Positions 1 through 64,000 of a stretch of DNA of 64,000 nucleotides are shown one piece after another; the stretch's first letter is position 1; each line of letters starts with the position of its first letter. This stretch comes from a virus: the IMG/VR virus record IMGVR_UViG_3300035150_000164, positions 1-64,000 of that record. One strand, given 5' to 3'. Under the pieces are notes generated by a model, which saw only the letters and a list, made by a program, of their open reading frames with translations, had not been told where the DNA came from and made no database searches. The position numbers were made by a program, and so were the translations under genes.

Positions 1-1922
1 CCAGCGTATATGTTTACTTCTCCTCCACCAGAATTAACACTAACATCAACATACCCCTTTGTGGTCCACGAAGCCTCACCTTCAGAAACCATAATTGCTG
101 AAGCATATGAACCACTATCATCTATATACCGATAATTGGTGTAAGCCCTACTATTCCCAGCACCATCAGACAAATCACCATGTCCGTAAGACATTGATCC
201 AGCAGACCATATAAGGTGTCCCATCACCTGATAGTCAGTTGTTCCACCACCTGCATCACCCTGAATATAAACAGCCTTGTTATTGTTCCCAAGCGTACTG
301 TCATCATAAATCTGTAATATCTCGTCATAGTAAGTACCACCTGAAAGCCTTTCCAACCCCAGTGCCCCATTTGCATCCACCCCAGCACACACCATCCTAA
401 CTGCTCCGTCACTGGTATATATCGTGCGTCCAAGTCCGGAACCTCCATAGTCATAAGCATCATCAAGTGTTCCTCCTGCTCCTCCTGTAGATGCTGCTGC
501 TAAAATCGCAGCAAATATAGAACCCTCTCCACCTATAAGGGTTTCTATATTAGACCACTCAGCCTCAGTTGATGACAACAATATACCATCAGACGACCAT
601 CCAATTGGATTGTTGTCATCAGTAAAAGGAGTAGAATTCAAATCAATATACGACCCATCTACAGATATTCCCGTAGCAGATGTTATAAGAATATTTTCAC
701 CATAAGCTGTACCTGTCTTTGCCCTTACTGTTATATAATTCACAGGACTAGCTGCCGTATCAGCCCATATTCTAGTATATCCAGATCCACTAGATATAGA
801 ACTACTATTAATACCAGAATCTTTTCCGCTATCAACATCAGTAACAGCATCAAACAACGCATTTCGGTAACCACCGTTATCATCGTCAGCATGAAAAATA
901 ATATTAGATTTAGATGATCCAGAACTTGTCGTTTCAGCCTCTACTGTTACTGTAGCTGTATTACCTGAACCTGTAGCACGACTCTTGTAAAGTGAACTAA
1001 TATTCCCAATTGCTGAATTATTTCCAACAACAAAATCATCATTAGAAAAAATTACAAATCCATCACTAGAACCACCACTGCCCCTCATATAGATAGAGTA
1101 TGCCTGGTTATCATACCAATCCTGTGCTGAAGATGCATTCTGTACAATCTCTAAAACATGGCTGTCATTAGTGTCATCATCTTGAGTCAATGTTAGAGCA
1201 GATGCATTTCCTCCATCTTGTATCAATATCTCTACAGAATCACCTACATTAAGCGGACTAAGTACAGTACCTGTTCTAGTCCAATATCCTGTTCCTGTAG
1301 CATCTACTAAAATACTCTCATTTGCTCCAGGATTCTGTACTGTAAACGTAACACCAGATCCCTGAATTATCTTGCTACTCAAATACCCTGGAGTAGTATC
1401 AGCAGCAGTCGTCATTACTCTATATGTATCTCCACCACCAGCAGTACTCTTAAAACTAAACATCTGGCGTGAAGGATCACCCTGCTCAAGAGTTGACCCG
1501 TTAAACCAATTGATAGTATAAGCATCATCTATATATCCAAATATCTGTATTGAAGGATCAATCTCTACAGAACTATATAGTTCAAAAGCAGTATCCTGCG
1601 GACCAACTGCACCAGGCGTAAGCACAACCCCAATCATATACCCAGCCTGCAATTCTAAATCAGTGGACGAATCAATTGTAATAGATGTATTTAAAGTCCT
1701 GGAAACAATAACCAAATCACCAGTCATAACCAATTTAGGAGTTCCAGCGTCGTCTATTACACTAGCATTAGGAATCGACTGAAATATGACCTTTAGATTT
1801 TCTGTATTAGTAAATACAGTAGAATCTTGATCATTTACAAGATCTAAAAATTGTTGCTGCCAAAGTTGCCAATCAGCACTCCATGGCGGTATTGGCCATT
1901 GATTCCTTGGTGTTTCCTGCAT
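1..1922 (-). CDS. Putative tail fibre / baseplate-attached protein (partial, runs off the left edge)
   Basis: Not in the ORF track. Hand translation from ATG at 1922 (MQETPRNQWPIPPWSADWQLWQQQFLDLVNDQD...) stays open to the window edge. It is G/S/T/D-rich and directly follows the baseplate wedge gene. Confidence 0.7.
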   Translation of the reverse strand, partial: MQETPRNQWPIPPWSADWQLWQQQFLDLVNDQDSTVFTNTENLKVIFQSIPNASVIDDAGTPKLVMTGDLVIVSRTLNTSITIDSSTDLELQAGYMIGVVLTPGAVGPQDTAFELYSSVEIDPSIQIFGYIDDAYTINWFNGSTLEQGDPSRQMFSFKSTAGGGDTYRVMTTAADTTPGYLSSKIIQGSGVTFTVQNPGANESILVDATGTGYWTRTGTVLSPLNVGDSVEILIQDGGNASALTLTQDDDTNDSHVLEIVQNASSAQDWYDNQAYSIYMRGSGGSSDGFVIFSNDDFVVGNNSAIGNISSLYKSRATGSGNTATVTVEAETTSSGSSKSNIIFHADDDNGGYRNALFDAVTDVDSGKDSGINSSSISSGSGYTRIWADTAASPVNYITVRAKTGTAYGENILITSATGISVDGSYIDLNSTPFTDDNNPIGWSSDGILLSSTEAEWSNIETLIGGEGSIFAAILAAASTGGAGGTLDDAYDYGGSGLGRTIYTSDGAVRMVCAGVDANGALGLERLSGGTYYDEILQIYDDSTLGNNNKAVYIQGDAGGGTTDYQVMGHLIWSAGSMSYGHGDLSDGAGNSRAYTNYRYIDDSGSYASAIMVSEGEASWTTKGYVDVSVNSGGGEVNIYA

Positions 1923-1926
1923 AATG

Positions 1927-4110
1927 TTACCCTTGCAACAAGTTAATAGTAAGACTTCCGTATACTATAACCTGATTTTCCTCTGGTACTAAGTTGCCAC
2001 CAGTTAAAAAAGCACTAGGTCCTGTAATCTCTATATTCACATAATCAATTCCTGGAATCTGCTTAACAACCTCGTACAACGAATCTAAATACAACGGACT
2101 ATTAAAATCACGTCTTTTAAGAATACCTAAAATAACAGCTCTAACTTGAGATTCAACAGCAGATGGTACATAAGAAGATACCACAGTACCATTTACACTT
2201 ATGTCAGCAGGTACCAATGAAGTTGATCCATCTACTACTTCTACCACCTGCGTAACCTCTTTTATTCTGTTCAGTTCTGTTTGTAACGCATTCTTTAATC
2301 CTATAGATGGAGCAACGTAATTACCGTCAAGATCAAGAGAAAGTATTGGAACCTGAACATAATTTGACAAACAATCATCTGAAAACAAACTAGCTACATG
2401 ATTTGCTATTCCATCTGTTCCATTTAATTTTGAATCTATATCACTAGATATAGAATCACTCTCATCTTCTATTAAAGATATTTGATTTTGAATACTTGAT
2501 ATAGTAGTATTCATCAACCCAATATTTGATGACATAGAATCCAATTGATCTTCTACATACCCACTATTTTCTAAATAATCATTTAAACTTCTTAAATTTG
2601 GAAATACACTACTATATATAATACTTTTTGCACTAGTAGCTGCTATCCTGGAATTTTGACTCTCTTCATTTGCTGATGTAGCAGAATAAATAATTGAATT
2701 AACATAATCAAGTATCTCCTCTGTAGTTGCTCCTCCTGTTTCAATTAGGGTCTTTAAACTATTCGCAGCATTCAATGCTTCCATACTCTGATACTCAGCA
2801 GTAGAAGACCTCGTCTCTGATATCTCTATATTTGTAAGCACATTTTCTGCTCCACTATTAGCAGCTCCTACAAAACCAAACATCGTTAATCTATAAGTAT
2901 CCAAAACAGAATGTATAGTTGTAATCGCATCAAGTATCGTTCCCAATTCATCAGAATCACTATCTAATAAAGCATTAATAGATGAAATATTTGTATCGAA
3001 ATTACTCAAAATATCAGTAATGTCATCAATCAATGCGTTCAATACAATATCATCATATCTACTTCTTGGATTTATAGCATATGCCTTTGCCACACCTCCA
3101 AATGAAGCATCTCTAAAACTATTCGCCAATGCCTCATAATCCTGTTGTGTTATCGCAGCACCTCTAGCAGCAAAACTAACAGGTGCCCACCTTTTAGCAC
3201 TCTCAGCCTTTTCAGGATCTAACCCATTTGCAGATCTGGCATTCGTAATTGTAAAATTTACTGGCTCTCCAGCAATAGTTAATGTATCTATAGATTTCTT
3301 AATTGAATCAGATGTAACACTCCCCTTCGCACCATCTATAATTAAAAATCTAATCTTTACTTCAGCTCCTACTGGAGGAATATTTCCAGCTAAACCGTCA
3401 CCAAATCTTACAATAGGTGGATTAGCCAAATAACTAACCTCATAATGATTTGGAGTATCAGATCCGAATTCTAAAAAATCCAACTCGGTCCACAATGTTC
3501 CATCAACCCATACTTCTATGTTGTTGTAACCAAGAAAGCGGTCTTCATCAATACTAGCCAATCTATACGTCTGATTTTTGGTTCCATCAGCCGTATATGT
3601 AAGTGTCCTAGTTTCACCCTGCCTAACATCAATATCAACTGTATCACCAGCACTCAACGCAGTTGATTGGATATATTTTTCGTAAGATTCATACTGATAT
3701 CCACTTGTACTCTGATACCTCCATCTGTCTTTCATCTCAAACGGACCACTGGTACCGTCTGGAAATGTCAATGTAACTGTAGTAGATCCAGCAGAAGCTG
3801 GAGTCATTTTGTATCCAATTTGCTCTACAAGACGTTCTACCGCAGCTCTAGTTCTAGCTGTCTCTAGATATCCGTCAGATGCTTCCCTATCCAAATACCA
3901 TGAAAGTGCAGCATAAGCCCATGATACAAGCTCAATAAGCATAACACCCTGATTAGTAGTAGCATAATCGTTGTATACCTCTTCGTATTCAACCTTCAGT
4001 CTTCTTAATAGATCATCAAATATTGATGCAAAATCCCTAGCGGAATATCTTATAGAATTCAATGGCTTTCTATCTTGAACTAATGGACTATACTGATCTT
4101 CTGTCGCCAT
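1927..4110 (-). CDS. Baseplate wedge protein (T4 gp6 / baseplate J-like)
   Basis: N-terminal YSARDFASI...YLETARTRAAV...IGY, RFGDG..G.IPP and RGAAITQQDYEALA motifs; follows gp25-like gene. Confidence 0.88.
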   Translation of the reverse strand: MATEDQYSPLVQDRKPLNSIRYSARDFASIFDDLLRRLKVEYEEVYNDYATTNQGVMLIELVSWAYAALSWYLDREASDGYLETARTRAAVERLVEQIGYKMTPASAGSTTVTLTFPDGTSGPFEMKDRWRYQSTSGYQYESYEKYIQSTALSAGDTVDIDVRQGETRTLTYTADGTKNQTYRLASIDEDRFLGYNNIEVWVDGTLWTELDFLEFGSDTPNHYEVSYLANPPIVRFGDGLAGNIPPVGAEVKIRFLIIDGAKGSVTSDSIKKSIDTLTIAGEPVNFTITNARSANGLDPEKAESAKRWAPVSFAARGAAITQQDYEALANSFRDASFGGVAKAYAINPRSRYDDIVLNALIDDITDILSNFDTNISSINALLDSDSDELGTILDAITTIHSVLDTYRLTMFGFVGAANSGAENVLTNIEISETRSSTAEYQSMEALNAANSLKTLIETGGATTEEILDYVNSIIYSATSANEESQNSRIAATSAKSIIYSSVFPNLRSLNDYLENSGYVEDQLDSMSSNIGLMNTTISSIQNQISLIEDESDSISSDIDSKLNGTDGIANHVASLFSDDCLSNYVQVPILSLDLDGNYVAPSIGLKNALQTELNRIKEVTQVVEVVDGSTSLVPADISVNGTVVSSYVPSAVESQVRAVILGILKRRDFNSPLYLDSLYEVVKQIPGIDYVNIEITGPSAFLTGGNLVPEENQVIVYGSLTINLLQG

Positions 4111-4111
4111 A

Positions 4112-4540
4112 TTATTGCCCCTGTGCAGTTGGTGTATAAACTACTTGCTGCTGATGCGTCTCTCCACCAACTGTATATTCAATATCAAAAACTATATCAG
4201 TACCAAGTCCTTCTTGATACTCAACTTGACTGGATCTGACATTGTTAACTCTAACTCCTGGAACAAATGTCTCTATTGCATTTGATACCTGATTGGCAAT
4301 CCTTACCTTCTGTATAGGTGTCATATTGGAAAATACATATTCATATAAATTAACACCAAGATTGTAATGCATTATCCTCTCACCAATACCTGTCATCATA
4401 AGAGATACTATATTTGCAAATGAACCATTTGTTGCACTAGCCATTGCTGGAAATCCAGATGGACCCTTCTGAAAAGGAAACGCAAACGTCTTAACAAGTT
4501 TACGATCATCAGTAGATGGTACTGTGTTTACAAATCCCAT
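4112..4540 (-). CDS. Baseplate wedge / sheath initiator (gp25/GPW-like)
   Basis: MTGIGERIMHYNLGVNL..YVF and IETFVPGVRV match the gp25 pattern. Confidence 0.85.
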   Translation of the reverse strand: MGFVNTVPSTDDRKLVKTFAFPFQKGPSGFPAMASATNGSFANIVSLMMTGIGERIMHYNLGVNLYEYVFSNMTPIQKVRIANQVSNAIETFVPGVRVNNVRSSQVEYQEGLGTDIVFDIEYTVGGETHQQQVVYTPTAQGQ

Positions 4541-4612
4541 TATTCAAACCTACCACAATATCTTAAAATTTGCGATTTACTATAATTCTTTATCATGTCA
4601 ATATCCTCAAAA

Positions 4613-4626
4613 CGAACTTAAGTTCG
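4613..4626. repeat. Dispersed palindrome
   Basis: CGAACTTAAGTTCG, intergenic. Confidence 0.9.
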
Positions 4627-4631
4627 CATAA

Positions 4632-4976
4632 TTAATCCAAAGGACACCCAGGAAGTTTCGGCAAACCTGGCAAATTAGGTATCGCTGGAAGACTAAACGG
4701 AATCTGTGGTATCGGTATAGCTAATTTCGGTGTCGGTAAAGATATACTGATTCCTGGTATACTTACACTTATACCTATAGTAGGTAATTTAGGAATCGCA
4801 GGAAAACTAAACGGAGGTTGTGGTATAGGTATCGATATCTTCGGTATCGGCAAACTAACATTTGGTATATTAGGAACGCTTGGCAAAGTAGGTATCGCAG
4901 GGAGACTGAATGGTGGCTGCGGTATCGGTATCGATATCCTAGGTATCGGTAGAAATGGTATCCTGCATCTACTCAT
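4632..4976 (-). CDS. Pro/Ile-rich repeat protein in the baseplate cluster
   Basis: Three copies of ~LPIPKISIPIPQPPFSLPAIP; start overlaps the spike stop (ATGA). Confidence 0.6.
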   Translation of the reverse strand: MSRCRIPFLPIPRISIPIPQPPFSLPAIPTLPSVPNIPNVSLPIPKISIPIPQPPFSFPAIPKLPTIGISVSIPGISISLPTPKLAIPIPQIPFSLPAIPNLPGLPKLPGCPLD

Positions 4977-5926
4977 GGAATAAATACCTTTTCACTTAAT
5001 TCTTTGTAAAGCATAGGAGGAGGTGTAGCACCTGGTGTTGTAGGAGACCCAGGGGGGCCACTAGTATGCTGATGTATTAGTCCCCATCCCAATGCAAAAG
5101 CATTCCCTCTAACAAGTGGCTGGCTGGCACCCTTCCCAAGCATTACAGTTCCTGCGTCAGCATTAAATTGTTTAGCACAATTTGCTACTACATTGTCACC
5201 AGTTAATAAAATATCCTTTCCATCTATCCCTATAGCACCTCCTGATTTAGTCATCAGCGTGATCTTATCATCTCCCAAAAACAACATTGATAATACATTA
5301 CCCTGATCATCCAATGTCTGAATAGTCGTCTCATCGTCTTCTGCATTCATGTATACCATAGACCCTTTATCATTAGTAATTAGAGTGTTTCCATCTTTCG
5401 TTAGGCTTATAAATTGAGATGTAGGTTCTCCCTCACCATCTCCTCTAGCGATAGTTATCTCAAGATTATCTGGATCATCATTAAATCTAATAAAATGACC
5501 GGACTTCGTTCTTATGCCCCTCTTCGAGGGGCCAACATCTTCTATATCGTCAGAATGAAATGTATCTGCAGTCTGATTTGTAGTTATAAACCCTCCCATA
5601 TAAATGGGACTCTTTGGATCTCCAAATTCAAATTGCACCCAAATATTCGTACCAATATCTGGAGGATGAAACATCCCAGTAGTTTGACCATCTGGTGTTG
5701 TTCCCATGCCATTCATACTCGGCATCATCCAAAATTTACTCGGCACATCTGATTCTTTCGGCATATAGATAGCTGGACAAGTTGCCCTTACACGCCCTCT
5801 GTTATCTGGATCATTGTTGTCTATAACCCTACCTGGATAGGTACCATAATATCTACCACAAAAACGCTCTAGACCCCTCGTGACATCTCCGAGATAATCC
5901 CTCAACCAATTCAATACAACACTCAT
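4973..5926 (-). CDS. Baseplate central spike (gp5/gpV OB-fold)
   Basis: YPGRVIDNNDPDNRGRVRA, PPDIGTNIWVQFEFGDPKSPIYMG, IRTKSGHFI, C-terminal HQH. Confidence 0.9.
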   Translation of the reverse strand: MSVVLNWLRDYLGDVTRGLERFCGRYYGTYPGRVIDNNDPDNRGRVRATCPAIYMPKESDVPSKFWMMPSMNGMGTTPDGQTTGMFHPPDIGTNIWVQFEFGDPKSPIYMGGFITTNQTADTFHSDDIEDVGPSKRGIRTKSGHFIRFNDDPDNLEITIARGDGEGEPTSQFISLTKDGNTLITNDKGSMVYMNAEDDETTIQTLDDQGNVLSMLFLGDDKITLMTKSGGAIGIDGKDILLTGDNVVANCAKQFNADAGTVMLGKGASQPLVRGNAFALGWGLIHQHTSGPPGSPTTPGATPPPMLYKELSEKVFIP

Positions 5927-7233
5927 TGCATCTGACCACCCTTCGTTTCTTTCTTTTCATCAGCTGTAGATTTTGTACCACGACGATGTACGTTAAGTGT
6001 CATATCCCATGTACCTAAACCCCAAGAATGTACAATTTTGTCAATATAATACGGTCCATCATAAATCAATCCAGCCATATGAAGATGACATATATTACCT
6101 ACTTTTTCTTCATTATGACCTATCGTTGCTATTTCCATTTGTAAACCAGGATTACCATACTGGTTAAATTGCTTAACTTGGTACTCAAATAATTTAGAAC
6201 CACCTGGTAATAATGGAGCACTAATAAACGTAGCAGATCTTTCATCACCCTTTAAATTATCTATAACATATCTCTCAAACTCAGCATCCTTTGGTTTGAG
6301 ATCTTTCGGTACATCATTCTCTATAGTTCCTACAATAGCCTCTTCGCTATCTTCAGGAGATGTTATTATCTCTACATCTTCACCAGTTTCTTTGTCTATA
6401 GCAGTTGCCTCAGTTCCACTAGCAGCAGCACTCGCATTTCCAGTTACCCAACCTATCTCATCTCCTTGTGGCGTAAAAGAATAGCAAGGATACTGATGAT
6501 TTCCATGATCTATTCCACCTCTAATTACATACTTATTTGAAACACCAGAATTATCAGCCAAAATACCCTTTGTCTGATCTTCTATAGTACAAACAGTCAA
6601 ATATTTTATGCTGTTTTTCGTAACAATTACAAATTTACAATAGTTTTCTTTACATATTGTTTTCAATGCATCCCAAACACTTTTATTAGCTAAACCACCA
6701 TAAAATTCATCTCCATTAATTTCATCTGAAGATGAATCAAGATTTTCACGAGCCCTATCTGTTATATCTACTTTCATACCGAGATCTGATACCAAACCTT
6801 CTATCCATTTTACAGCATCGTTTCCAGCAGTATCAAAAAGAGTCTTTGACACAGTGTATCCAAGAGACTTAATAGGAATTGGATTAATATCTATAGACCC
6901 AGAAAGACCATCTGGAGTCATACTTAACCCCTTGGCACCATTAACCATATTACCGTAGTACCAATCTATAAATCCACCACTTGCATATCCTATACGTGCC
7001 TTTACATAGTTTTTTTGCTTAAATGGCGTATCATTTGGATTCATTATCTTCAATGCATAATCATAGGGTATATCAAGTCCTATTATAAACTTCTCTATAA
7101 CCATCTCTCCACCAAATGTCATAGATACAGAAGTCAAAAATGGTAAACCTCCAGGACCTAAATTCCACCTAGTTCCACTCTCCCAATCTACTATTACTAC
7201 CTGAGCAATAGGATCTGTAAAAAGAATACTCAT
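5923..7233 (-). CDS. Baseplate hub (gp27 / late control D-like)
   Basis: Synteny; IGY motif and C-terminal YDGPYYIDKIVHSW...MTL. Confidence 0.75.
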   Translation of the reverse strand: MSILFTDPIAQVVIVDWESGTRWNLGPGGLPFLTSVSMTFGGEMVIEKFIIGLDIPYDYALKIMNPNDTPFKQKNYVKARIGYASGGFIDWYYGNMVNGAKGLSMTPDGLSGSIDINPIPIKSLGYTVSKTLFDTAGNDAVKWIEGLVSDLGMKVDITDRARENLDSSSDEINGDEFYGGLANKSVWDALKTICKENYCKFVIVTKNSIKYLTVCTIEDQTKGILADNSGVSNKYVIRGGIDHGNHQYPCYSFTPQGDEIGWVTGNASAAASGTEATAIDKETGEDVEIITSPEDSEEAIVGTIENDVPKDLKPKDAEFERYVIDNLKGDERSATFISAPLLPGGSKLFEYQVKQFNQYGNPGLQMEIATIGHNEEKVGNICHLHMAGLIYDGPYYIDKIVHSWGLGTWDMTLNVHRRGTKSTADEKKETKGGQMQ

Positions 7234-7610
7234 CGTTCTATATAATTACTAACCTGTGCCAATAACTTACTATCAATCCAGTTTTTAGACGGTATTTTTA
7301 ACCGCGTTCCTTTGCGTATTGATACATCCGGTAAATCTAAATTGTTTCTAGCCGCTATTACCCAATACAACTCTTGCCTATCAATACCCCAAAATCTAGC
7401 GGCCATCTTATCCAACCTATCATTTGGGTCCTCTACTATATATGTCCTCTCTTCCTCTTCTACTCCATCCCAGTTAGGCATTTCAAACATCATACGAAAT
7501 CTAACCAATTGTTCTGTATCCTTATCATATATCAATTGTTCAGGCATAAAATTCATAAATGAATATGGACGTGCTTTTAAAGTGTTCTTTCTTGGTTTTG
7601 GCTCAGACAT
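7230..7610 (-). CDS. LysM/tail-X-like baseplate protein
   Basis: DRLDKMAARFWG...LYWVIAARNNL...GTRLKIP. Confidence 0.8.
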   Translation of the reverse strand: MSEPKPRKNTLKARPYSFMNFMPEQLIYDKDTEQLVRFRMMFEMPNWDGVEEEERTYIVEDPNDRLDKMAARFWGIDRQELYWVIAARNNLDLPDVSIRKGTRLKIPSKNWIDSKLLAQVSNYIER

Positions 7611-7619
7611 ATAATCCCC

Positions 7620-10600
7620 TTAAACTGCCGGAATCCCCTCCGATGTCAATGATCCAACTGGAGTTTTCTTACCAAGAACAGCAGCTGTAGTACGTACGTT
7701 CTCCTCTAGTATACTCTTTAACATCTTTCTCGTTGATGCACCCTCGTTAGTAATAGCAAGAACTACAGAAGCCAAACCAGGTAAACTCATAGCAGTCTTA
7801 AAACTCTTTTTTACGTTTACATTTGCTTCTGTATCGTCAGATTCTATCTGTACATCAGTAAGATCTTTAACCATAGATTTAGCTACATCAGCAAGGAACG
7901 TCCTCTGTGATGCCAATTCTCTCATTTTCGTAGCATATGTATCCAATGAAAGTATAACAGACTCGTCTAATGCATTCTCTGTCGCTATCCTTATCATATC
8001 TGTACTATCAGTTATTCCATTAGCAAATTGCTCCATTACAAAATAACCACCACGATATGCAGCATTCGCATCCCCTGTCCCTGCTAATGGTCCATATTCT
8101 ATTGGAGAATGCGCCGTAGCAGAAGATGTTGCTTCAGCAAGTTTATCCGAAACCAAATCCTTCCCTTTTTCAAGTGAACTACTAATACCCTCTATAAACT
8201 GATCTCCAGTCGTCTGACCACCTAATAATACACCTTCTGCCTCTTCTGGTGTCATCATAGTAGAAGACCCAAATAAACCCTCTACAAGGTTTCCACCTGA
8301 AAACTCCCTAACATTAGATGTTTGATTTTCTGTTGCAACTTGTGACTGAATATCCTTCATAGTCTTTAAAACAGAAGACATCTTCTTTATAGCTTCAATA
8401 TCTGGAAACCATGCCTCTTCAGTTTCCCATTTTAAAGCCTTCTCAATATCCGCAACTGATTTTGCCATCTTATTGGGATCCATAGCCCAACCACGTCTAA
8501 TATCCTCCTTGCTCCACTTGAGCATTCCTTCTGCCATACCAAGACCCCTACCAGAAACTCCACCACCACTAAGATGAGACGCAACTTCCTTTCCAAGCAA
8601 TACTCCAGCAGCTAAGGCAATAGCACCTATTCCTGTAGTAGGATTTGATAATACACTCATAAAAGAACCACCACCAAGCGCAGCTAAACCAACAAATGCA
8701 GCACCAATCTGACCTCCTGTACCAAACGCTTCTCCAAATCCATCCAGTATTGAACCAACAACATCTTTTATAGATCCTACAATACCCTTTATTATAGGTG
8801 ACCAATCTAATTTAGAAAGTGATTTAGCAAGTTTACCAACTACAAAAGTAACACCCTCTAAAAATCTCTGCCAAGGAAAAATATCAACAACGTATCCAAA
8901 TGCTTTTGATAATCCATCAACAATATCACTTACTACTCCTGAATCTACAAGGTTTTTAAATCCTACTTTCAAATATCCTAATACTTTCCCAAACCCTACC
9001 TTTAATTTTCCAAATAATTCCGAAAAAGGACTCAACATCTTCTTTCTGTCGCCAGAATCCATTGCAAACAAACTTGATATTCCAACTGCTCCAGCACCTA
9101 AAACACCCAATGGTCCAAACATACCAACCAACTGCATTACAGGACCAAGTTCATCTCCCAACTGCTTCATAGTACTTGTTATAAGACCAAACTTTGCACC
9201 AAATTTAGACGCTCCTTTTGCCCCTACTCCTGTAGATTGAGCTAATGACGAAAACAAACCACCCATTCCCATTTGCTTGAATTGAGATAGCATATTTACC
9301 CAAGGACCCCACGTCTTGTCTGATCCTAAAGTCCTAAGTTCTTTACCTGCTTCTCTCATACCAGATGTTTGCTTCTTAACCAATCCTTTAACTTGAGTTC
9401 TAGCAATACTTCGTATAGTATTATCAAACGCCAAAGTAGCTCTGTCATATGTATCCTGAAGTGTTAACCCTGAACTATAAGCATCTTTTCCAAACTGTTT
9501 TAAAGCTCCGGCCCCTTTGACACTAACACGAGCCATCTCGGAAAGCGCAGCCGTCCCCTTTGTAGTATTCTGAGCAAGATACGATAATCCAGCAGATCCC
9601 TCACCTAATGCACCTGATAATCCAGACAGTGCCCTTTGAACTTGCGGTGAAGCATTATCTCCAAAACGAGCATACAGATCGTTGATGCGCTGCATACCCA
9701 TCACGGTATCCTTGCTACCAGTCAAAACGATGTCTCTTGCCTCGTCAAATCCTATACCTAATTGTGTCAAGAATTTTATAAGAGGATTGTCAGCTAACGC
9801 TCTTTCATCTCCAATAGCAAGCGCTTTCTCAACATGCACTGCCTGCTCAGCAAACATTCTCGCCACAGTGTTAGCCTTAGATATAGCTTCTTCCTGCGTA
9901 TCTCCCATCTGACGAAACACACCTGACATCCTAGCTGAGGACTCCATTAGACTCATTATCTCTTTAGACGACCTAGCCATACTAGGTGGAAGGTCCTTGA
10001 ATACTTCTCCGAGCTCGTCTAATTGAACCTTGGCATTCTTTATAGCACCTGCACCAGTACCCGCTACTTTACCTATAGCCATCAGGTTATCTAGCATCTT
10101 TGCAGCTTCTTTAGGAGATGCCCCCCAACTCGTCGTCATATCTCCAAGAATTGCCGTATAATAATTCATAGGAACATTGGTAGTCTGAACAACCTTTACC
10201 CAATCCTTGGTGCTCATTCCGAGAGCATCCATCGCATCCTTAGCACCTTTGTTCGCGACATGAATAGAAGCCATAGTATGTGCTACAGCATCAGCACTAG
10301 TATTCATTCCATACGCCATACCGGCAGCTCTACCTGCAAACTTCTTCATCTCGTTACTAGATAAATTCAACTCAGCAGCTATCGGCTTAGTCGTCTGCAT
10401 CATAGACGTCATCGTAGCCTCAAGACTATTAGTAAGATTCCCTGACTCACCAGTAAGCGTTTTCATATTCTGAGCAATATTAGCAACATTAAACTGCATT
10501 ACTCGATTCTGAATCGACTTCATAGCCTTCTTTACACCACCAGAAAGTTCAGAAAATCCTCTTCCCGCTTTCTTGGTAGCTTTTTCAGATTCGTCTCCAA

Positions 10601-10775
10601 AATCCTCCATCTCATCGCTAGCATCCCCAAATGCTTTCTTGAGATCTTTAATGACATCAACCTGATCATCCAATAGTTCGTTTATTTTATCCAGATTTTT
10701 AGCAGCAGAAGCAGACGCTTTTTTCATCCCAGCATCCGCTGCACCCATCTGAAAAGATATCCCAAGAAAACTCAT
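7620..10775 (-). CDS. Tape measure protein
   Basis: 1051 aa, Ala/Gly/Met-rich and helical; lies between chaperones and baseplate genes. Confidence 0.85.
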   Translation of the reverse strand: MSFLGISFQMGAADAGMKKASASAAKNLDKINELLDDQVDVIKDLKKAFGDASDEMEDFGDESEKATKKAGRGFSELSGGVKKAMKSIQNRVMQFNVANIAQNMKTLTGESGNLTNSLEATMTSMMQTTKPIAAELNLSSNEMKKFAGRAAGMAYGMNTSADAVAHTMASIHVANKGAKDAMDALGMSTKDWVKVVQTTNVPMNYYTAILGDMTTSWGASPKEAAKMLDNLMAIGKVAGTGAGAIKNAKVQLDELGEVFKDLPPSMARSSKEIMSLMESSARMSGVFRQMGDTQEEAISKANTVARMFAEQAVHVEKALAIGDERALADNPLIKFLTQLGIGFDEARDIVLTGSKDTVMGMQRINDLYARFGDNASPQVQRALSGLSGALGEGSAGLSYLAQNTTKGTAALSEMARVSVKGAGALKQFGKDAYSSGLTLQDTYDRATLAFDNTIRSIARTQVKGLVKKQTSGMREAGKELRTLGSDKTWGPWVNMLSQFKQMGMGGLFSSLAQSTGVGAKGASKFGAKFGLITSTMKQLGDELGPVMQLVGMFGPLGVLGAGAVGISSLFAMDSGDRKKMLSPFSELFGKLKVGFGKVLGYLKVGFKNLVDSGVVSDIVDGLSKAFGYVVDIFPWQRFLEGVTFVVGKLAKSLSKLDWSPIIKGIVGSIKDVVGSILDGFGEAFGTGGQIGAAFVGLAALGGGSFMSVLSNPTTGIGAIALAAGVLLGKEVASHLSGGGVSGRGLGMAEGMLKWSKEDIRRGWAMDPNKMAKSVADIEKALKWETEEAWFPDIEAIKKMSSVLKTMKDIQSQVATENQTSNVREFSGGNLVEGLFGSSTMMTPEEAEGVLLGGQTTGDQFIEGISSSLEKGKDLVSDKLAEATSSATAHSPIEYGPLAGTGDANAAYRGGYFVMEQFANGITDSTDMIRIATENALDESVILSLDTYATKMRELASQRTFLADVAKSMVKDLTDVQIESDDTEANVNVKKSFKTAMSLPGLASVVLAITNEGASTRKMLKSILEENVRTTAAVLGKKTPVGSLTSEGIPAV

Positions 10776-10785
10776 GATTCTAAAA

Positions 10786-10799
10786 CGAACTCAAGTTCG
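10786..10799. repeat. Dispersed palindrome
   Basis: CGAACTCAAGTTCG, intergenic. Confidence 0.9.
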
Positions 10800-11000
10800 C
10801 TATCTCCTACGCCTAGGTACTGGTCTTTTTTGTTTCTGCCTAGCCTGAGCCTCTTTCTCCATCGTATATTTTTTATCTACAAATCTTCGCCTTCTTGAAT
10901 ATGGCATATTCATAACAGAGTCATAAGTCTGGCTTTGTCGCTCCATCAAAAAAAAGACCTCCTCCTCTAATGTTTCTTGGAGGCCGATGGGAAGAAAAAA
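10800..11000 (-). CDS. Tail assembly chaperone C-terminal extension (-1 frameshift product)
   Basis: -1 frame of the upstream gene, reached at T_TTT_TTC (10994-11000); LEEEVFFLME...VMNMPYSRRRRFV. Confidence 0.7.
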   Translation of the reverse strand, partial: FFLPIGLQETLEEEVFFLMERQSQTYDSVMNMPYSRRRRFVDKKYTMEKEAQARQKQKRPVPRRRR

Positions 11001-11842
11001 CCAGATTGCCCTACGTTCATCTCGCCTTCCCATTCATGCTGGCACTCATCACAGACATATTCAACTTTTGTATCTACAGAACCCTCTTCGGTTTCAAAAA
11101 TGTTCCTCAATGCAGATCTATCATTAATAGATAAATCTTTTAGTGCCAAAATAGCATTTTTGTACTTCTTACTACGATCTAATTTCACACCATTAATAGC
11201 ATCTACACGAGATAAAAGACCTAGTGTCAGTTGATCTCTCTTCTTTTTCGCCTGTGTCGTCAACCATTCCTCATCTTCTGTACGGATTACATGCCACTTA
11301 ACCTCTGTACCACTAGGTAGTGTATCAACTCTCTCCCTTGTCATTCTATCAGGCATCGGAATTATTTCAATTTCTGATAAATTCAGTGTCATATGCTGTT
11401 CTACATTACACTCAGGACACGTAACCTTGCAGTCATAATAATCACCTAGCGATATCCTCCTAATAGCAATTAAGATCGCCATTCTGTCACCTGCTGTAAG
11501 TTTATATGCAGCTTTTTTCAAAACACTCTTATCAGTTATACTACCAATACCCTCAAGACAATTCCCTATAACCATATTCAGTCTAGATACAATAGACCCC
11601 TTTCCTGCTAAAACATCCTCTTCATGCCCCCTCATCTCTCGAACAACAGACGTAGAATGCAACTCTCCCTCGTGTATATATCCAGCAGGAAGCTCAACAG
11701 CCAAACATCCCGGACCTACATCTAGAACATGCCCCTTCGTTCTATCTTGAATAATTTTCTCTTTCTTTCCAATAACTTCAACCGTTTCATGCTCTTCTTT
11801 CATCTTTTTCCTCATTAATTTCAGCAAGTTTTCGTTTTTCAC
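10967..11842 (-). CDS. Tail/baseplate hub assembly chaperone (T4 gp26-like, two CxxC)
   Basis: VREMRGHEED, LTAGDRMAILIAIRRISLG, CPEC, CDEC, terminal GFFFP; directly upstream of tape measure. Confidence 0.8.
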   Translation of the reverse strand: MKNENLLKLMRKKMKEEHETVEVIGKKEKIIQDRTKGHVLDVGPGCLAVELPAGYIHEGELHSTSVVREMRGHEEDVLAGKGSIVSRLNMVIGNCLEGIGSITDKSVLKKAAYKLTAGDRMAILIAIRRISLGDYYDCKVTCPECNVEQHMTLNLSEIEIIPMPDRMTRERVDTLPSGTEVKWHVIRTEDEEWLTTQAKKKRDQLTLGLLSRVDAINGVKLDRSKKYKNAILALKDLSINDRSALRNIFETEEGSVDTKVEYVCDECQHEWEGEMNVGQSGFFFPSASKKH

Positions 11843-11969
11843 GAACCCTCCGCTCAGAAAATTCCAAAATCAACATTCGTACCACGTCGCTCACACTTCT
11901 ACCATCCTCATCACATTGATCTTGAAAACGCTTATAAATTCCACTACGTATCTCTACGTTTAGTCTCAT
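11787..11969 (-). CDS. Ribbon-helix-helix DNA-binding protein
   Basis: MRLNVEI...YKRFQDQCDEDGRSVSDVVRMLI fits CopG/Arc pattern. Confidence 0.7.
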   Translation of the reverse strand: MRLNVEIRSGIYKRFQDQCDEDGRSVSDVVRMLILEFSERRVREKRKLAEINEEKDERRA

Positions 11970-12032
11970 GAGTAAATATTACTAGATACTTACTCAATTA
12001 GCTATTTTTTTCTATCTCATGTAATTTTTTTG

Positions 12033-12099
12033 TTGACAAACCTGTTTTTTAGCCATATCCTATATATAGATAGCCAACAAGATGTTGGCAAAAAAGGAG
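12033..12099 (+). promoter_or_regulatory. Sigma70-type promoter + leader hairpin + RBS (copy 1)
   Basis: TTGACA(12033)-17 nt-TATCCT; GCCAACA-AGA-TGTTGGC; AGGAG. Confidence 0.75.
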
Positions 12100-12106
12100 A
12101 AAAATC

Positions 12107-12334
12107 ATGATAGGCAGAACCAAAACGGTAACATGGGGAGAAGGTGGATGGAGAGCCGAAGTTATTGAAGATGATGACAACGGCAGTGGATTAGGAGACC
12201 ATACCAAAATCGGTTTTTGGTATGGAACAAGAGAAGAATGTAAAAAAATTGATCCATACAAAGTAAAGTTATACAAACCATTTTACAATGATACAGATCC
12301 TTTTGATCTGGCATGTGAAAGGAGATTTGACTAG
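12107..12334 (+). CDS. Hypothetical early protein
   Basis: Own promoter and AGGAG RBS. Confidence 0.7.
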
Positions 12335-12376
12335 AACGGACAATCTCTTCCTACCTATTTTTTCACCACTTTTTTG

Positions 12377-12443
12377 TTGACAAACCACTTTTTGAGTTAT
12401 ATTATCTATATATAAATACTCAACAAGATGTTGAGAAAAGGAG
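12377..12443 (+). promoter_or_regulatory. Sigma70-type promoter + leader hairpin + RBS (copy 2)
   Basis: TTGACA(12377)-17 nt-TATTAT; CTCAACA-AGA-TGTTGAG; AGGAG. Confidence 0.75.
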
Positions 12444-12450
12444 AAATATA

Positions 12451-12873
12451 ATGACAAGAGAAGAAGTGATTACCATTGTATCAATGGCAAGAGAAGAAAA
12501 CAAACAACCTAATCTAAGCGGAACGGACCTGCGTGGGGTTAACCTGCGTGGGGCTAACCTTAGTGGAGCTAACATGCGTGGGACTGACCTGCGTGGGGTT
12601 AACCTGCGTTGGGCTAACCTGAGTTGGGCTGACCTGAATGGAGCTAACCTGCGTGGGGCTGACCTGCATGGAGCTAATTTAGATTTTTCTTGTCTTCCTC
12701 TCTGGTGTGGAGGACAAAATGCTAAAATTGATCAAAAACTAGCAAAACAATTCCTCGCTCATGCCCTATCATTCGTCATCGACGAAGATGATGAATACAA
12801 TAGACTCAAAAAAGAAGCAAAAACATATTGCTCAGAATCACATATAGCCAATCATTTGGATTGGCTCAAATAA
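12451..12873 (+). CDS. Pentapeptide repeat protein
   Basis: Tandem (A/V/T)(N/D)L(R/S)G repeats followed by [11 protein letters not shown]. Confidence 0.9.
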
Positions 12874-12895
12874 AATATGTAAAAGGAGAAACAAA

Positions 12896-13102
12896 ATGAA
12901 GCCAATGTTTATACTAAAGCATGGAAATAAGTACGTCGCAATAGACCATTCAAGTGGTGGTTACCCATATTTAGTCGATAGGTTTGATATGGCTTTCATT
13001 TGGATTGATATTAACTCTTTAAGAGCGTATCAAAAAATGTTTCCCAAATATGTTGCATATCAAATAGAAGTAAAAGAAAAACCAATAAAGGATACAAAAT
13101 AA
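12896..13102 (+). CDS. Hypothetical protein
   Basis: AGGAG RBS, co-oriented in the island. Confidence 0.65.
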   Translation: MKPMFILKHGNKYVAIDHSSGGYPYLVDRFDMAFIWIDINSLRAYQKMFPKYVAYQIEVKEKPIKDTK

Positions 13103-13229
13103 AATTGAAACAAAAACTTCAATTCAGATGTGAATACGATGGAAGTCAATGAATGCTATCTCAACGGACTAGCCATTTTCCATATGCTTAACAAGGATGG
13201 TATCAAATACCAGCAGGAAGGATCTAACA

Positions 13230-13412
13230 ATGAATAATCAACTAAAAAACAAAAACCCATGGGAAAAAATATACGAAGACCAAGAATCGTCAACAAAAAA
13301 GATGAAAGTAAAAGACGGGTGGATCGTTAAATATGAAACATGGAATTTAGAAGGGAATATTTCATCAAGTCTCGTATTCGTACGAGATATAGAACATCTT
13401 TGGAATCCATAA
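13230..13412 (+). CDS. Hypothetical protein
   Basis: ATG at 13230 after AAGGA; MKVKDGWIV motif common in phage small proteins. Confidence 0.55.
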   Translation: MNNQLKNKNPWEKIYEDQESSTKKMKVKDGWIVKYETWNLEGNISSSLVFVRDIEHLWNP

Positions 13413-13422
13413 AATAAACCGG

Positions 13423-14130
13423 CTAGCCAAGATCAGACATAATTCCTTGCCATAATTGATAAAGCCTCTTTTCAAATTTCTTCTTATTTTTAGTGTTCAG
13501 ATTCTTCAAGAAATCCTGATTCCATACTTTCATCCTAAGCATATTCTCCTTGAATTCCTTAAAACTACCGTCGCCAAATACCTTCTTCCACCTGTCAGCA
13601 GCATGCAACATCGGATTATTTGCCATCCCCTCGACAGAACTCGCACCCTCCTGCCAAAACGCATTCCACTCTGATGGATGATTATAATAAGCACTAGCCA
13701 TCGTCGGATCAACGTCCTTTCCCTTGCCTCGTCCTGGATCAAAGTAATGGATCATCTCATGAACTATAAGACTTTTATGCGTCCTAGTATCTATTCCTGT
13801 TGTGTCCCAAGCACCCCTCAGAACTGGTAAAACCAACACGTCCTTACCCGAGGATCTATGAGTACCCAATCCGCCTGTAATACCTTTTCCTTTTGCACCA
13901 ACAGGTAAATACATTACAAATAGATTGTCAGCACCTTCTCCTGACCAAAATTTTCCGGCCTCTATAACAAATCCTCCACCACTAATCCTCTTCAACTTGT
14001 CAACGTTTTTAGATACATACGAAACAAGCGCAGAATGAAATTTCATGGCATTTTCCCTAGCATCCCTATCCCTAGAAAATGTAGCTTCAGACAAACCCTC
14101 TAATCTACATATTAATGCTCTCATTGTCAT
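13423..14130 (-). CDS. Zincin-like (HExxH) metallopeptidase, possibly virion-internal
   Basis: LIVHEMIHY and downstream YYNHPSEWNAF (third-ligand Glu). Confidence 0.65.
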   Translation of the reverse strand: MTMRALICRLEGLSEATFSRDRDARENAMKFHSALVSYVSKNVDKLKRISGGGFVIEAGKFWSGEGADNLFVMYLPVGAKGKGITGGLGTHRSSGKDVLVLPVLRGAWDTTGIDTRTHKSLIVHEMIHYFDPGRGKGKDVDPTMASAYYNHPSEWNAFWQEGASSVEGMANNPMLHAADRWKKVFGDGSFKEFKENMLRMKVWNQDFLKNLNTKNKKKFEKRLYQLWQGIMSDLG

Positions 14131-14295
14131 GATCCGTATCTAATACCCATGACATCGCTGATAATACTATTCATGGTTACAGTCGTCTGAGTAGTTTGAG
14201 TAGTAGGTCTCCACACTCTGCAGCTCGGTCAAGTTCCCGTTGTAGGTCTCAGTTAGATACCGGCATGTAAATGGTCAATCCTGCACACAATCATC

Positions 14296-14841
14296 TTAGA
14301 TGCAATCATCCGGCTCTATGTTGTCACAGTAGTCTTCCATTGCATCCTCCCAACCAGGTCCCCAGTTACTGACATCTACTTCGATATCCTCCGGATCAAC
14401 AGACGAGTCAGCGGCAAATGGATACCAATAGCTACTATAATACAGATAGGATGTCATGTCATAAGGCTGATTTACGGAACCGGTCTGTATAAACGCAACG
14501 AAATCATCTCCAGTAGGGTCTCCATCGTCACGAGCCAGTGCCTTCCCCTTGGATCCATTCATCCTGCAAATCTCAGGATACCCCCAGAGATTACACTCAA
14601 TTACGGCAAGTTTATTGACACCAACATCAATAGCAAAAAATGGCTTTGCGTACTTAGTTCCACCATCATCTTCACCACTCTGAACTACCTCACCACCGAG
14701 AACAGCATCAATTAGCGCATCCTGTTCATCGCTAGTATTTGAATCGCAGGAAGAAAACGACACTAAGAGGAGAACTAATAAAATTCCCCATACAGATCCC
14801 ATTATGGACATTACCTTGTTTGCAAAATAAAAGTTTTTCAT
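14296..14841 (-). CDS. Putative lipoprotein (paralog A)
   Basis: Hydrophobic signal ending FSSC; shares a core motif with 14895..15518. Confidence 0.6.
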   Translation of the reverse strand: MKNFYFANKVMSIMGSVWGILLVLLLVSFSSCDSNTSDEQDALIDAVLGGEVVQSGEDDGGTKYAKPFFAIDVGVNKLAVIECNLWGYPEICRMNGSKGKALARDDGDPTGDDFVAFIQTGSVNQPYDMTSYLYYSSYWYPFAADSSVDPEDIEVDVSNWGPGWEDAMEDYCDNIEPDDCI

Positions 14842-14894
14842 TTTTCACCACCTTTAGGTTAATGGACCTTTGTCCACCAGTTCAGATACATTTA

Positions 14895-15518
14895 TCAAAC
14901 TCCCCCGTCCGCTCCGCCCTCGTCCTGGTGGCATAAATGCGGGTTCTTTTCCTGGCACCACCCAAGACGCTTGCCATGGTAAGACGGATGCCCCGCCCAT
15001 CGGTCAATCTGATTTTGTATTCTATTCCGCAACTGATTTCGGTCCGACGAAACATCATCTACAGGTGAGTACGGACCTTCTAAGCAATAGGTTACTCCTC
15101 CTATATCGCCAGGCCATGCATCGCTTTCATCTTCCCAGTATATCGTAAAATCGTCGTCTACTACTCTGACGATTGCGCGGCCCTTTGTCCCGTCAAGGCG
15201 AGTGCATTCCGGAACACCGAAGCACCCAGTTGTAAGGGGATTCTTTATTTGAACAATCCCCTTATCTGCCTGCACCCTTTCCGCGAGGGTGGCGTTATAG
15301 TCCATGACCCCAGTATAATGAAATGTCCCGGTATACCGACCAGCGACGATCCCATTGTCAACTATCACCTCTTTTTCAACAACAGTAACGACCCGCTGGT
15401 CTAATATCGCGTTCCGAATCCAGCTGTCATCGCACTCTTTCTCTGGCTCGCACGCCAGAACCAATAATGACAGCAGCATCATCATGAACAACCCGAGTGC
15501 CTGTGAAATTTTCAACAT
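14895..15518 (-). CDS. Putative lipoprotein (paralog B)
   Basis: Signal peptide with lipobox-like VLAC. Confidence 0.65.
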   Translation of the reverse strand: MLKISQALGLFMMMLLSLLVLACEPEKECDDSWIRNAILDQRVVTVVEKEVIVDNGIVAGRYTGTFHYTGVMDYNATLAERVQADKGIVQIKNPLTTGCFGVPECTRLDGTKGRAIVRVVDDDFTIYWEDESDAWPGDIGGVTYCLEGPYSPVDDVSSDRNQLRNRIQNQIDRWAGHPSYHGKRLGWCQEKNPHLCHQDEGGADGGV

Positions 15519-15855
15519 TCTTTCTTCCTTTCAATTTCTGGTGGGTTGGCGTTTTTGCCTCCACCGTTGTTTTAACAGCCGTGATAGAATCTCCAGCGTA
15601 GATATCTCGCTCGTGGTTCGGAGAGATGTAGGTTACCGTACACGGCCCTGTTGGTGTCCCGGCACCATCTCCATTGAGACGCTCAATCGGCTCTCCATCG
15701 GCGCCAATTCCGTCGACGCATTCTACTAGTAGACCTGTCGCCTTGTCCACCTCTGACCATTTCATGACAACGTACCGCCCGAGTTGGTGACCAACAATCA
15801 CCGTAACCCCGGCCGTCCTTGCTTCGTCATGCATTTTTTTGTTTTTGTGTACCAT
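15427..15855 (-). CDS. Hypothetical protein
   Basis: ORF fills the gap in a co-oriented cluster; overlaps the next gene. Confidence 0.45.
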   Translation of the reverse strand: MVHKNKKMHDEARTAGVTVIVGHQLGRYVVMKWSEVDKATGLLVECVDGIGADGEPIERLNGDGAGTPTGPCTVTYISPNHERDIYAGDSITAVKTTVEAKTPTHQKLKGRKNVENFTGTRVVHDDAAVIIGSGVRARERVR

Positions 15856-15868
15856 GTCTATGTGCCAT

Positions 15869-16708
15869 CTACTCGTTTATCTGTAGGGTGTTCAATCCGA
15901 CCGTTACGAACCACGCAACAGCGGCGTCAGATGCCGACGAGCGTGCCGGGTTCGTACCATCGAGGTATGTCGTGGTGTTTCGCCACTCCGCGTACCCAAC
16001 AGACAAATCAATCATCACCTGATCTACTTCACCGGAAGTGGTTAATGCAGAGTCCAATTTATACCGACCGGTTGTTTTAGTAGCCCAAGTGTAACCAGAA
16101 TAACTAATTGGGTTAGAAGTAAGTATCAATAAACGATTAAGGGAAGTATTGCCGACTATAGGAGAAATATCTGATATATTATTACCAGAAATATACAAAT
16201 AAGGCATTGGGTGCCCACTAACAGGTGTTAAATCTACAATATTGTTATTGTATAAATAGCATTCGGTAATCGTCAACGTACTTGCTAATGATTGTATATT
16301 TACAATGTCGTTATTGGAAAATTCTAAAATACTTACTGATGTTTTTGATAAATCAAACGAAGTTATGTTATTTCCATAGTAAGCTAACGCCCATTCTATA
16401 TCTAATAAATCACCTGTTATAGTTATAGTCTTTTCAACACCAGATGAATATGTATGATTCGCTGGAACATTAGTACTGGACCCCAGAAGAGTAATTTCAC
16501 TTGGCGCGCCCCCATCCCCCCAATCAAACGTCAGCTTGGCTTGATCTGTACCACGCCAGTTCGAAGTAAACGTCCCATCCTTGGTAGTCGTGATCGTCGC
16601 GGTAGGAACAGTAACTCCACCTATAAGAATGCCATCAGCATAAACCCTATTACCAGGACTACCTGTCCCACTAATTAGTATACCATCGGCATAAATACGG
16701 TTACTCAT
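15869..16708 (-). CDS. PKD-like + leucine-rich-repeat (internalin-like) protein
   Basis: FDWGDG...HTYS...ITITG then LEFSNNDI, LYNNNIVDLTPV, ISGNNISDISPI repeats. Confidence 0.75.
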   Translation of the reverse strand: MSNRIYADGILISGTGSPGNRVYADGILIGGVTVPTATITTTKDGTFTSNWRGTDQAKLTFDWGDGGAPSEITLLGSSTNVPANHTYSSGVEKTITITGDLLDIEWALAYYGNNITSFDLSKTSVSILEFSNNDIVNIQSLASTLTITECYLYNNNIVDLTPVSGHPMPYLYISGNNISDISPIVGNTSLNRLLILTSNPISYSGYTWATKTTGRYKLDSALTTSGEVDQVMIDLSVGYAEWRNTTTYLDGTNPARSSASDAAVAWFVTVGLNTLQINE

Positions 16709-17267
16709 ACACTACGTTACTTCCTACCAAAAGATCTTCATCATCCGTATTTGCAAATTCTATCTCTAAAACTTCATCGCTAAACAACTCACAACTGTCC
16801 ATTACAAACAAAAACTGTGTAGCCGTAACCTCAGAAGGATCTACTGCCTGCAAAAACCTGTTCTCAGCATCCAATATCAAATACCTATCTCCAGTATCCC
16901 AGTCGTCATCAGTTCCCCCTCCAAGAGATGCAGTAACTGTATCAGCAGTATTATCAGTTATTGTTCCTGCGCTTCCATCTGTAACATTGTAAACTCTTTT
17001 ACCTATTAGCGCATCAACAACCCAAGCCTTATTAGAATCAGTCAAAACAGCAGCTCCATTAGCCCCAGTATGTCCGCCACCTTCCGCTCTTTTTGTCTGA
17101 ATATTAATGTTTTCACTCGTTGTAATCGCTCCAGATAAATTCAAAAATACGCTCTTTATGCTTTTCGAAAAAAGATGGCTACCAACACCAAACTCGTTTA
17201 TTGCAAAAATATCTGCAACTCTCAAAATAGGTATCGCAGATAATCCTTCAAAATCATATCTATTCAT
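16701..17267 (-). CDS. Virion structural/accessory protein with inserted beta domain
   Basis: LTDS...LIGKRVYNVTDGS...ITDNT...WDTGDRY module also present in the sheath. Confidence 0.55.
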   Translation of the reverse strand: MNRYDFEGLSAIPILRVADIFAINEFGVGSHLFSKSIKSVFLNLSGAITTSENINIQTKRAEGGGHTGANGAAVLTDSNKAWVVDALIGKRVYNVTDGSAGTITDNTADTVTASLGGGTDDDWDTGDRYLILDAENRFLQAVDPSEVTATQFLFVMDSCELFSDEVLEIEFANTDDEDLLVGSNVVYE

Positions 17268-17305
17268 ACACTCACCATCCTCTCATTCTATAAAACAAAT
17301 AGATG

Positions 17306-17836
17306 CTATTTAGCCATAGATCTAACATCTGCCTTAGCAGTAGATGCACCAGCCACTCTCTGTCCTTTTCCTGACAACCAAAGTTTTACAACTGGTATCA
17401 CCTGTTCCATCAAGCCCGTCAAATCACCCTCTGACACCCCAAAACGCTTTAGCATAGCACCTACCCTTGGATTGTATAACATAGCTTCTATAAGCCTGTC
17501 TATAGCACCTTGTGATATACTCTCATCAAGTCCTTCTGACTTCTCAGATCTAACTTGTCTCTTATAATCCCCACCAGCACCCAAGACGTTCAACATTGAC
17601 ATCAAAAAATTCATAGGATTTCTCTTCATCTCATCTGTCAATGCATCAAATATCTTTTGCTCTCTACTTGCTACATCTCTACCTGATCCTTTTTGGGCAA
17701 GAGATCTAAGTTCCTTCACTGAACTTTCTATATGTCTTTGAAGTTTTCTATCTCCAAACTCTTTAGTCCTGTAACCTATCCCTCTTTTCTCCGTCAAATT
17801 CTCAATGCTCTCTATTAATCTTTTCATGTCTGTCAT
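17306..17836 (-). CDS. Putative capsid-internal protein
   Basis: N-terminal MKRLIESIENLTE; LxE sites. Confidence 0.5.
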   Translation of the reverse strand: MTDMKRLIESIENLTEKRGIGYRTKEFGDRKLQRHIESSVKELRSLAQKGSGRDVASREQKIFDALTDEMKRNPMNFLMSMLNVLGAGGDYKRQVRSEKSEGLDESISQGAIDRLIEAMLYNPRVGAMLKRFGVSEGDLTGLMEQVIPVVKLWLSGKGQRVAGASTAKADVRSMAK

Positions 17837-17845
17837 AACATCACC

Positions 17846-18364
17846 CTAAAACGCCTTGTTGAACAATATGTAATCGAATTTTGATAAATCACGCTGTGCT
17901 ATAGAATCAATATCTTTTGATAAATCCATCCTGTATTTCTCTAGATTTGAATTCAACGAACCATCAAGTTTCTGAAGTTCTCCAATTATTTCAAATTGCC
18001 TCTCTAGTTTTTTAGACCCAAGCATCTTTGCAGCCAACTGTAAAGCACCTGTATAATCATTATATTTAACCTTCTTCGCTATACGCTCCATTATAGATGG
18101 ATCTAAACTACTAGAAGACTCATCAATTTTTTCATCATCTTCTTTGTCATCCTCTGGAATATCCTCTCCCTCTATAATCATATTCAATTTGTTTATCAAA
18201 GAAATCCCACTAATAGTTTCGTCATCTTCTGTAGATACTTCCTCTACCTTAGAGGACGAAATCAAATTCGCATCGTCTTCCCCTACAACAGAAACATCAA
18301 CTTCATCATCATTATTTCCATAAATAATACGACGTATATCTTCTGCTAATCTTCGAATACTCAT
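17846..18364 (-). CDS. Putative capsid-internal protein
   Basis: MSIRRLAE N-terminus, acidic linker, IDE site. Confidence 0.5.
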   Translation of the reverse strand: MSIRRLAEDIRRIIYGNNDDEVDVSVVGEDDANLISSSKVEEVSTEDDETISGISLINKLNMIIEGEDIPEDDKEDDEKIDESSSSLDPSIMERIAKKVKYNDYTGALQLAAKMLGSKKLERQFEIIGELQKLDGSLNSNLEKYRMDLSKDIDSIAQRDLSKFDYILFNKAF

Positions 18365-18373
18365 TGTCTCCTC

Positions 18374-18673
18374 CTAAAAATTAAACGGCGGTATCGGTCC
18401 ACTTCCGTCATCTGGAAAAAATATATGTCGCCCTTTTATCGTACGCCATACACCTATCTTACCATTTACCTTGTACTTTTTCTCTTTTTTTTCTTCTAAC
18501 AGAACAGTATCTCCAATAGATATAAGTTCAAATACACATTTTCTTTTTTTCTTCTTTTTCTTTCCAATTATAAAATCATCTAGATTATATACACATCCTG
18601 GAATCGGCTGTCTCCTCAAAGGTTTCCCAATAGGTCTAGGTATTGTTGCTATATTTAAAGATGTTGTCGTCAT
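18374..18673 (-). CDS. Hypothetical basic protein
   Basis: GVWRTIKGRHIF motif, poly-Lys. Confidence 0.55.
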   Translation of the reverse strand: MTTTSLNIATIPRPIGKPLRRQPIPGCVYNLDDFIIGKKKKKKRKCVFELISIGDTVLLEEKKEKKYKVNGKIGVWRTIKGRHIFFPDDGSGPIPPFNF

Positions 18674-18699
18674 ATCTTACCCATCATATCATCAATAAA

Positions 18700-19020
18700 T
18701 TACTCTTCCCTCTCCATCATCCTATCTCTTGCCCTGTCTATATAACTCGCAACAGACTTCCTTCCAGAATTGTACATAGCAGTAGAAAGATCTCGCATAA
18801 TCTCACCAAAAGCTTTATACCCACCATCTGTATCAACAACCCTAAATGCCTTCTCTGCATCTGTAACATGCTGTCTCATAGCAATAACAGCATTCAACAT
18901 AGTATTCTGTAACTTTGAATCTGATATCTCATCTGTTTTTGACTCTGATAATTCTAACCTGTTATTATCAATAAAACTCTTTAACTCTTCTGATAAAATT
19001 CCCATGCTATCCCTCAACAA
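18700..19020 (-). CDS. Hypothetical (putative capsid-internal) protein
   Basis: ORF in tightly packed cluster; LSE sites. Confidence 0.5.
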   Translation of the reverse strand: MLRDSMGILSEELKSFIDNNRLELSESKTDEISDSKLQNTMLNAVIAMRQHVTDAEKAFRVVDTDGGYKAFGEIMRDLSTAMYNSGRKSVASYIDRARDRMMEREE

Positions 19021-19207
19021 GTAAATTACTAGGCTTACCGTTAAACGTCTCTGCGTTCAATACTTTCGTAGGTCCACTCCAACTCTCACCCTCTCCAAGC
19101 TTTTTATATACCCTACCACATACAGGACACAAAAACTCAACAACTTGTTTACAATCTTCAATACCCTCAGCCTTTAAAGCCATATCAGCTCTGCATTTAC
19201 AAATCAT
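19007..19207 (-). CDS. Small Cys-rich protein
   Basis: CKC...CPVC; ATGA overlap with upstream gene. Confidence 0.55.
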   Translation of the reverse strand: MICKCRADMALKAEGIEDCKQVVEFLCPVCGRVYKKLGEGESWSGPTKVLNAETFNGKPSNLLVEG

Positions 19208-19542
19208 ATTTCCTCTATCCTCGGTCTCAAAACCACCTTAGCCCCCCTTTTGGACTCTACCAATGAAACGAACTCAAGTTCGTTATGCTCCATAAATCTT
19301 TTCTCTACGTGATGCCCTACACTCATCGCATGACGTCCCTCCAGCAACATTACCAGCACTGTCCTTCCCCTGATAGATCTAACCTCAAACAAACACTTCG
19401 AAATCTCTCTTCCCTTTGTCGCTCGCTCACCCATCACCTTTAAAGCCCTAAACACAGATCTCTCTAATGGTGTAAGTATACGCTCTCTATTCTGAGGCGT
19501 ATCAGGAATGAATTTCTTTAATCTCTCTGATAATCTTTTCAT
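19204..19542 (-). CDS. Hypothetical protein
   Basis: ORF in packed cluster. Confidence 0.55.
   Translation of the reverse strand: MKRLSERLKKFIPDTPQNRERILTPLERSVFRALKVMGERATKGREISKCLFEVRSIRGRTVLVMLLEGRHAMSVGHHVEKRFMEHNELEFVSLVESKRGAKVVLRPRIEEI
19269..19282. repeat. Dispersed palindrome
   Basis: CGAACTCAAGTTCG, inside CDS. Confidence 0.85.
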
Positions 19543-19551
19543 TCTGTAATC

Positions 19552-20358
19552 CTAAACCAATCTTCCTCCCTTGCTCAAGTTCTCGTGCCACCATAGCGGC
19601 TGCAAATTGCTAGCATGAAAAGCCATCCTTTGCTCCTCAAGATTAGAAAGATCAAAATAACTAATCGGCTTAATATGATCAATGTGCCACCCGAATGTCC
19701 CATAGTTCTCCCATGTCATCTCTTCTCCGGTTTCAGGATCGGGATAAAACTGCTGCTCTAGAAACCATTTTACCACTTTAACAGAGCACCCAATCAATTC
19801 AATTGCAGATCTGCTCTTCTTATAACGCCCCCTGACTGCATCTTTAACTCTACACCGCAGGTTCTCCACCAACTTATACATGGGATCCTCGCGTCTTTTT
19901 CGCCTTGTATAATCCCGCAAATATGCATTACGCTTACGCCTAAATCCTGGATCCGACTGATATATGGCCACTTTCTTTTTTATTTCTTCCCTGTTTTTAA
20001 GATAATATCTCCGCTTCCTCTCTAACAAGGTATCCCTGTTTTTGATCCAGTATTCCCGCGCATTCTCCGTCAATCTTTCGCGATTGTCTCTCCTGTATAC
20101 TAGATCGTATTTTCGTTTTACTGCCTTTGCCCTTTCACTAACAACGCGCTCTCCTCTGGCAATCTCGCCACGTACACGACGGTCATATTTTCTCTGCGCC
20201 TCGAGCACTTTATCTCTGTTTTCGTCTCTATATTTCGAATCGTATTTGGATACGCATTTTTTACATCGTGCTGCCACACCACCTATACAATCGCGATGCC
20301 TCCTGAACTCAGAATACGGTTTCACTACACCGCATATGTTGCACCGTTTCTCAGGCAT
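19552..20358 (-). CDS. Free-standing HNH homing endonuclease
   Basis: N-terminal CNIC...CKKC, basic helical linker, WHIDHIKP...HASNLQPLWWHENLSKG. Likely start MPEKRC overlaps the endolysin stop. Confidence 0.85.
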   Translation of the reverse strand: MPEKRCNICGVVKPYSEFRRHRDCIGGVAARCKKCVSKYDSKYRDENRDKVLEAQRKYDRRVRGEIARGERVVSERAKAVKRKYDLVYRRDNRERLTENAREYWIKNRDTLLERKRRYYLKNREEIKKKVAIYQSDPGFRRKRNAYLRDYTRRKRREDPMYKLVENLRCRVKDAVRGRYKKSRSAIELIGCSVKVVKWFLEQQFYPDPETGEEMTWENYGTFGWHIDHIKPISYFDLSNLEEQRMAFHASNLQPLWWHENLSKGGRLV

Positions 20359-21331
20359 CGCTCTCTCGCATAAGGTCTTCCAACATATAGCGCCCATCAC
20401 TATGAGACGCTAGATCCCTGTGCGCTACTACCCCAGGACCTGGAAACTTTACTTTCCTCCTCGTATTCGCAGTAGGAAATTCATATGGAAACAATCCAAT
20501 TTTCTTCACCACCCATGGTATAAATATTCTCGCCGATGCCATCTGATCATCTGTAGGACATACATACTGATTGGGCACCTTCTTTAAGCCCTTTCGCTTC
20601 AATATCTTTTTTATACCTTCTGAAAAAGCACTTGGTTTCCAGGTCCACCATTGCCTCGGTATCCTATTAACCCATAATTCCTCGTCTCTATCTCTAACGT
20701 AGATAGGACTATATGGATTCACTACCTCAATTCCTATACTCCTTGAGTTAAGTTGATTTGCATGTACCATCTGATCCAATACCAAATCTCCATGACACGA
20801 TATCCTCCCCCAAGGATCCATTATCAACTGAACTCCGTATCTTTTACGAGTCAACGTTCTCTTACATCCTTCAGCTGTTGACCCACATGTCTCATGACAC
20901 ACAAAATTTGTTAACGCATGTTTCCTTCTCTTATGTGAAAATCTGGGCTCTCCATCATCCAAATAATTCGTAGCGATATATCCTTTTTTTATCATCTCTT
21001 CAGGTAACTTCACCCGCTTTCCCTGTATTATAATCATATTAGAAGGATCTCTACTATCTACAAAAATAGATGGAGGTGAAATCTTCCTAATCTTCTTTGT
21101 GGTATCTTTCAATTCGTCTATATCTGATTTCATAAACTCAAATGTCTTCGGTCCTATCTTCCCATCTGCTACAAGTTTATTCTCAGTCTGATACGCACAT
21201 ACCCATGCAACGAATTCTGAATCAATAGGTCCATCGCTTAATGGTTCTGGTAATTCATGCAACTTCCACAACTTGTTAACCTTATTACTGTTATACCTTA
21301 CCGCATCCAATGTATTCTTCTTATTTAGCAT
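20351..21331 (-). CDS. Endolysin: PG-binding domain + N-acetylmuramoyl-L-alanine amidase (Amidase_2)
   Basis: YQ...LVADGKIGPKT; FVCHET, HAN..NSRSIGIEV, VVAHRD. Confidence 0.85.
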   Translation of the reverse strand: MLNKKNTLDAVRYNSNKVNKLWKLHELPEPLSDGPIDSEFVAWVCAYQTENKLVADGKIGPKTFEFMKSDIDELKDTTKKIRKISPPSIFVDSRDPSNMIIIQGKRVKLPEEMIKKGYIATNYLDDGEPRFSHKRRKHALTNFVCHETCGSTAEGCKRTLTRKRYGVQLIMDPWGRISCHGDLVLDQMVHANQLNSRSIGIEVVNPYSPIYVRDRDEELWVNRIPRQWWTWKPSAFSEGIKKILKRKGLKKVPNQYVCPTDDQMASARIFIPWVVKKIGLFPYEFPTANTRRKVKFPGPGVVAHRDLASHSDGRYMLEDLMRESDA

Positions 21332-21335
21332 CTAT

Positions 21336-21815
21336 TTACCCCATCATCATTCCGACTCTAGCAGCCCTATCACGTGTTCTAGATTTCTTTATCTTCTGAA
21401 AACCACCCCTGTTCATAGAGGCAACCCTTACCGTTCCATCTGCCGTTATTTTTACAAAAAACATCGCATCCTTCAATCTCTTAAGCAAATCCAGCATTGG
21501 ATCATCTACGTTCTGCAATATAATCTCGTTTCTATACCAAAACCCAAACGCATCCCTTGTCCACTCAACTCTGACTCGTATCGGTATATTCCTATCCTCA
21601 GCAACATAGATCCAAATCCTTATCTCTCCAATTGCCTTACCTGATCCATCCAATAACGGAGATACCAACATCGATATATATCCTCCTGGATATGATGTCG
21701 GCACTGGCGTTATAAATTCTCGTTTCGTCCTACCCGTCATACGCAAATATCCCTTGGCTGCATCTATCATCCTGTCAGCAATATCTCTCCTTGACATCTG
21801 CGTTAAATCACCCAT
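21336..21815 (-). CDS. Hypothetical protein
   Basis: ORF between holin and endolysin. Confidence 0.6.
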   Translation of the reverse strand: MGDLTQMSRRDIADRMIDAAKGYLRMTGRTKREFITPVPTSYPGGYISMLVSPLLDGSGKAIGEIRIWIYVAEDRNIPIRVRVEWTRDAFGFWYRNEIILQNVDDPMLDLLKRLKDAMFFVKITADGTVRVASMNRGGFQKIKKSRTRDRAARVGMMMG

Positions 21816-21820
21816 TTATT

Positions 21821-22099
21821 CTATCCCTCGGTCAATATCCTCTTATCATCCTCGTCTGGCTCAGTTGTGTCTTCCCAGTTTGGTCCGTCTTCATCACCTT
21901 TGGCAATGATAACATCCGATTTCTTTCCTTGATTACCATGATCTGCGATCCCTTGCCCAACTACATACGCAGCAACAAGACCTACAATAGTCAAAATCGC
22001 CTCGTTGGAAATTCCAAGTTTTAACGTGTCATTCAAAACAGTCAATACCGCAGTCAATACAACCGTCAAAAGTTTCCTTGAATTAATCTTTTTCAACAT
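21821..22099 (-). CDS. Holin
   Basis: SRKL start, two TM helices, YVVGQGIAD, charged tail; near endolysin. Confidence 0.7.
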   Translation of the reverse strand: MLKKINSRKLLTVVLTAVLTVLNDTLKLGISNEAILTIVGLVAAYVVGQGIADHGNQGKKSDVIIAKGDEDGPNWEDTTEPDEDDKRILTEG

Positions 22100-22101
22100 C
22101 T

Positions 22102-22347
22102 TTATTCTCCTATCAAAGTTTCTACTTTTCTTACTATTACATCATGACCTATCCTACCAATAGACTCAGGATCTCCATCACTCATGGATACAAACATCTC
22201 ACAATCTCCACCTATACCAGCATACTTACTAAATTGTTTCAATGCACTTGCTAAAGCATTAGCATCATCAACCCTTGCCAAGTGAATTACAACTTTTACT
22301 GATTGATCATTCCTTATCTCATCAAGCCTTCTAATAAGATTCTTCAT
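22102..22347 (-). CDS. Putative capsid-internal protein
   Basis: MKNLIRRLDE N-terminus. Confidence 0.5.
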   Translation of the reverse strand: MKNLIRRLDEIRNDQSVKVVIHLARVDDANALASALKQFSKYAGIGGDCEMFVSMSDGDPESIGRIGHDVIVRKVETLIGE

Positions 22348-23105
22348 CTTAAATATGCCTTACGAAGAGTTGGAGATTCACCCTTGTACTCATCCACTAC
22401 CTTGTTCATAGCATCTATGTACGCCTGGTAAGCCTCAACCTCTGACTGCATTTTCTTCGCCATCGCAGAAGCAGACCAGTCACCAGTTAACCTCTTGAAT
22501 ACGACCGACCTGTTCTTCATAGCCTTCTTGAATGCCATGTTTGAATTGACCTTCTTCATACCATCAGAGGTGAACATCTTCTCCATTGAAACTGCCTTCT
22601 TCTCAACCTCGTCAAGTTTTGCCTCAACTTCTTTCAGTTTTTTCTCCTCCTTTGGAGTACCGCCTTTTGTTGCTCGCTCTTTCGCAAATAACTCTTCGTC
22701 CCTTTCCTCAATACGGCTAAGTATCTTTGACATTCCTCCTATCCTATTCAATGATTTTCTCATACCTATACCCCTATCCTCAAAAAGTTTAGCCTCTTTT
22801 TTCATACCATTCTTCTTCATTATATCTATAATCTGCTTAGCCTCTTTAGAGTTAACCTCTCCACCCTTTGCCAACACCTTTGCAGCATAAGATAAAATTC
22901 TGTTCTTAGGCTCGTAATACAAAGCAAGATACAATGCGTCTAGTTTATCCCTGTTAATTTCAGGACGTTTTCTCTGCGCACCGAACTTACTTCTAGGACG
23001 TATATGAGTACCACTATACACACCCCTGGAAAATCCCGGAGCACTCCACGAATGACCCTCGTCATCATGTGCTATTCCTTTTTTGTCTATATAGACTTCG
23101 CTCAT
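22344..23105 (-). CDS. Hypothetical Lys-rich helical protein
   Basis: ORF in packed cluster. Confidence 0.6.
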   Translation of the reverse strand: MSEVYIDKKGIAHDDEGHSWSAPGFSRGVYSGTHIRPRSKFGAQRKRPEINRDKLDALYLALYYEPKNRILSYAAKVLAKGGEVNSKEAKQIIDIMKKNGMKKEAKLFEDRGIGMRKSLNRIGGMSKILSRIEERDEELFAKERATKGGTPKEEKKLKEVEAKLDEVEKKAVSMEKMFTSDGMKKVNSNMAFKKAMKNRSVVFKRLTGDWSASAMAKKMQSEVEAYQAYIDAMNKVVDEYKGESPTLRKAYLR

Positions 23106-23106
23106 T

Positions 23107-23394
23107 TTATTCCTCTCTAGTAATATCTTCCCCCAATACCTTCTTGGCAGCTGTTGTCAAAGCATCCGATACTGCACTCAAAAATTTCTTCGCATTATCG
23201 TCTTTGTCAGCAACAGATGCCAAACCCTTAATAAGTTGTGACATCTTAAAAAACGCATCTTTGTCCCTGTAATCAGTATCTCTAAGCGCTTTTATCGTAT
23301 CATCTGTATCTGATGCTTCGCTAATATCACTCTCACAAATTACACCTGACGGAATACCAGATAATTCTCTCAATCTATTTATATCCAATACCAT
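23107..23394 (-). CDS. Putative prohead-associated protein
   Basis: RLRELSGIP resembles the scaffold C-terminus ARLAGIPG. Confidence 0.55.
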   Translation of the reverse strand: MVLDINRLRELSGIPSGVICESDISEASDTDDTIKALRDTDYRDKDAFFKMSQLIKGLASVADKDDNAKKFLSAVSDALTTAAKKVLGEDITREE

Positions 23395-23435
23395 TCTGTT
23401 ACCTCTTTATCTTTTTTCATTTGTTTCTCCTTGAT

Positions 23436-24002
23436 TTATATTGGATCAAGCAAAGTGAACTCAGAAAATGCATCTATATTCAATTCAAGTTCTGAAATAG
23501 ACACCTCGCCACTAGTAGCATCGAAATCGCTACCAGCCTTATATCTTGTCGGAATAGCATTCCATAACAACCATGCTTTACCCGGTAAATACAAACCTGC
23601 CTCTATAGGCAAATCTATTCCCTCCACCAATGACCCATCTAGTCCACCAGCATCGTGTGCTAAATTGATATTAGTAAAATGTAACAACAATAAGTGCCTG
23701 TTTGTTACCTCAAGTCCTATAATAGCCCTGTACATCCAATCCCACATCGTATCATCATACCCGCGAACACCTCTAGTTAGTGTAATAGGTCCAGCAGATC
23801 CGCCAATATAAGAATGCTTTTTAAACATAGAATTTACCTGTTTTATCTCGTCAACCTCCGCAGTATATTCGGGTGCTGTGATAGATTTAAATCCGAAAAA
23901 AGGCGCGCCTAAAACGTAAAAAGGGGGGGCAACAGATGGTACTACATCAAATAACCAAAATCTATGAGTCTGCATAAAATCAGCAATTCGGCTTCTCGCC
24001 AT
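23436..24002 (-). CDS. Tail tube protein 2 (T4 gp19-like)
   Basis: GFKSITAPE, ITLTRGV, WLLWNAIPTRYKAGSDFDATSGEVSISELEL. Confidence 0.9.
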   Translation of the reverse strand: MARSRIADFMQTHRFWLFDVVPSVAPPFYVLGAPFFGFKSITAPEYTAEVDEIKQVNSMFKKHSYIGGSAGPITLTRGVRGYDDTMWDWMYRAIIGLEVTNRHLLLLHFTNINLAHDAGGLDGSLVEGIDLPIEAGLYLPGKAWLLWNAIPTRYKAGSDFDATSGEVSISELELNIDAFSEFTLLDPI

Positions 24003-24020
24003 ATCACACCTATATTCCCA

Positions 24021-24575
24021 CTATATAGACTCTGAAACAGACTCTGAACCATATAAAATATCAAAATACTCAATAGCCAAATCAACTTCTGCAAGCGAAA
24101 CATCCCCAGTCATTGAATCAAAATCACCAGCTGGCTTCGCTCTAATAGCAAAACATTCTCCACACTTTATCTCACGAGTATCTGTTCCAGGGTCTGCCGA
24201 TGTAGCTAAACTCATCTCGCTACGCTGATAATGATAGATACTAACATCAGAACGATATTCCGTTCCCCTAATACTAGCCATTATCATTTTAAAAAAAGAC
24301 GAATCCCTCTTTGTAATTCCTCTCATCAACGTAATCTCAGATACAGTAGGTGGTCCAGGATATTTCTGAGTCCACTCAAATGTTCCTTCCCTATACTCAG
24401 ATGCTTCTACAGACAATTCAGGAATAGTAACAGATTGAAACCCAGCCTGTACATCGCCTGCTCCTCGTCCGTCAGCTCCATCCTCTACACCCTGAAGTGG
24501 ATCAGTACCATTACTATCGCTAGCAATTACATGGTATCGAAAACCCTGCATAAAATCTGTATTTGCTGCCCTCAT
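24021..24575 (-). CDS. Tail tube protein 1 (T4 gp19-like)
   Basis: AGFQSV, EYREG, KYPG, ITLMRGI, DFDS...VSLAEVDL. Confidence 0.9.
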   Translation of the reverse strand: MRAANTDFMQGFRYHVIASDSNGTDPLQGVEDGADGRGAGDVQAGFQSVTIPELSVEASEYREGTFEWTQKYPGPPTVSEITLMRGITKRDSSFFKMIMASIRGTEYRSDVSIYHYQRSEMSLATSADPGTDTREIKCGECFAIRAKPAGDFDSMTGDVSLAEVDLAIEYFDILYGSESVSESI

Positions 24576-24592
24576 TATTAAATCTCCTATCC

Positions 24593-25321
24593 CTACGAGG
24601 TATAAGGCCCCGGAGGTAAATTACTAGCTCCAAGTTGAGGAGCTGCATCAAACATGCTAGTTCCCCATCCTTCACCTAGAACAAACATTATCTGTCCATC
24701 AGAAGTTACAGAGCCTGTCCCTACAACTTGGAATTTACAATCTGGAGGAACTATAACTCCACCATTTAACCATTCTTTGTATCCTACACCTGTTGTCAAT
24801 GTAACATAACCAGCATTAACAGAATTTCCGTCTCTATCTATAATATTAAAATTTACAGCAGTTAGAGTTGGAATATTCACTAAAACAGTTTTGATACTAT
24901 ATCCGTTTCTTGCAATAGTTTCAGGAATATCTATCAACCCACCATCTTCAAGTCCAGAAAATACCCTGTAACGACCACGTCTAATAGTCTCTTCACTATC
25001 CGAATAATTTACTGTTGTAACATCACCATCTACATCGCAAGTTGCGCTAGATGATGTACCTGTAATGGTCAAACCATCACTTGGAGAAACACCTGTAGAT
25101 AGTAATATCACCATACTACCAGTAGCACCATCATCAACAAGCGTACTAAGTATTCCAGTACCTCCAGTCCATGATAACGGCTCACCTAGTGTAAATGGAC
25201 CACTGCCTTCGTTATCATAATCAAAAGAATACGATACTCCAGTAGGTGCAACACCTGTTAGTCCTCCACCATTAAGTACCCTATGTATAATAACACTAGG
25301 TATTACCTTTATAACAGCCAT
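24593..25321 (-). CDS. Tail-associated structural protein
   Basis: Beta-rich G/T/S composition; between sheath and tube. Confidence 0.55.
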   Translation of the reverse strand: MAVIKVIPSVIIHRVLNGGGLTGVAPTGVSYSFDYDNEGSGPFTLGEPLSWTGGTGILSTLVDDGATGSMVILLSTGVSPSDGLTITGTSSSATCDVDGDVTTVNYSDSEETIRRGRYRVFSGLEDGGLIDIPETIARNGYSIKTVLVNIPTLTAVNFNIIDRDGNSVNAGYVTLTTGVGYKEWLNGGVIVPPDCKFQVVGTGSVTSDGQIMFVLGEGWGTSMFDAAPQLGASNLPPGPYTS

Positions 25322-25329
25322 TCAGTTAC

Positions 25330-28122
25330 CTACCCCTCTGAAGATAAAACTTTTTGACTAAAACGAAATACAAGAAATTCTGCTGGTTTGTTCGTAGCGA
25401 CACCAACATCACAGAAAACGATACCCTGATCTACAGTATTCTGTGGATTGTTAGTCCTATCACAAATGACAAAATATGATTCTGAAGGAGTTGTACCCGC
25501 AAATACTCCAGCCTGATGTTGACCAAGTAAAAACGAACTCACTTGATTTCTAATTCTGTTCCATAATGCAGGTCCATTATTTCTAAACAGGTGAACATGA
25601 GTAGAATTAAACACTGACTTCTCAACAAACATAAGAGTACGTCTCATCTGGATATACGGAAATTCTCCTCCAGATGCATCAAGAGTACGCGCACCCCAAA
25701 CAACCCTTCCAGTGTGAGGCCACTGTACTAAAGCATTAATCTTATCTGTCTTGTAAACTATCCCAACCTGTTCAGGAGTCAAATCCAACTCAAGACCAGT
25801 AGACCAAGCTAAATTTCCTTTCCCCATACCAGCTGGAGCTTCACCAACATTGTTATCATTGTCTGTCCTAGCATATACCCCAGCAACATGACCACCACAA
25901 GGTATATCCAGATTAACTCCACTTACTGGATCCAAAACCTTAACATGAGGATAATACAAAGCTGCATAACTAGACATTTTGTTAAGAGTAAATTTCTTCC
26001 AGTTTACAGCTTCCTGATATGTTAACCCATGAGGAACTGTCAAAAGAACGAACTTGTCTTTCATCAATTCAGCATAATCAACTAAAGCAGCTCCAACCGT
26101 TGAATCTGTCTGGAAATCAGCGGCTACCAGTTGCATAAGAGCATCCACTTTTCCAAACGCATAAATACCAGCCTGGTCAATAGCAAGAGAAGCATCAATA
26201 ATATCAGTACTTGATACCGCTGTACCATCTGTTCCTCCTGCCAAAACAGAAGATACAGAAGTAGCAGGATTCATATAGTAACTAGCCGTTTGAATATAAG
26301 CACCAGCAGGTCCTGCACCTGGATTTCCAGAAATAGCCCAAGTAAGATTGACAACTCCAGTTGTATAGCTTACTGTATTAACCCCGACTGAATTCAAGCT
26401 AAATTTTTGCGGATATCCAGTAGCCTGAGTATCAGATATAGACATATTCCCATTTGCATCATCCTCAAGTGCAATCGCTGTAGCATAAATACAACCAAAT
26501 GTAATATCGCTACTAGCAACCGCAGTATCTGAAGACCATGCTGTTACATCCTGTAACGTAAGAGTGTTAGCAGGTGTACCTGTAATCCCTGTAATCTGCC
26601 CAGTAGTATAATCAATAGTAGCACAAGACCCAGCAACACCGTCCCACAGATTACCATCGCCATCATCAATAATATGGACCGCTCCAGCTCCAGTAAGAGT
26701 CATATCAATCGTAACAGACCCTGGAACAATCGCAGCAGGAACAGATGTGCTACCAGGTGAAACAATTGATTCTTCTCCACCTGCATCTGCTGTAGCCGTT
26801 CCTATCTTAACTACAGGCTCTATAACTGCATAAATGTCACCCGTTGTCCAAGCAACAGGAGTAGCTGTCAAAACACCTGTAATACTAGTTGTGTCATTGG
26901 CAGTAATAATCGCAGATGCTCCACCTGTGATATTCACTACAATCTTACCTACCAATCCATTTGTCGTACCAAAATCAGCAGTAGAATCTGTAAGAACAGC
27001 ATTGTCAGCAGTAGCCGTACCTGTAAACGAAACCAAACCATCCGCCATCTGAAAATCCATACCAAGTGTCATCTCAAACGGTGCATTAGCAAGAGTATAC
27101 TCCCACGCCTTTGTAGCTCCATCGTAAGCCACTGGAGGCGTCGAAGTACTTCCCTGTGGTCTCTGTGTAGCAGTAACAGATTCGTCCGTTACAGCAGTTC
27201 CCTGAAGTGTAGGTGGATTAATCCCGTTTCCATAATCAACTACTTCTATCAGATCAGAACCAGAACCATCAGCGTTAATAACAGTAGCAACATACGATGG
27301 AGATGTAGAATCATCAAATACTAAATCTGCCCATGTCTCTACTGTCGCCCAAGATCTATTTAAAGCATCTTGGTTTACATCCTCGTCAACAATAACTGTA
27401 AACCTTGACCAACTAGCTGTTGCCTGAGTAAGATAGTCGTCGCTGCCCTGAATAATTCTTACCCTATAAAAATTACCAGCAGCACCAGGCCAAGCCATCT
27501 GAAATCTAAAAATAACATAATTATACGTAGCTAATATGTAATCTGTAGTTCCTGTAAATTGAGAAGGATCTGTTAGCTCTACATGTATCTCTCCAGTAGA
27601 TAAATCAATTGTACCAGTTCCTCCGGATGCAGACCCACCAGATGCAGTAGCATCTAAAGTAAGAACTCCATCGTCGTCAGAAACGAAAACATTAACTTCA
27701 GCTGGTGTTCCCGCATTAGAAAACGTCAAAGAAAACCCAGATGACAAAACTGGAGCATAGTCTAACTGCAAATCATATATTCCAGTAGGCTGTACAGTGT
27801 TGTCTACCTGTTCATCCTCTACAGATGCTGGAAAATCCCAATAAGCATCATCGGCATCATCGGCAGTAACACGCACAAAATACAAACGCTGTCCACCGTT
27901 AACAAAGAAGGCATATGCCTCATGAGCTGATATGCTATCTGCTGTGAAAGTACCAAATTTAGATGCCCATTCTGGAAAACTAGTAGAAATAATAGGTTCG
28001 TTAACAGGACCCTTGGTGCTAAACCCAATTAATCCCAAATTTGAAGTTGATACGCCAGTTATCGGACCAGGACCACTTGATACTTCTTGAATATATACTC
28101 CTGGATATGTGTAATCTGTCAT
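25330..28122 (-). CDS. Contractile tail sheath protein
   Basis: YPGVYIQE, GFSTKGP, FFVNGG, APAG, VWGARTL, RR, PAEFLVFRF. Confidence 0.95.
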   Translation of the reverse strand: MTDYTYPGVYIQEVSSGPGPITGVSTSNLGLIGFSTKGPVNEPIISTSFPEWASKFGTFTADSISAHEAYAFFVNGGQRLYFVRVTADDADDAYWDFPASVEDEQVDNTVQPTGIYDLQLDYAPVLSSGFSLTFSNAGTPAEVNVFVSDDDGVLTLDATASGGSASGGTGTIDLSTGEIHVELTDPSQFTGTTDYILATYNYVIFRFQMAWPGAAGNFYRVRIIQGSDDYLTQATASWSRFTVIVDEDVNQDALNRSWATVETWADLVFDDSTSPSYVATVINADGSGSDLIEVVDYGNGINPPTLQGTAVTDESVTATQRPQGSTSTPPVAYDGATKAWEYTLANAPFEMTLGMDFQMADGLVSFTGTATADNAVLTDSTADFGTTNGLVGKIVVNITGGASAIITANDTTSITGVLTATPVAWTTGDIYAVIEPVVKIGTATADAGGEESIVSPGSTSVPAAIVPGSVTIDMTLTGAGAVHIIDDGDGNLWDGVAGSCATIDYTTGQITGITGTPANTLTLQDVTAWSSDTAVASSDITFGCIYATAIALEDDANGNMSISDTQATGYPQKFSLNSVGVNTVSYTTGVVNLTWAISGNPGAGPAGAYIQTASYYMNPATSVSSVLAGGTDGTAVSSTDIIDASLAIDQAGIYAFGKVDALMQLVAADFQTDSTVGAALVDYAELMKDKFVLLTVPHGLTYQEAVNWKKFTLNKMSSYAALYYPHVKVLDPVSGVNLDIPCGGHVAGVYARTDNDNNVGEAPAGMGKGNLAWSTGLELDLTPEQVGIVYKTDKINALVQWPHTGRVVWGARTLDASGGEFPYIQMRRTLMFVEKSVFNSTHVHLFRNNGPALWNRIRNQVSSFLLGQHQAGVFAGTTPSESYFVICDRTNNPQNTVDQGIVFCDVGVATNKPAEFLVFRFSQKVLSSEG

Positions 28123-28155
28123 TTTAAAACTCTCCTGAAATGTTTTTCAAGCCGA

Positions 28156-28620
28156 TTAACGGCGTGTTCGTTTACCTTTCTTATTACTATCATCGTTCAA
28201 CACTCCAGCATCGTCAATCTCTTCCACTATTTCAACAGATTTTTTATCATCTTTTTTCTCCTTTTTAGGAGAATAATCATCACCTGTAACATTCAATTCG
28301 TGTTCTGTCATCTCCATTCCAACCTTTGATACTGGTGGCATATTGGATGACTTTGTAATACCCTTCTCTGCAAAAAATCTAGCAAGAGGACTCTTTCCAA
28401 TAGCCTCTTTTATGGTCTTATCAGGAATAGGATCATCACTAACTAAAGACATATTCTTAGGTTTTCCAGTTTTCCTGAGTTGACCTTTTCTGATCAAAGC
28501 TTTAACCTCAATCGTTTCCTCAAGAATCTCAACCTTAGAATGTGGTCTAACTGATTTCGAAAGCCCCCTCTTTACAGGTATAGGCCTTGCTGTCTTTCCT
28601 GAATAGTAATACCAAGCCAT
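28156..28620 (-). CDS. Hypothetical protein
   Basis: ORF upstream of sheath with GAGG RBS. Confidence 0.6.
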   Translation of the reverse strand: MAWYYYSGKTARPIPVKRGLSKSVRPHSKVEILEETIEVKALIRKGQLRKTGKPKNMSLVSDDPIPDKTIKEAIGKSPLARFFAEKGITKSSNMPPVSKVGMEMTEHELNVTGDDYSPKKEKKDDKKSVEIVEEIDDAGVLNDDSNKKGKRTRR

Positions 28621-28628
28621 CTTTCCTC

Positions 28629-29315
28629 CTATTCTACACCCATACTTACTGTATTTCGCGGGTCAACCATCGCTGAAGAAACAACATCATCAAACGTATC
28701 AATCTCTGCTCTAACAGTAAATGAAAATGTATATGATTGTGTTCTATCGGCAATATCAGCTAACTCCGATGTATTTGAAATACCTGTTTCTCCAGCATCA
28801 TAATAACGTACATCTCCAAGAGAGTCCACAACTTTAAACTCAAACCAAGGAATTCTCATTACTCTCATAACATATCCAATCATCAAATTCTTTACCTGCC
28901 CTCTTCGGGCATAAACACTTAAATCATAAGATATGTCATAAGGATCTCCCCTCCTCTGCGTCTCATATTTACTCCACCCTGTCTCACCGGTAGGCAACGT
29001 AATAGGAATAGCATCATGAGAAGGACCTCTAGCAACTGTACCAGCATAAGGCTGCCTATCAAATGCTGGAGTCAACGAATTCTGCTTAAAAATAAATGAC
29101 GGTAATATATAATCTTGATAAGGATCTTCTGGTGTATCAAAAAAAACAGGTATCTTGTTCTGAAATCTAGCCATACCAGTATCTATACCATCAATATCAA
29201 CCACATACTGAGCCCTAATTCCACCGTCTATAGTATAAGTAATCACCTCTGCACCAAGCGTAAGAAAACACCCAAGATCCCAATCCCGAATGCTTAAAGT
29301 TCCAAGTACAGTCAT
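28629..29315 (-). CDS. Tail terminator / sheath stabiliser (gp15-like)
   Basis: ILPSFI, PYDISYDLSVYAR, YTFSFTVRAE; synteny. Confidence 0.7.
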   Translation of the reverse strand: MTVLGTLSIRDWDLGCFLTLGAEVITYTIDGGIRAQYVVDIDGIDTGMARFQNKIPVFFDTPEDPYQDYILPSFIFKQNSLTPAFDRQPYAGTVARGPSHDAIPITLPTGETGWSKYETQRRGDPYDISYDLSVYARRGQVKNLMIGYVMRVMRIPWFEFKVVDSLGDVRYYDAGETGISNTSELADIADRTQSYTFSFTVRAEIDTFDDVVSSAMVDPRNTVSMGVE

Positions 29316-29328
29316 CTAAATCTCAACA

Positions 29329-29342
29329 CGAACTTAAGTTCG
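29329..29342. repeat. Dispersed palindrome
   Basis: CGAACTTAAGTTCG, intergenic. Confidence 0.9.
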
Positions 29343-29354
29343 CATATATTCATA

Positions 29355-29594
29355 TTACTCTTCACCATCTCCACTGTCTTCATCATCTTCGTCTTGTTGC
29401 AGTACTTCATCTCCGCAATCAATATCACAAAGATCTGCATCAGCCATCTGATTAATAAAATCGTAGGCTCGCTCTGCATCTTCTCGACTTCTCTCCAACG
29501 ATCTGTATAACAACTTATTCTCAATGCTACCAAGTGTATTATTCAGATCATCTAGTCTATCATTGTCCTTGTTTCCATCTTTCATCTTTTTCAT
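29355..29594 (-). CDS. Small acidic protein
   Basis: AAGGA RBS; packed cluster. Confidence 0.55.
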   Translation of the reverse strand: MKKMKDGNKDNDRLDDLNNTLGSIENKLLYRSLERSREDAERAYDFINQMADADLCDIDCGDEVLQQDEDDEDSGDGEE

Positions 29595-29603
29595 CCTTTC
29601 AAA

Positions 29604-30446
29604 TCATTTTAAAAATGGAGCGATCTCCTTTGAAAACCCGTATCCGTCTTTTATTACGGATGATCCAATTTTATCATACTTTGGTAAATTAAATATATTT
29701 TTATTTCCAGTCTCTATGTATTTAATTACCTTAAACATGCATTCTTTCGCATATTTCTTTGTGTCCTTAAAAGCTGGTCTCCAGTGAGGATCCTGTTTCT
29801 GACCATCTAAACCAAGTTCTTTCCTCAACACGTTATATCCTAAATCAACATGAGACATCAAACCAATACCATGCTCCGTATACCCTACATGTGGTGATTT
29901 TGCTCCCGCTTTAGATAAGTCAAGTTCTATTTTTGACCTCTGTCTAAATAATCGCTCTGATAATTCCTTTAATTCATCATCTCTCGCCAACCTAGATATT
30001 ACCTTTGACTGATTATTCTCAACTTTTACAGGCACCATATCAGCAGGCCAAGGTCCATATCTCATCAAAATAGATACCCATTTAGGAGATCCGTTATGTG
30101 GCTTAAAATAAAGTACCGTTCTACCCTTGTCATCTGAAGTTATCTCTGCCTTTTCACCATTTAAATATATAGCGATAACATCCTCATCTTCACCCTCTTC
30201 AAGCAATCCAACCCTAAGATCCTCAGCATACTTCCTCTTCTTACCACCTATCTCTATATCTGGAGCTCTCTTCTTAATCTCTTCATACATGTAATTACCA
30301 ACATCCAATAAAAAAAACAACCTAGCCTCTTCAAACCTCTTAGGCCACTCGTTTTCAATATCATGCATCAGTTTTATCGTCTTTTTATCAAAACCAACTT
30401 GAATTATTGTAGATGAATCTCTAGTTGATTTTAATGGCTTCCTCAT
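29604..30446 (-). CDS. Putative head-tail/tail completion protein
   Basis: C-terminal ELG...PHWRPAF resembles HK97 gp10-like proteins. Confidence 0.5.
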   Translation of the reverse strand: MRKPLKSTRDSSTIIQVGFDKKTIKLMHDIENEWPKRFEEARLFFLLDVGNYMYEEIKKRAPDIEIGGKKRKYAEDLRVGLLEEGEDEDVIAIYLNGEKAEITSDDKGRTVLYFKPHNGSPKWVSILMRYGPWPADMVPVKVENNQSKVISRLARDDELKELSERLFRQRSKIELDLSKAGAKSPHVGYTEHGIGLMSHVDLGYNVLRKELGLDGQKQDPHWRPAFKDTKKYAKECMFKVIKYIETGNKNIFNLPKYDKIGSSVIKDGYGFSKEIAPFLK

Positions 30447-30724
30447 TCAATATTCAACGCCTTCATAATATCATGCATCGCGTCAACCAAATCTTCTGAA
30501 GCATCCCTGAATTTCCTATGCGCCATATCAAGTTTTCTTGTCGAATCCCCACCAGCATTACTAGCTTTAAGATCTTTCAAAAAATGAAAAATCTCGGTGT
30601 CTAAATCAGCTGTTTTCTTCACTTTATCTTTTATAGAAACCCACGCTTTCTTTACCCTTTCGAGTTTCTTAAAGTCAATATTAAAATTCTCCATCTTTTC
30701 AATCAATTCACGCATTTTTCTCAC
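30443..30724 (-). CDS. Putative capsid-internal protein
   Basis: MRELIEKME N-terminus. Confidence 0.5.
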   Translation of the reverse strand: MRKMRELIEKMENFNIDFKKLERVKKAWVSIKDKVKKTADLDTEIFHFLKDLKASNAGGDSTRKLDMAHRKFRDASEDLVDAMHDIMKALNIE

Positions 30725-30732
30725 TCCTTATA

Positions 30733-30746
30733 CGAACTTGAGTTCG
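30733..30746. repeat. Dispersed palindrome
   Basis: CGAACTTGAGTTCG, intergenic. Confidence 0.9.
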
Positions 30747-30748
30747 CA

Positions 30749-31279
30749 TCACTTCCCACGTCTCTTTGGATTCGGAACCCTAACAATCTCTAACTCCTCA
30801 CGAAGCATTCTTCTTATTTCTTTCATGTCTTCCTTGCTACCTGCCTTGCTATCAGACTTCATCTCAACCAGTCTACCCTCCATCCGCTCGTTTGAAGTCT
30901 TTAGTTGACTTACATCAATCTCAATATTCTGTACGCTCTGCTCAACTGTATCCGTCTTCGTTGATGCACGCACCATATAAGCAGCCCCAGATACAATAGC
31001 CATAACTATTGCAATAATCCCTCCAAGTTTAACCGTCTTCCATTTGTTAAGCGATGATTTTATCTCTCTTATACCACCCTCTATACCCTCTATACTCTGA
31101 GACATAGTAGCGATATTAACTCTTTGAATACATGGATGAGGCTTTTTTAACTCAGAAATCTCAACATCAACAACATCTTTATCTTTCTTCTTTTCCAACT
31201 TACTATTCATCCTATCCTCCAGGTCCTTTATCCTAGCATGAAGCGCTTTTATATCACTATCCTTTGGTGGCATAGCCAC
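30749..31279 (-). CDS. Coiled-coil membrane protein
   Basis: Single TM helix flanked by heptad-rich segments. Confidence 0.6.
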   Translation of the reverse strand: MAMPPKDSDIKALHARIKDLEDRMNSKLEKKKDKDVVDVEISELKKPHPCIQRVNIATMSQSIEGIEGGIREIKSSLNKWKTVKLGGIIAIVMAIVSGAAYMVRASTKTDTVEQSVQNIEIDVSQLKTSNERMEGRLVEMKSDSKAGSKEDMKEIRRMLREELEIVRVPNPKRRGK

Positions 31280-31300
31280 ACCTTAATCCCCCTACCCAAC

Positions 31301-31702
31301 TTATGCATCAAAATTAGTAACTGTTTCCTTTATATTAAACTTTGATGGCCCTGCAGCCTGCACTCGCTTCCCACCAACTTCTACAACTAAATCATACCAA
31401 TAATTACCTTCAGTACCTACTGTATCTGAAGGAACAAAATATACCTCAAGAATACCAGATTCAGCATCTGTAATTAATATCTGTGTGTCGTCTCCACCAG
31501 CTGCTAAATTTTCTTTTGTTACAATAGCATTCTCATCCAAATCATCAGGTGTCGTCTTTACAGTTAACCAAACAGAAGCTCCAGTTAAAACAAATGGAAT
31601 ACTAACACCTGAAGATAATGTAGTAAGTGTAAACCTAACAGTATAATCCCTACCAGAAAATAACGAAATAGACCCAACAGTTATACATGTAGAACAACTC
31701 AT
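31301..31702 (-). CDS. Ig-like/BppU-like structural protein
   Basis: LTGASV..TVK, ITDAESG, YWYDL. Confidence 0.6.
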   Translation of the reverse strand: MSCSTCITVGSISLFSGRDYTVRFTLTTLSSGVSIPFVLTGASVWLTVKTTPDDLDENAIVTKENLAAGGDDTQILITDAESGILEVYFVPSDTVGTEGNYWYDLVVEVGGKRVQAAGPSKFNIKETVTNFDA

Positions 31703-31890
31703 TAGATTTCTATTCCTATTCCTATTGATTCTTCTACATAACTGTAAACATCACATGACATCTCTATATCGTAATTCATATCCAAATCATAATCTACTAC
31801 TGCTTCGATACTAACATCATTTTCTATACCAATAACAATAGTCGATAATTCTTCTACAGTAGATTCCACTAGTATAATATTGTCAGTCAT
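31702..31890 (-). CDS. Small acidic protein
   Basis: Overlapping start/stop with neighbours. Confidence 0.5.
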   Translation of the reverse strand: MTDNIILVESTVEELSTIVIGIENDVSIEAVVDYDLDMNYDIEMSCDVYSYVEESIGIGIEI

Positions 31891-32260
31891 ATTGTCGCTC
31901 CATAACAGGAACCACTATCTCTTTAACAATTATTCCCTTTTTACCAGACAATATATCTCGCAACCTATCCAAACATGTCTTTCTGCTTGGTCCAATCCTG
32001 TTACATACCCCTATCATACTGCCACCTATATCAACACCTGACGTAGCTTCCCTTCCACAAATAAAGCAATAATTATTCAACCTGTTCTTAAAAGGACCTT
32101 TGTATAATGGAAATCCTTTACCACTTGCCGGACCTCCACAATCTTTTCCACATCCTATGGTACTACCTATGTCCATAGCACAATGCCAATGCTCACACCA
32201 TGCACAAACAAAATTTAAACCAGTACTCATTTCTCTTGCAGCCCTTTCAGCTTTTATCAT
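31883..32260 (-). CDS. Cys-rich hypothetical protein
   Basis: CAWC, CGKDC, CFIC. Confidence 0.6.
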   Translation of the reverse strand: MIKAERAAREMSTGLNFVCAWCEHWHCAMDIGSTIGCGKDCGGPASGKGFPLYKGPFKNRLNNYCFICGREATSGVDIGGSMIGVCNRIGPSRKTCLDRLRDILSGKKGIIVKEIVVPVMERQYD

Positions 32261-32505
32261 CTCTTCTTCCTCGGAAATATTTTAACCAAATCCCTACTAG
32301 TTACCTCTACTGCTCCAAAACCTACAGCCAAAGATCTTTTTTGTTTGCAAATATCATAATGAGGCAATCTCTCCTTATTCTGAAACCAACGCCTTTTAAT
32401 ACCTATTTTATCTGCCATGTCATGTAACTCTTCAATTGAATCAGCCGCCATATGACACATAATCATCCTTCCAAATTTGTGCTCTGCATCATCAACATAA
32501 ACCAT
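32257..32505 (-). CDS. DUF4031-family protein
   Basis: MVYVDD...CHMAADSIEELH..A..IG.KRRWFQ...HYDI...R..A...GA; TGATG overlap start. Confidence 0.8.
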   Translation of the reverse strand: MVYVDDAEHKFGRMIMCHMAADSIEELHDMADKIGIKRRWFQNKERLPHYDICKQKRSLAVGFGAVEVTSRDLVKIFPRKKR

Positions 32506-33089
32506 CACAAATTTACCTTTCTGTCTGGTGTAAATTGCGTACGCTTCTTGAGTTCCAATCTCCATCCTACAGTAACTGCCGTCCCCCTAATATTCCCTGA
32601 CCTTCCTGCCTTCACAACATCCCACCACTCCAAAAACCCATAACAAACATCACCCTCTTTAGGCGTCCTATCTATAATACATGCTACTGTAGTTCCAAGA
32701 TCATCCGTGTAACATTCCCAGTGAAAATCAGCAATCACCAATATGGCATCGTATTCTACGATCTTTCCCTCTGGTCTAACCATCGGATTTCTATTCTCTG
32801 CTTCCACATACTCAAAAGCACATGGAATCGTTAAATAACCGTCTCCAGCCGCTATATCTGGACAAAAATTCCAAGATAAATCATGCGTCTGTGGTGTTCC
32901 TGCCGAGGAACTACCTCCATACAACGGGTCGTTATCCGGCTCACCATACATAGCATCTACATTAGTCCCCCTATTCAAACTATAGTACTCTACTGTAACT
33001 CCAGATTTTTCAATACGCTCTGCCTCAAGTTGCTTTAAATACTCAGCATCTTGAGAACCGTAAATACCACCTGTTCCTTGACATCCCAT
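32505..33089 (-). CDS. Neck protein (gp14-like)
   Basis: GVTVEYY, DAMYGE, PKEGDV; synteny. Confidence 0.7.
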   Translation of the reverse strand: MGCQGTGGIYGSQDAEYLKQLEAERIEKSGVTVEYYSLNRGTNVDAMYGEPDNDPLYGGSSSAGTPQTHDLSWNFCPDIAAGDGYLTIPCAFEYVEAENRNPMVRPEGKIVEYDAILVIADFHWECYTDDLGTTVACIIDRTPKEGDVCYGFLEWWDVVKAGRSGNIRGTAVTVGWRLELKKRTQFTPDRKVNL

Positions 33090-33105
33090 CTGTATTCTAA
33101 CCTAG

Positions 33106-33119
33106 CGAACTTGAGTTCG
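33106..33119. repeat. Dispersed palindrome
   Basis: CGAACTTGAGTTCG, intergenic. Confidence 0.9.
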
Positions 33120-33122
33120 CGT

Positions 33123-33986
33123 CTACATATTCTTGTATAACTCTTTTAACTCCAACAAATACGAAACATCACCCATAGAGAGATCTTCACCCCTCTTCTT
33201 CTTACTTAACGCTTCTGCTACCCGAAAACCTGCTCCCTTATTACCATCCCAGCACCTAACATCTTTACCCTTCGCCCTCGCCGCACGCCCACAAGGATGT
33301 TTTGTGCTACCGTACTTCCCCAATATCCCCTTCTTATCAGCCGTCTTGCCCTTCCCAGTAAATTTCAACTTCCTCTTCCCAATCGCCCAAGAACCACCTC
33401 CTTTAGAAGCATGGTTTTCTACACCAGCAAATTTTCCTGTATCCCTATCGTGAAAAGGATTACCCATCCCTTTCTTTCTCTTTGGTGCTCCTGAAGTCTT
33501 GTTTCTCGTCTCAGTCAAAATATCCGTAAGTTCTCCTATAAAAGACTCAAACGATTCCTCATCCTCGTCTTCTGAAAACTCCATCTGATCCTCATAAGCC
33601 AACATAGCAGCCTGCAACATCTCAGGCTTCGTAATCGCAACATGAGGCATAAATGCTACAGAATATTGACCTTCAATGTCCCGAAATACAATCTCTCCTG
33701 GCTCTAAAAACTTAGACTCCGTCATGAAATCGTACAAGGTCAAAGCATCCTGTTTCTCTTCAAAAAAGAACACAATCTCACTATCGCTATCTTTACCCTG
33801 ATAAGGTACTAACGGCCTACCTGCCATAGGATCGTTATACGATCTCAACTCCCTAGTTACAGATACTGCTGCTTCCTCAAGACACCTATTGTCATCCTCT
33901 ATTCCGTTGAATCTTATAGCCTTTTTATCTAATTCAGATATTGATCTTCTAGCCATATCTAAAAATTTCATAATATCATTTTCCAT
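33123..33986 (-). CDS. Head-associated hypothetical protein
   Basis: Acidic N-terminus, LTE site, basic C-terminus with NPFHDRDTGKF. Confidence 0.6.
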   Translation of the reverse strand: MENDIMKFLDMARRSISELDKKAIRFNGIEDDNRCLEEAAVSVTRELRSYNDPMAGRPLVPYQGKDSDSEIVFFFEEKQDALTLYDFMTESKFLEPGEIVFRDIEGQYSVAFMPHVAITKPEMLQAAMLAYEDQMEFSEDEDEESFESFIGELTDILTETRNKTSGAPKRKKGMGNPFHDRDTGKFAGVENHASKGGGSWAIGKRKLKFTGKGKTADKKGILGKYGSTKHPCGRAARAKGKDVRCWDGNKGAGFRVAEALSKKKRGEDLSMGDVSYLLELKELYKNM

Positions 33987-34000
33987 CTTACTCTCCGTAA

Positions 34001-34014
34001 CGAACTTGAGTTCG
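34001..34014. repeat. Dispersed palindrome
   Basis: CGAACTTGAGTTCG, intergenic. Confidence 0.9.
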
Positions 34015-34019
34015 CATCC

Positions 34020-34769
34020 TTATCCTGTAAAAATGATCGTCGGCCTTTGTAATTTTTCCATCTTCTCTTCAACGGATATTTCCATAGCCTCCGCATTCGC
34101 CCACAATGTCTCCCCGTCCATGGTAAACGTACCCGTTGCACTCGGCAGATCAGAATACTTCGTCCTTATAACAGACAAAGTCTTCATCGCCTGTGCCAAT
34201 GCATATCTCCTAAACTGATTCCATTCATATGTTCTCATCTTAGTAAAATCAAAACACCTCGATATATATACTACCTTAATAGTCCTAGTATCGCTATTTC
34301 TAGGTGAAATAACCAACACTTTCCTGCTGTCATCCCACTCCCAATCTCTATCTCCAGACATTATTCTATTTGCATCTTCTCGATACATCATAAACTGGTT
34401 TATAGCACTATATCCACCTTCTCTGCTATATACCCATTGGTATGGATTAATCTGGACATCAGCCCATCCAAATACATCGTTAAAACTATCACCTTGTGAA
34501 TCAAAATAAACGTCTACTACACTGTCTACATCTGTACCAATATCAGTATCAGCATACTCTCTTTTTTCATCTGTTATAGTAAGATCAACTGACTTTATAT
34601 TTTCAACCCATTGCATCCAATATTCTTGGGCATCAGTTATAGCGTCCTCCAACTGCTCGTCTGTAAGTTCTAATCCTATAACGTCGCATCCTAGTTTTCT
34701 AGAAATCCAAGTCTTCAACTTCGCTATTGCAGTATCATCAGCCCAATCTTTTCCGCAACTTACTGCCAT
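34020..34769 (-). CDS. Neck / head-tail adaptor (gp13-like)
   Basis: RKLG...LELTDEQLEDAI, RRYALA...R.KY..LP...GT.TMDG. Confidence 0.85.
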   Translation of the reverse strand: MAVSCGKDWADDTAIAKLKTWISRKLGCDVIGLELTDEQLEDAITDAQEYWMQWVENIKSVDLTITDEKREYADTDIGTDVDSVVDVYFDSQGDSFNDVFGWADVQINPYQWVYSREGGYSAINQFMMYREDANRIMSGDRDWEWDDSRKVLVISPRNSDTRTIKVVYISRCFDFTKMRTYEWNQFRRYALAQAMKTLSVIRTKYSDLPSATGTFTMDGETLWANAEAMEISVEEKMEKLQRPTIIFTG

Positions 34770-34771
34770 AT

Positions 34772-35449
34772 CTAATTTTTCTTTCTAGAAGACAATGAAA
34801 AAGGAGAACTACCTGTCAATATCTTATGAATAGCATGCTGCACCTTAGATGCTACACCGTATATCTCGGTATCCTTTACCCCTGCTCTCTTTAAACTTTT
34901 TACTGTAGCATCACCTATCTCACTCATCACACTATTCAACTGATCCTCGTTCATCTGAGTAGTACTGATAACAGCCTTCTTTATATCGTCAGGTAAATTG
35001 CTCACATCAACAGAACTGTCTGGCTTAGCAATAGGCTTTTTTTCGTCATCATCAGGCTTTTTATCTTTATCTACTTCTGTAGACTTACCTCCATCATCAG
35101 TATCCTTCTTGTCTTTCCCATCATCCCCTTTATCATCCAACTTATCAGCCTCGTAAATAGGAACATCCTCGCCTGCTCTACGTAGCCTTTCAGCCACTCT
35201 ATCATCTGGAGACGAAACTAACATATTCGAAGGACGCAACGCTGGATTCTCTTCTAGTGGAGCAAATAAATACAAATCCCTGTCAAAAAATCCATGCTCC
35301 TTCAAAAAAATTCCAAACGGATTGTTCGCAATAACATCCCCTGTAGCTACATGCTCACCCATTTTCGTTCGTATATCAACACGCTCTCCAATACCAATAG
35401 TTCCCGCGTCTACCGTATTGTCTAACCGTCCCTCAAATAGCGTCTTCAT
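34772..35449 (-). CDS. Hypothetical head-region protein
   Basis: ORF in packed cluster. Confidence 0.6.
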   Translation of the reverse strand: MKTLFEGRLDNTVDAGTIGIGERVDIRTKMGEHVATGDVIANNPFGIFLKEHGFFDRDLYLFAPLEENPALRPSNMLVSSPDDRVAERLRRAGEDVPIYEADKLDDKGDDGKDKKDTDDGGKSTEVDKDKKPDDDEKKPIAKPDSSVDVSNLPDDIKKAVISTTQMNEDQLNSVMSEIGDATVKSLKRAGVKDTEIYGVASKVQHAIHKILTGSSPFSLSSRKKN

Positions 35450-35957
35450 TATCTTTATGCCTCTTGGCTATATGCCTATTAATCCAACTCTCTCCCTTAT
35501 ATATTTTACCACAATACAAACACTTAAAACTACCATCGTCCATCTTAACATAATCATCATTAGATTCATCCACATTCTCTTCTGGAATTTTATCAACAAT
35601 AGAATCATCTATATCTTTGATAGAATTAAATTCTTCTACGTCAGTATCAACAGAATATTCTTCACCATGTTCACCATCTGATGTTTTTTCTTCATCAATA
35701 TTTTTTGAAGATTTATTCACAAGTAAATCAGTAAGTTTTTCATGATCAATTAAAGAAGACTCAGGTTGTGGTTCTTTTACTTCTTTAGCAATACCCATAT
35801 CTACCCAACTAGATAAATCATAATTACCTGTGTCCACTACTTTTCCAGGTTCAAATACAAATGTCTTCTTGTTACAAATAATTCTACCGCCCCTGTTTTC
35901 CATAAATAATCCTACCAGCGGCTGCTTTATATTTCCTCTTGCAAGTATGTATTTCAT
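35433..35957 (-). CDS. Protein with C-terminal C2H2 zinc finger
   Basis: FKCLYCGKIYKGESWINRHIAKRH. Confidence 0.65.
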   Translation of the reverse strand: MKYILARGNIKQPLVGLFMENRGGRIICNKKTFVFEPGKVVDTGNYDLSSWVDMGIAKEVKEPQPESSLIDHEKLTDLLVNKSSKNIDEEKTSDGEHGEEYSVDTDVEEFNSIKDIDDSIVDKIPEENVDESNDDYVKMDDGSFKCLYCGKIYKGESWINRHIAKRHKDNEDAI

Positions 35958-35971
35958 TTTTTTTAACTCCT

Positions 35972-36008
35972 AAAAAAATGGGGTCGAGCCGATATCGACC
36001 CGACCCCA
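35972..36008 (-). terminator. Rho-independent terminator after major capsid gene
   Basis: TGGGGTCGGGTCGA/TCGGCTCGACCCCA hairpin followed by T7 on the minus strand. Confidence 0.8.
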
Positions 36009-36039
36009 ATACTCGGCCCAAAACCTTCAACCAAAAATA

Positions 36040-37650
36040 CTAAGAAGTAGTCACCGTAGGTAGACCACTACAAGTAATCACACCGTAATCCTCTGGTCGA
36101 AGCATCTTCTTCGCAAACCTAGTCCACATTCCCTTCGTGTGAGTAAAAGTATTCGGATCAAAGAAAGTTGGAGTCATCTGAAGCGGAACAAATGGACAAT
36201 ACGCGTATGCAGCGTCCAAAAAGCTGTTCCCTTTTCGTCCTACCAAAATCTTCGTCTCATCAATAAACGGATCAAGGTAAACAGCCCACTTCCTGCACAA
36301 CGTACCAACCCTAGTAATACCGTAATTAGAAGTCATAGGACCATAACTAGGTGGCACCACGTTCTGCTCAATGGTCGAAAAATCACCATGTGTCGATAAC
36401 TGATCTAACAGATTTGAAACACCAGGACCAACTACCACGAAGTTCGCTGGTGCTCTACGTCCAACCTTGTGAATACGACCAGATACTGAACCTATAATAG
36501 TAAGTAGCTCACGAATCGTCTCTAACTCACCTGGCGTAGTAGAAGCATACGTATAAGCAGCAGCATGCTGTGCTCCAGCAACTAGATCATCTATGATCTG
36601 CCTATCAATTTCTAACATTACCTCGTTAGCAAAATCAGCAACAAGTTCAGTCTCAGCATCCCTACCGTGTTGAGACCTCAAGTCTTCAACACTTGTCTGA
36701 GTCCACTGAGCTTTCAGTTTTGCCTCTTCTGCTATCACAGGAACACTAGTCAAATTCAAACTGATACTAGGAACACTAGCTCCACTGGTCTGAAACACCA
36801 ATTCCCAATTCACAAAATACTGGAAATAGATAACAGTATTATCTACAAACGTACTCGCAACACCAGTCTCGTCATAAGCAGTAATTGACCAGTTTCCGGT
36901 AGTAATATCAAAGGTACCTACAGTCGCCGGTGTCGCTTGATCATCCACCAAATTACCAGATGCATTCATAGTAGCAGTGATAGTAACCTCTCCTGTACCA
37001 GCATTATCCACAACACGATAGATAGCCCTCGTGAAGAAAGTCCGCTGACCAGAAGTTCCGTTGTCTCGAATTGGACTCCAGTCCGTCGTTCTACAATTCG
37101 TAGAAGCCTGGGTAAGTACCGTAGAGCTAGTACCTGTATCTGTACAAACCGAATCATAATCAACAAACTCACTACTGTAGTACTTACCAAAATTCTGCCG
37201 CATATTAGATCCAGCAGTAAGCTCTCCATCATAACTCATGTCAGTAGCGGTACCAGTAATACCATTAGGAGGAAGCATAGTCCCCTTGCGGTCATCGTAC
37301 ACACTCTCTTTGTAGAATACCAAACCTGAAGGACTCGTCATCGGCTGTACCGAAACAAGTTGGTTTGCAATCAGGTTCGGCCACACTCTACGAAGAATCG
37401 GAAATACATACTTGGTGAAATACCCAGTATTCGTGGACAAAGTATCTTCCTGAAGAGCCTTCAGGTGATCCATCTGATTTTCCATCAGAACAGCTGTCAC
37501 CTTCTTGATATACGGATACTTTATTGGATCCCTATCATGAGTCTCTTCCAAAAGATCTTTGTGCTTGTTAATACAATAGTTAGAGTAGTGAGCGTCATAC
37601 ACACTACCTCTCCCTGCCATTTCTAACAGTTGTCTGGCTTCGTCTGGCAT
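36040..37650 (-). CDS. Major capsid protein (T4 gp23-like)
   Basis: PILRRVWPNLIANQLVSVQPMTSPSGLVFY, KLKAQWT, DAETEL, EIDRQII, YCPFVPL, GMWTRFA. Confidence 0.95.
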   Translation of the reverse strand: MPDEARQLLEMAGRGSVYDAHYSNYCINKHKDLLEETHDRDPIKYPYIKKVTAVLMENQMDHLKALQEDTLSTNTGYFTKYVFPILRRVWPNLIANQLVSVQPMTSPSGLVFYKESVYDDRKGTMLPPNGITGTATDMSYDGELTAGSNMRQNFGKYYSSEFVDYDSVCTDTGTSSTVLTQASTNCRTTDWSPIRDNGTSGQRTFFTRAIYRVVDNAGTGEVTITATMNASGNLVDDQATPATVGTFDITTGNWSITAYDETGVASTFVDNTVIYFQYFVNWELVFQTSGASVPSISLNLTSVPVIAEEAKLKAQWTQTSVEDLRSQHGRDAETELVADFANEVMLEIDRQIIDDLVAGAQHAAAYTYASTTPGELETIRELLTIIGSVSGRIHKVGRRAPANFVVVGPGVSNLLDQLSTHGDFSTIEQNVVPPSYGPMTSNYGITRVGTLCRKWAVYLDPFIDETKILVGRKGNSFLDAAYAYCPFVPLQMTPTFFDPNTFTHTKGMWTRFAKKMLRPEDYGVITCSGLPTVTTS

Positions 37651-37675
37651 TTTAAATTCTCCCGTTCGTTAGTTG

Positions 37676-39337
37676 TTACCCAGGAATCCCAGCTAATCTA
37701 GCCTGATGAGAAATATCGTTTCCTAACTCGTCCTTCCTCTTATCTTTAGGCCTGTCTCGCTCTTCCTCCAATCGTACGCCATCACCTGTCTTTCCTTTAC
37801 CAAGTTTATTTCGCATACGCTGAAGAACTGGATCCCTTACTTCTGTTAACCCGTTCTTTCCAACTAACTCATCTACGCCAGCTCGGTCATGGACTGACTC
37901 CATAAGACCAATCAACTCTCTACCATTTGTTAAACCAACAACCTTATCACGCTTGTAGACTTCCAGTTCCGCATCCTCAACTAGTTTACGAGCATTCTCT
38001 GTGGCTTCATTCGCTTCAGACTTCGCTAATTCAGCCACTTCAATGGCTTCCTCAAGACTCTTCTCAAGCTCTGAAATCCTGTCGCTCATCTCGCTAGTAT
38101 CTTTGACGCGCTGATCGTCTATGCGTTGTCCCAACGTAACAGCTTTCCGCAACTTAACATTCAACTCTTCAACCTTACTTTCCAGCAGGGCTATATTACC
38201 TCGAAGCTCCACGTTTTCCTCGCGGGTCTTCGCCTCTTCCTTAGTTACTATTTCGTCTGCACTTGGCAATTCTGAAATAATCGTATTTAATGCATCCTCT
38301 ACATCTTTTATGTCGTCAAAATTCCTGTTCTTGAACGACTTCCGAATACTCTCTGCCATAGGATGCTTTGATATCTTACGCTCTATATATAACAAATGAG
38401 CTGCTCTCTTCGCAGCCTCAAGAGCCTCATCTCGCTCTCTGTTTGATTCAGATACAGAAAGTTCACTAGCCCTAATAGCATCCTTCACCGCTTGCTGATC
38501 GACATCACCCCTGTATGCACTCACCATCTCCGCTATAGCAGCCAATACACCCTTAGCACCACCAACTTCTGGGTCTTCCTCTAATTCTTCCCGAACCTCG
38601 CTAACAACCTCTTCTCGCATATCAGCAAGCACATCACGTAAATTACGCTCAAATTCCTCCGACATATCTCTACGAATATTATCGTATTCTTTGCTCTTGG
38701 TGCTTTTATTTTTCTTGGACTCCTCTAAAACATCAACAGACTCTGTCCCTTTTATCTCCTCAGCAATATCAGGACAGGCTTCCATCAAAACCTTTGCAAC
38801 AGAACGCATATCAATATCCTCTACATGTACCTCTGGTATCGCTGAACGCATCGCAGGATCAGACACAAAATCAAATGTCTTCAGAATAAAATCGTCTTGT
38901 ACCTCTTCACCCTCTTGAGACCCACGAGCAGGTGCCGTGCTTCCATAACCACGACTGGATACCCCAACCTTAACTTTTGCTTCTATCAGCTTCTTCAGTA
39001 TCTCTCCAGCAGGCGTAGGCAAAATTTCTGCCTCTCCAATCACAATACCATCTTTTATCTTCAGATCGGTAATCAAATGGCTCGCATGATATAGAGATGT
39101 TTTTCCATCGCTTGGATGTTCAATATGCCCCAGCATCCTAGATGTACGGTTGTCCATATCCTCACGAAGCCGCTTAATCTCCCTAGCCATTAACTCTTCG
39201 CGATAAATACGACCGTTCTGTGTCGGTACCCCAACACGTCCAAATTCACCACGTGCTATTACCTTATTCCCAGTATTGCTTTCTACCAATGAAAGCTCAG
39301 ACATAAGCGATTCAGTTAATTCCTGGATCTTATTCAT
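37676..39337 (-). CDS. Prohead protease (gp21-like) fused to scaffold
   Basis: NGRIY, GHIEHP, GVSSRGYGS, FDFVSDP, then long Glu-rich coiled coil; likely start MNKIQEL at 39337. Confidence 0.9.
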   Translation of the reverse strand: MNKIQELTESLMSELSLVESNTGNKVIARGEFGRVGVPTQNGRIYREELMAREIKRLREDMDNRTSRMLGHIEHPSDGKTSLYHASHLITDLKIKDGIVIGEAEILPTPAGEILKKLIEAKVKVGVSSRGYGSTAPARGSQEGEEVQDDFILKTFDFVSDPAMRSAIPEVHVEDIDMRSVAKVLMEACPDIAEEIKGTESVDVLEESKKNKSTKSKEYDNIRRDMSEEFERNLRDVLADMREEVVSEVREELEEDPEVGGAKGVLAAIAEMVSAYRGDVDQQAVKDAIRASELSVSESNRERDEALEAAKRAAHLLYIERKISKHPMAESIRKSFKNRNFDDIKDVEDALNTIISELPSADEIVTKEEAKTREENVELRGNIALLESKVEELNVKLRKAVTLGQRIDDQRVKDTSEMSDRISELEKSLEEAIEVAELAKSEANEATENARKLVEDAELEVYKRDKVVGLTNGRELIGLMESVHDRAGVDELVGKNGLTEVRDPVLQRMRNKLGKGKTGDGVRLEEERDRPKDKRKDELGNDISHQARLAGIPG

Positions 39338-39338
39338 C

Positions 39339-39575
39339 TTATCCCCATTTTCTCCACTTTTTGAACCTATATGGTGTTCTTGCAAGTGGATTGCGGTCGA
39401 GCTTTCGCTTGGCTTCTGGAGAGATCTTTCGCTTTGTCTTTTTTCCATCCAACCTAATACTTTTGAGTTGCGAGACAAAACCTATTAACTCCAATCTCCC
39501 CGATGTATACGCCGTTCTTCGTTTCCGCTTACCACCACTCGATTTCTTCTCTGATAAGCGGTCTATTCGTTTCCC
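39339..39575 (-). CDS. -1 frameshift extension of prohead core protein (basic ~78 aa)
   Basis: Met-less open frame from GGGAAAC (39569-39575) to TAA at 39339-39341, one base before the protease ATG. Confidence 0.7.
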   Translation of the reverse strand, partial: GKRIDRLSEKKSSGGKRKRRTAYTSGRLELIGFVSQLKSIRLDGKKTKRKISPEAKRKLDRNPLARTPYRFKKWRKWG

Positions 39576-40504
39576 AAATCTTCCGTCTTCTCAAGATTCT
39601 CAAGACTCTTTGTTATCAATGAAGTGATCGGCTCTAACTCTGCAATAAATTCACTCCCATCCATAACATCTTCATCCAAACGTCCTACATCATATGCATC
39701 CAGCATATTTTCAACAGCATCCTCGTATATCTGGGTAACTACCTGATCTACAAATTCCTCATTCAGCAATTCAACTATATTAACACAATGCTCTACAATA
39801 TCATCCCTAACACTAACATTATCATTACCATGTACACCCTCTGCTACCTGCATAAGATCCTGTGCAAATGGAGAAATCAAATCTTCACGGCGCATAGCTC
39901 CTCTACGCTTCTCAGCACGGAAACTACGCATCTTACTCATAGTCCCCTTTCCACCACGACTCCATTTTTTCTTCTTCCTGCTCTCCTTACGTAGTTTACC
40001 CATCCCACCAGATACAATATGAGCTGGCCTACACTGGGGACGCCCTCCGCCACTACCTACAGATACCGCACGCTGTCCCTTTGGACACTGAAAACTCATC
40101 TTCCTAGCAGTAGACTTTGCCTTAAATCTACGCTGCCTAGTCGCTGCACCCTCTTTCAAAAGCACCACAACTCGCTCAGCATGCTCTCTTAACTCATCAT
40201 CCCCATCAGGCAATTTCTTTTCTGAAAGCTCGTTCAAAAGCTCCTCAAAATCAGACTCTTCCATCGCATCAAAAGGCAAAGCCTCTATACGATCAAAAAG
40301 TTCTTTCGTAACATAAAGTCCATCAATAGGATCATCAGAATCCTCATCAACTTTCTGCTCTTCTTGCTGCTCTTCTTGCTCTGGCTCTGGCTCTGGCTCA
40401 TCTAATTCACCACTAGGTGTTGCTCTAATGTTACCAATAATAACATTAGAACTAATACCCAGTTGTTCCAAATCTTCCTGTAATGTTGTTTTAAAACGAC
40501 CCAT
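39563..40504 (-). CDS. Prohead core-like protein
   Basis: Acidic and highly basic blocks separated by LxE sites; between portal and protease like T4 gp67/68. Confidence 0.6.
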   Translation of the reverse strand: MGRFKTTLQEDLEQLGISSNVIIGNIRATPSGELDEPEPEPEQEEQQEEQKVDEDSDDPIDGLYVTKELFDRIEALPFDAMEESDFEELLNELSEKKLPDGDDELREHAERVVVLLKEGAATRQRRFKAKSTARKMSFQCPKGQRAVSVGSGGGRPQCRPAHIVSGGMGKLRKESRKKKKWSRGGKGTMSKMRSFRAEKRRGAMRREDLISPFAQDLMQVAEGVHGNDNVSVRDDIVEHCVNIVELLNEEFVDQVVTQIYEDAVENMLDAYDVGRLDEDVMDGSEFIAELEPITSLITKSLENLEKTEDLGNE

Positions 40505-40509
40505 GTTAA

Positions 40510-41379
40510 TTACTCCTTGTCGTTAGATTGTGCCTTCATACCAATATATTCAGACACAAGCGCCATTGTCCTAGCTCGGTCGGCCAACCTATCATGTGCC
40601 TTCGCTACTAATGGCAAATCACCGTCTTGCCCTGACAACTTATCGGCCTTACCAAGCAGACCAACTATAGCCTGCGACTCAGCAATCAACGATTCACGTA
40701 CGGCACTTAAAAACTCTTGTTTCTCACTAAATGAAAGACCCTGGCATTTTGTTATGAATCCAGAGTATAACTCATTAATAATATTGATAGAATCATATAT
40801 TTCCTTCTTGAATTCTAATAACCTGTTCTCCGCTAATCTCGAATAATGCGTCTTAGGAACTTGACCTTCTATATCTCTAATACGACCATGTAAACTAGTC
40901 CTAATCCGCTCAATATTCGCATCATACATCTTGTACCATTCGGAATCTTCACCTGTAGCCTCATTAATAGATGATACAATATCAGACATCCAATACATCT
41001 CATCCTTACGTACAAAGGGAATCAACTCACGAACTTGAGTTCGTATAGCTTCCGTTATACCATTTCCATTCATAAGCAGATTGGTAATTTTCATCAATTC
41101 ACCAGCTACATGAAAAGGTATGTTGTCATCCTCAATTACCGGTATCGCCTTAGATGCATTGTTGCTCTTTATCTCAAGAACTCCGTCTTCATTAATGTAG
41201 TACGATATTTTCCTGAGACCTTTATCCTTATCAAAAGCCAAAACATAATCTTCAAACGTTGCAACTATATTCAACGGACTATCATATTTAAATTGTACTA
41301 GGTGCTTCACCGTATCAAGACGCTTCTCAATGCTATTTTTTTTCGCTTTTTCAATTGCTGAACCTTGAATAAATGGCAT
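40510..41379 (-). CDS. Head morphogenesis hypothetical protein
   Basis: Directly downstream of portal. Confidence 0.65.
   Translation of the reverse strand: MPFIQGSAIEKAKKNSIEKRLDTVKHLVQFKYDSPLNIVATFEDYVLAFDKDKGLRKISYYINEDGVLEIKSNNASKAIPVIEDDNIPFHVAGELMKITNLLMNGNGITEAIRTQVRELIPFVRKDEMYWMSDIVSSINEATGEDSEWYKMYDANIERIRTSLHGRIRDIEGQVPKTHYSRLAENRLLEFKKEIYDSINIINELYSGFITKCQGLSFSEKQEFLSAVRESLIAESQAIVGLLGKADKLSGQDGDLPLVAKAHDRLADRARTMALVSEYIGMKAQSNDKE
41030..41043. repeat. Dispersed palindrome
   Basis: CGAACTTGAGTTCG, inside CDS. Confidence 0.85.
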
Positions 41380-43074
41380 TTACTTAACTCCCGATACTCG
41401 CCTTCTGTCAATTCTCCTAATAGCCTTACTCACTTTCGGATCAATCTCCTCTACTTTTTTTAACATCCTACTGGATGTTTGTATAGTTTCCTGAACCGAC
41501 TCTTTAATTTTATCAAGTTTTTCCAATACGTCAACATCTTCTGTCTTATTATTATCATCTTGATTCGGAATTCTTACAGACCTTGTGCCAGATCTGCCAT
41601 CCTGCCACCTCGGAATTTCTACACCAGGATACTTACGCTGTATCATCGCCATAACCCTAGCATCATCGTTCATTTTCTTCTCATTTTCACTACTCTTATC
41701 ATTAACTACTACAACAGCATCATCTTGGCTCATGTGAAGAACATTCTGTAACAACCATTCTTCTGAGAAATACTGACTTAACGTTTCTATCAATCCGGCC
41801 TGTGCATTCATTACCTCTATCTGCTGAAGCTCAAAAATGCTACTAGGAACTGTCATCCTCATCTCCCATTCAACAGTATCCGGATCTATATCCAAAGCCG
41901 CTAGGTGAACCCTTATAATCTGCCTCATTCCGTTTTTGAACTCTCTCTGTACACGCATGCAAGTTCTTGCAAATCTAACATCCTTCTGAGCAAGCCCCTG
42001 TTCTGCCTCTGCATCCCCTCCGTAATAACTTCTAGGTATCTTCAGGGCTGTAAACATTTTTTCTCTGAAATATTCTATAGAATCGTTTGACTGCCAATCA
42101 GGACCAGATAATACTTCTACCCTGCTAGATTCCTTCCCTCCCCTTGTGGCAACCCATACATCATCTTCTGGTGACAAAGCGTTGTGTCTAAAATCTATCT
42201 CCCCAGTAGACGGATTAACAAGCGTTCTTTTCTTATATTGTCTACGTGCCTTTTTTAATACAGCATTAGCCTCTGCTGGTGGTAAATCGCCAGTATCAAC
42301 ATAAAATATGTACCTTCCAGGAGATCTGCTAAGCATATATATTAATGATGTATCCTCCAACATCACCAAGCGTTTCCAAATCCAACGCGCAGCCTCCATT
42401 GTAGACCACCCATATAACGATTGAATAAACTTAGATCTCAACCTCCAGTGAACAATCTCCCAGGGCTCAAAAAATATCATCCCCCGCTCTTCAGCTTTTT
42501 TCTTTATAGATTCAACTGTCTCGTCATCCTTTATACTGATACCGAATCTTCCTGACATATCCTGAAGATATCCAATTAACCCACCCTTAGCATCTACCAA
42601 CCTTCTAACCGTTGGCACTGGCAAAAAATTAAGACCTACCACTCCCCTTTCTGTAACAACTATTTCTGCATATAAATTTCCATACTTACAAAGCGCCCTT
42701 ACCGCAATCCAAATATCATCCTCTATCCTAAGCCTTCGGTGTAGACAATCATTAATTATGTTTCGAAGTAAATTATCCTTAGACTCTGCCCATATACTCT
42801 TCCCCCTAACACTATCTGGTATAGTACTGTCATCAGCCATTATATCCAAACTCGCACTGAGTTCAGGGTAATCATCCATATCCTCGTAATCACTATATCT
42901 TTGTAACAACGCATGATCTATAGAAATAGACTCAGATATGGACTTCATCATGCCACCAGGTGCAAACGCCTCACTAGAAGTAGGATCATCTACCGTCTTA
43001 CCACGTCCACCTTCAGCAGCCTGATACGCCTTATCCCTCTTGAATAATCTAGCTATTGACTCTTTAAATCCCAT
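41380..43074 (-). CDS. Portal protein (T4 gp20-like)
   Basis: YEDMDDYPEL, LEDTSLIYMLSRSPGRYIFYVDTGDLP, EDDVW, IEYFREKMFTALKIP, KDVRFAR. Confidence 0.93.
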   Translation of the reverse strand: MGFKESIARLFKRDKAYQAAEGGRGKTVDDPTSSEAFAPGGMMKSISESISIDHALLQRYSDYEDMDDYPELSASLDIMADDSTIPDSVRGKSIWAESKDNLLRNIINDCLHRRLRIEDDIWIAVRALCKYGNLYAEIVVTERGVVGLNFLPVPTVRRLVDAKGGLIGYLQDMSGRFGISIKDDETVESIKKKAEERGMIFFEPWEIVHWRLRSKFIQSLYGWSTMEAARWIWKRLVMLEDTSLIYMLSRSPGRYIFYVDTGDLPPAEANAVLKKARRQYKKRTLVNPSTGEIDFRHNALSPEDDVWVATRGGKESSRVEVLSGPDWQSNDSIEYFREKMFTALKIPRSYYGGDAEAEQGLAQKDVRFARTCMRVQREFKNGMRQIIRVHLAALDIDPDTVEWEMRMTVPSSIFELQQIEVMNAQAGLIETLSQYFSEEWLLQNVLHMSQDDAVVVVNDKSSENEKKMNDDARVMAMIQRKYPGVEIPRWQDGRSGTRSVRIPNQDDNNKTEDVDVLEKLDKIKESVQETIQTSSRMLKKVEEIDPKVSKAIRRIDRRRVSGVK

Positions 43075-43111
43075 TACTTATAATTTTACCACTCATATTT
43101 TCTTTACTCAA

Positions 43112-43125
43112 CGAACTTAAGTTCG
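43112..43125. repeat. Dispersed palindrome
   Basis: CGAACTTAAGTTCG, intergenic. Confidence 0.9.
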
Positions 43126-43133
43126 CTTACATA

Positions 43134-43289
43134 TCAAAAAAATGGCTCAGGATCATCTCCTTCAGATTCCATTTTTTTCATTAAACTAATGAACGATTCA
43201 TAAGAAATATAATCTTCATTATCACAACTTATACTATTTTCTTCTCTATTAATATATATTTTATCCTTCAACATCAAAATAGCCTTCAT
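43134..43289 (-). CDS. Small hypothetical protein (51 aa) flanked by two palindromes
   Basis: Hand translation MKAILMLKDKIYINREEN...EPFF. Confidence 0.45.
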   Translation of the reverse strand: MKAILMLKDKIYINREENSISCDNEDYISYESFISLMKKMESEGDDPEPFF

Positions 43290-43290
43290 G

Positions 43291-43304
43291 TGAACTCAAG
43301 TTCG
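43291..43304. repeat. Dispersed palindrome (variant)
   Basis: TGAACTCAAGTTCG, intergenic. Confidence 0.8.
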
Positions 43305-43350
43305 TCATGAGTCATATACATTATGACTAAAAATGTATTCATTGTACAGT

Positions 43351-43809
43351 TTATTTGTTTGTTAAACCATCTGCCTCCTTATCGCTTATGACAACAACAT
43401 GCATGTCGCTGCCAACAATAATGACTTTCGTATCAGGAAAGACCTCTTTGAATGCCCTCAATATTATTTTTGCCTGTTTTTCCTGAATACCCTCAAGACT
43501 CCTGTCCATCGGGGGAAGCGTTACCAGAAGAACCTCACCCGGCCGAATGTTCATCCGCCGAATATCCTGGACCCCGCTACTGTCCGAGGAAAAGACGGGC
43601 ACAAGATGATCTTCTTGAATACTCTCAAAGTATTCACAATGCCCTGTAAACACTAAGTTGTGCTTTTCCATTAAAAGCGTAAGAACATGGCCATCTTTTC
43701 CTACAACCTTGTATTCAGATGAGCCGCGTATCTCCATTCTTGTTACATCAGAATCATTAACAAAAACAGTAAGATCGTGCTTTACCCTTACCTTGTCGCC
43801 TATTTTCAT
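43351..43809 (-). CDS. Hypothetical protein
   Basis: MKIGDKVRVK SH3-like start. Confidence 0.6.
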   Translation of the reverse strand: MKIGDKVRVKHDLTVFVNDSDVTRMEIRGSSEYKVVGKDGHVLTLLMEKHNLVFTGHCEYFESIQEDHLVPVFSSDSSGVQDIRRMNIRPGEVLLVTLPPMDRSLEGIQEKQAKIILRAFKEVFPDTKVIIVGSDMHVVVISDKEADGLTNK

Positions 43810-43838
43810 GTCCGCACCTATATATCATCTTTCAACTA

Positions 43839-43852
43839 CGAACTTAAGTTCG
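43839..43852. repeat. Dispersed palindrome
   Basis: CGAACTTAAGTTCG, intergenic. Confidence 0.9.
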
Positions 43853-43879
43853 TTCATATATGATTCAAGCATATCAAAA

Positions 43880-44155
43880 TCAGACACCACCAGTGCCTGT
43901 AATCCCAATGGTATTTGATATTCTACAATATTTAAACGGTACTCCAGGCTCTGGAATAGTCAAATGATCACTTTTATAATAGTCAATAACCTCTTTCGTA
44001 ACCTCTCGAAGTAGTGAAATAGCATTTTCTGGACTATCTCCCGTCGCACTACAAGAAACTTTACCAAACTCAGGATGATAAGCCATATAGTATTCATCAC
44101 CATCATCATTGATATAATCTATTATAATTGAATACTTATCTATAAAACTTCTCAT
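43880..44155 (-). CDS. HicB-like antitoxin domain protein (orphan)
   Basis: YYMAYHPEF...CSATGDSPENAI..LRE...Y......IPEP; AGGAG before ATG 44155; no HicA nearby. Confidence 0.75.
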   Translation of the reverse strand: MRSFIDKYSIIIDYINDDGDEYYMAYHPEFGKVSCSATGDSPENAISLLREVTKEVIDYYKSDHLTIPEPGVPFKYCRISNTIGITGTGGV

Positions 44156-44176
44156 ATTATTCACTCCTTGTACCAT

Positions 44177-44731
44177 TTAATAATGTCTTATTTCCCATAT
44201 CAAAGTATTTCTATCTTGATAAATACCAACATGTCCTGCCAAAACAGAAAACTCTATAACAGGATATCTACCGTCATCAGTATACATGTCAAATAACTCC
44301 ATCAGATCATCAAAATCTGCTGGTGTACAGTAATTCCTAAGCAATCTTAACACTTCCCACCCATATACATGATGTCCATCGTCAAGCAATGCCTTTCGCA
44401 TATATCCACCAGTATGAGTATAGTACATCCACCATTCACCATTCACCCAACTCAACTCTCCCTGTATTTTACGATTACAATCGTCATTACCAATCGGTAT
44501 ACTGTTAATAACATAATCCCCTTCAGCAATATCACTAACTACCTCTTTCAACTGTTTAAAATGAGTATATGGAGAAACAGGTTTGTTTATCCTTAATCTC
44601 CTTACAGACACATATGGATACAATTTTCTGTACGGCCAATAATCATCTACCGACATCCACATGTTAGGAGTATTTCCACATTTCCCGGAGGAAGCCAATT
44701 TATAAAATGTCCTTTTGTTTCTAATCATCAT
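44177..44731 (-). CDS. Hypothetical protein
   Basis: C-terminal VIEFS...VG...NTLIWEIRHY. Confidence 0.65.
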   Translation of the reverse strand: MMIRNKRTFYKLASSGKCGNTPNMWMSVDDYWPYRKLYPYVSVRRLRINKPVSPYTHFKQLKEVVSDIAEGDYVINSIPIGNDDCNRKIQGELSWVNGEWWMYYTHTGGYMRKALLDDGHHVYGWEVLRLLRNYCTPADFDDLMELFDMYTDDGRYPVIEFSVLAGHVGIYQDRNTLIWEIRHY

Positions 44732-44736
44732 ACCCC

Positions 44737-44949
44737 TCAAACGAACTCAAGTTCGCTTCTACATAAAAAAACTATCATAACATCCTTTTTCAATACCCAA
44801 AACGGTCTAGAACCTTCATCGACAGGGATAACGTAAATATCATTATTGTACATAGCATCAACTACAAAAAAACCATCCCTTTCATTTATCGTTACAACAC
44901 AACCTATATCTAATCTATTCTTATCAAAATATTGGATCATCATCACCAA
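44737..44949 (-). CDS. Small hypothetical protein
   Basis: ORF in packed cluster. Confidence 0.5.
   Translation of the reverse strand: MVMMIQYFDKNRLDIGCVVTINERDGFFVVDAMYNNDIYVIPVDEGSRPFWVLKKDVMIVFLCRSELEFV
44742..44755. repeat. Dispersed palindrome
   Basis: CGAACTCAAGTTCG, last codons of a CDS. Confidence 0.9.
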
Positions 44950-46984
44950 ACATTATAGGCATAAAACCCTCTGCACTGCCACCTTCTTTCGTCATTCTTA
45001 TCTCTTCTGGATTTATTTGATCAGATGGAATCAACGGTGAAACCCATGCATGCTCATGTGATCTAACCTTCTTCTCTTCTATTAATCCATTCATAGGCAT
45101 CTTTGTAGCAGAATTTCTAAGACCCCATAACGCACCACAAACTGCATCACTACAATCCTTACTTTCGTGTTGAGGGTGGTCTACTTTCCCTAATAACCTG
45201 TCATATTCCAATTTTTTTAGCTCATGAACTAAAGGCTCATAAGGATACAACTCTATACGCTTTTCATACAAAGCACTCTTCAACTCATCATAAGGCTCTG
45301 TCGTCCTATCTACAGATATTAAATGAGACGCTATTCCTTTTCTTCTAACCTGCTGTAACATTTCACTACTTTGAAATTGGTCGCACGAGAACCCTATAAA
45401 CCTAAATCCATGCTCCTCAAACTGGTATAACATAGTCCTTAGATCAGGCATGTATATCTGTTCTGACGGTGGAGGCCATATTCTCAACATAAAATCAATA
45501 ACGTAAAATGGCGCTATATCAACATCCCTATTACCCTCGCTATCTCTCCTCACCACATCAACCCATCGCTCTATATGAGCAATACAAAAACCGCTACAAT
45601 CACCAGAAATAGACGTATCTATATGACACCATCTCAATGTAGAAGGATTTCTCCTAGGCCTATACGCTGGCTCTGTAAACCCTCCAGGTAACTGCCTCTC
45701 ATATTTTATACACAATTCATTCCAATTAAACGATCCTGGACTACCTGATATCCACTCTTCCTTACTAAAAGGATGTTCTCTCTCAAAATTCGTACATACC
45801 TGTATCATCTTAGGTCGCTGAATAAACTGTGACACAGCCTCTGTAGAAAAACCTGCAATGTCTCTAAGAGAGTCTTCCATATTTGATTCAAAATCATCCC
45901 TAAACTCTACAGGGATATCCATTACAAAAGCATCGTTAGCCTCTAAATATTCATCTGTTATTAAATCATATTCGTCTTCGCTTAATATCCTACTAGCTAT
46001 CGCTGATGTTGAACATAAAACATAAAAAACATCTCCACAAAAATTTTCAGATGGCTTTGCCGTCCACTGAGTATGATCCGTCAAGAAAAATTCAGGATCA
46101 TCTTTCCTCTCTTTTATTATCCTTTCGGTGAATGACTCCGTGGTAGCAGCAGACGATACCAATATCATCATTCCATTAAAACCACCCCCTGCTTTTTGGA
46201 ATCTAGATTTGATCCTCCTCAACAACCCCCTATACATCTTCTCTACTATATCAAAATGCCCAGGCCTAAGTTTTTGCCCAAATCCAGTAGTAATCTGCTG
46301 ACCTTTTCGATTTGGTGGAAAATTTGTTTCATCAAGAACAACACTTATGACGTCAGTTCCCAAGATTCTATCAGATACATAACTCGCAATATTTATCCTG
46401 ACATTGTTAGGAAAGAGTGTATAATCTTTTCTAAAGTCAGGTGCACATTTTGTCATAAAATATGGACTCTGCTTTATCTTCTCATCTACAGCAGTTTTCA
46501 ATACATCTCTTGCTAGCACCAGGTTCTTTGATACCAGTGGTATTACCAACGTACTTGCAGGAGATAATCCTAACGTCTTTTGTGGAGATATCATACACGA
46601 AAACTCATATACCAACCTACATATAGCTATAGATGCTGCATAGGATTTTCCAACTCCAATCGATCCTGTATTAAGAACCTCCCTGTATGGTCGCTTGAAT
46701 AAACGTATCAAATCATCACGTATCGCTGGATATATTGTTGAACAGGCATCACCTAGATAATAAGGATCATCCAAAAACTGCTCCATAGATACAGGAATTG
46801 TATGATAAGTATGCCTCTCTATCTCTTCACTCATTTTGATGTCATCACACATATCCTTCTGAAGTGCCATCATCAAAATTCGTTCATTCTCAGTCAACCC
46901 AGATATTAAGGCATCAGTCCTAGCATCTATTTCACTAGGTGTTGTTATGGATTTTCTCCTACCGTTTTTTTGCGTTTTTATCAT
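44924..46984 (-). CDS. terL: Terminase large subunit
   Basis: Walker A GSIGVGKS, Walker B VVLDE, coupling VSS, nuclease HID, DQFQS, VDHP...KDCSDA. Confidence 0.92.
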   Translation of the reverse strand: MIKTQKNGRRKSITTPSEIDARTDALISGLTENERILMMALQKDMCDDIKMSEEIERHTYHTIPVSMEQFLDDPYYLGDACSTIYPAIRDDLIRLFKRPYREVLNTGSIGVGKSYAASIAICRLVYEFSCMISPQKTLGLSPASTLVIPLVSKNLVLARDVLKTAVDEKIKQSPYFMTKCAPDFRKDYTLFPNNVRINIASYVSDRILGTDVISVVLDETNFPPNRKGQQITTGFGQKLRPGHFDIVEKMYRGLLRRIKSRFQKAGGGFNGMMILVSSAATTESFTERIIKERKDDPEFFLTDHTQWTAKPSENFCGDVFYVLCSTSAIASRILSEDEYDLITDEYLEANDAFVMDIPVEFRDDFESNMEDSLRDIAGFSTEAVSQFIQRPKMIQVCTNFEREHPFSKEEWISGSPGSFNWNELCIKYERQLPGGFTEPAYRPRRNPSTLRWCHIDTSISGDCSGFCIAHIERWVDVVRRDSEGNRDVDIAPFYVIDFMLRIWPPPSEQIYMPDLRTMLYQFEEHGFRFIGFSCDQFQSSEMLQQVRRKGIASHLISVDRTTEPYDELKSALYEKRIELYPYEPLVHELKKLEYDRLLGKVDHPQHESKDCSDAVCGALWGLRNSATKMPMNGLIEEKKVRSHEHAWVSPLIPSDQINPEEIRMTKEGGSAEGFMPIMFGDDDPIF

Positions 46985-47090
46985 CTATATCAACTATACT
47001 AAAAAACAACTCATATTTCACAAGTCAACATTACTATAATGCTAACATGTACACCTTTTATTTTTCAATATTAAAAATGACAAATAGGAA

Positions 47091-47327
47091 CTATATATCT
47101 GTAGACATTCTCAATCTCCAAGACAAGTCAATTTCCTTCTTGTTATCAACGCAGTCTCTCAAATAAAGATTGATTAGTGCCTTATACGGTATGCCGCTTT
47201 TGTCCGATAACTCCTTAAAGTACTCAATCACTTGGATATCAAACCTAATAGAGACTTGTTTTTTCAACCTAGAGACATATGGGTTGCGTTTCCCTTTTGG
47301 GATCAATTCTGAATAGTAATCTCTCAT
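47091..47327 (-). CDS. BrnA-like antitoxin (orphan)
   Basis: MRDYY...KRNPY...KKQVSIRFD..VIEYFK......GIPY..LINLYLRDC; no BrnT nearby. Confidence 0.8.
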   Translation of the reverse strand: MRDYYSELIPKGKRNPYVSRLKKQVSIRFDIQVIEYFKELSDKSGIPYKALINLYLRDCVDNKKEIDLSWRLRMSTDI

Positions 47328-48033
47328 CGTTACATTCAAGTTCCTCGGCAGACTGGTGCCGAATGTTCCACACCCATGGGTTTTTCGACCACGGGTATCC
47401 CCTCTTGGCATTTAATGAGTCCCAGAGTGAAATGAACTCATCCAATTTCCGCACTTCAGATTCGCAATCGAGATGACCAAATTGGATTGGATCCAAACCT
47501 TCTTGTATGATTTCATGAGCCTCAATCTGCCAAATCCGCCGCGCCTCAATGCTAATAATCTCTGGCGCGGGCATCATATCGCGGAGCCAGCCTGGCATGT
47601 GCAGCGGGGAACGGATTCGGCCGAACCAGTCCGGTTTTTGGCCGTCGAAGGAGGTCCAGATTCTGGAACGCAATATCCGGGGCAACTGAGACGGCGCCTT
47701 TTTGTCATACTGCAGATCCACAGCCCATGTAGTGAGAAGCTGTAGACGGTCCCCGGGGCCGCCGTAGGGGCACTTGTATTCCGGTATTTTCTTTTTTTTA
47801 ATATCCGGCGGCCCCATTATCCTGCCCCATTTATTTAGGCGTTCAGCGGCATATTCGAAAACCCTTTTCTCGCCGTGCTTGAAAGCATTTGTCACCCATT
47901 TGGGCCAATTTATAACCCGCTGCGTCCGGCACTTCTCCCCTGCAGCGTAACGTTGAGCGCTCCATTGGGAATATATAATATTTTTAACTTTAGACATCGC
48001 AGTTACCATAAGCGAGCCATGCATTTGGGACAA
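47269..48033 (-). CDS. ASCH/PUA-like domain protein (paralog 1)
   Basis: GEKCRTQRVI, CPYGGPGDRL, SPLHMP, WSKNPWVW. Confidence 0.75.
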   Translation of the reverse strand: MSQMHGSLMVTAMSKVKNIIYSQWSAQRYAAGEKCRTQRVINWPKWVTNAFKHGEKRVFEYAAERLNKWGRIMGPPDIKKKKIPEYKCPYGGPGDRLQLLTTWAVDLQYDKKAPSQLPRILRSRIWTSFDGQKPDWFGRIRSPLHMPGWLRDMMPAPEIISIEARRIWQIEAHEIIQEGLDPIQFGHLDCESEVRKLDEFISLWDSLNAKRGYPWSKNPWVWNIRHQSAEELECNDERLLFRIDPKRETQPICL

Positions 48034-48410
48034 TATGCTTGTCCAGTGTCTATATTACATAACCACCCTTGATAAATCGCCATATCTCTCAATTCACGCA
48101 AAGTATTAACCTCGGCTATAAAAACAGAATCACAACATTTGTCTCCTATTATACCATCACAAAAGATCGGCAGGACACAAGGGCCACCGCGAAAAATGTA
48201 CCCCTGCGATCGACACGTTTCTCCCTCAAAATTTTCAACCGAGCAAAGAAAGCTTGGACTGGTGGTCTCTGCGATGGCAAATACATCATTCTGTTTCAAC
48301 CATGTAGTTAGGTTTAAAAGTGTATTGAAAAACTTTGTTTTAATACCACCGTCGTCTATGTTTTCTAAGACTACGGTGTATCCTCTAAATTCATCATGAG
48401 GCTTTATCAT
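48003..48410 (-). CDS. Hypothetical protein
   Basis: Cys-rich C-terminus. Confidence 0.55.
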   Translation of the reverse strand: MIKPHDEFRGYTVVLENIDDGGIKTKFFNTLLNLTTWLKQNDVFAIAETTSPSFLCSVENFEGETCRSQGYIFRGGPCVLPIFCDGIIGDKCCDSVFIAEVNTLRELRDMAIYQGWLCNIDTGQAYCPKCMARLW

Positions 48411-48449
48411 CTTTACCTTACCAATCTAGGATATACAACCAATCCTATG

Positions 48450-48662
48450 TTAGACGTCGGTTAAAATCCCAAAACAATCATCAAAACATTTATCGCAACA
48501 AGGTGTACAATACGGATTTGGAGAGACAAAATTCATACATTTATTCGACACAATATCCCCACATCCACATCGATAATGATCTTCGTCAACGTACATCTCA
48601 TCATATCTTTTTTCAGCGGCATCTTCCATAGATTCAATTACGTCTATCATATCGTCTATCAT
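48450..48662 (-). CDS. Small Cys-rich hypothetical protein
   Basis: ORF track; co-oriented. Confidence 0.55.
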   Translation of the reverse strand: MIDDMIDVIESMEDAAEKRYDEMYVDEDHYRCGCGDIVSNKCMNFVSPNPYCTPCCDKCFDDCFGILTDV

Positions 48663-48670
48663 ATCTAATC

Positions 48671-48904
48671 CTATTCAGGTGGCCAATTGCATCCACTCGT
48701 CCAGTCTTTTGGCTTTTCACCAATTGTAACATTAAAGTGTTCATCTTTTGAATTCTTAGCTTCTAATTCTGAAATACGCCTTTCTAATTCTTTAATCTTT
48801 CTCTCATAATAAATAAATTTTATAGCTATATTTTCGTATACATTACCACCAAATAACTCCATCGTTTTTTTAAATACTCTTTGCTCTTCCTCTGTGCGTT
48901 CCAT
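48671..48904 (-). CDS. Hypothetical protein
   Basis: ORF track; co-oriented. Confidence 0.55.
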   Translation of the reverse strand: MERTEEEQRVFKKTMELFGGNVYENIAIKFIYYERKIKELERRISELEAKNSKDEHFNVTIGEKPKDWTSGCNWPPE

Positions 48905-49441
48905 AGTTCACCACCCTTTAGCTAACCCAATAGCCTTAATTACCGCCAAGATAAATGCTACCACCGTAAGCACTACGGTAACCGGTACGAATATCCTTTC
49001 TGTTATCGTTTTTTTCATAACTAATCCAAACCCAAAAGTGTTCTAACCCTCTCTCGTTCTGATTTCTTTCCTTCCAAAAATGCAGCCTCTACAATATCAT
49101 ATATGATATCACAAGAATCTACCTCAACCCATATGCTATCCATAGCCTTCTGCAATTTTTGAGTTTTATACGCCTTTAAAGTCCTATACTCTACATCACC
49201 AATCTTAAATATCATAAATACCACCAAATCATTTCATCACACATATCCTGTATTATCTTTCAGTTTTATACCTCCTCTTTGGATACTGGTTTAGAAACCG
49301 ACAACTCTTCCTCAACAACTTCCAATTCTTCAATGCGATTACGCAATGCATTTGAGGCCATTTCTAGCCACATTATTTCTTCCTCAAGTTGTCCCCGCTT
49401 CTTTATGTTACGCATTAAGCTATCCATCAAATCATGCTTGT

Positions 49442-49702
49442 TCATCTTTCATCCTCCATAATACCTCTAATAAAACTCTGTCCAACAGGAGACCCTAGCC
49501 ATTGTATTACTGTTGCAGCAACTAAGCGATCCCTCTCTGATACCTCATCGCATTTTGGATAATTTGAATCATCTGCCAAAAGATATTCTAAGGTTCCATA
49601 ACTTCTAAGATCTGTAGAATTTTGCATTTCCCATCCTTTAGCAAATTTTTCTTCTAATGGATTATCTTTAAAACGATACTGATGTTTCCCTTTGTTTTCC
49701 AT
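49442..49702 (-). CDS. Hypothetical protein
   Basis: AATVIQWLGSPVGQSF motif; AAGGA RBS. Confidence 0.65.
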   Translation of the reverse strand: MENKGKHQYRFKDNPLEEKFAKGWEMQNSTDLRSYGTLEYLLADDSNYPKCDEVSERDRLVAATVIQWLGSPVGQSFIRGIMEDER

Positions 49703-49735
49703 TGTTATATTCCTTTCGTTTTAGTATAATATATA

Positions 49736-49749
49736 CGAACTCAAGTTCG
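49736..49749. repeat. Dispersed palindrome
   Basis: CGAACTCAAGTTCG, intergenic. Confidence 0.9.
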
Positions 49750-49809
49750 CCTTGCCTTCCACCACAACTATCTTTTATTAAAAATCAATCTGTTTTCTAC
49801 CCCTCATTT

Positions 49810-50010
49810 TCACCAACTACATCTAGTTGGTGTTTCCACAACCTTTTTTATCCGTTCGCTCGGAATTACGGTTTCTTTCCCATATGCATCTTTGATTATA
49901 ACAAACCCTTTCTCGTATCTGATTGACGTACACCAGCTTCCACCTGGCCTACTAGTCTCATCAAATAATTCTTTGCTACCATCTGTATATTCAACTGTTA
50001 TTCTCGACAT
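49810..50010 (-). CDS. Hypothetical protein
   Basis: AAGGT RBS. Confidence 0.6.
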   Translation of the reverse strand: MSRITVEYTDGSKELFDETSRPGGSWCTSIRYEKGFVIIKDAYGKETVIPSERIKKVVETPTRCSW

Positions 50011-50051
50011 TTTTTACCTTTCTTACCAATAATTATTTTTCATGACTCCAA

Positions 50052-50354
50052 TCATGCAAATCCATCATCCTCTTCGGTCACCACCCAATCTGACGGTCCA
50101 CGCCTAAAATACGTCACACCCCACAATGGACCATAAATCACTGCTTCCCATTTATTATCTGGATCTTCTTCAGCCATTTTCTCTGCATCAGCAAGAGTAA
50201 ACGGTTTGTGCTCTTCTTTTGGTTGAACCCCATGTAGTCCATCATAATAATCCTCACAATCCAATACTACCCTGCCATTCTTTTTTATAACAGCATCGCC
50301 AAAACCAACAATGATCGGCGTATCCATATCTACTGAAGAACTCATTTTTCCCAC
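50052..50354 (-). CDS. Hypothetical protein
   Basis: ORF track; co-oriented. Confidence 0.6.
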   Translation of the reverse strand: MGKMSSSVDMDTPIIVGFGDAVIKKNGRVVLDCEDYYDGLHGVQPKEEHKPFTLADAEKMAEEDPDNKWEAVIYGPLWGVTYFRRGPSDWVVTEEDDGFA

Positions 50355-50580
50355 TCTTTTTTTTGATAATCTTGATACTCTTCTATCGTAGTTGGTACCT
50401 CCTCATGATCTACAATTTTAGATACCGGCATTCCTTCAACAGATAAAAAAACTATTTCCCCGTTTTCTGCTGCTTTAATAGCCGATTCACATTCAACCTC
50501 ATTTACAACAAAAAATTCGTTTTCATCTCTTGATATTAGTTCTCCTCCTATGTATCAAACAAACATTTCTCTATCTATAA

Positions 50581-51240
50581 TCATTTTCTACTCCCTAACT
50601 CATCAGCACTCTGAAATCGTATATTCCATACCCAGTCGTTTCGCTCCCATGCAAACGAACCATAAATTCGGTTCCAAAATGTAGCAAATTCACTTTTATA
50701 CGGACCACCAATATTTACATAATCAACTCCTCCAGGTATAGGAATAACACCTTCTTCCATGCATTCTGATTCAGTAATATCCTGAATCCTACGAACCCCA
50801 ATGCTCAGGATCTCTGGCTCTGGCATCTTCTCTCTAATCCATCCTGGAATGTATTGTCCACCACGTAACCTACCCATAAAACCATACTTTTCATGCAAAT
50901 CAAAATATGACCAAAAAGCATGTTTCAATGTATAATTAGTCTGTAATTCTTCAGATTTTCGGTCATCATAAATGCTTTGAGTTGCCCAATTAGTTAGCAG
51001 TTGTAAGCAGTCATGTTGATTTCCATAACTACATTCACTGCTATAATTAGACCAATACCCTTGCTTATGTTGACATTGCCATTGTCCATAATTTTTTGAT
51101 TTCCTACTTTTATTCATAGATATATAAATAACATCACAGTCAGGCTGAGGGTCCATCGGTAATTGTACTCTACACTTCCTTCCTCTGGCCCAGGACCGAG
51201 CCATTTCTGACGTCATAATTATTGGTGTTATTTTCCTCAT
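50581..51240 (-). CDS. ASCH/PUA-like domain protein (paralog 2)
   Basis: PIIMTSEMARSWARGRK, RRIQDITE...EG, WERNDWVWNI. Confidence 0.75.
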   Translation of the reverse strand: MRKITPIIMTSEMARSWARGRKCRVQLPMDPQPDCDVIYISMNKSRKSKNYGQWQCQHKQGYWSNYSSECSYGNQHDCLQLLTNWATQSIYDDRKSEELQTNYTLKHAFWSYFDLHEKYGFMGRLRGGQYIPGWIREKMPEPEILSIGVRRIQDITESECMEEGVIPIPGGVDYVNIGGPYKSEFATFWNRIYGSFAWERNDWVWNIRFQSADELGSRK

Positions 51241-51446
51241 TCATCTCCTAAAATAATCCCACGAGGCAATCTACTACATTCAGGACATTTGCTTAATCTC
51301 ACAGGGAAATTCGACCAACATTCCATACAAATTTTAGGCAAAACACCTCTTCGCATGTCATTATTGATCTCCTCACAAAGAGGACACCAACTAACACAAT
51401 CTCCATGTTGATCCGTAATATGCCTATCACTCGATGGTCTACACAT
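51237..51446 (-). CDS. Small Cys-rich protein
   Basis: CPLC, CMEC, CPEC; ATGA overlap. Confidence 0.55.
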   Translation of the reverse strand: MCRPSSDRHITDQHGDCVSWCPLCEEINNDMRRGVLPKICMECWSNFPVRLSKCPECSRLPRGIILGDE

Positions 51447-51460
51447 TATCTACCCACCGA

Positions 51461-51709
51461 TTATGGTTCAAGAATTTCTCCATCATTCTCTATCTCTGAA
51501 TAACTCCACTCATTAACATCTACATTCAATACATTTCCTTCTGATATATATTGATAAAATTCCCACTCAATTATTGCAACTTTATCCTTCTCGTCTTTAT
51601 AATATTCTTCAATAGCAGATTCAAAAATATCGTCCTCATCATCACTATCAACTTCTGTTGTAACCTGTACATAACCTGCAATTGGTATTTCTACATTATA
51701 TCTTGGCAT
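51461..51709 (-). CDS. Acidic early protein
   Basis: First ORF after the promoter at 51792-51820. Confidence 0.65.
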   Translation of the reverse strand: MPRYNVEIPIAGYVQVTTEVDSDDEDDIFESAIEEYYKDEKDKVAIIEWEFYQYISEGNVLNVDVNEWSYSEIENDGEILEP

Positions 51710-51791
51710 ATCATTTACTCATTTCTTATAAAAAACTCTATTCATTATATCATTCCTTTTAAGCATCTTTGCTCAATATCTAGCTTTAAAC

Positions 51792-51820
51792 AGGTTAACT
51801 TATGTTTTATGATTTGTCAA
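51792..51820 (-). promoter_or_regulatory. Sigma70-type promoter
   Basis: TTGACA-17 nt-TAACCT. Confidence 0.65.
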
Positions 51821-52345
51821 CATGAAAAGGCCAAAATTTAAAACTACTGTTACAAGTGTTGGTTACTCTAATTGGCATTTGTTGAAGAGTCTAAGTTTTA
51901 AAAGGTGCCGGTGAAGGCACTGGAATCGCTCTACCCGTCTCATAATAGTGTTGAGAAATCCTCAATCCATCATGTTAGGCTTGGAAACAGACGCTGATGA
52001 GGACGCGCTCTTCCTGTGAGTATCAATCACCATGACCACCGAGTAGATAGTCGTGGAAATGCCCACAATCGAAGCAAAAATCAACAGAATATCAGCCATT
52101 TGTACATGCCTTTCGTCAGAGTCTTCGCTGGTGCACTTGAACCACACTTACTTTTCAGATTTACTCATCCTGTCTTCTCCTCTCCTGTCTTCCTGAAAAC
52201 CCCGGTCTTTAGTAAACCAGCATCAATGAGTTTCCGTTCTATGCATCGGCACCGCCAACTAAGATACCTGTTGATTATGCTGTAGGCAAAGCGTCTCAAT
52301 TTAGCCAGTCGTTGGGACTTCACCATTTTAACCTGTCTTCTCCTC

Positions 52346-52528
52346 TCATCGCTTTTCGTGTATGAAATACTCGCAATTATTTACGGGTAACGGAATATCC
52401 GGTTTAATATATTTACGACTTTCGCACTTAATAGGCTTGTCGCCATCAAAAAAACCCTTCTCATATCGAGCACATTTCCACCTGTGCTCACATTCATGTT
52501 GCTGGCAATATGCAAAATCTCTATTCAT
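52346..52528 (-). CDS. Small Cys-rich protein
   Basis: D.AYC....C..R..C.RY pattern. Confidence 0.55.
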   Translation of the reverse strand: MNRDFAYCQQHECEHRWKCARYEKGFFDGDKPIKCESRKYIKPDIPLPVNNCEYFIHEKR

Positions 52529-52704
52529 AACGTACCATCCGTATACGTGCGCGTGCGCGCCTCTGTTTCTGCCCCTATTCTACCACCTAAAAACGCCAGA
52601 GAGCAAGAGGTGGAGCATGTAACCGGAAAGTATGGATTAAAGTGTGGGATTTACCAATTCTTTCATCGGCTCCGCCAGAGTTGCTCAGTATCTGAGTTTT
52701 AAAC

Positions 52705-52733
52705 ATGTTGCACTATATTTACCGGTTTGTCAA
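52705..52733 (-). promoter_or_regulatory. Possible sigma70-type promoter
   Basis: TGTTGACA-17 nt-CAACAT (weak -10). Confidence 0.4.
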
Positions 52734-52760
52734 CACTTTTTGTATTTTTTAATATCAATT

Positions 52761-53276
52761 CTAAAACGCAAACATCCCAATAAGCAATCCTGCTGCGAGA
52801 GCCACAACACCACCACCAACCCCATAAAATACAGCCCTAATTCTTTGCTTCTTCGCCAATTCTTTACCTTTTTTCAAATCACTCTCTCTTAATTTATATA
52901 CAAAAGCCCTGTCCTCTTCAGAGTCAGCCAACGTAACTTCACAATCGTTTATTGATTCCTCTAGAATAACGATGTCTTCATCAAGTAACGAAATCTCTTC
53001 TGTTAAATCTAAATGTAAATCACCTAACGTCTGATAGGTACTATATATCTTAAGAATAGCCCTAAAACCTTCTTCCTCAATCCCATACCAATTGTCTTCA
53101 CTAATTACAAACTTCTCAAACGGTGGAAGATCTAAATTAAGATCTATTTCTATTCCGCTTTCTCTGTCTGTTTCGCTCCCGTAACTGTTCAGCGATAGAA
53201 AGCAACTCATCAGAATCAGCACTATCAACCCTTCGGATAATATCCTCGTGTTCTTCATTTGTCCTCTTAATTTCAT
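52761..53276 (-). CDS. Membrane coiled-coil protein (spanin-like?)
   Basis: N-terminal signal, coiled coil, C-terminal TM; overlaps upstream gene. Confidence 0.5.
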   Translation of the reverse strand: MKLRGQMKNTRILSEGLIVLILMSCFLSLNSYGSETDRESGIEIDLNLDLPPFEKFVISEDNWYGIEEEGFRAILKIYSTYQTLGDLHLDLTEEISLLDEDIVILEESINDCEVTLADSEEDRAFVYKLRESDLKKGKELAKKQRIRAVFYGVGGGVVALAAGLLIGMFAF

Positions 53277-53541
53277 CTTTTATTTCCTGTCTCTTTTTTT
53301 TCAACTCTACTCTTTTATATTTCCTTGATGATTCTCTTCCTACATATTCTTCAATCTGCTTATCTGTCTTTCTCTTGTTTCTATCTACAAGTATATTGTC
53401 GCTGATTTCTTCATTCCTCCTAAATACATTCAATGCATAAATACCTACAATCAACAACAATATTACTCCACCAAACAATATCTTCCAATACCAAGGAAAA
53501 GATTTTAGTCTTTCCCATAAACTCTCAATCTTATTCTCCAT
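53137..53541 (-). CDS. Membrane-anchored coiled-coil protein (i-spanin-like?)
   Basis: N-terminal TM followed by charged coiled coil. Confidence 0.5.
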   Translation of the reverse strand: MENKIESLWERLKSFPWYWKILFGGVILLLIVGIYALNVFRRNEEISDNILVDRNKRKTDKQIEEYVGRESSRKYKRVELKKKRQEIKDEIKRTNEEHEDIIRRVDSADSDELLSIAEQLRERNRQRKRNRNRS

Positions 53542-53779
53542 TACATCTCTCCAATTTCTTTATACGCATCCACAACAACGTTGCCAGCTCTACCACTCCA
53601 AATATTTTCCATTCCAAAAGTTGTTCCTTTGATCTACTTCTAGGTAAAAGTTCTGAATACATACTATATGCCTCATCCACTAATTCCGAATGAACAGCTG
53701 TCTTCTTTCCAGGAACACCAATGTCAAGTTGAACCCTTACTTTTTCTCCACATGGCCAATCTTGTTTACGCTTCGTCAT
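53531..53779 (-). CDS. Hypothetical protein
   Basis: Packed cluster. Confidence 0.55.
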   Translation of the reverse strand: MTKRKQDWPCGEKVRVQLDIGVPGKKTAVHSELVDEAYSMYSELLPRSRSKEQLLEWKIFGVVELATLLWMRIKKLERCNGE

Positions 53780-53782
53780 GAT

Positions 53783-53980
53783 CTAGTTACTCCTATGTCT
53801 ATTTTTGTATTTTTTTAAACTAATTACATTATCATTATTATTCTTTGGTGGTAAAGCAAATTGCAAATATGTTTCATCTTCAAATTTGACAACAAGAACA
53901 CCATCTTTTGTCCATGATTCTATACAAATAGAAAGCCTATCATCTTTATACAGGTACCCATATTTCTTTCTTTCTTCCAT
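53783..53980 (-). CDS. Hypothetical protein
   Basis: Packed cluster. Confidence 0.55.
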   Translation of the reverse strand: MEERKKYGYLYKDDRLSICIESWTKDGVLVVKFEDETYLQFALPPKNNNDNVISLKKYKNRHRSN

Positions 53981-53992
53981 AGCACCAAAACC

Positions 53993-54277
53993 TTATTTTG
54001 CCCCTATAAATCTAGAATCAACATCTTCTATTATCTCATCTACAGCCGAACCAAATGCCTCTTTCTCAAACACACCAAACTCTTGCTCTTTGCGAAAATT
54101 AGCCGCTTCAACAGGATCTGGGTCTGAAATACTAAAATGCTCGTTTTCGTATGCCTCAATCTTATCTATTAATTCTTTCCGCTCCTCCCAGTCATCATCA
54201 CCTGGTCTAGCATTCCAAATTTCATCCATACGACACAAGGCTGCTTCTAAATCTGTATCATTACTTATTATCCACAT
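53993..54277 (-). CDS. HigA-like antitoxin N-terminal domain (no HTH; orphan)
   Basis: I.ND.D.EAAL.RMDEIWNA.PG......L...IEAYENEHF.I..PDPVEA. Confidence 0.7.
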   Translation of the reverse strand: MWIISNDTDLEAALCRMDEIWNARPGDDDWEERKELIDKIEAYENEHFSISDPDPVEAANFRKEQEFGVFEKEAFGSAVDEIIEDVDSRFIGAK

Positions 54278-54295
54278 CTTTAATCTCTCCTAAAA

Positions 54296-54309
54296 CGAAC
54301 TTAAGTTCG
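54296..54309. repeat. Dispersed palindrome
   Basis: CGAACTTAAGTTCG, intergenic. Confidence 0.9.
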
Positions 54310-54336
54310 CGTCTTGTCAAATGATTGCATCTGTAT

Positions 54337-55050
54337 TCAATCTACTTCTCCTGACAAAATCCGAAAAGCTGTAGCCATGCAGATTGGAACCTGTCCGTTG
54401 CCAATGGCTCTAAACCTGTCCATCCTATTGGCCATCCCATCATCCACTCTTGGTTTTCCGGGGTTGGTTTTCCAAATACTTGCACAGAATTTTGACAACA
54501 CTTGTGTTTTTGCATAGACTTTGCCGACCAATTTGCTTTTGTCGTTGGAGTATGCAAATAACCACCACCTTCTCCTAATATGGTCAGCACCCAAGTCTGA
54601 CGCTCCAATGGGAGCCCGTAATGTTTTATATCCACAACATTTAAGATCGATTTGTACTGAGCCAATCGATGACTCGCTAACATTCTCGGCCAAAATGTAA
54701 GCTGGGCATACTTGTCCAATAATTCTAAGCATTTCAACCCACATGTCTCTCGCCGTATTTCGTCCATGTGCTGCATTGCTAAATGCTTGGCATGGAAACC
54801 CTCCCGATACCACGTCAACAACTCCTCTCCAAGGTCTTCCGTCAAACGTTTCAATGTCCGACCAAATAGGGAAGGGGGGCAGGATTCCATCATCTTGTCT
54901 CTGTGCCAAAACAGCCGCACAGTAGGCATCACGCTCCACTGCGCAAACTGTTCGCCATCCGAGCAACAGTCCTCCAAGGATTCCACCACCGGCACCCGCA
55001 AAGAGTGCAAGTTCTCGAAGTCTCTCATCATTACTTTGCTGATCAACCAT
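54337..55050 (-). CDS. DNA cytosine-5 methyltransferase, alpha-like chain (motifs I-VIII, X)
   Basis: LFAGAGG, GGFPCQ, ENV, HIRRRWW, AIGNGQVP. Confidence 0.9.
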   Translation of the reverse strand: MVDQQSNDERLRELALFAGAGGGILGGLLLGWRTVCAVERDAYCAAVLAQRQDDGILPPFPIWSDIETFDGRPWRGVVDVVSGGFPCQAFSNAAHGRNTARDMWVEMLRIIGQVCPAYILAENVSESSIGSVQIDLKCCGYKTLRAPIGASDLGADHIRRRWWLFAYSNDKSKLVGKVYAKTQVLSKFCASIWKTNPGKPRVDDGMANRMDRFRAIGNGQVPICMATAFRILSGEVD

Positions 55051-55055
55051 GTCAT
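54342..55055 (-). CDS. Overlapping-frame methyltransferase beta-like chain (motif IX)
   Basis: Fully overlapping same-strand ORF ending PTPENQEWMMGWPIGWT. Confidence 0.7.
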   Translation of the reverse strand: MTWLISKVMMRDFENLHSLRVPVVESLEDCCSDGEQFAQWSVMPTVRLFWHRDKMMESCPPSLFGRTLKRLTEDLGEELLTWYREGFHAKHLAMQHMDEIRRETCGLKCLELLDKYAQLTFWPRMLASHRLAQYKSILNVVDIKHYGLPLERQTWVLTILGEGGGYLHTPTTKANWSAKSMQKHKCCQNSVQVFGKPTPENQEWMMGWPIGWTGLEPLATDRFQSAWLQLFGFCQEK

Positions 55056-55083
55056 CTTTCCAATCCTACTAAGTGCTTACACA

Positions 55084-55097
55084 CGAACTTGAGTTCG
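55084..55097. repeat. Dispersed palindrome
   Basis: CGAACTTGAGTTCG, intergenic. Confidence 0.9.
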
Positions 55098-55153
55098 TCA
55101 GTCATAAACTCCTTCTCAACTTCTGATAAAAAACATACCTTGGTACATTAACG

Positions 55154-55519
55154 TTATTGTGTATCATATTTAATTCCTCCGCGATTATTATCAAAAACAT
55201 ACCTTGGTGCACCAAAGTCAGCTATAAGCCATCTCTCCAACTCTTCAGCTGTCATCGTTGTATCCTCTTCGTTTCTCTGAACTGTTGCACCCTGACCTGT
55301 TATATCAATAATAATCGGAACTATTCCTGACCTGTAAGCAGCCGCAATACGATGAGAACCCTCAGCTGCATACCATACACCTTTACTCTCATTCCAAATT
55401 GCTCTGATTTTAGGCACCCCAAGCCTCTTCATCTCTTCTGCTACATACTCTAGATGCTCTTGGTCTGGAAGATTTGGTGCTACAATAACCATACTCTTAC
55501 TTCTCATTTTACTTGTCAA
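55154..55519 (-). CDS. ParB/Srx N-terminal-like domain protein
   Basis: WYAAEGSHRIAAA matches the GxxR motif. Confidence 0.65.
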   Translation of the reverse strand: MTSKMRSKSMVIVAPNLPDQEHLEYVAEEMKRLGVPKIRAIWNESKGVWYAAEGSHRIAAAYRSGIVPIIIDITGQGATVQRNEEDTTMTAEELERWLIADFGAPRYVFDNNRGGIKYDTQ

Positions 55520-55598
55520 TTATTCCTCCTTCAGACTCTTGAGACAAACTTGGTCTATTCTTACTTGTTTGAAATCTTCACAATGATTCAATATGCTC

Positions 55599-55880
55599 CT
55601 ATTCTAAAGCATCCCTAACAGCATCAAAAAACGTATCAACATCACTCTCTTCTTGTAATCCACGCCAATAATAATTCCATGCTTCAGTTATCTTTCTAAG
55701 AGCAATCATTTCATTACTTTCTATTGTACCTGGTATTGGCTTACCTTTTATCCACCCCTTGTTTTCTATTCCTCCTAATTCTGCTTGCTGACACGAAAGC
55801 ATTACATACACACTTCCATCATCACATACTGCAATAAGATTTCCAGCCCCATCATTTGAAATAATAATCGGTTTCCTCAT
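55599..55880 (-). CDS. Hypothetical protein
   Basis: AGGAG RBS. Confidence 0.6.
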   Translation of the reverse strand: MRKPIIISNDGAGNLIAVCDDGSVYVMLSCQQAELGGIENKGWIKGKPIPGTIESNEMIALRKITEAWNYYWRGLQEESDVDTFFDAVRDALE

Positions 55881-55882
55881 CT

Positions 55883-56332
55883 TTACTCCTTTTCAAGTAT
55901 CAAAAGTCCACTCTTTGTTAAACCACATCGCTTCCACCCTGCTTTTTTAAAACAATATCCAGGGTTAATTGATTTGACTTTTTCCGCATTAACATAGGTA
56001 TAGTGCCGCAAACCAGGCCAGCAGAAATCAGCAATGGCGTCAGCCTGTCTGATAAGGACTGAACTTTTGATTTTACTTTCGTTCCTGAAAAAACAGCAGT
56101 TGACACCTGCTTGTGGTTTTCCTGTCCGCTCATCTATACAACCATCAATAAACTTTCTCCATGCAAATATTGCATCACACTCCCACGTTCGTAATACAAT
56201 ATGTTCTCCTGGACCAATAAATTGCTTCGATTTACATCCACAACGCCTAGAATAATGACGATCAAATAATTCTCTAACATAATCATCACCATCTTTTGTA
56301 ACCCACCAATAACTTGAATCTCTTCTATTCAT
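55883..56332 (-). CDS. Mom-like / GNAT-fold DNA modification protein
   Basis: RHYS, FRNES...SS.LI, TYV, NPGYCFKKAGW. Confidence 0.6.
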   Translation of the reverse strand: MNRRDSSYWWVTKDGDDYVRELFDRHYSRRCGCKSKQFIGPGEHIVLRTWECDAIFAWRKFIDGCIDERTGKPQAGVNCCFFRNESKIKSSVLIRQADAIADFCWPGLRHYTYVNAEKVKSINPGYCFKKAGWKRCGLTKSGLLILEKE

Positions 56333-56419
56333 TTAGAACAAGGAAAATGCCTTTTTTCATCTGCATAAAATCCACCATTTTCAACTATCATTTCAGCCCA
56401 GAAAAGTTCAAAATTATTG

Positions 56420-56872
56420 TCAACAACCCTTATCATCACAATCAACCTTTGGTATTTCCGACCCAATTTCACACTCATCAGTTAACTCTTTCCCTTTTGT
56501 CTTGCGCGGCTCAGTCACTGATGGCATCTTTGGAAATTTACTAGGTGGTGGCAAACCTCTTTCAGATAAAAAAACTTTACATGATCCTTCTAGTACACCC
56601 TTTCGATAGGCCTTAAATAATTTATTTATTTCCAAAAATGCTTCATCTTTAGCAATCTCAGCATGAGAATCTGCAAGGCAATACCGATCTATCCACTGTT
56701 GCGATTCTTCTATAATCTCAGGAACACTGTCAGATGAAATTTCAAACTGCCTATGAATTACCTCTAAAATACCCTTTCTATAATAGGCCTCAGCTACTTT
56801 CCTAATTGCCTTCATAACAATATTACATTGTTCTAAACTGTCTTGTTCTAGATCTTCTTTCATCCTACTCAT
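56420..56872 (-). CDS. Hypothetical protein
   Basis: GAGGT RBS. Confidence 0.6.
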   Translation of the reverse strand: MSRMKEDLEQDSLEQCNIVMKAIRKVAEAYYRKGILEVIHRQFEISSDSVPEIIEESQQWIDRYCLADSHAEIAKDEAFLEINKLFKAYRKGVLEGSCKVFLSERGLPPPSKFPKMPSVTEPRKTKGKELTDECEIGSEIPKVDCDDKGC

Positions 56873-56886
56873 TTACCTCATATTCA

Positions 56887-56900
56887 CGAACTTAAGTTCA
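56887..56900. repeat. Dispersed palindrome (variant)
   Basis: CGAACTTAAGTTCA, gene junction. Confidence 0.8.
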
Positions 56901-57367
56901 CCTAATCAACTGAACCACAAGAATCATCACCCTCTCTAAGTCTTTTCAACTCATTACGATCCATATCAATAAGATGCTCTAACCTAACTTTATTAATACG
57001 CATTTTTTCCAACTCCAATAAAGAGTTCGTTATTCTCTCTTGAAGTTCTATTATTCTTTCTAGTTTGTTCATATAATATCCTCACCCAACCTCAACTAAA
57101 ACTATATACAGTATACTCTGTAAACATCTTTCCTCATAGTATTTTTTCATCCTTTACCGTATCAATCAAAACATAGATGTCTGAACATTACACGGACAAA
57201 TTGGCTCATTACTGTAGTACCACCCTTCAATTGGAACCATCGGAGACGGAAAATTACTGGTACGATCAAAATGCTTTCCGCCAGGGCATACCATTCTGCG
57301 GGCATCATCATACGTGTTAGCGAAAACACTCCATAGAAGACGCACACCAAAAGGCTCTCCTGGCAAC

Positions 57368-57562
57368 TCAACAACTCCCAAAATGAAAAGATATAAATCC
57401 TTCTGAATCTTCGTCTTCAATGAACTCAAGATCTTTAAGGCGACTCTTTTCCTCATCAGTAACAACAGATGGATCTACAGCTACAAAGAAAACATCATGC
57501 GAACAGTTTGTTGGCCACTCATCCTTGTTGTATTTAGAAAATATTTTCATATCATAACCCAA
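57368..57562 (-). CDS. Hypothetical protein
   Basis: ORF track; co-oriented. Confidence 0.55.
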   Translation of the reverse strand: MGYDMKIFSKYNKDEWPTNCSHDVFFVAVDPSVVTDEEKSRLKDLEFIEDEDSEGFISFHFGSC

Positions 57563-57575
57563 CCAATTCTAAAAA

Positions 57576-57589
57576 CGAACTCAAGTTCG
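57576..57589. repeat. Dispersed palindrome
   Basis: CGAACTCAAGTTCG, intergenic. Confidence 0.9.
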
Positions 57590-57591
57590 TA

Positions 57592-57840
57592 TCATTTCCT
57601 ACGCGCTCGTCTCGCTGCCTTGTTGCGTTTTCTCCTCTTTTTCTTCTCCTTTACTTTGGCTGCAAATTCCAACAACTTCTTTCCAGACTTAGTACTAGAT
57701 TCAGCAACACTTTCATCTTTGTCTTTCAAAACTGCCTTAGCATCCTCTACCAAATAATCTGGTACCTCTATACAATGCTCCAACCTATCTTTAGGTATAT
57801 CACCAATATTGCGATATACCTTACCAGTTTCTGTATCCAT
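57592..57840 (-). CDS. Hypothetical protein with basic C-terminus
   Basis: AGGAG RBS; MDTETG...RNKAARRARRK. Confidence 0.65.
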   Translation of the reverse strand: MDTETGKVYRNIGDIPKDRLEHCIEVPDYLVEDAKAVLKDKDESVAESSTKSGKKLLEFAAKVKEKKKRRKRNKAARRARRK

Positions 57841-57869
57841 CTCTATTCTCCTTCACATTTATGAAATAT

Positions 57870-58268
57870 TCAACATGGCCAAAAATAACATAAATCATCT
57901 GATTCTGTCCAACCAAGCTTCCCGTAAAAACCCTTGTCCTTGCGCAAAAGATTGCTCCTATGCGCTGCATGAAACCGATCTTCCCCAAACCACCAAGGAA
58001 ACTCAACCGAATCTATCGCTACACCTGAAAGAGACATATTGTTGTTGAAACCACGCCTCTTCCACTCAATAATCATGACATCCCCATAAACTTGTAAAGC
58101 ATCTTCGTAACCTACCCACATCTTTACGGCAGGATGCTTGCGCCAACTGTTGTTTGTCCGTATCGAATTATAGATCTGCCTCGCCTCTACCCTCTGTTTA
58201 CCAAGACGCCTCCAATCCAATACTTGTGCTGATTTTAAGAAATCTGAATAAGGTAAAAATGTCTGCAT
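57870..58268 (-). CDS. Pyrimidine-dimer DNA glycosylase-like protein
   Basis: MQTFLPY.DF..SA..LD..RLGKQRVEA.QI, HPAVKMW.GY, HRSNLLRKD, Y.WP. Confidence 0.85.
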   Translation of the reverse strand: MQTFLPYSDFLKSAQVLDWRRLGKQRVEARQIYNSIRTNNSWRKHPAVKMWVGYEDALQVYGDVMIIEWKRRGFNNNMSLSGVAIDSVEFPWWFGEDRFHAAHRSNLLRKDKGFYGKLGWTESDDLCYFWPC

Positions 58269-58292
58269 TAAATTCCTTCACCTGTCAAAAAA

Positions 58293-58306
58293 CGAACTCA
58301 AGTTCG
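58293..58306. repeat. Dispersed palindrome
   Basis: CGAACTCAAGTTCG, intergenic. Confidence 0.9.
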
Positions 58307-58500
58307 CCTGCCCTTATTCTCCATCCACTCTTTCAGAATCTTATCAACCCGCTCCCTGGCGATGCTGTCAAGCTCTTCTTTTATTAATACCATCCAGACG
58401 ACCTCCGATGGACATCTCGCCCATCATTTATAGGTAACTTTACCACCCTTATGGGCAACCGCTTTCTTTTTTGCCGCCAAGAGTTCCATCACTGCTTATC

Positions 58501-58911
58501 TCAATCCGGATTTCTAAACGACCCTTTTGATACCTTCGTAATCCATTCATCGAGGGCGTCAACAAGCTCGATATCATTTCGAACGAACCTTTCATTGACT
58601 AGAATATCTCCGTTTTTCTTTAGAGCAATTTCGAGCCTCGCTCCATTCTCACCAACAAGAAACAGTGCCACACTCGCTGGATCTTCATTTGCCCTCAAAT
58701 CAATCGTTACATCGTTCTCTGACATTTGACTCCTTGCTCGCGCCTTCTCCGAATTACATTCACCAAACTCTTCATCGTAAGACCGACATCTACCACAAGA
58801 GTCAATATGTTTTGCCCTTTCGAAAAAGTCACAGTTCACCCTTCCATTTCTCTCACCGTATCCACCGTATTCGCAAACTAAAAGATTCATAATTTTACAT
58901 CCGTTTTTCAT
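58501..58911 (-). CDS. Hypothetical protein
   Basis: GGAGGAG RBS. Confidence 0.6.
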   Translation of the reverse strand: MKNGCKIMNLLVCEYGGYGERNGRVNCDFFERAKHIDSCGRCRSYDEEFGECNSEKARARSQMSENDVTIDLRANEDPASVALFLVGENGARLEIALKKNGDILVNERFVRNDIELVDALDEWITKVSKGSFRNPD

Positions 58912-58970
58912 TATTCTCCTCCATTTACCTCCGCTCAGACTAAAACTCCTACTCTTAATCTATGACACAA

Positions 58971-59342
58971 TCACTTACCGCTCCTGCTAACGCTCTCGCT
59001 CCCGCGCCCACTCCCGCTCCTGCTACCGATCCCGCTCCTACGCCCGCTCCTACTACCGCTCCATCTCCTACTCACACTCCATCTCCAGTTCCCGCTACCG
59101 CTCCCGCTCCTGCTAACGCTCCAGCCCCCACTCACGCTCCAGCCCCCACTCACGTTCCTGCTACCGCTTATGCTCCAGCTCCTGCTCCCGTTCCCACTCC
59201 AACTCCAACTCACGATCCTGCTCCCACTTCTGCTCCAGTTCTTGCTCCCGTTCCAACTCCAGATCCAACTCCCGCTACAACTCCCACTCCAACTCCTGCT
59301 CCCGCGACCACTCCTGCACCTACGCCTTGATGAAAATATCAT
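58971..59342 (-). CDS. Ser/Arg/Trp/Gly dipeptide-repeat peptide 3
   Basis: MIFSSR...SRSGK; ATGA overlap with unit 2. Confidence 0.65.
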   Translation of the reverse strand: MIFSSRRRCRSGRGSRSWSGSCSGSWIWSWNGSKNWSRSGSRIVSWSWSGNGSRSWSISGSRNVSGGWSVSGGWSVSRSGSGSGNWRWSVSRRWSGSRSGRRSGIGSRSGSGRGSESVSRSGK

Positions 59343-59578
59343 TTTCCGCTCCCGCTCCTGCTTATGCTCACGCTCCCACTCACGCTCCTACGCCCACTCC
59401 AACTCCTGCTCCCGCTTATGCTCCAACTCCTGCTCTCGTTCCCACTCCCGCTCCAACTCCCATTCCAATTCCCGCTTCTGCTCCAACTCCAATTACTGCT
59501 ACAACTCACGCTCCTGCTTATGCTCCCTCCCACGCTCACGCTCACATTCCAACTCCTGCTCCTTGATGAAAATATCAT
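59339..59578 (-). CDS. Ser/Arg/Trp/Gly dipeptide-repeat peptide 2
   Basis: MIFSSR...SRSGSGK; ATGA overlap with unit 1. Confidence 0.65.
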   Translation of the reverse strand: MIFSSRSRSWNVSVSVGGSISRSVSCSSNWSWSRSGNWNGSWSGSGNESRSWSISGSRSWSGRRSVSGSVSISRSGSGK

Positions 59579-59838
59579 TTTCCGCTCCCGCTCCTGCTTA
59601 TGCTCACGCTCCCACTCACGCTCCTACGCCCACTCCAACTCCTGCTCCCGCTTATGCTCCAACTCCTGCTCTCGTTCCCACTCCCGCTTCTGCTCCAACT
59701 CCCATTCCAATTCCCGCTCCTGCTCCAACTCCAATTACTGCTACAACTCACGCTCCTGCTTATGCTCCCGCTCCTGCTCCTGCTCCCGCTCACGCTCATT
59801 CTCACATTCCAACTCCTGCTCCTTGATGAAAATATCAT
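59575..59838 (-). CDS. Ser/Arg/Trp/Gly dipeptide-repeat peptide 1
   Basis: ATG at 59838 overlaps the Sm-like gene stop (ATGA). Confidence 0.65.
   Translation of the reverse strand: MIFSSRSRSWNVRMSVSGSRSRSGSISRSVSCSSNWSWSRSGNWNGSWSRSGSGNESRSWSISGSRSWSGRRSVSGSVSISRSGSGK

Positions 59839-64000: not shown

Follow-up and report, generated by a model that had tools for sequence, protein, structure and literature searches.

Frameshifting in phage structural genes is known from tail chaperones, capsid proteins and tail proteins (PMC5009743). In the tail assembly chaperones G/GT of lambda and other phages (PMC5009743), ribosomes shift by -1 at an X_XXY_YYZ heptamer late in a gene of the structural module and make a short and a C-terminally extended product from one start, and this layout is kept in very diverged phages while the sequences drift. 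In T7 and T3 (10A/10B), in the major head protein of Lactobacillus phage A2 and in the Listeria phages A118, A500 and PSA, the frameshift lies near the end of a head gene, and a minor longer isoform is built into the head beside the major form (PMC5009743). G_GGA_AAC and A_AAA_AAC are established shift sites and serve g-t frameshifting in haloarchaeal tailed viruses (PMC5009743). In T4, the prohead protease gp21 (type S77) cuts after L/I-x-E, and N-terminal capsid-targeting sequences of 10 residues load internal proteins into the core (PMC9026906). We found no published description of a frameshift in a prohead core, scaffold or protease context, in a search that had most subscription journals outside its reach, and no GenBank phage record describing the frameshift reported here.

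The locus lies in the window, which is the whole 64,000-nt stretch of DNA analysed (positions 1 to 64,000 of the IMG/VR record IMGVR_UViG_3300035150_000164). The phage is an uncultured one from a wetland and has T4-type head genes, with the portal, S77 protease and gp23-type capsid genes in T4 order. According to the ORF list, Pfam and PHROGs, the gene order on the minus strand is portal, a 289-aa ORF, a 313-aa ORF, a 225-nt gap, the Peptidase_S77 protease and the gp23-type capsid gene (Table 1). The protease (37676-39337) matches PF03420 (E 1.8e-11) and phrog_207 (E 2.8e-41), and its best matches in GenBank phages are proteases of T4-like cyanophages (36-40% identity). In the capsid protein, A-L-Q-E is found a few residues ahead of the region matching the Gp23 family. 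The 3' end of the 313-codon ORF (minus strand) reads GAT TTG GGA AAC GAA TAG, and the -1 frame entered at this point, referred to as the tail, runs through the gap.

Table 1. Positions of the features discussed, numbered from the first letter of the window.
Feature	Position	Strand	Basis
Portal (Portal_T4)	41380-43074	minus	Pfam
Gene of the acidic 313-aa protein, zero frame, family not described; ends ...E-D-L-G-N-E-stop	39563..40504	minus	ORF list
Slippery heptamer G_GGA_AAC, in the X_XXY_YYZ phase of the zero frame	39569..39575	minus	Sequence, homologs
Zero-frame stop TAG, one codon past the heptamer	39563..39565	minus	Sequence
Stem-loop, probable frameshift stimulator	39525..39561	minus	MFE fold, clade covariation
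-1 frame ORF, 78 codons from the heptamer, then TAA at 39341-39339; basic tail	39339..39575	minus	Sequence, homologs
R-L-S-E just past the shift, candidate site of prohead-protease cleavage (L/I-x-E type)	39549..39560	minus	Sequence
Best-kept tail motif R-R-T-A-Y-T-S-G-R-L-E, tail residues 19-29	39489..39521	minus	Tail alignments
Prohead protease (Peptidase_S77, T4 gp21 type) fused with a long C-terminal region	37676..39337	minus	Pfam, PHROGs
gp23-type capsid protein	36040-37650	minus	Pfam

The sequence-only reading had proposed that a programmed -1 frameshift adds a basic tail to the 313-aa protein, and the features it relied on (the end of the ORF, G_GGA_AAC, a 10-bp stem after 7 nt and a -1 frame open to a TAA) were all exact when the sequence was read again. 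The proposal is now strongly supported by the conservation of the heptamer at synonymous sites, its replacement by alternative canonical heptamers and a covarying stem-loop, and further by purifying selection on the -1 frame, the lack of a conserved start and the lack of an in-frame fused form. Judged from sequence comparisons, the end of the 313-aa gene is very probably a conserved canonical programmed -1 frameshift site, with a rough probability of 0.85. Chance is ruled out because homologs were compared; the window sequence alone would not have done so.

The arrangement resembles G/GT in its -1 shift at an X_XXY_YYZ site close to where a gene of the structural module ends, in the short and extended products expected from a single start, and in a layout that is kept while the sequences drift. 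However, the site lies here in the head module, from portal to prohead protease, and not upstream of a tape-measure gene, and in contrast to the folded T domain the extension is short, very basic and predicted to be disordered. Pfam and PHROGs revealed no similarity of the 313-aa gene to the tail-chaperone families. Like T7/T3, A2 and the Listeria phages, the locus has its frameshift site towards the end of a head gene. In those phages it is the major capsid protein that is extended, often by an outward Ig-like domain, whereas an acidic assembly protein that is not the capsid protein would be extended here, and the extension looks, from its sequence, like an internal peptide that a protease could release.

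A homolog search of 5.8 billion proteins returned 42 homologs of the 313-aa protein, all metagenome-derived and with 'hypothetical protein' as the sole name in any source. Their C-terminal G-N is nearly invariant; nearly all of the proteins end in x-G-N, or in x-G-N plus one residue (D, E, G or A). We fetched 29 loci on viral contigs and 18 on metagenome contigs. The gene ended in xxG GGA AAC, with at most one codon before the stop, in 21 of the 22 distinct homologs (34-60% protein identity). The codon before GGA varies (TTG, CTG, TCG, CGG, ATG; Leu, Ser, Arg, Met, Pro), with G as its third base every time. The single exception (L020) ends in TTA AAA AAC TAA, that is, in A_AAA_AAC, another classical heptamer. 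In the background of the same ORFs, GGA accounts for 18% of the Gly codons, AAC for 52% of the Asn codons and G for 34% of the third positions; the heptamer would be expected from codon usage in approximately 3% per lineage, and in-phase heptamers occur elsewhere in these ORFs at 23 of 7481 codon positions (0.3%). The fixed synonymous bases of xxG GGA AAC thus indicate conservation of the nucleotides, beyond that of a mere Gly-Asn C-terminus.

Taken over approximately 25 distinct homologous loci, an in-phase slippery heptamer is kept throughout and is mostly GGGAAAC. Among 39 distinct heptamer-bearing loci, 30 have GGGAAAC and four GGGAAAA, while AAAAAAA, AAAAAAC, AAACCCT, TTTTTTT and CCCTTTC occur once each; the heptamer of L055 is GGGAAAT. 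The replacement heptamers of the distant loci (G_GGA_AAA, G_GGA_AAU, A_AAA_AAA, A_AAC_CCU and others) are all in phase. Three loci (L049, L070 and L073) show the -1 arrangement without a full heptamer, and the first two share only the tetramer C_CCU. Strain contigs from other wetland metagenomes have zero indels at the heptamer.

In the window, the 5' arm CCGCTTATCA (39561-39552) pairs with the 3' arm TGGTAAGCGG (39534-39525) in a 10-bp helix with one G-U pair, separated from the heptamer by a 7-nt spacer (39568-39562) and closed by a 17-nt loop (39551-39535). The minimum-free-energy fold includes this stem. The hairpin is unremarkable when taken alone (-14 kcal/mol; z = -1.4 on 101 nt; 10th percentile of the 55-nt windows of the locus), and the case for frameshifting therefore rests on comparison. 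Ten members of the window's clade share the helix (up to 10 bp) and the 7-nt spacer, with loops of 5-41 nt. Compensatory changes were found at position 1 (C-G to G-C, L114) and position 7 (A-U to G-C, L111 and L113), and in L111 also at position 9 (C-G to U-A) and position 10 (A-U to G-C). These helices were taken from single-sequence folds; MAFFT had misplaced the 3' arm of L111. In the sister clade there is a different, stronger stem-loop at the same place (21 bp, five compensatory changes, -28 to -36 kcal/mol). Across the 39 distinct heptamer-bearing loci, the 55 nt past the site fall at a median of the 8th percentile of folding in their own locus, with 14 of the 39 at 5% or below; a few related loci (L092, L095 and L098) have no marked structure downstream of the site. 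An upstream stimulator resembling a Shine-Dalgarno element, as in dnaX, is absent in the window (43rd percentile), and the relatives are weakly and inconsistently enriched for one (median 17th percentile). A match to the Rfam family RAGATH-9 on 39250-39700 was below threshold (23.7 bits vs. a gathering score of 75.2) and was taken as chance.

The tail contains 28 K+R and 6 D+E (pI 11.7). In every complete locus its frame stays open over 179-239 nt, and it often opens just 10-25 nt before the zero-frame stop, which leaves the heptamer as the only plausible entry point in many loci. The tails are 53-83% identical to that of the window, compared to 34-60% for the upstream proteins of the same loci. 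Substitutions in the tail at codon positions 1, 2 and 3 numbered 3126, 2203 and 5207 respectively, and the median dN/dS was 0.14; the conservation of the -1 frame, like that of GGGAAAC, which the proposed frameshift would lead one to expect in homologs, was thus borne out. Among the strain variants listed from 39411 to 39504, 17 of the 23 differences fall in third positions of the -1 frame (manual count). Five residues (R19, S25, G26, R27 and E29) are invariant across the 51 aligned tails. A profile of 20 tails, searched against 1.84 billion representative proteins, matched 20 proteins; 18 of these are short (43-92 aa) and are gene-caller fragments or true small genes. None of the 20 carries the tail in one reading frame with a relative of the 313-aa protein, indicating that the frame break is maintained and not accidental.

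These results leave very little room for an explanation without recoding, in which the arrangement would come from an assembly or sequencing error, from a pseudogene or from a frame open by chance in a non-coding spacer. One metagenome-derived contig alone cannot exclude an error of 1 nt, but dozens of independent contigs, taken from different samples, show the same arrangement. The clean heptamers of the strain contigs, the codon-position-specific substitutions in the -1 frame and the missing in-frame fusion speak against it as well, and we consider it the least probable of the alternatives by far.

A second alternative treats the -1 ORF as a small gene in its own right, translated without frameshifting from its own non-AUG or internal start (e.g. 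the TTG at 39494) or by re-initiation. In the close family, 0 or 3 nt separate the heptamer from the zero-frame stop, which would suit termination-reinitiation too, and gene callers did call the 43-92-aa fragments from internal starts. However, the -1 ORF of the window has no ATG, and its first start-type codon is the TTG at 39494, which has GGAG only 1 nt upstream. This TTG is not conserved and lies downstream of the best-conserved part of the tail, so that initiation there would drop the invariant residues from R19 to R27. Translation from an internal TTG, the competing explanation that the sequence-only reading itself had named, thus fails. Start-type codons in the tails range from codon position 3 to 64 and vary between clades, at non-homologous positions, with none conserved; in the window's clade, every one of them (ATG, GTG or TTG) is downstream of the R-R-T-A-Y-x-S-G-R motif. 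An independent gene would also leave unexplained the fixed synonymous bases of xxG GGA AAC, the X_XXY_YYZ replacements and the covarying hairpin at 7 nt. In its favour, sister lineages do express the peptide from an ATG or GTG of its own (see below). We regard this alternative as improbable, and keep programmed frameshifting as the preferred reading.

Under programmed frameshifting, most ribosomes would terminate at the TAG (39563) and yield the acidic 313-aa protein. The stem-loop 7 nt downstream of the heptamer would hold ribosomes at G_GGA_AAC, and a fraction, probably a minority, would slip back one base and read 76 more codons, giving a protein of approximately 388 aa with an extremely basic tail. 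One detail of the sequence-only reading has to be amended, namely the junction, which it gave as G-K-R; under the usual two-tRNA slippage the product would read ...D-L-G-N-R-I-D-R-L-S-E, with 388 aa in total. In E. coli, A_AAC in the A site counts as one of the weak motifs (hierarchy A_AAG > U_UUY > C_CCY > A_AAA; PMC4066793). By analogy, a minority long isoform would be likely here, and the efficiency of the shift may be low, or dependent on the host.

The 313-aa protein is acidic (pI 4.7) and contains 12 [LI]xE motifs. It had no match in Pfam and one marginal match in PHROGs (E 0.0043, function unknown). AlphaFold2 predicted a helical protein (pLDDT 66), and a Foldseek search of BFVD with this model gave no fold match (all E > 0.08). 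No sequence or fold similarity to the T4 gp67/gp68 families was found in Pfam, PHROGs or BFVD. The sequence-only reading had called it a prohead core protein. The position of the gene, on the portal side of the protease, agrees with that name; the Pfam, gp67/gp68 and fold comparisons do not bear it out. We infer from gene order that the protein is a component of the head core.

The tail alone was modelled mostly as coil (AlphaFold2, pLDDT 62.6), and it is predicted to be largely disordered. It had no match in Pfam or PHROGs; a PDB profile search with 51 tails found nothing, and the ESM Atlas gave no usable match. Neither the tail, nor the 313-aa protein, nor the stand-alone form of the tail had a tblastn match in 50,697 GenBank phage records, and blastn of the region likewise found none. 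A complex prediction of the tail with the protease domain scored 0.00 and carries no weight either way.

We scanned viral contigs for the pattern [TS]AY.SGR.E, which added 76 loci; 54 different leader sequences occur among them. The core of the family peptide is R-R-T-A-Y-x-S-G-R-x-E ... W-R. In nearly all of these loci, with two exceptions among those listed, the gene right after the peptide was recognised as an S77 protease. Approximately two thirds of them show the -1 arrangement with an in-phase heptamer. Approximately one third of some 70 distinct further loci instead encode the peptide in a small gene with an ATG or GTG of its own, and this start codon often overlaps the stop codon of the gene before it (GTGA, ATGA). 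The stand-alone proteins begin with leaders of 11-20 residues, which in most clades end in hydrophobic-x-Glu. Examples are [M/V]-x-W-V-P-L-E-W-L-F-E (e.g. M-S-W-V-P-L-E-W-L-F-E) followed by A-P-R-K-R-R-T-A-Y, M-S-L-I-P-L-S-L-L-L-G-E-G followed by A-R-K-R-R, and M-L-I-R-L-S-D-L-I-E-G followed by K-R-R-R. One locus (L030) combines a GGGAAAC entry with a leader-like segment. In a quick tree of the proteases, the frameshift mode is found on both sides of the midpoint root and the stand-alone mode falls largely in a single well-supported clade; at least three changes of mode are required by the branches with good support. As the same peptide is a leader-bearing small gene at the same place in sister phages, the frameshift fusion and the leader look like interchangeable loading routes.

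A third possibility is that the frameshift is real but mainly regulatory. Ribosomes in the -1 frame would cross the 225-nt gap, the rate of shifting would set the translation of the protease-scaffold gene, and the peptide would be secondary. In the window, a single base (39338) separates the TAA of the tail from the protease ATG at 39337, and frameshifted ribosomes may for that reason also feed protease translation. In every complete locus except one, the tail stop is no more than approximately 20 nt from the protease start, and in most the distance is a few nt. The likely Shine-Dalgarno sequence of the protease (GGGGA) sits within the last codons of the tail, while zero-frame ribosomes stop 225 nt upstream. 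By contrast, the strong purifying selection along the whole peptide and its invariant residues would be needless for a mere conveyor of ribosomes, and the stand-alone versions retain the peptide. A mainly regulatory role is therefore unlikely in our view, by a shade less so than the independent gene. The regulatory role and the peptide role are not mutually exclusive.

With the peptide taken as the main product, the likeliest model is one in which frameshifting attaches a basic peptide, which a protease could release, to an acidic head protein. The long isoform would co-assemble with the short one in the prohead, and the tail would be carried in by its covalent link to a core- or scaffold-like protein. 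The S77 protease of the adjacent gene would then cut after R-L-S-E and leave a peptide of approximately 69 residues, with a charge of +21, inside the capsid, where it would probably bind DNA or the inner capsid surface. We infer the cleavage of the tail, its location in the head and its binding to DNA from the following features. The segment after R-L-S-E has 69 residues (8.1 kDa) with 25 K+R vs. 4 D+E. Of the 46 tails scored by the motif filter (51 were aligned), 34 have a hydrophobic-x-E ([LIVMF]xE within 16 residues) ahead of the basic motif. Other small proteins of the phage start with M-K-R-L-S-E, M-S-I-R-R-L-A-E or M-K-N-L-I-R-R-L-D-E. Because R-L-S and G-G-K-R are encoded in the stem arms, some of the local peptide conservation could reflect constraint on the RNA instead of a cleavage site. 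The sequence-only reading had likewise proposed a minority isoform that brings a protease-released, DNA-binding peptide into the head; of these points, release by the protease has indirect support, from the S77 gene downstream, the hydrophobic-x-E of the tails and the leaders of the stand-alone homologs.

That the tail peptide is cargo loaded into the head is suggested mainly by the stand-alone, leader-bearing gene of the sister phages. The short leaders that precede the cargo in these homologs are like the T4 capsid-targeting sequences of the gp21-processed proteins IPI-III and Alt (PMC9026906). Further likenesses to this T4 system, to which the core proteins gp67 and gp68 also belong, are the basic cargo, the L-x-E right after the shift and the acidic carrier, whose many L/I-x-E motifs recall T4 core proteins that are chopped up. 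Unlike the T4 internal proteins, the cargo of the window has no N-terminal leader and would be joined by frameshifting to the C-terminus of a carrier. No sequence similarity of carrier or tail to any T4 protein was detected. A wider proposal, which we put forward tentatively and consider rather doubtful as a whole, is that the R-R-T-A-Y-x-S-G-R-x-E peptide is an unrecognised, near-universal head-internal polycation that condenses or accompanies the DNA in a large uncultured lineage with T4-type head genes. The frameshift would then be a capsid-loading device that links the cargo in a fixed ratio to an assembly protein; evolution would have swapped it at least three times with a leader route resembling capsid-targeting sequences.

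The mechanism of frameshifting is itself canonical, and the interest of the locus accordingly lies in the use made of the frameshift, not in the decoding. The loading of a basic peptide into the head would be a plausible and testable new use. If true, it would place a frameshift of a structural gene outside the classic cases of tail chaperones and capsid decoration, and an isoform would now be missed, or mis-called as fragments, by gene callers in dozens of uncultured phage genomes. Delivery of one peptide either by fusion or behind a cleavable leader would be a natural experiment on how the content of T4-type heads is selected and dosed, and the system might serve to load cargo into capsids.

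The tail peptide that the inferred -1 frameshift adds to the acidic 313-aa protein differs in one sub-lineage of the window's clade (homologous loci L111, 1329-1402, and L118, around 1338-1560), where [IV]-R-K-L-A-T-T stands in place of K-R-K-R-R-T-A-Y ahead of S-G-R. In the same sub-lineage four base pairs of the stem downstream of the slippery heptamer are changed; in three of these pairs both bases have changed in a compensatory manner. The motif replacement coincides with the base-pair changes, and the peptide has thus co-evolved with the RNA structure. Close and approximately 80%-identical strains of the frameshift region, which is of wetland metagenome origin, were present in further wetland runs. 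In the diverged strain, a segment inside the tail ORF was among the few pieces of this region that could still be aligned at the DNA level.

The protease frame overlaps the tail ORF in a different frame, as it stays open 5' of the protease ATG up to the TTG at 39478, and the ORF list accordingly includes a 600-aa "protease" starting at this TTG. However, the 47-residue N-terminal extension is very probably spurious, because relatives begin at the ATG directly past the stop of the tail (M..LLIE / M..KLTE) and substitutions track the frame of the tail. L-x-L-x-E was present approximately 15-20 residues from the start in all of the protease N-termini aligned (window and homologs); the window protease N-terminus carries S-L-V-E, followed by S-N-T-G-N-K-V-I-A-R-G-E-F-G. 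By analogy with T4 gp21, which has a self-processing propeptide site, L-x-L-x-E may be the counterpart of this site in the window protease and its homologs.

Four small or mid-sized window proteins start with a [KR]-rich leader harbouring [RK]-L-x-E inside the first 16 residues (M-T-D-M-K-R-L-I-E-S-I-E-N-L-T-E, M-S-I-R-R-L-A-E, M-K-R-L-S-E and M-K-N-L-I-R-R-L-D-E). These N-termini resemble K-R-I-D-R-L-S-E, the segment directly past the frameshift, and are candidate capsid-targeting leaders.

Positions of the features discussed, in window coordinates
Feature	Positions	Strand	Basis
Protein with [KR]-rich leader	17306-17836	minus	N-terminal sequence
Protein with [KR]-rich leader	17846-18364	minus	N-terminal sequence
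Protein with [KR]-rich leader	19204-19542	minus	N-terminal sequence
Protein with [KR]-rich leader	22102-22347	minus	N-terminal sequence
Protease	37676-39337	minus	
Open protease frame 5' of the ATG	39339-39478	minus	
313-aa protein	39563-40504	minus	
Region found in further wetland runs	39200-40600		
Segment alignable in the diverged strain	39377-39536		

In residues 140-163 of the otherwise acidic and helical 313-aa protein, C140 is invariant and C158 nearly invariant (F-Q-C-P-x-G-x-R-A ... R-P-x-C-x-P-[SA]-H). Both cysteines lie on a small predicted beta-hairpin, adjoined by the very basic K-K-K-K-W-S-R-G-G-K-G, and this segment may form a metal-binding or nucleic-acid-binding knuckle.

In P0059, a 202-aa protein of the representative library matched by the tail profile, the leader W-M-P-A-H-E-V-V-E is present twice, at the N-terminus ahead of a domain of approximately 120 residues and again immediately ahead of an R-K-R-R-T-A-Y tail. 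This arrangement suggests that P0059 is a polyprotein carrying two cargoes, in which the cut site is repeated.
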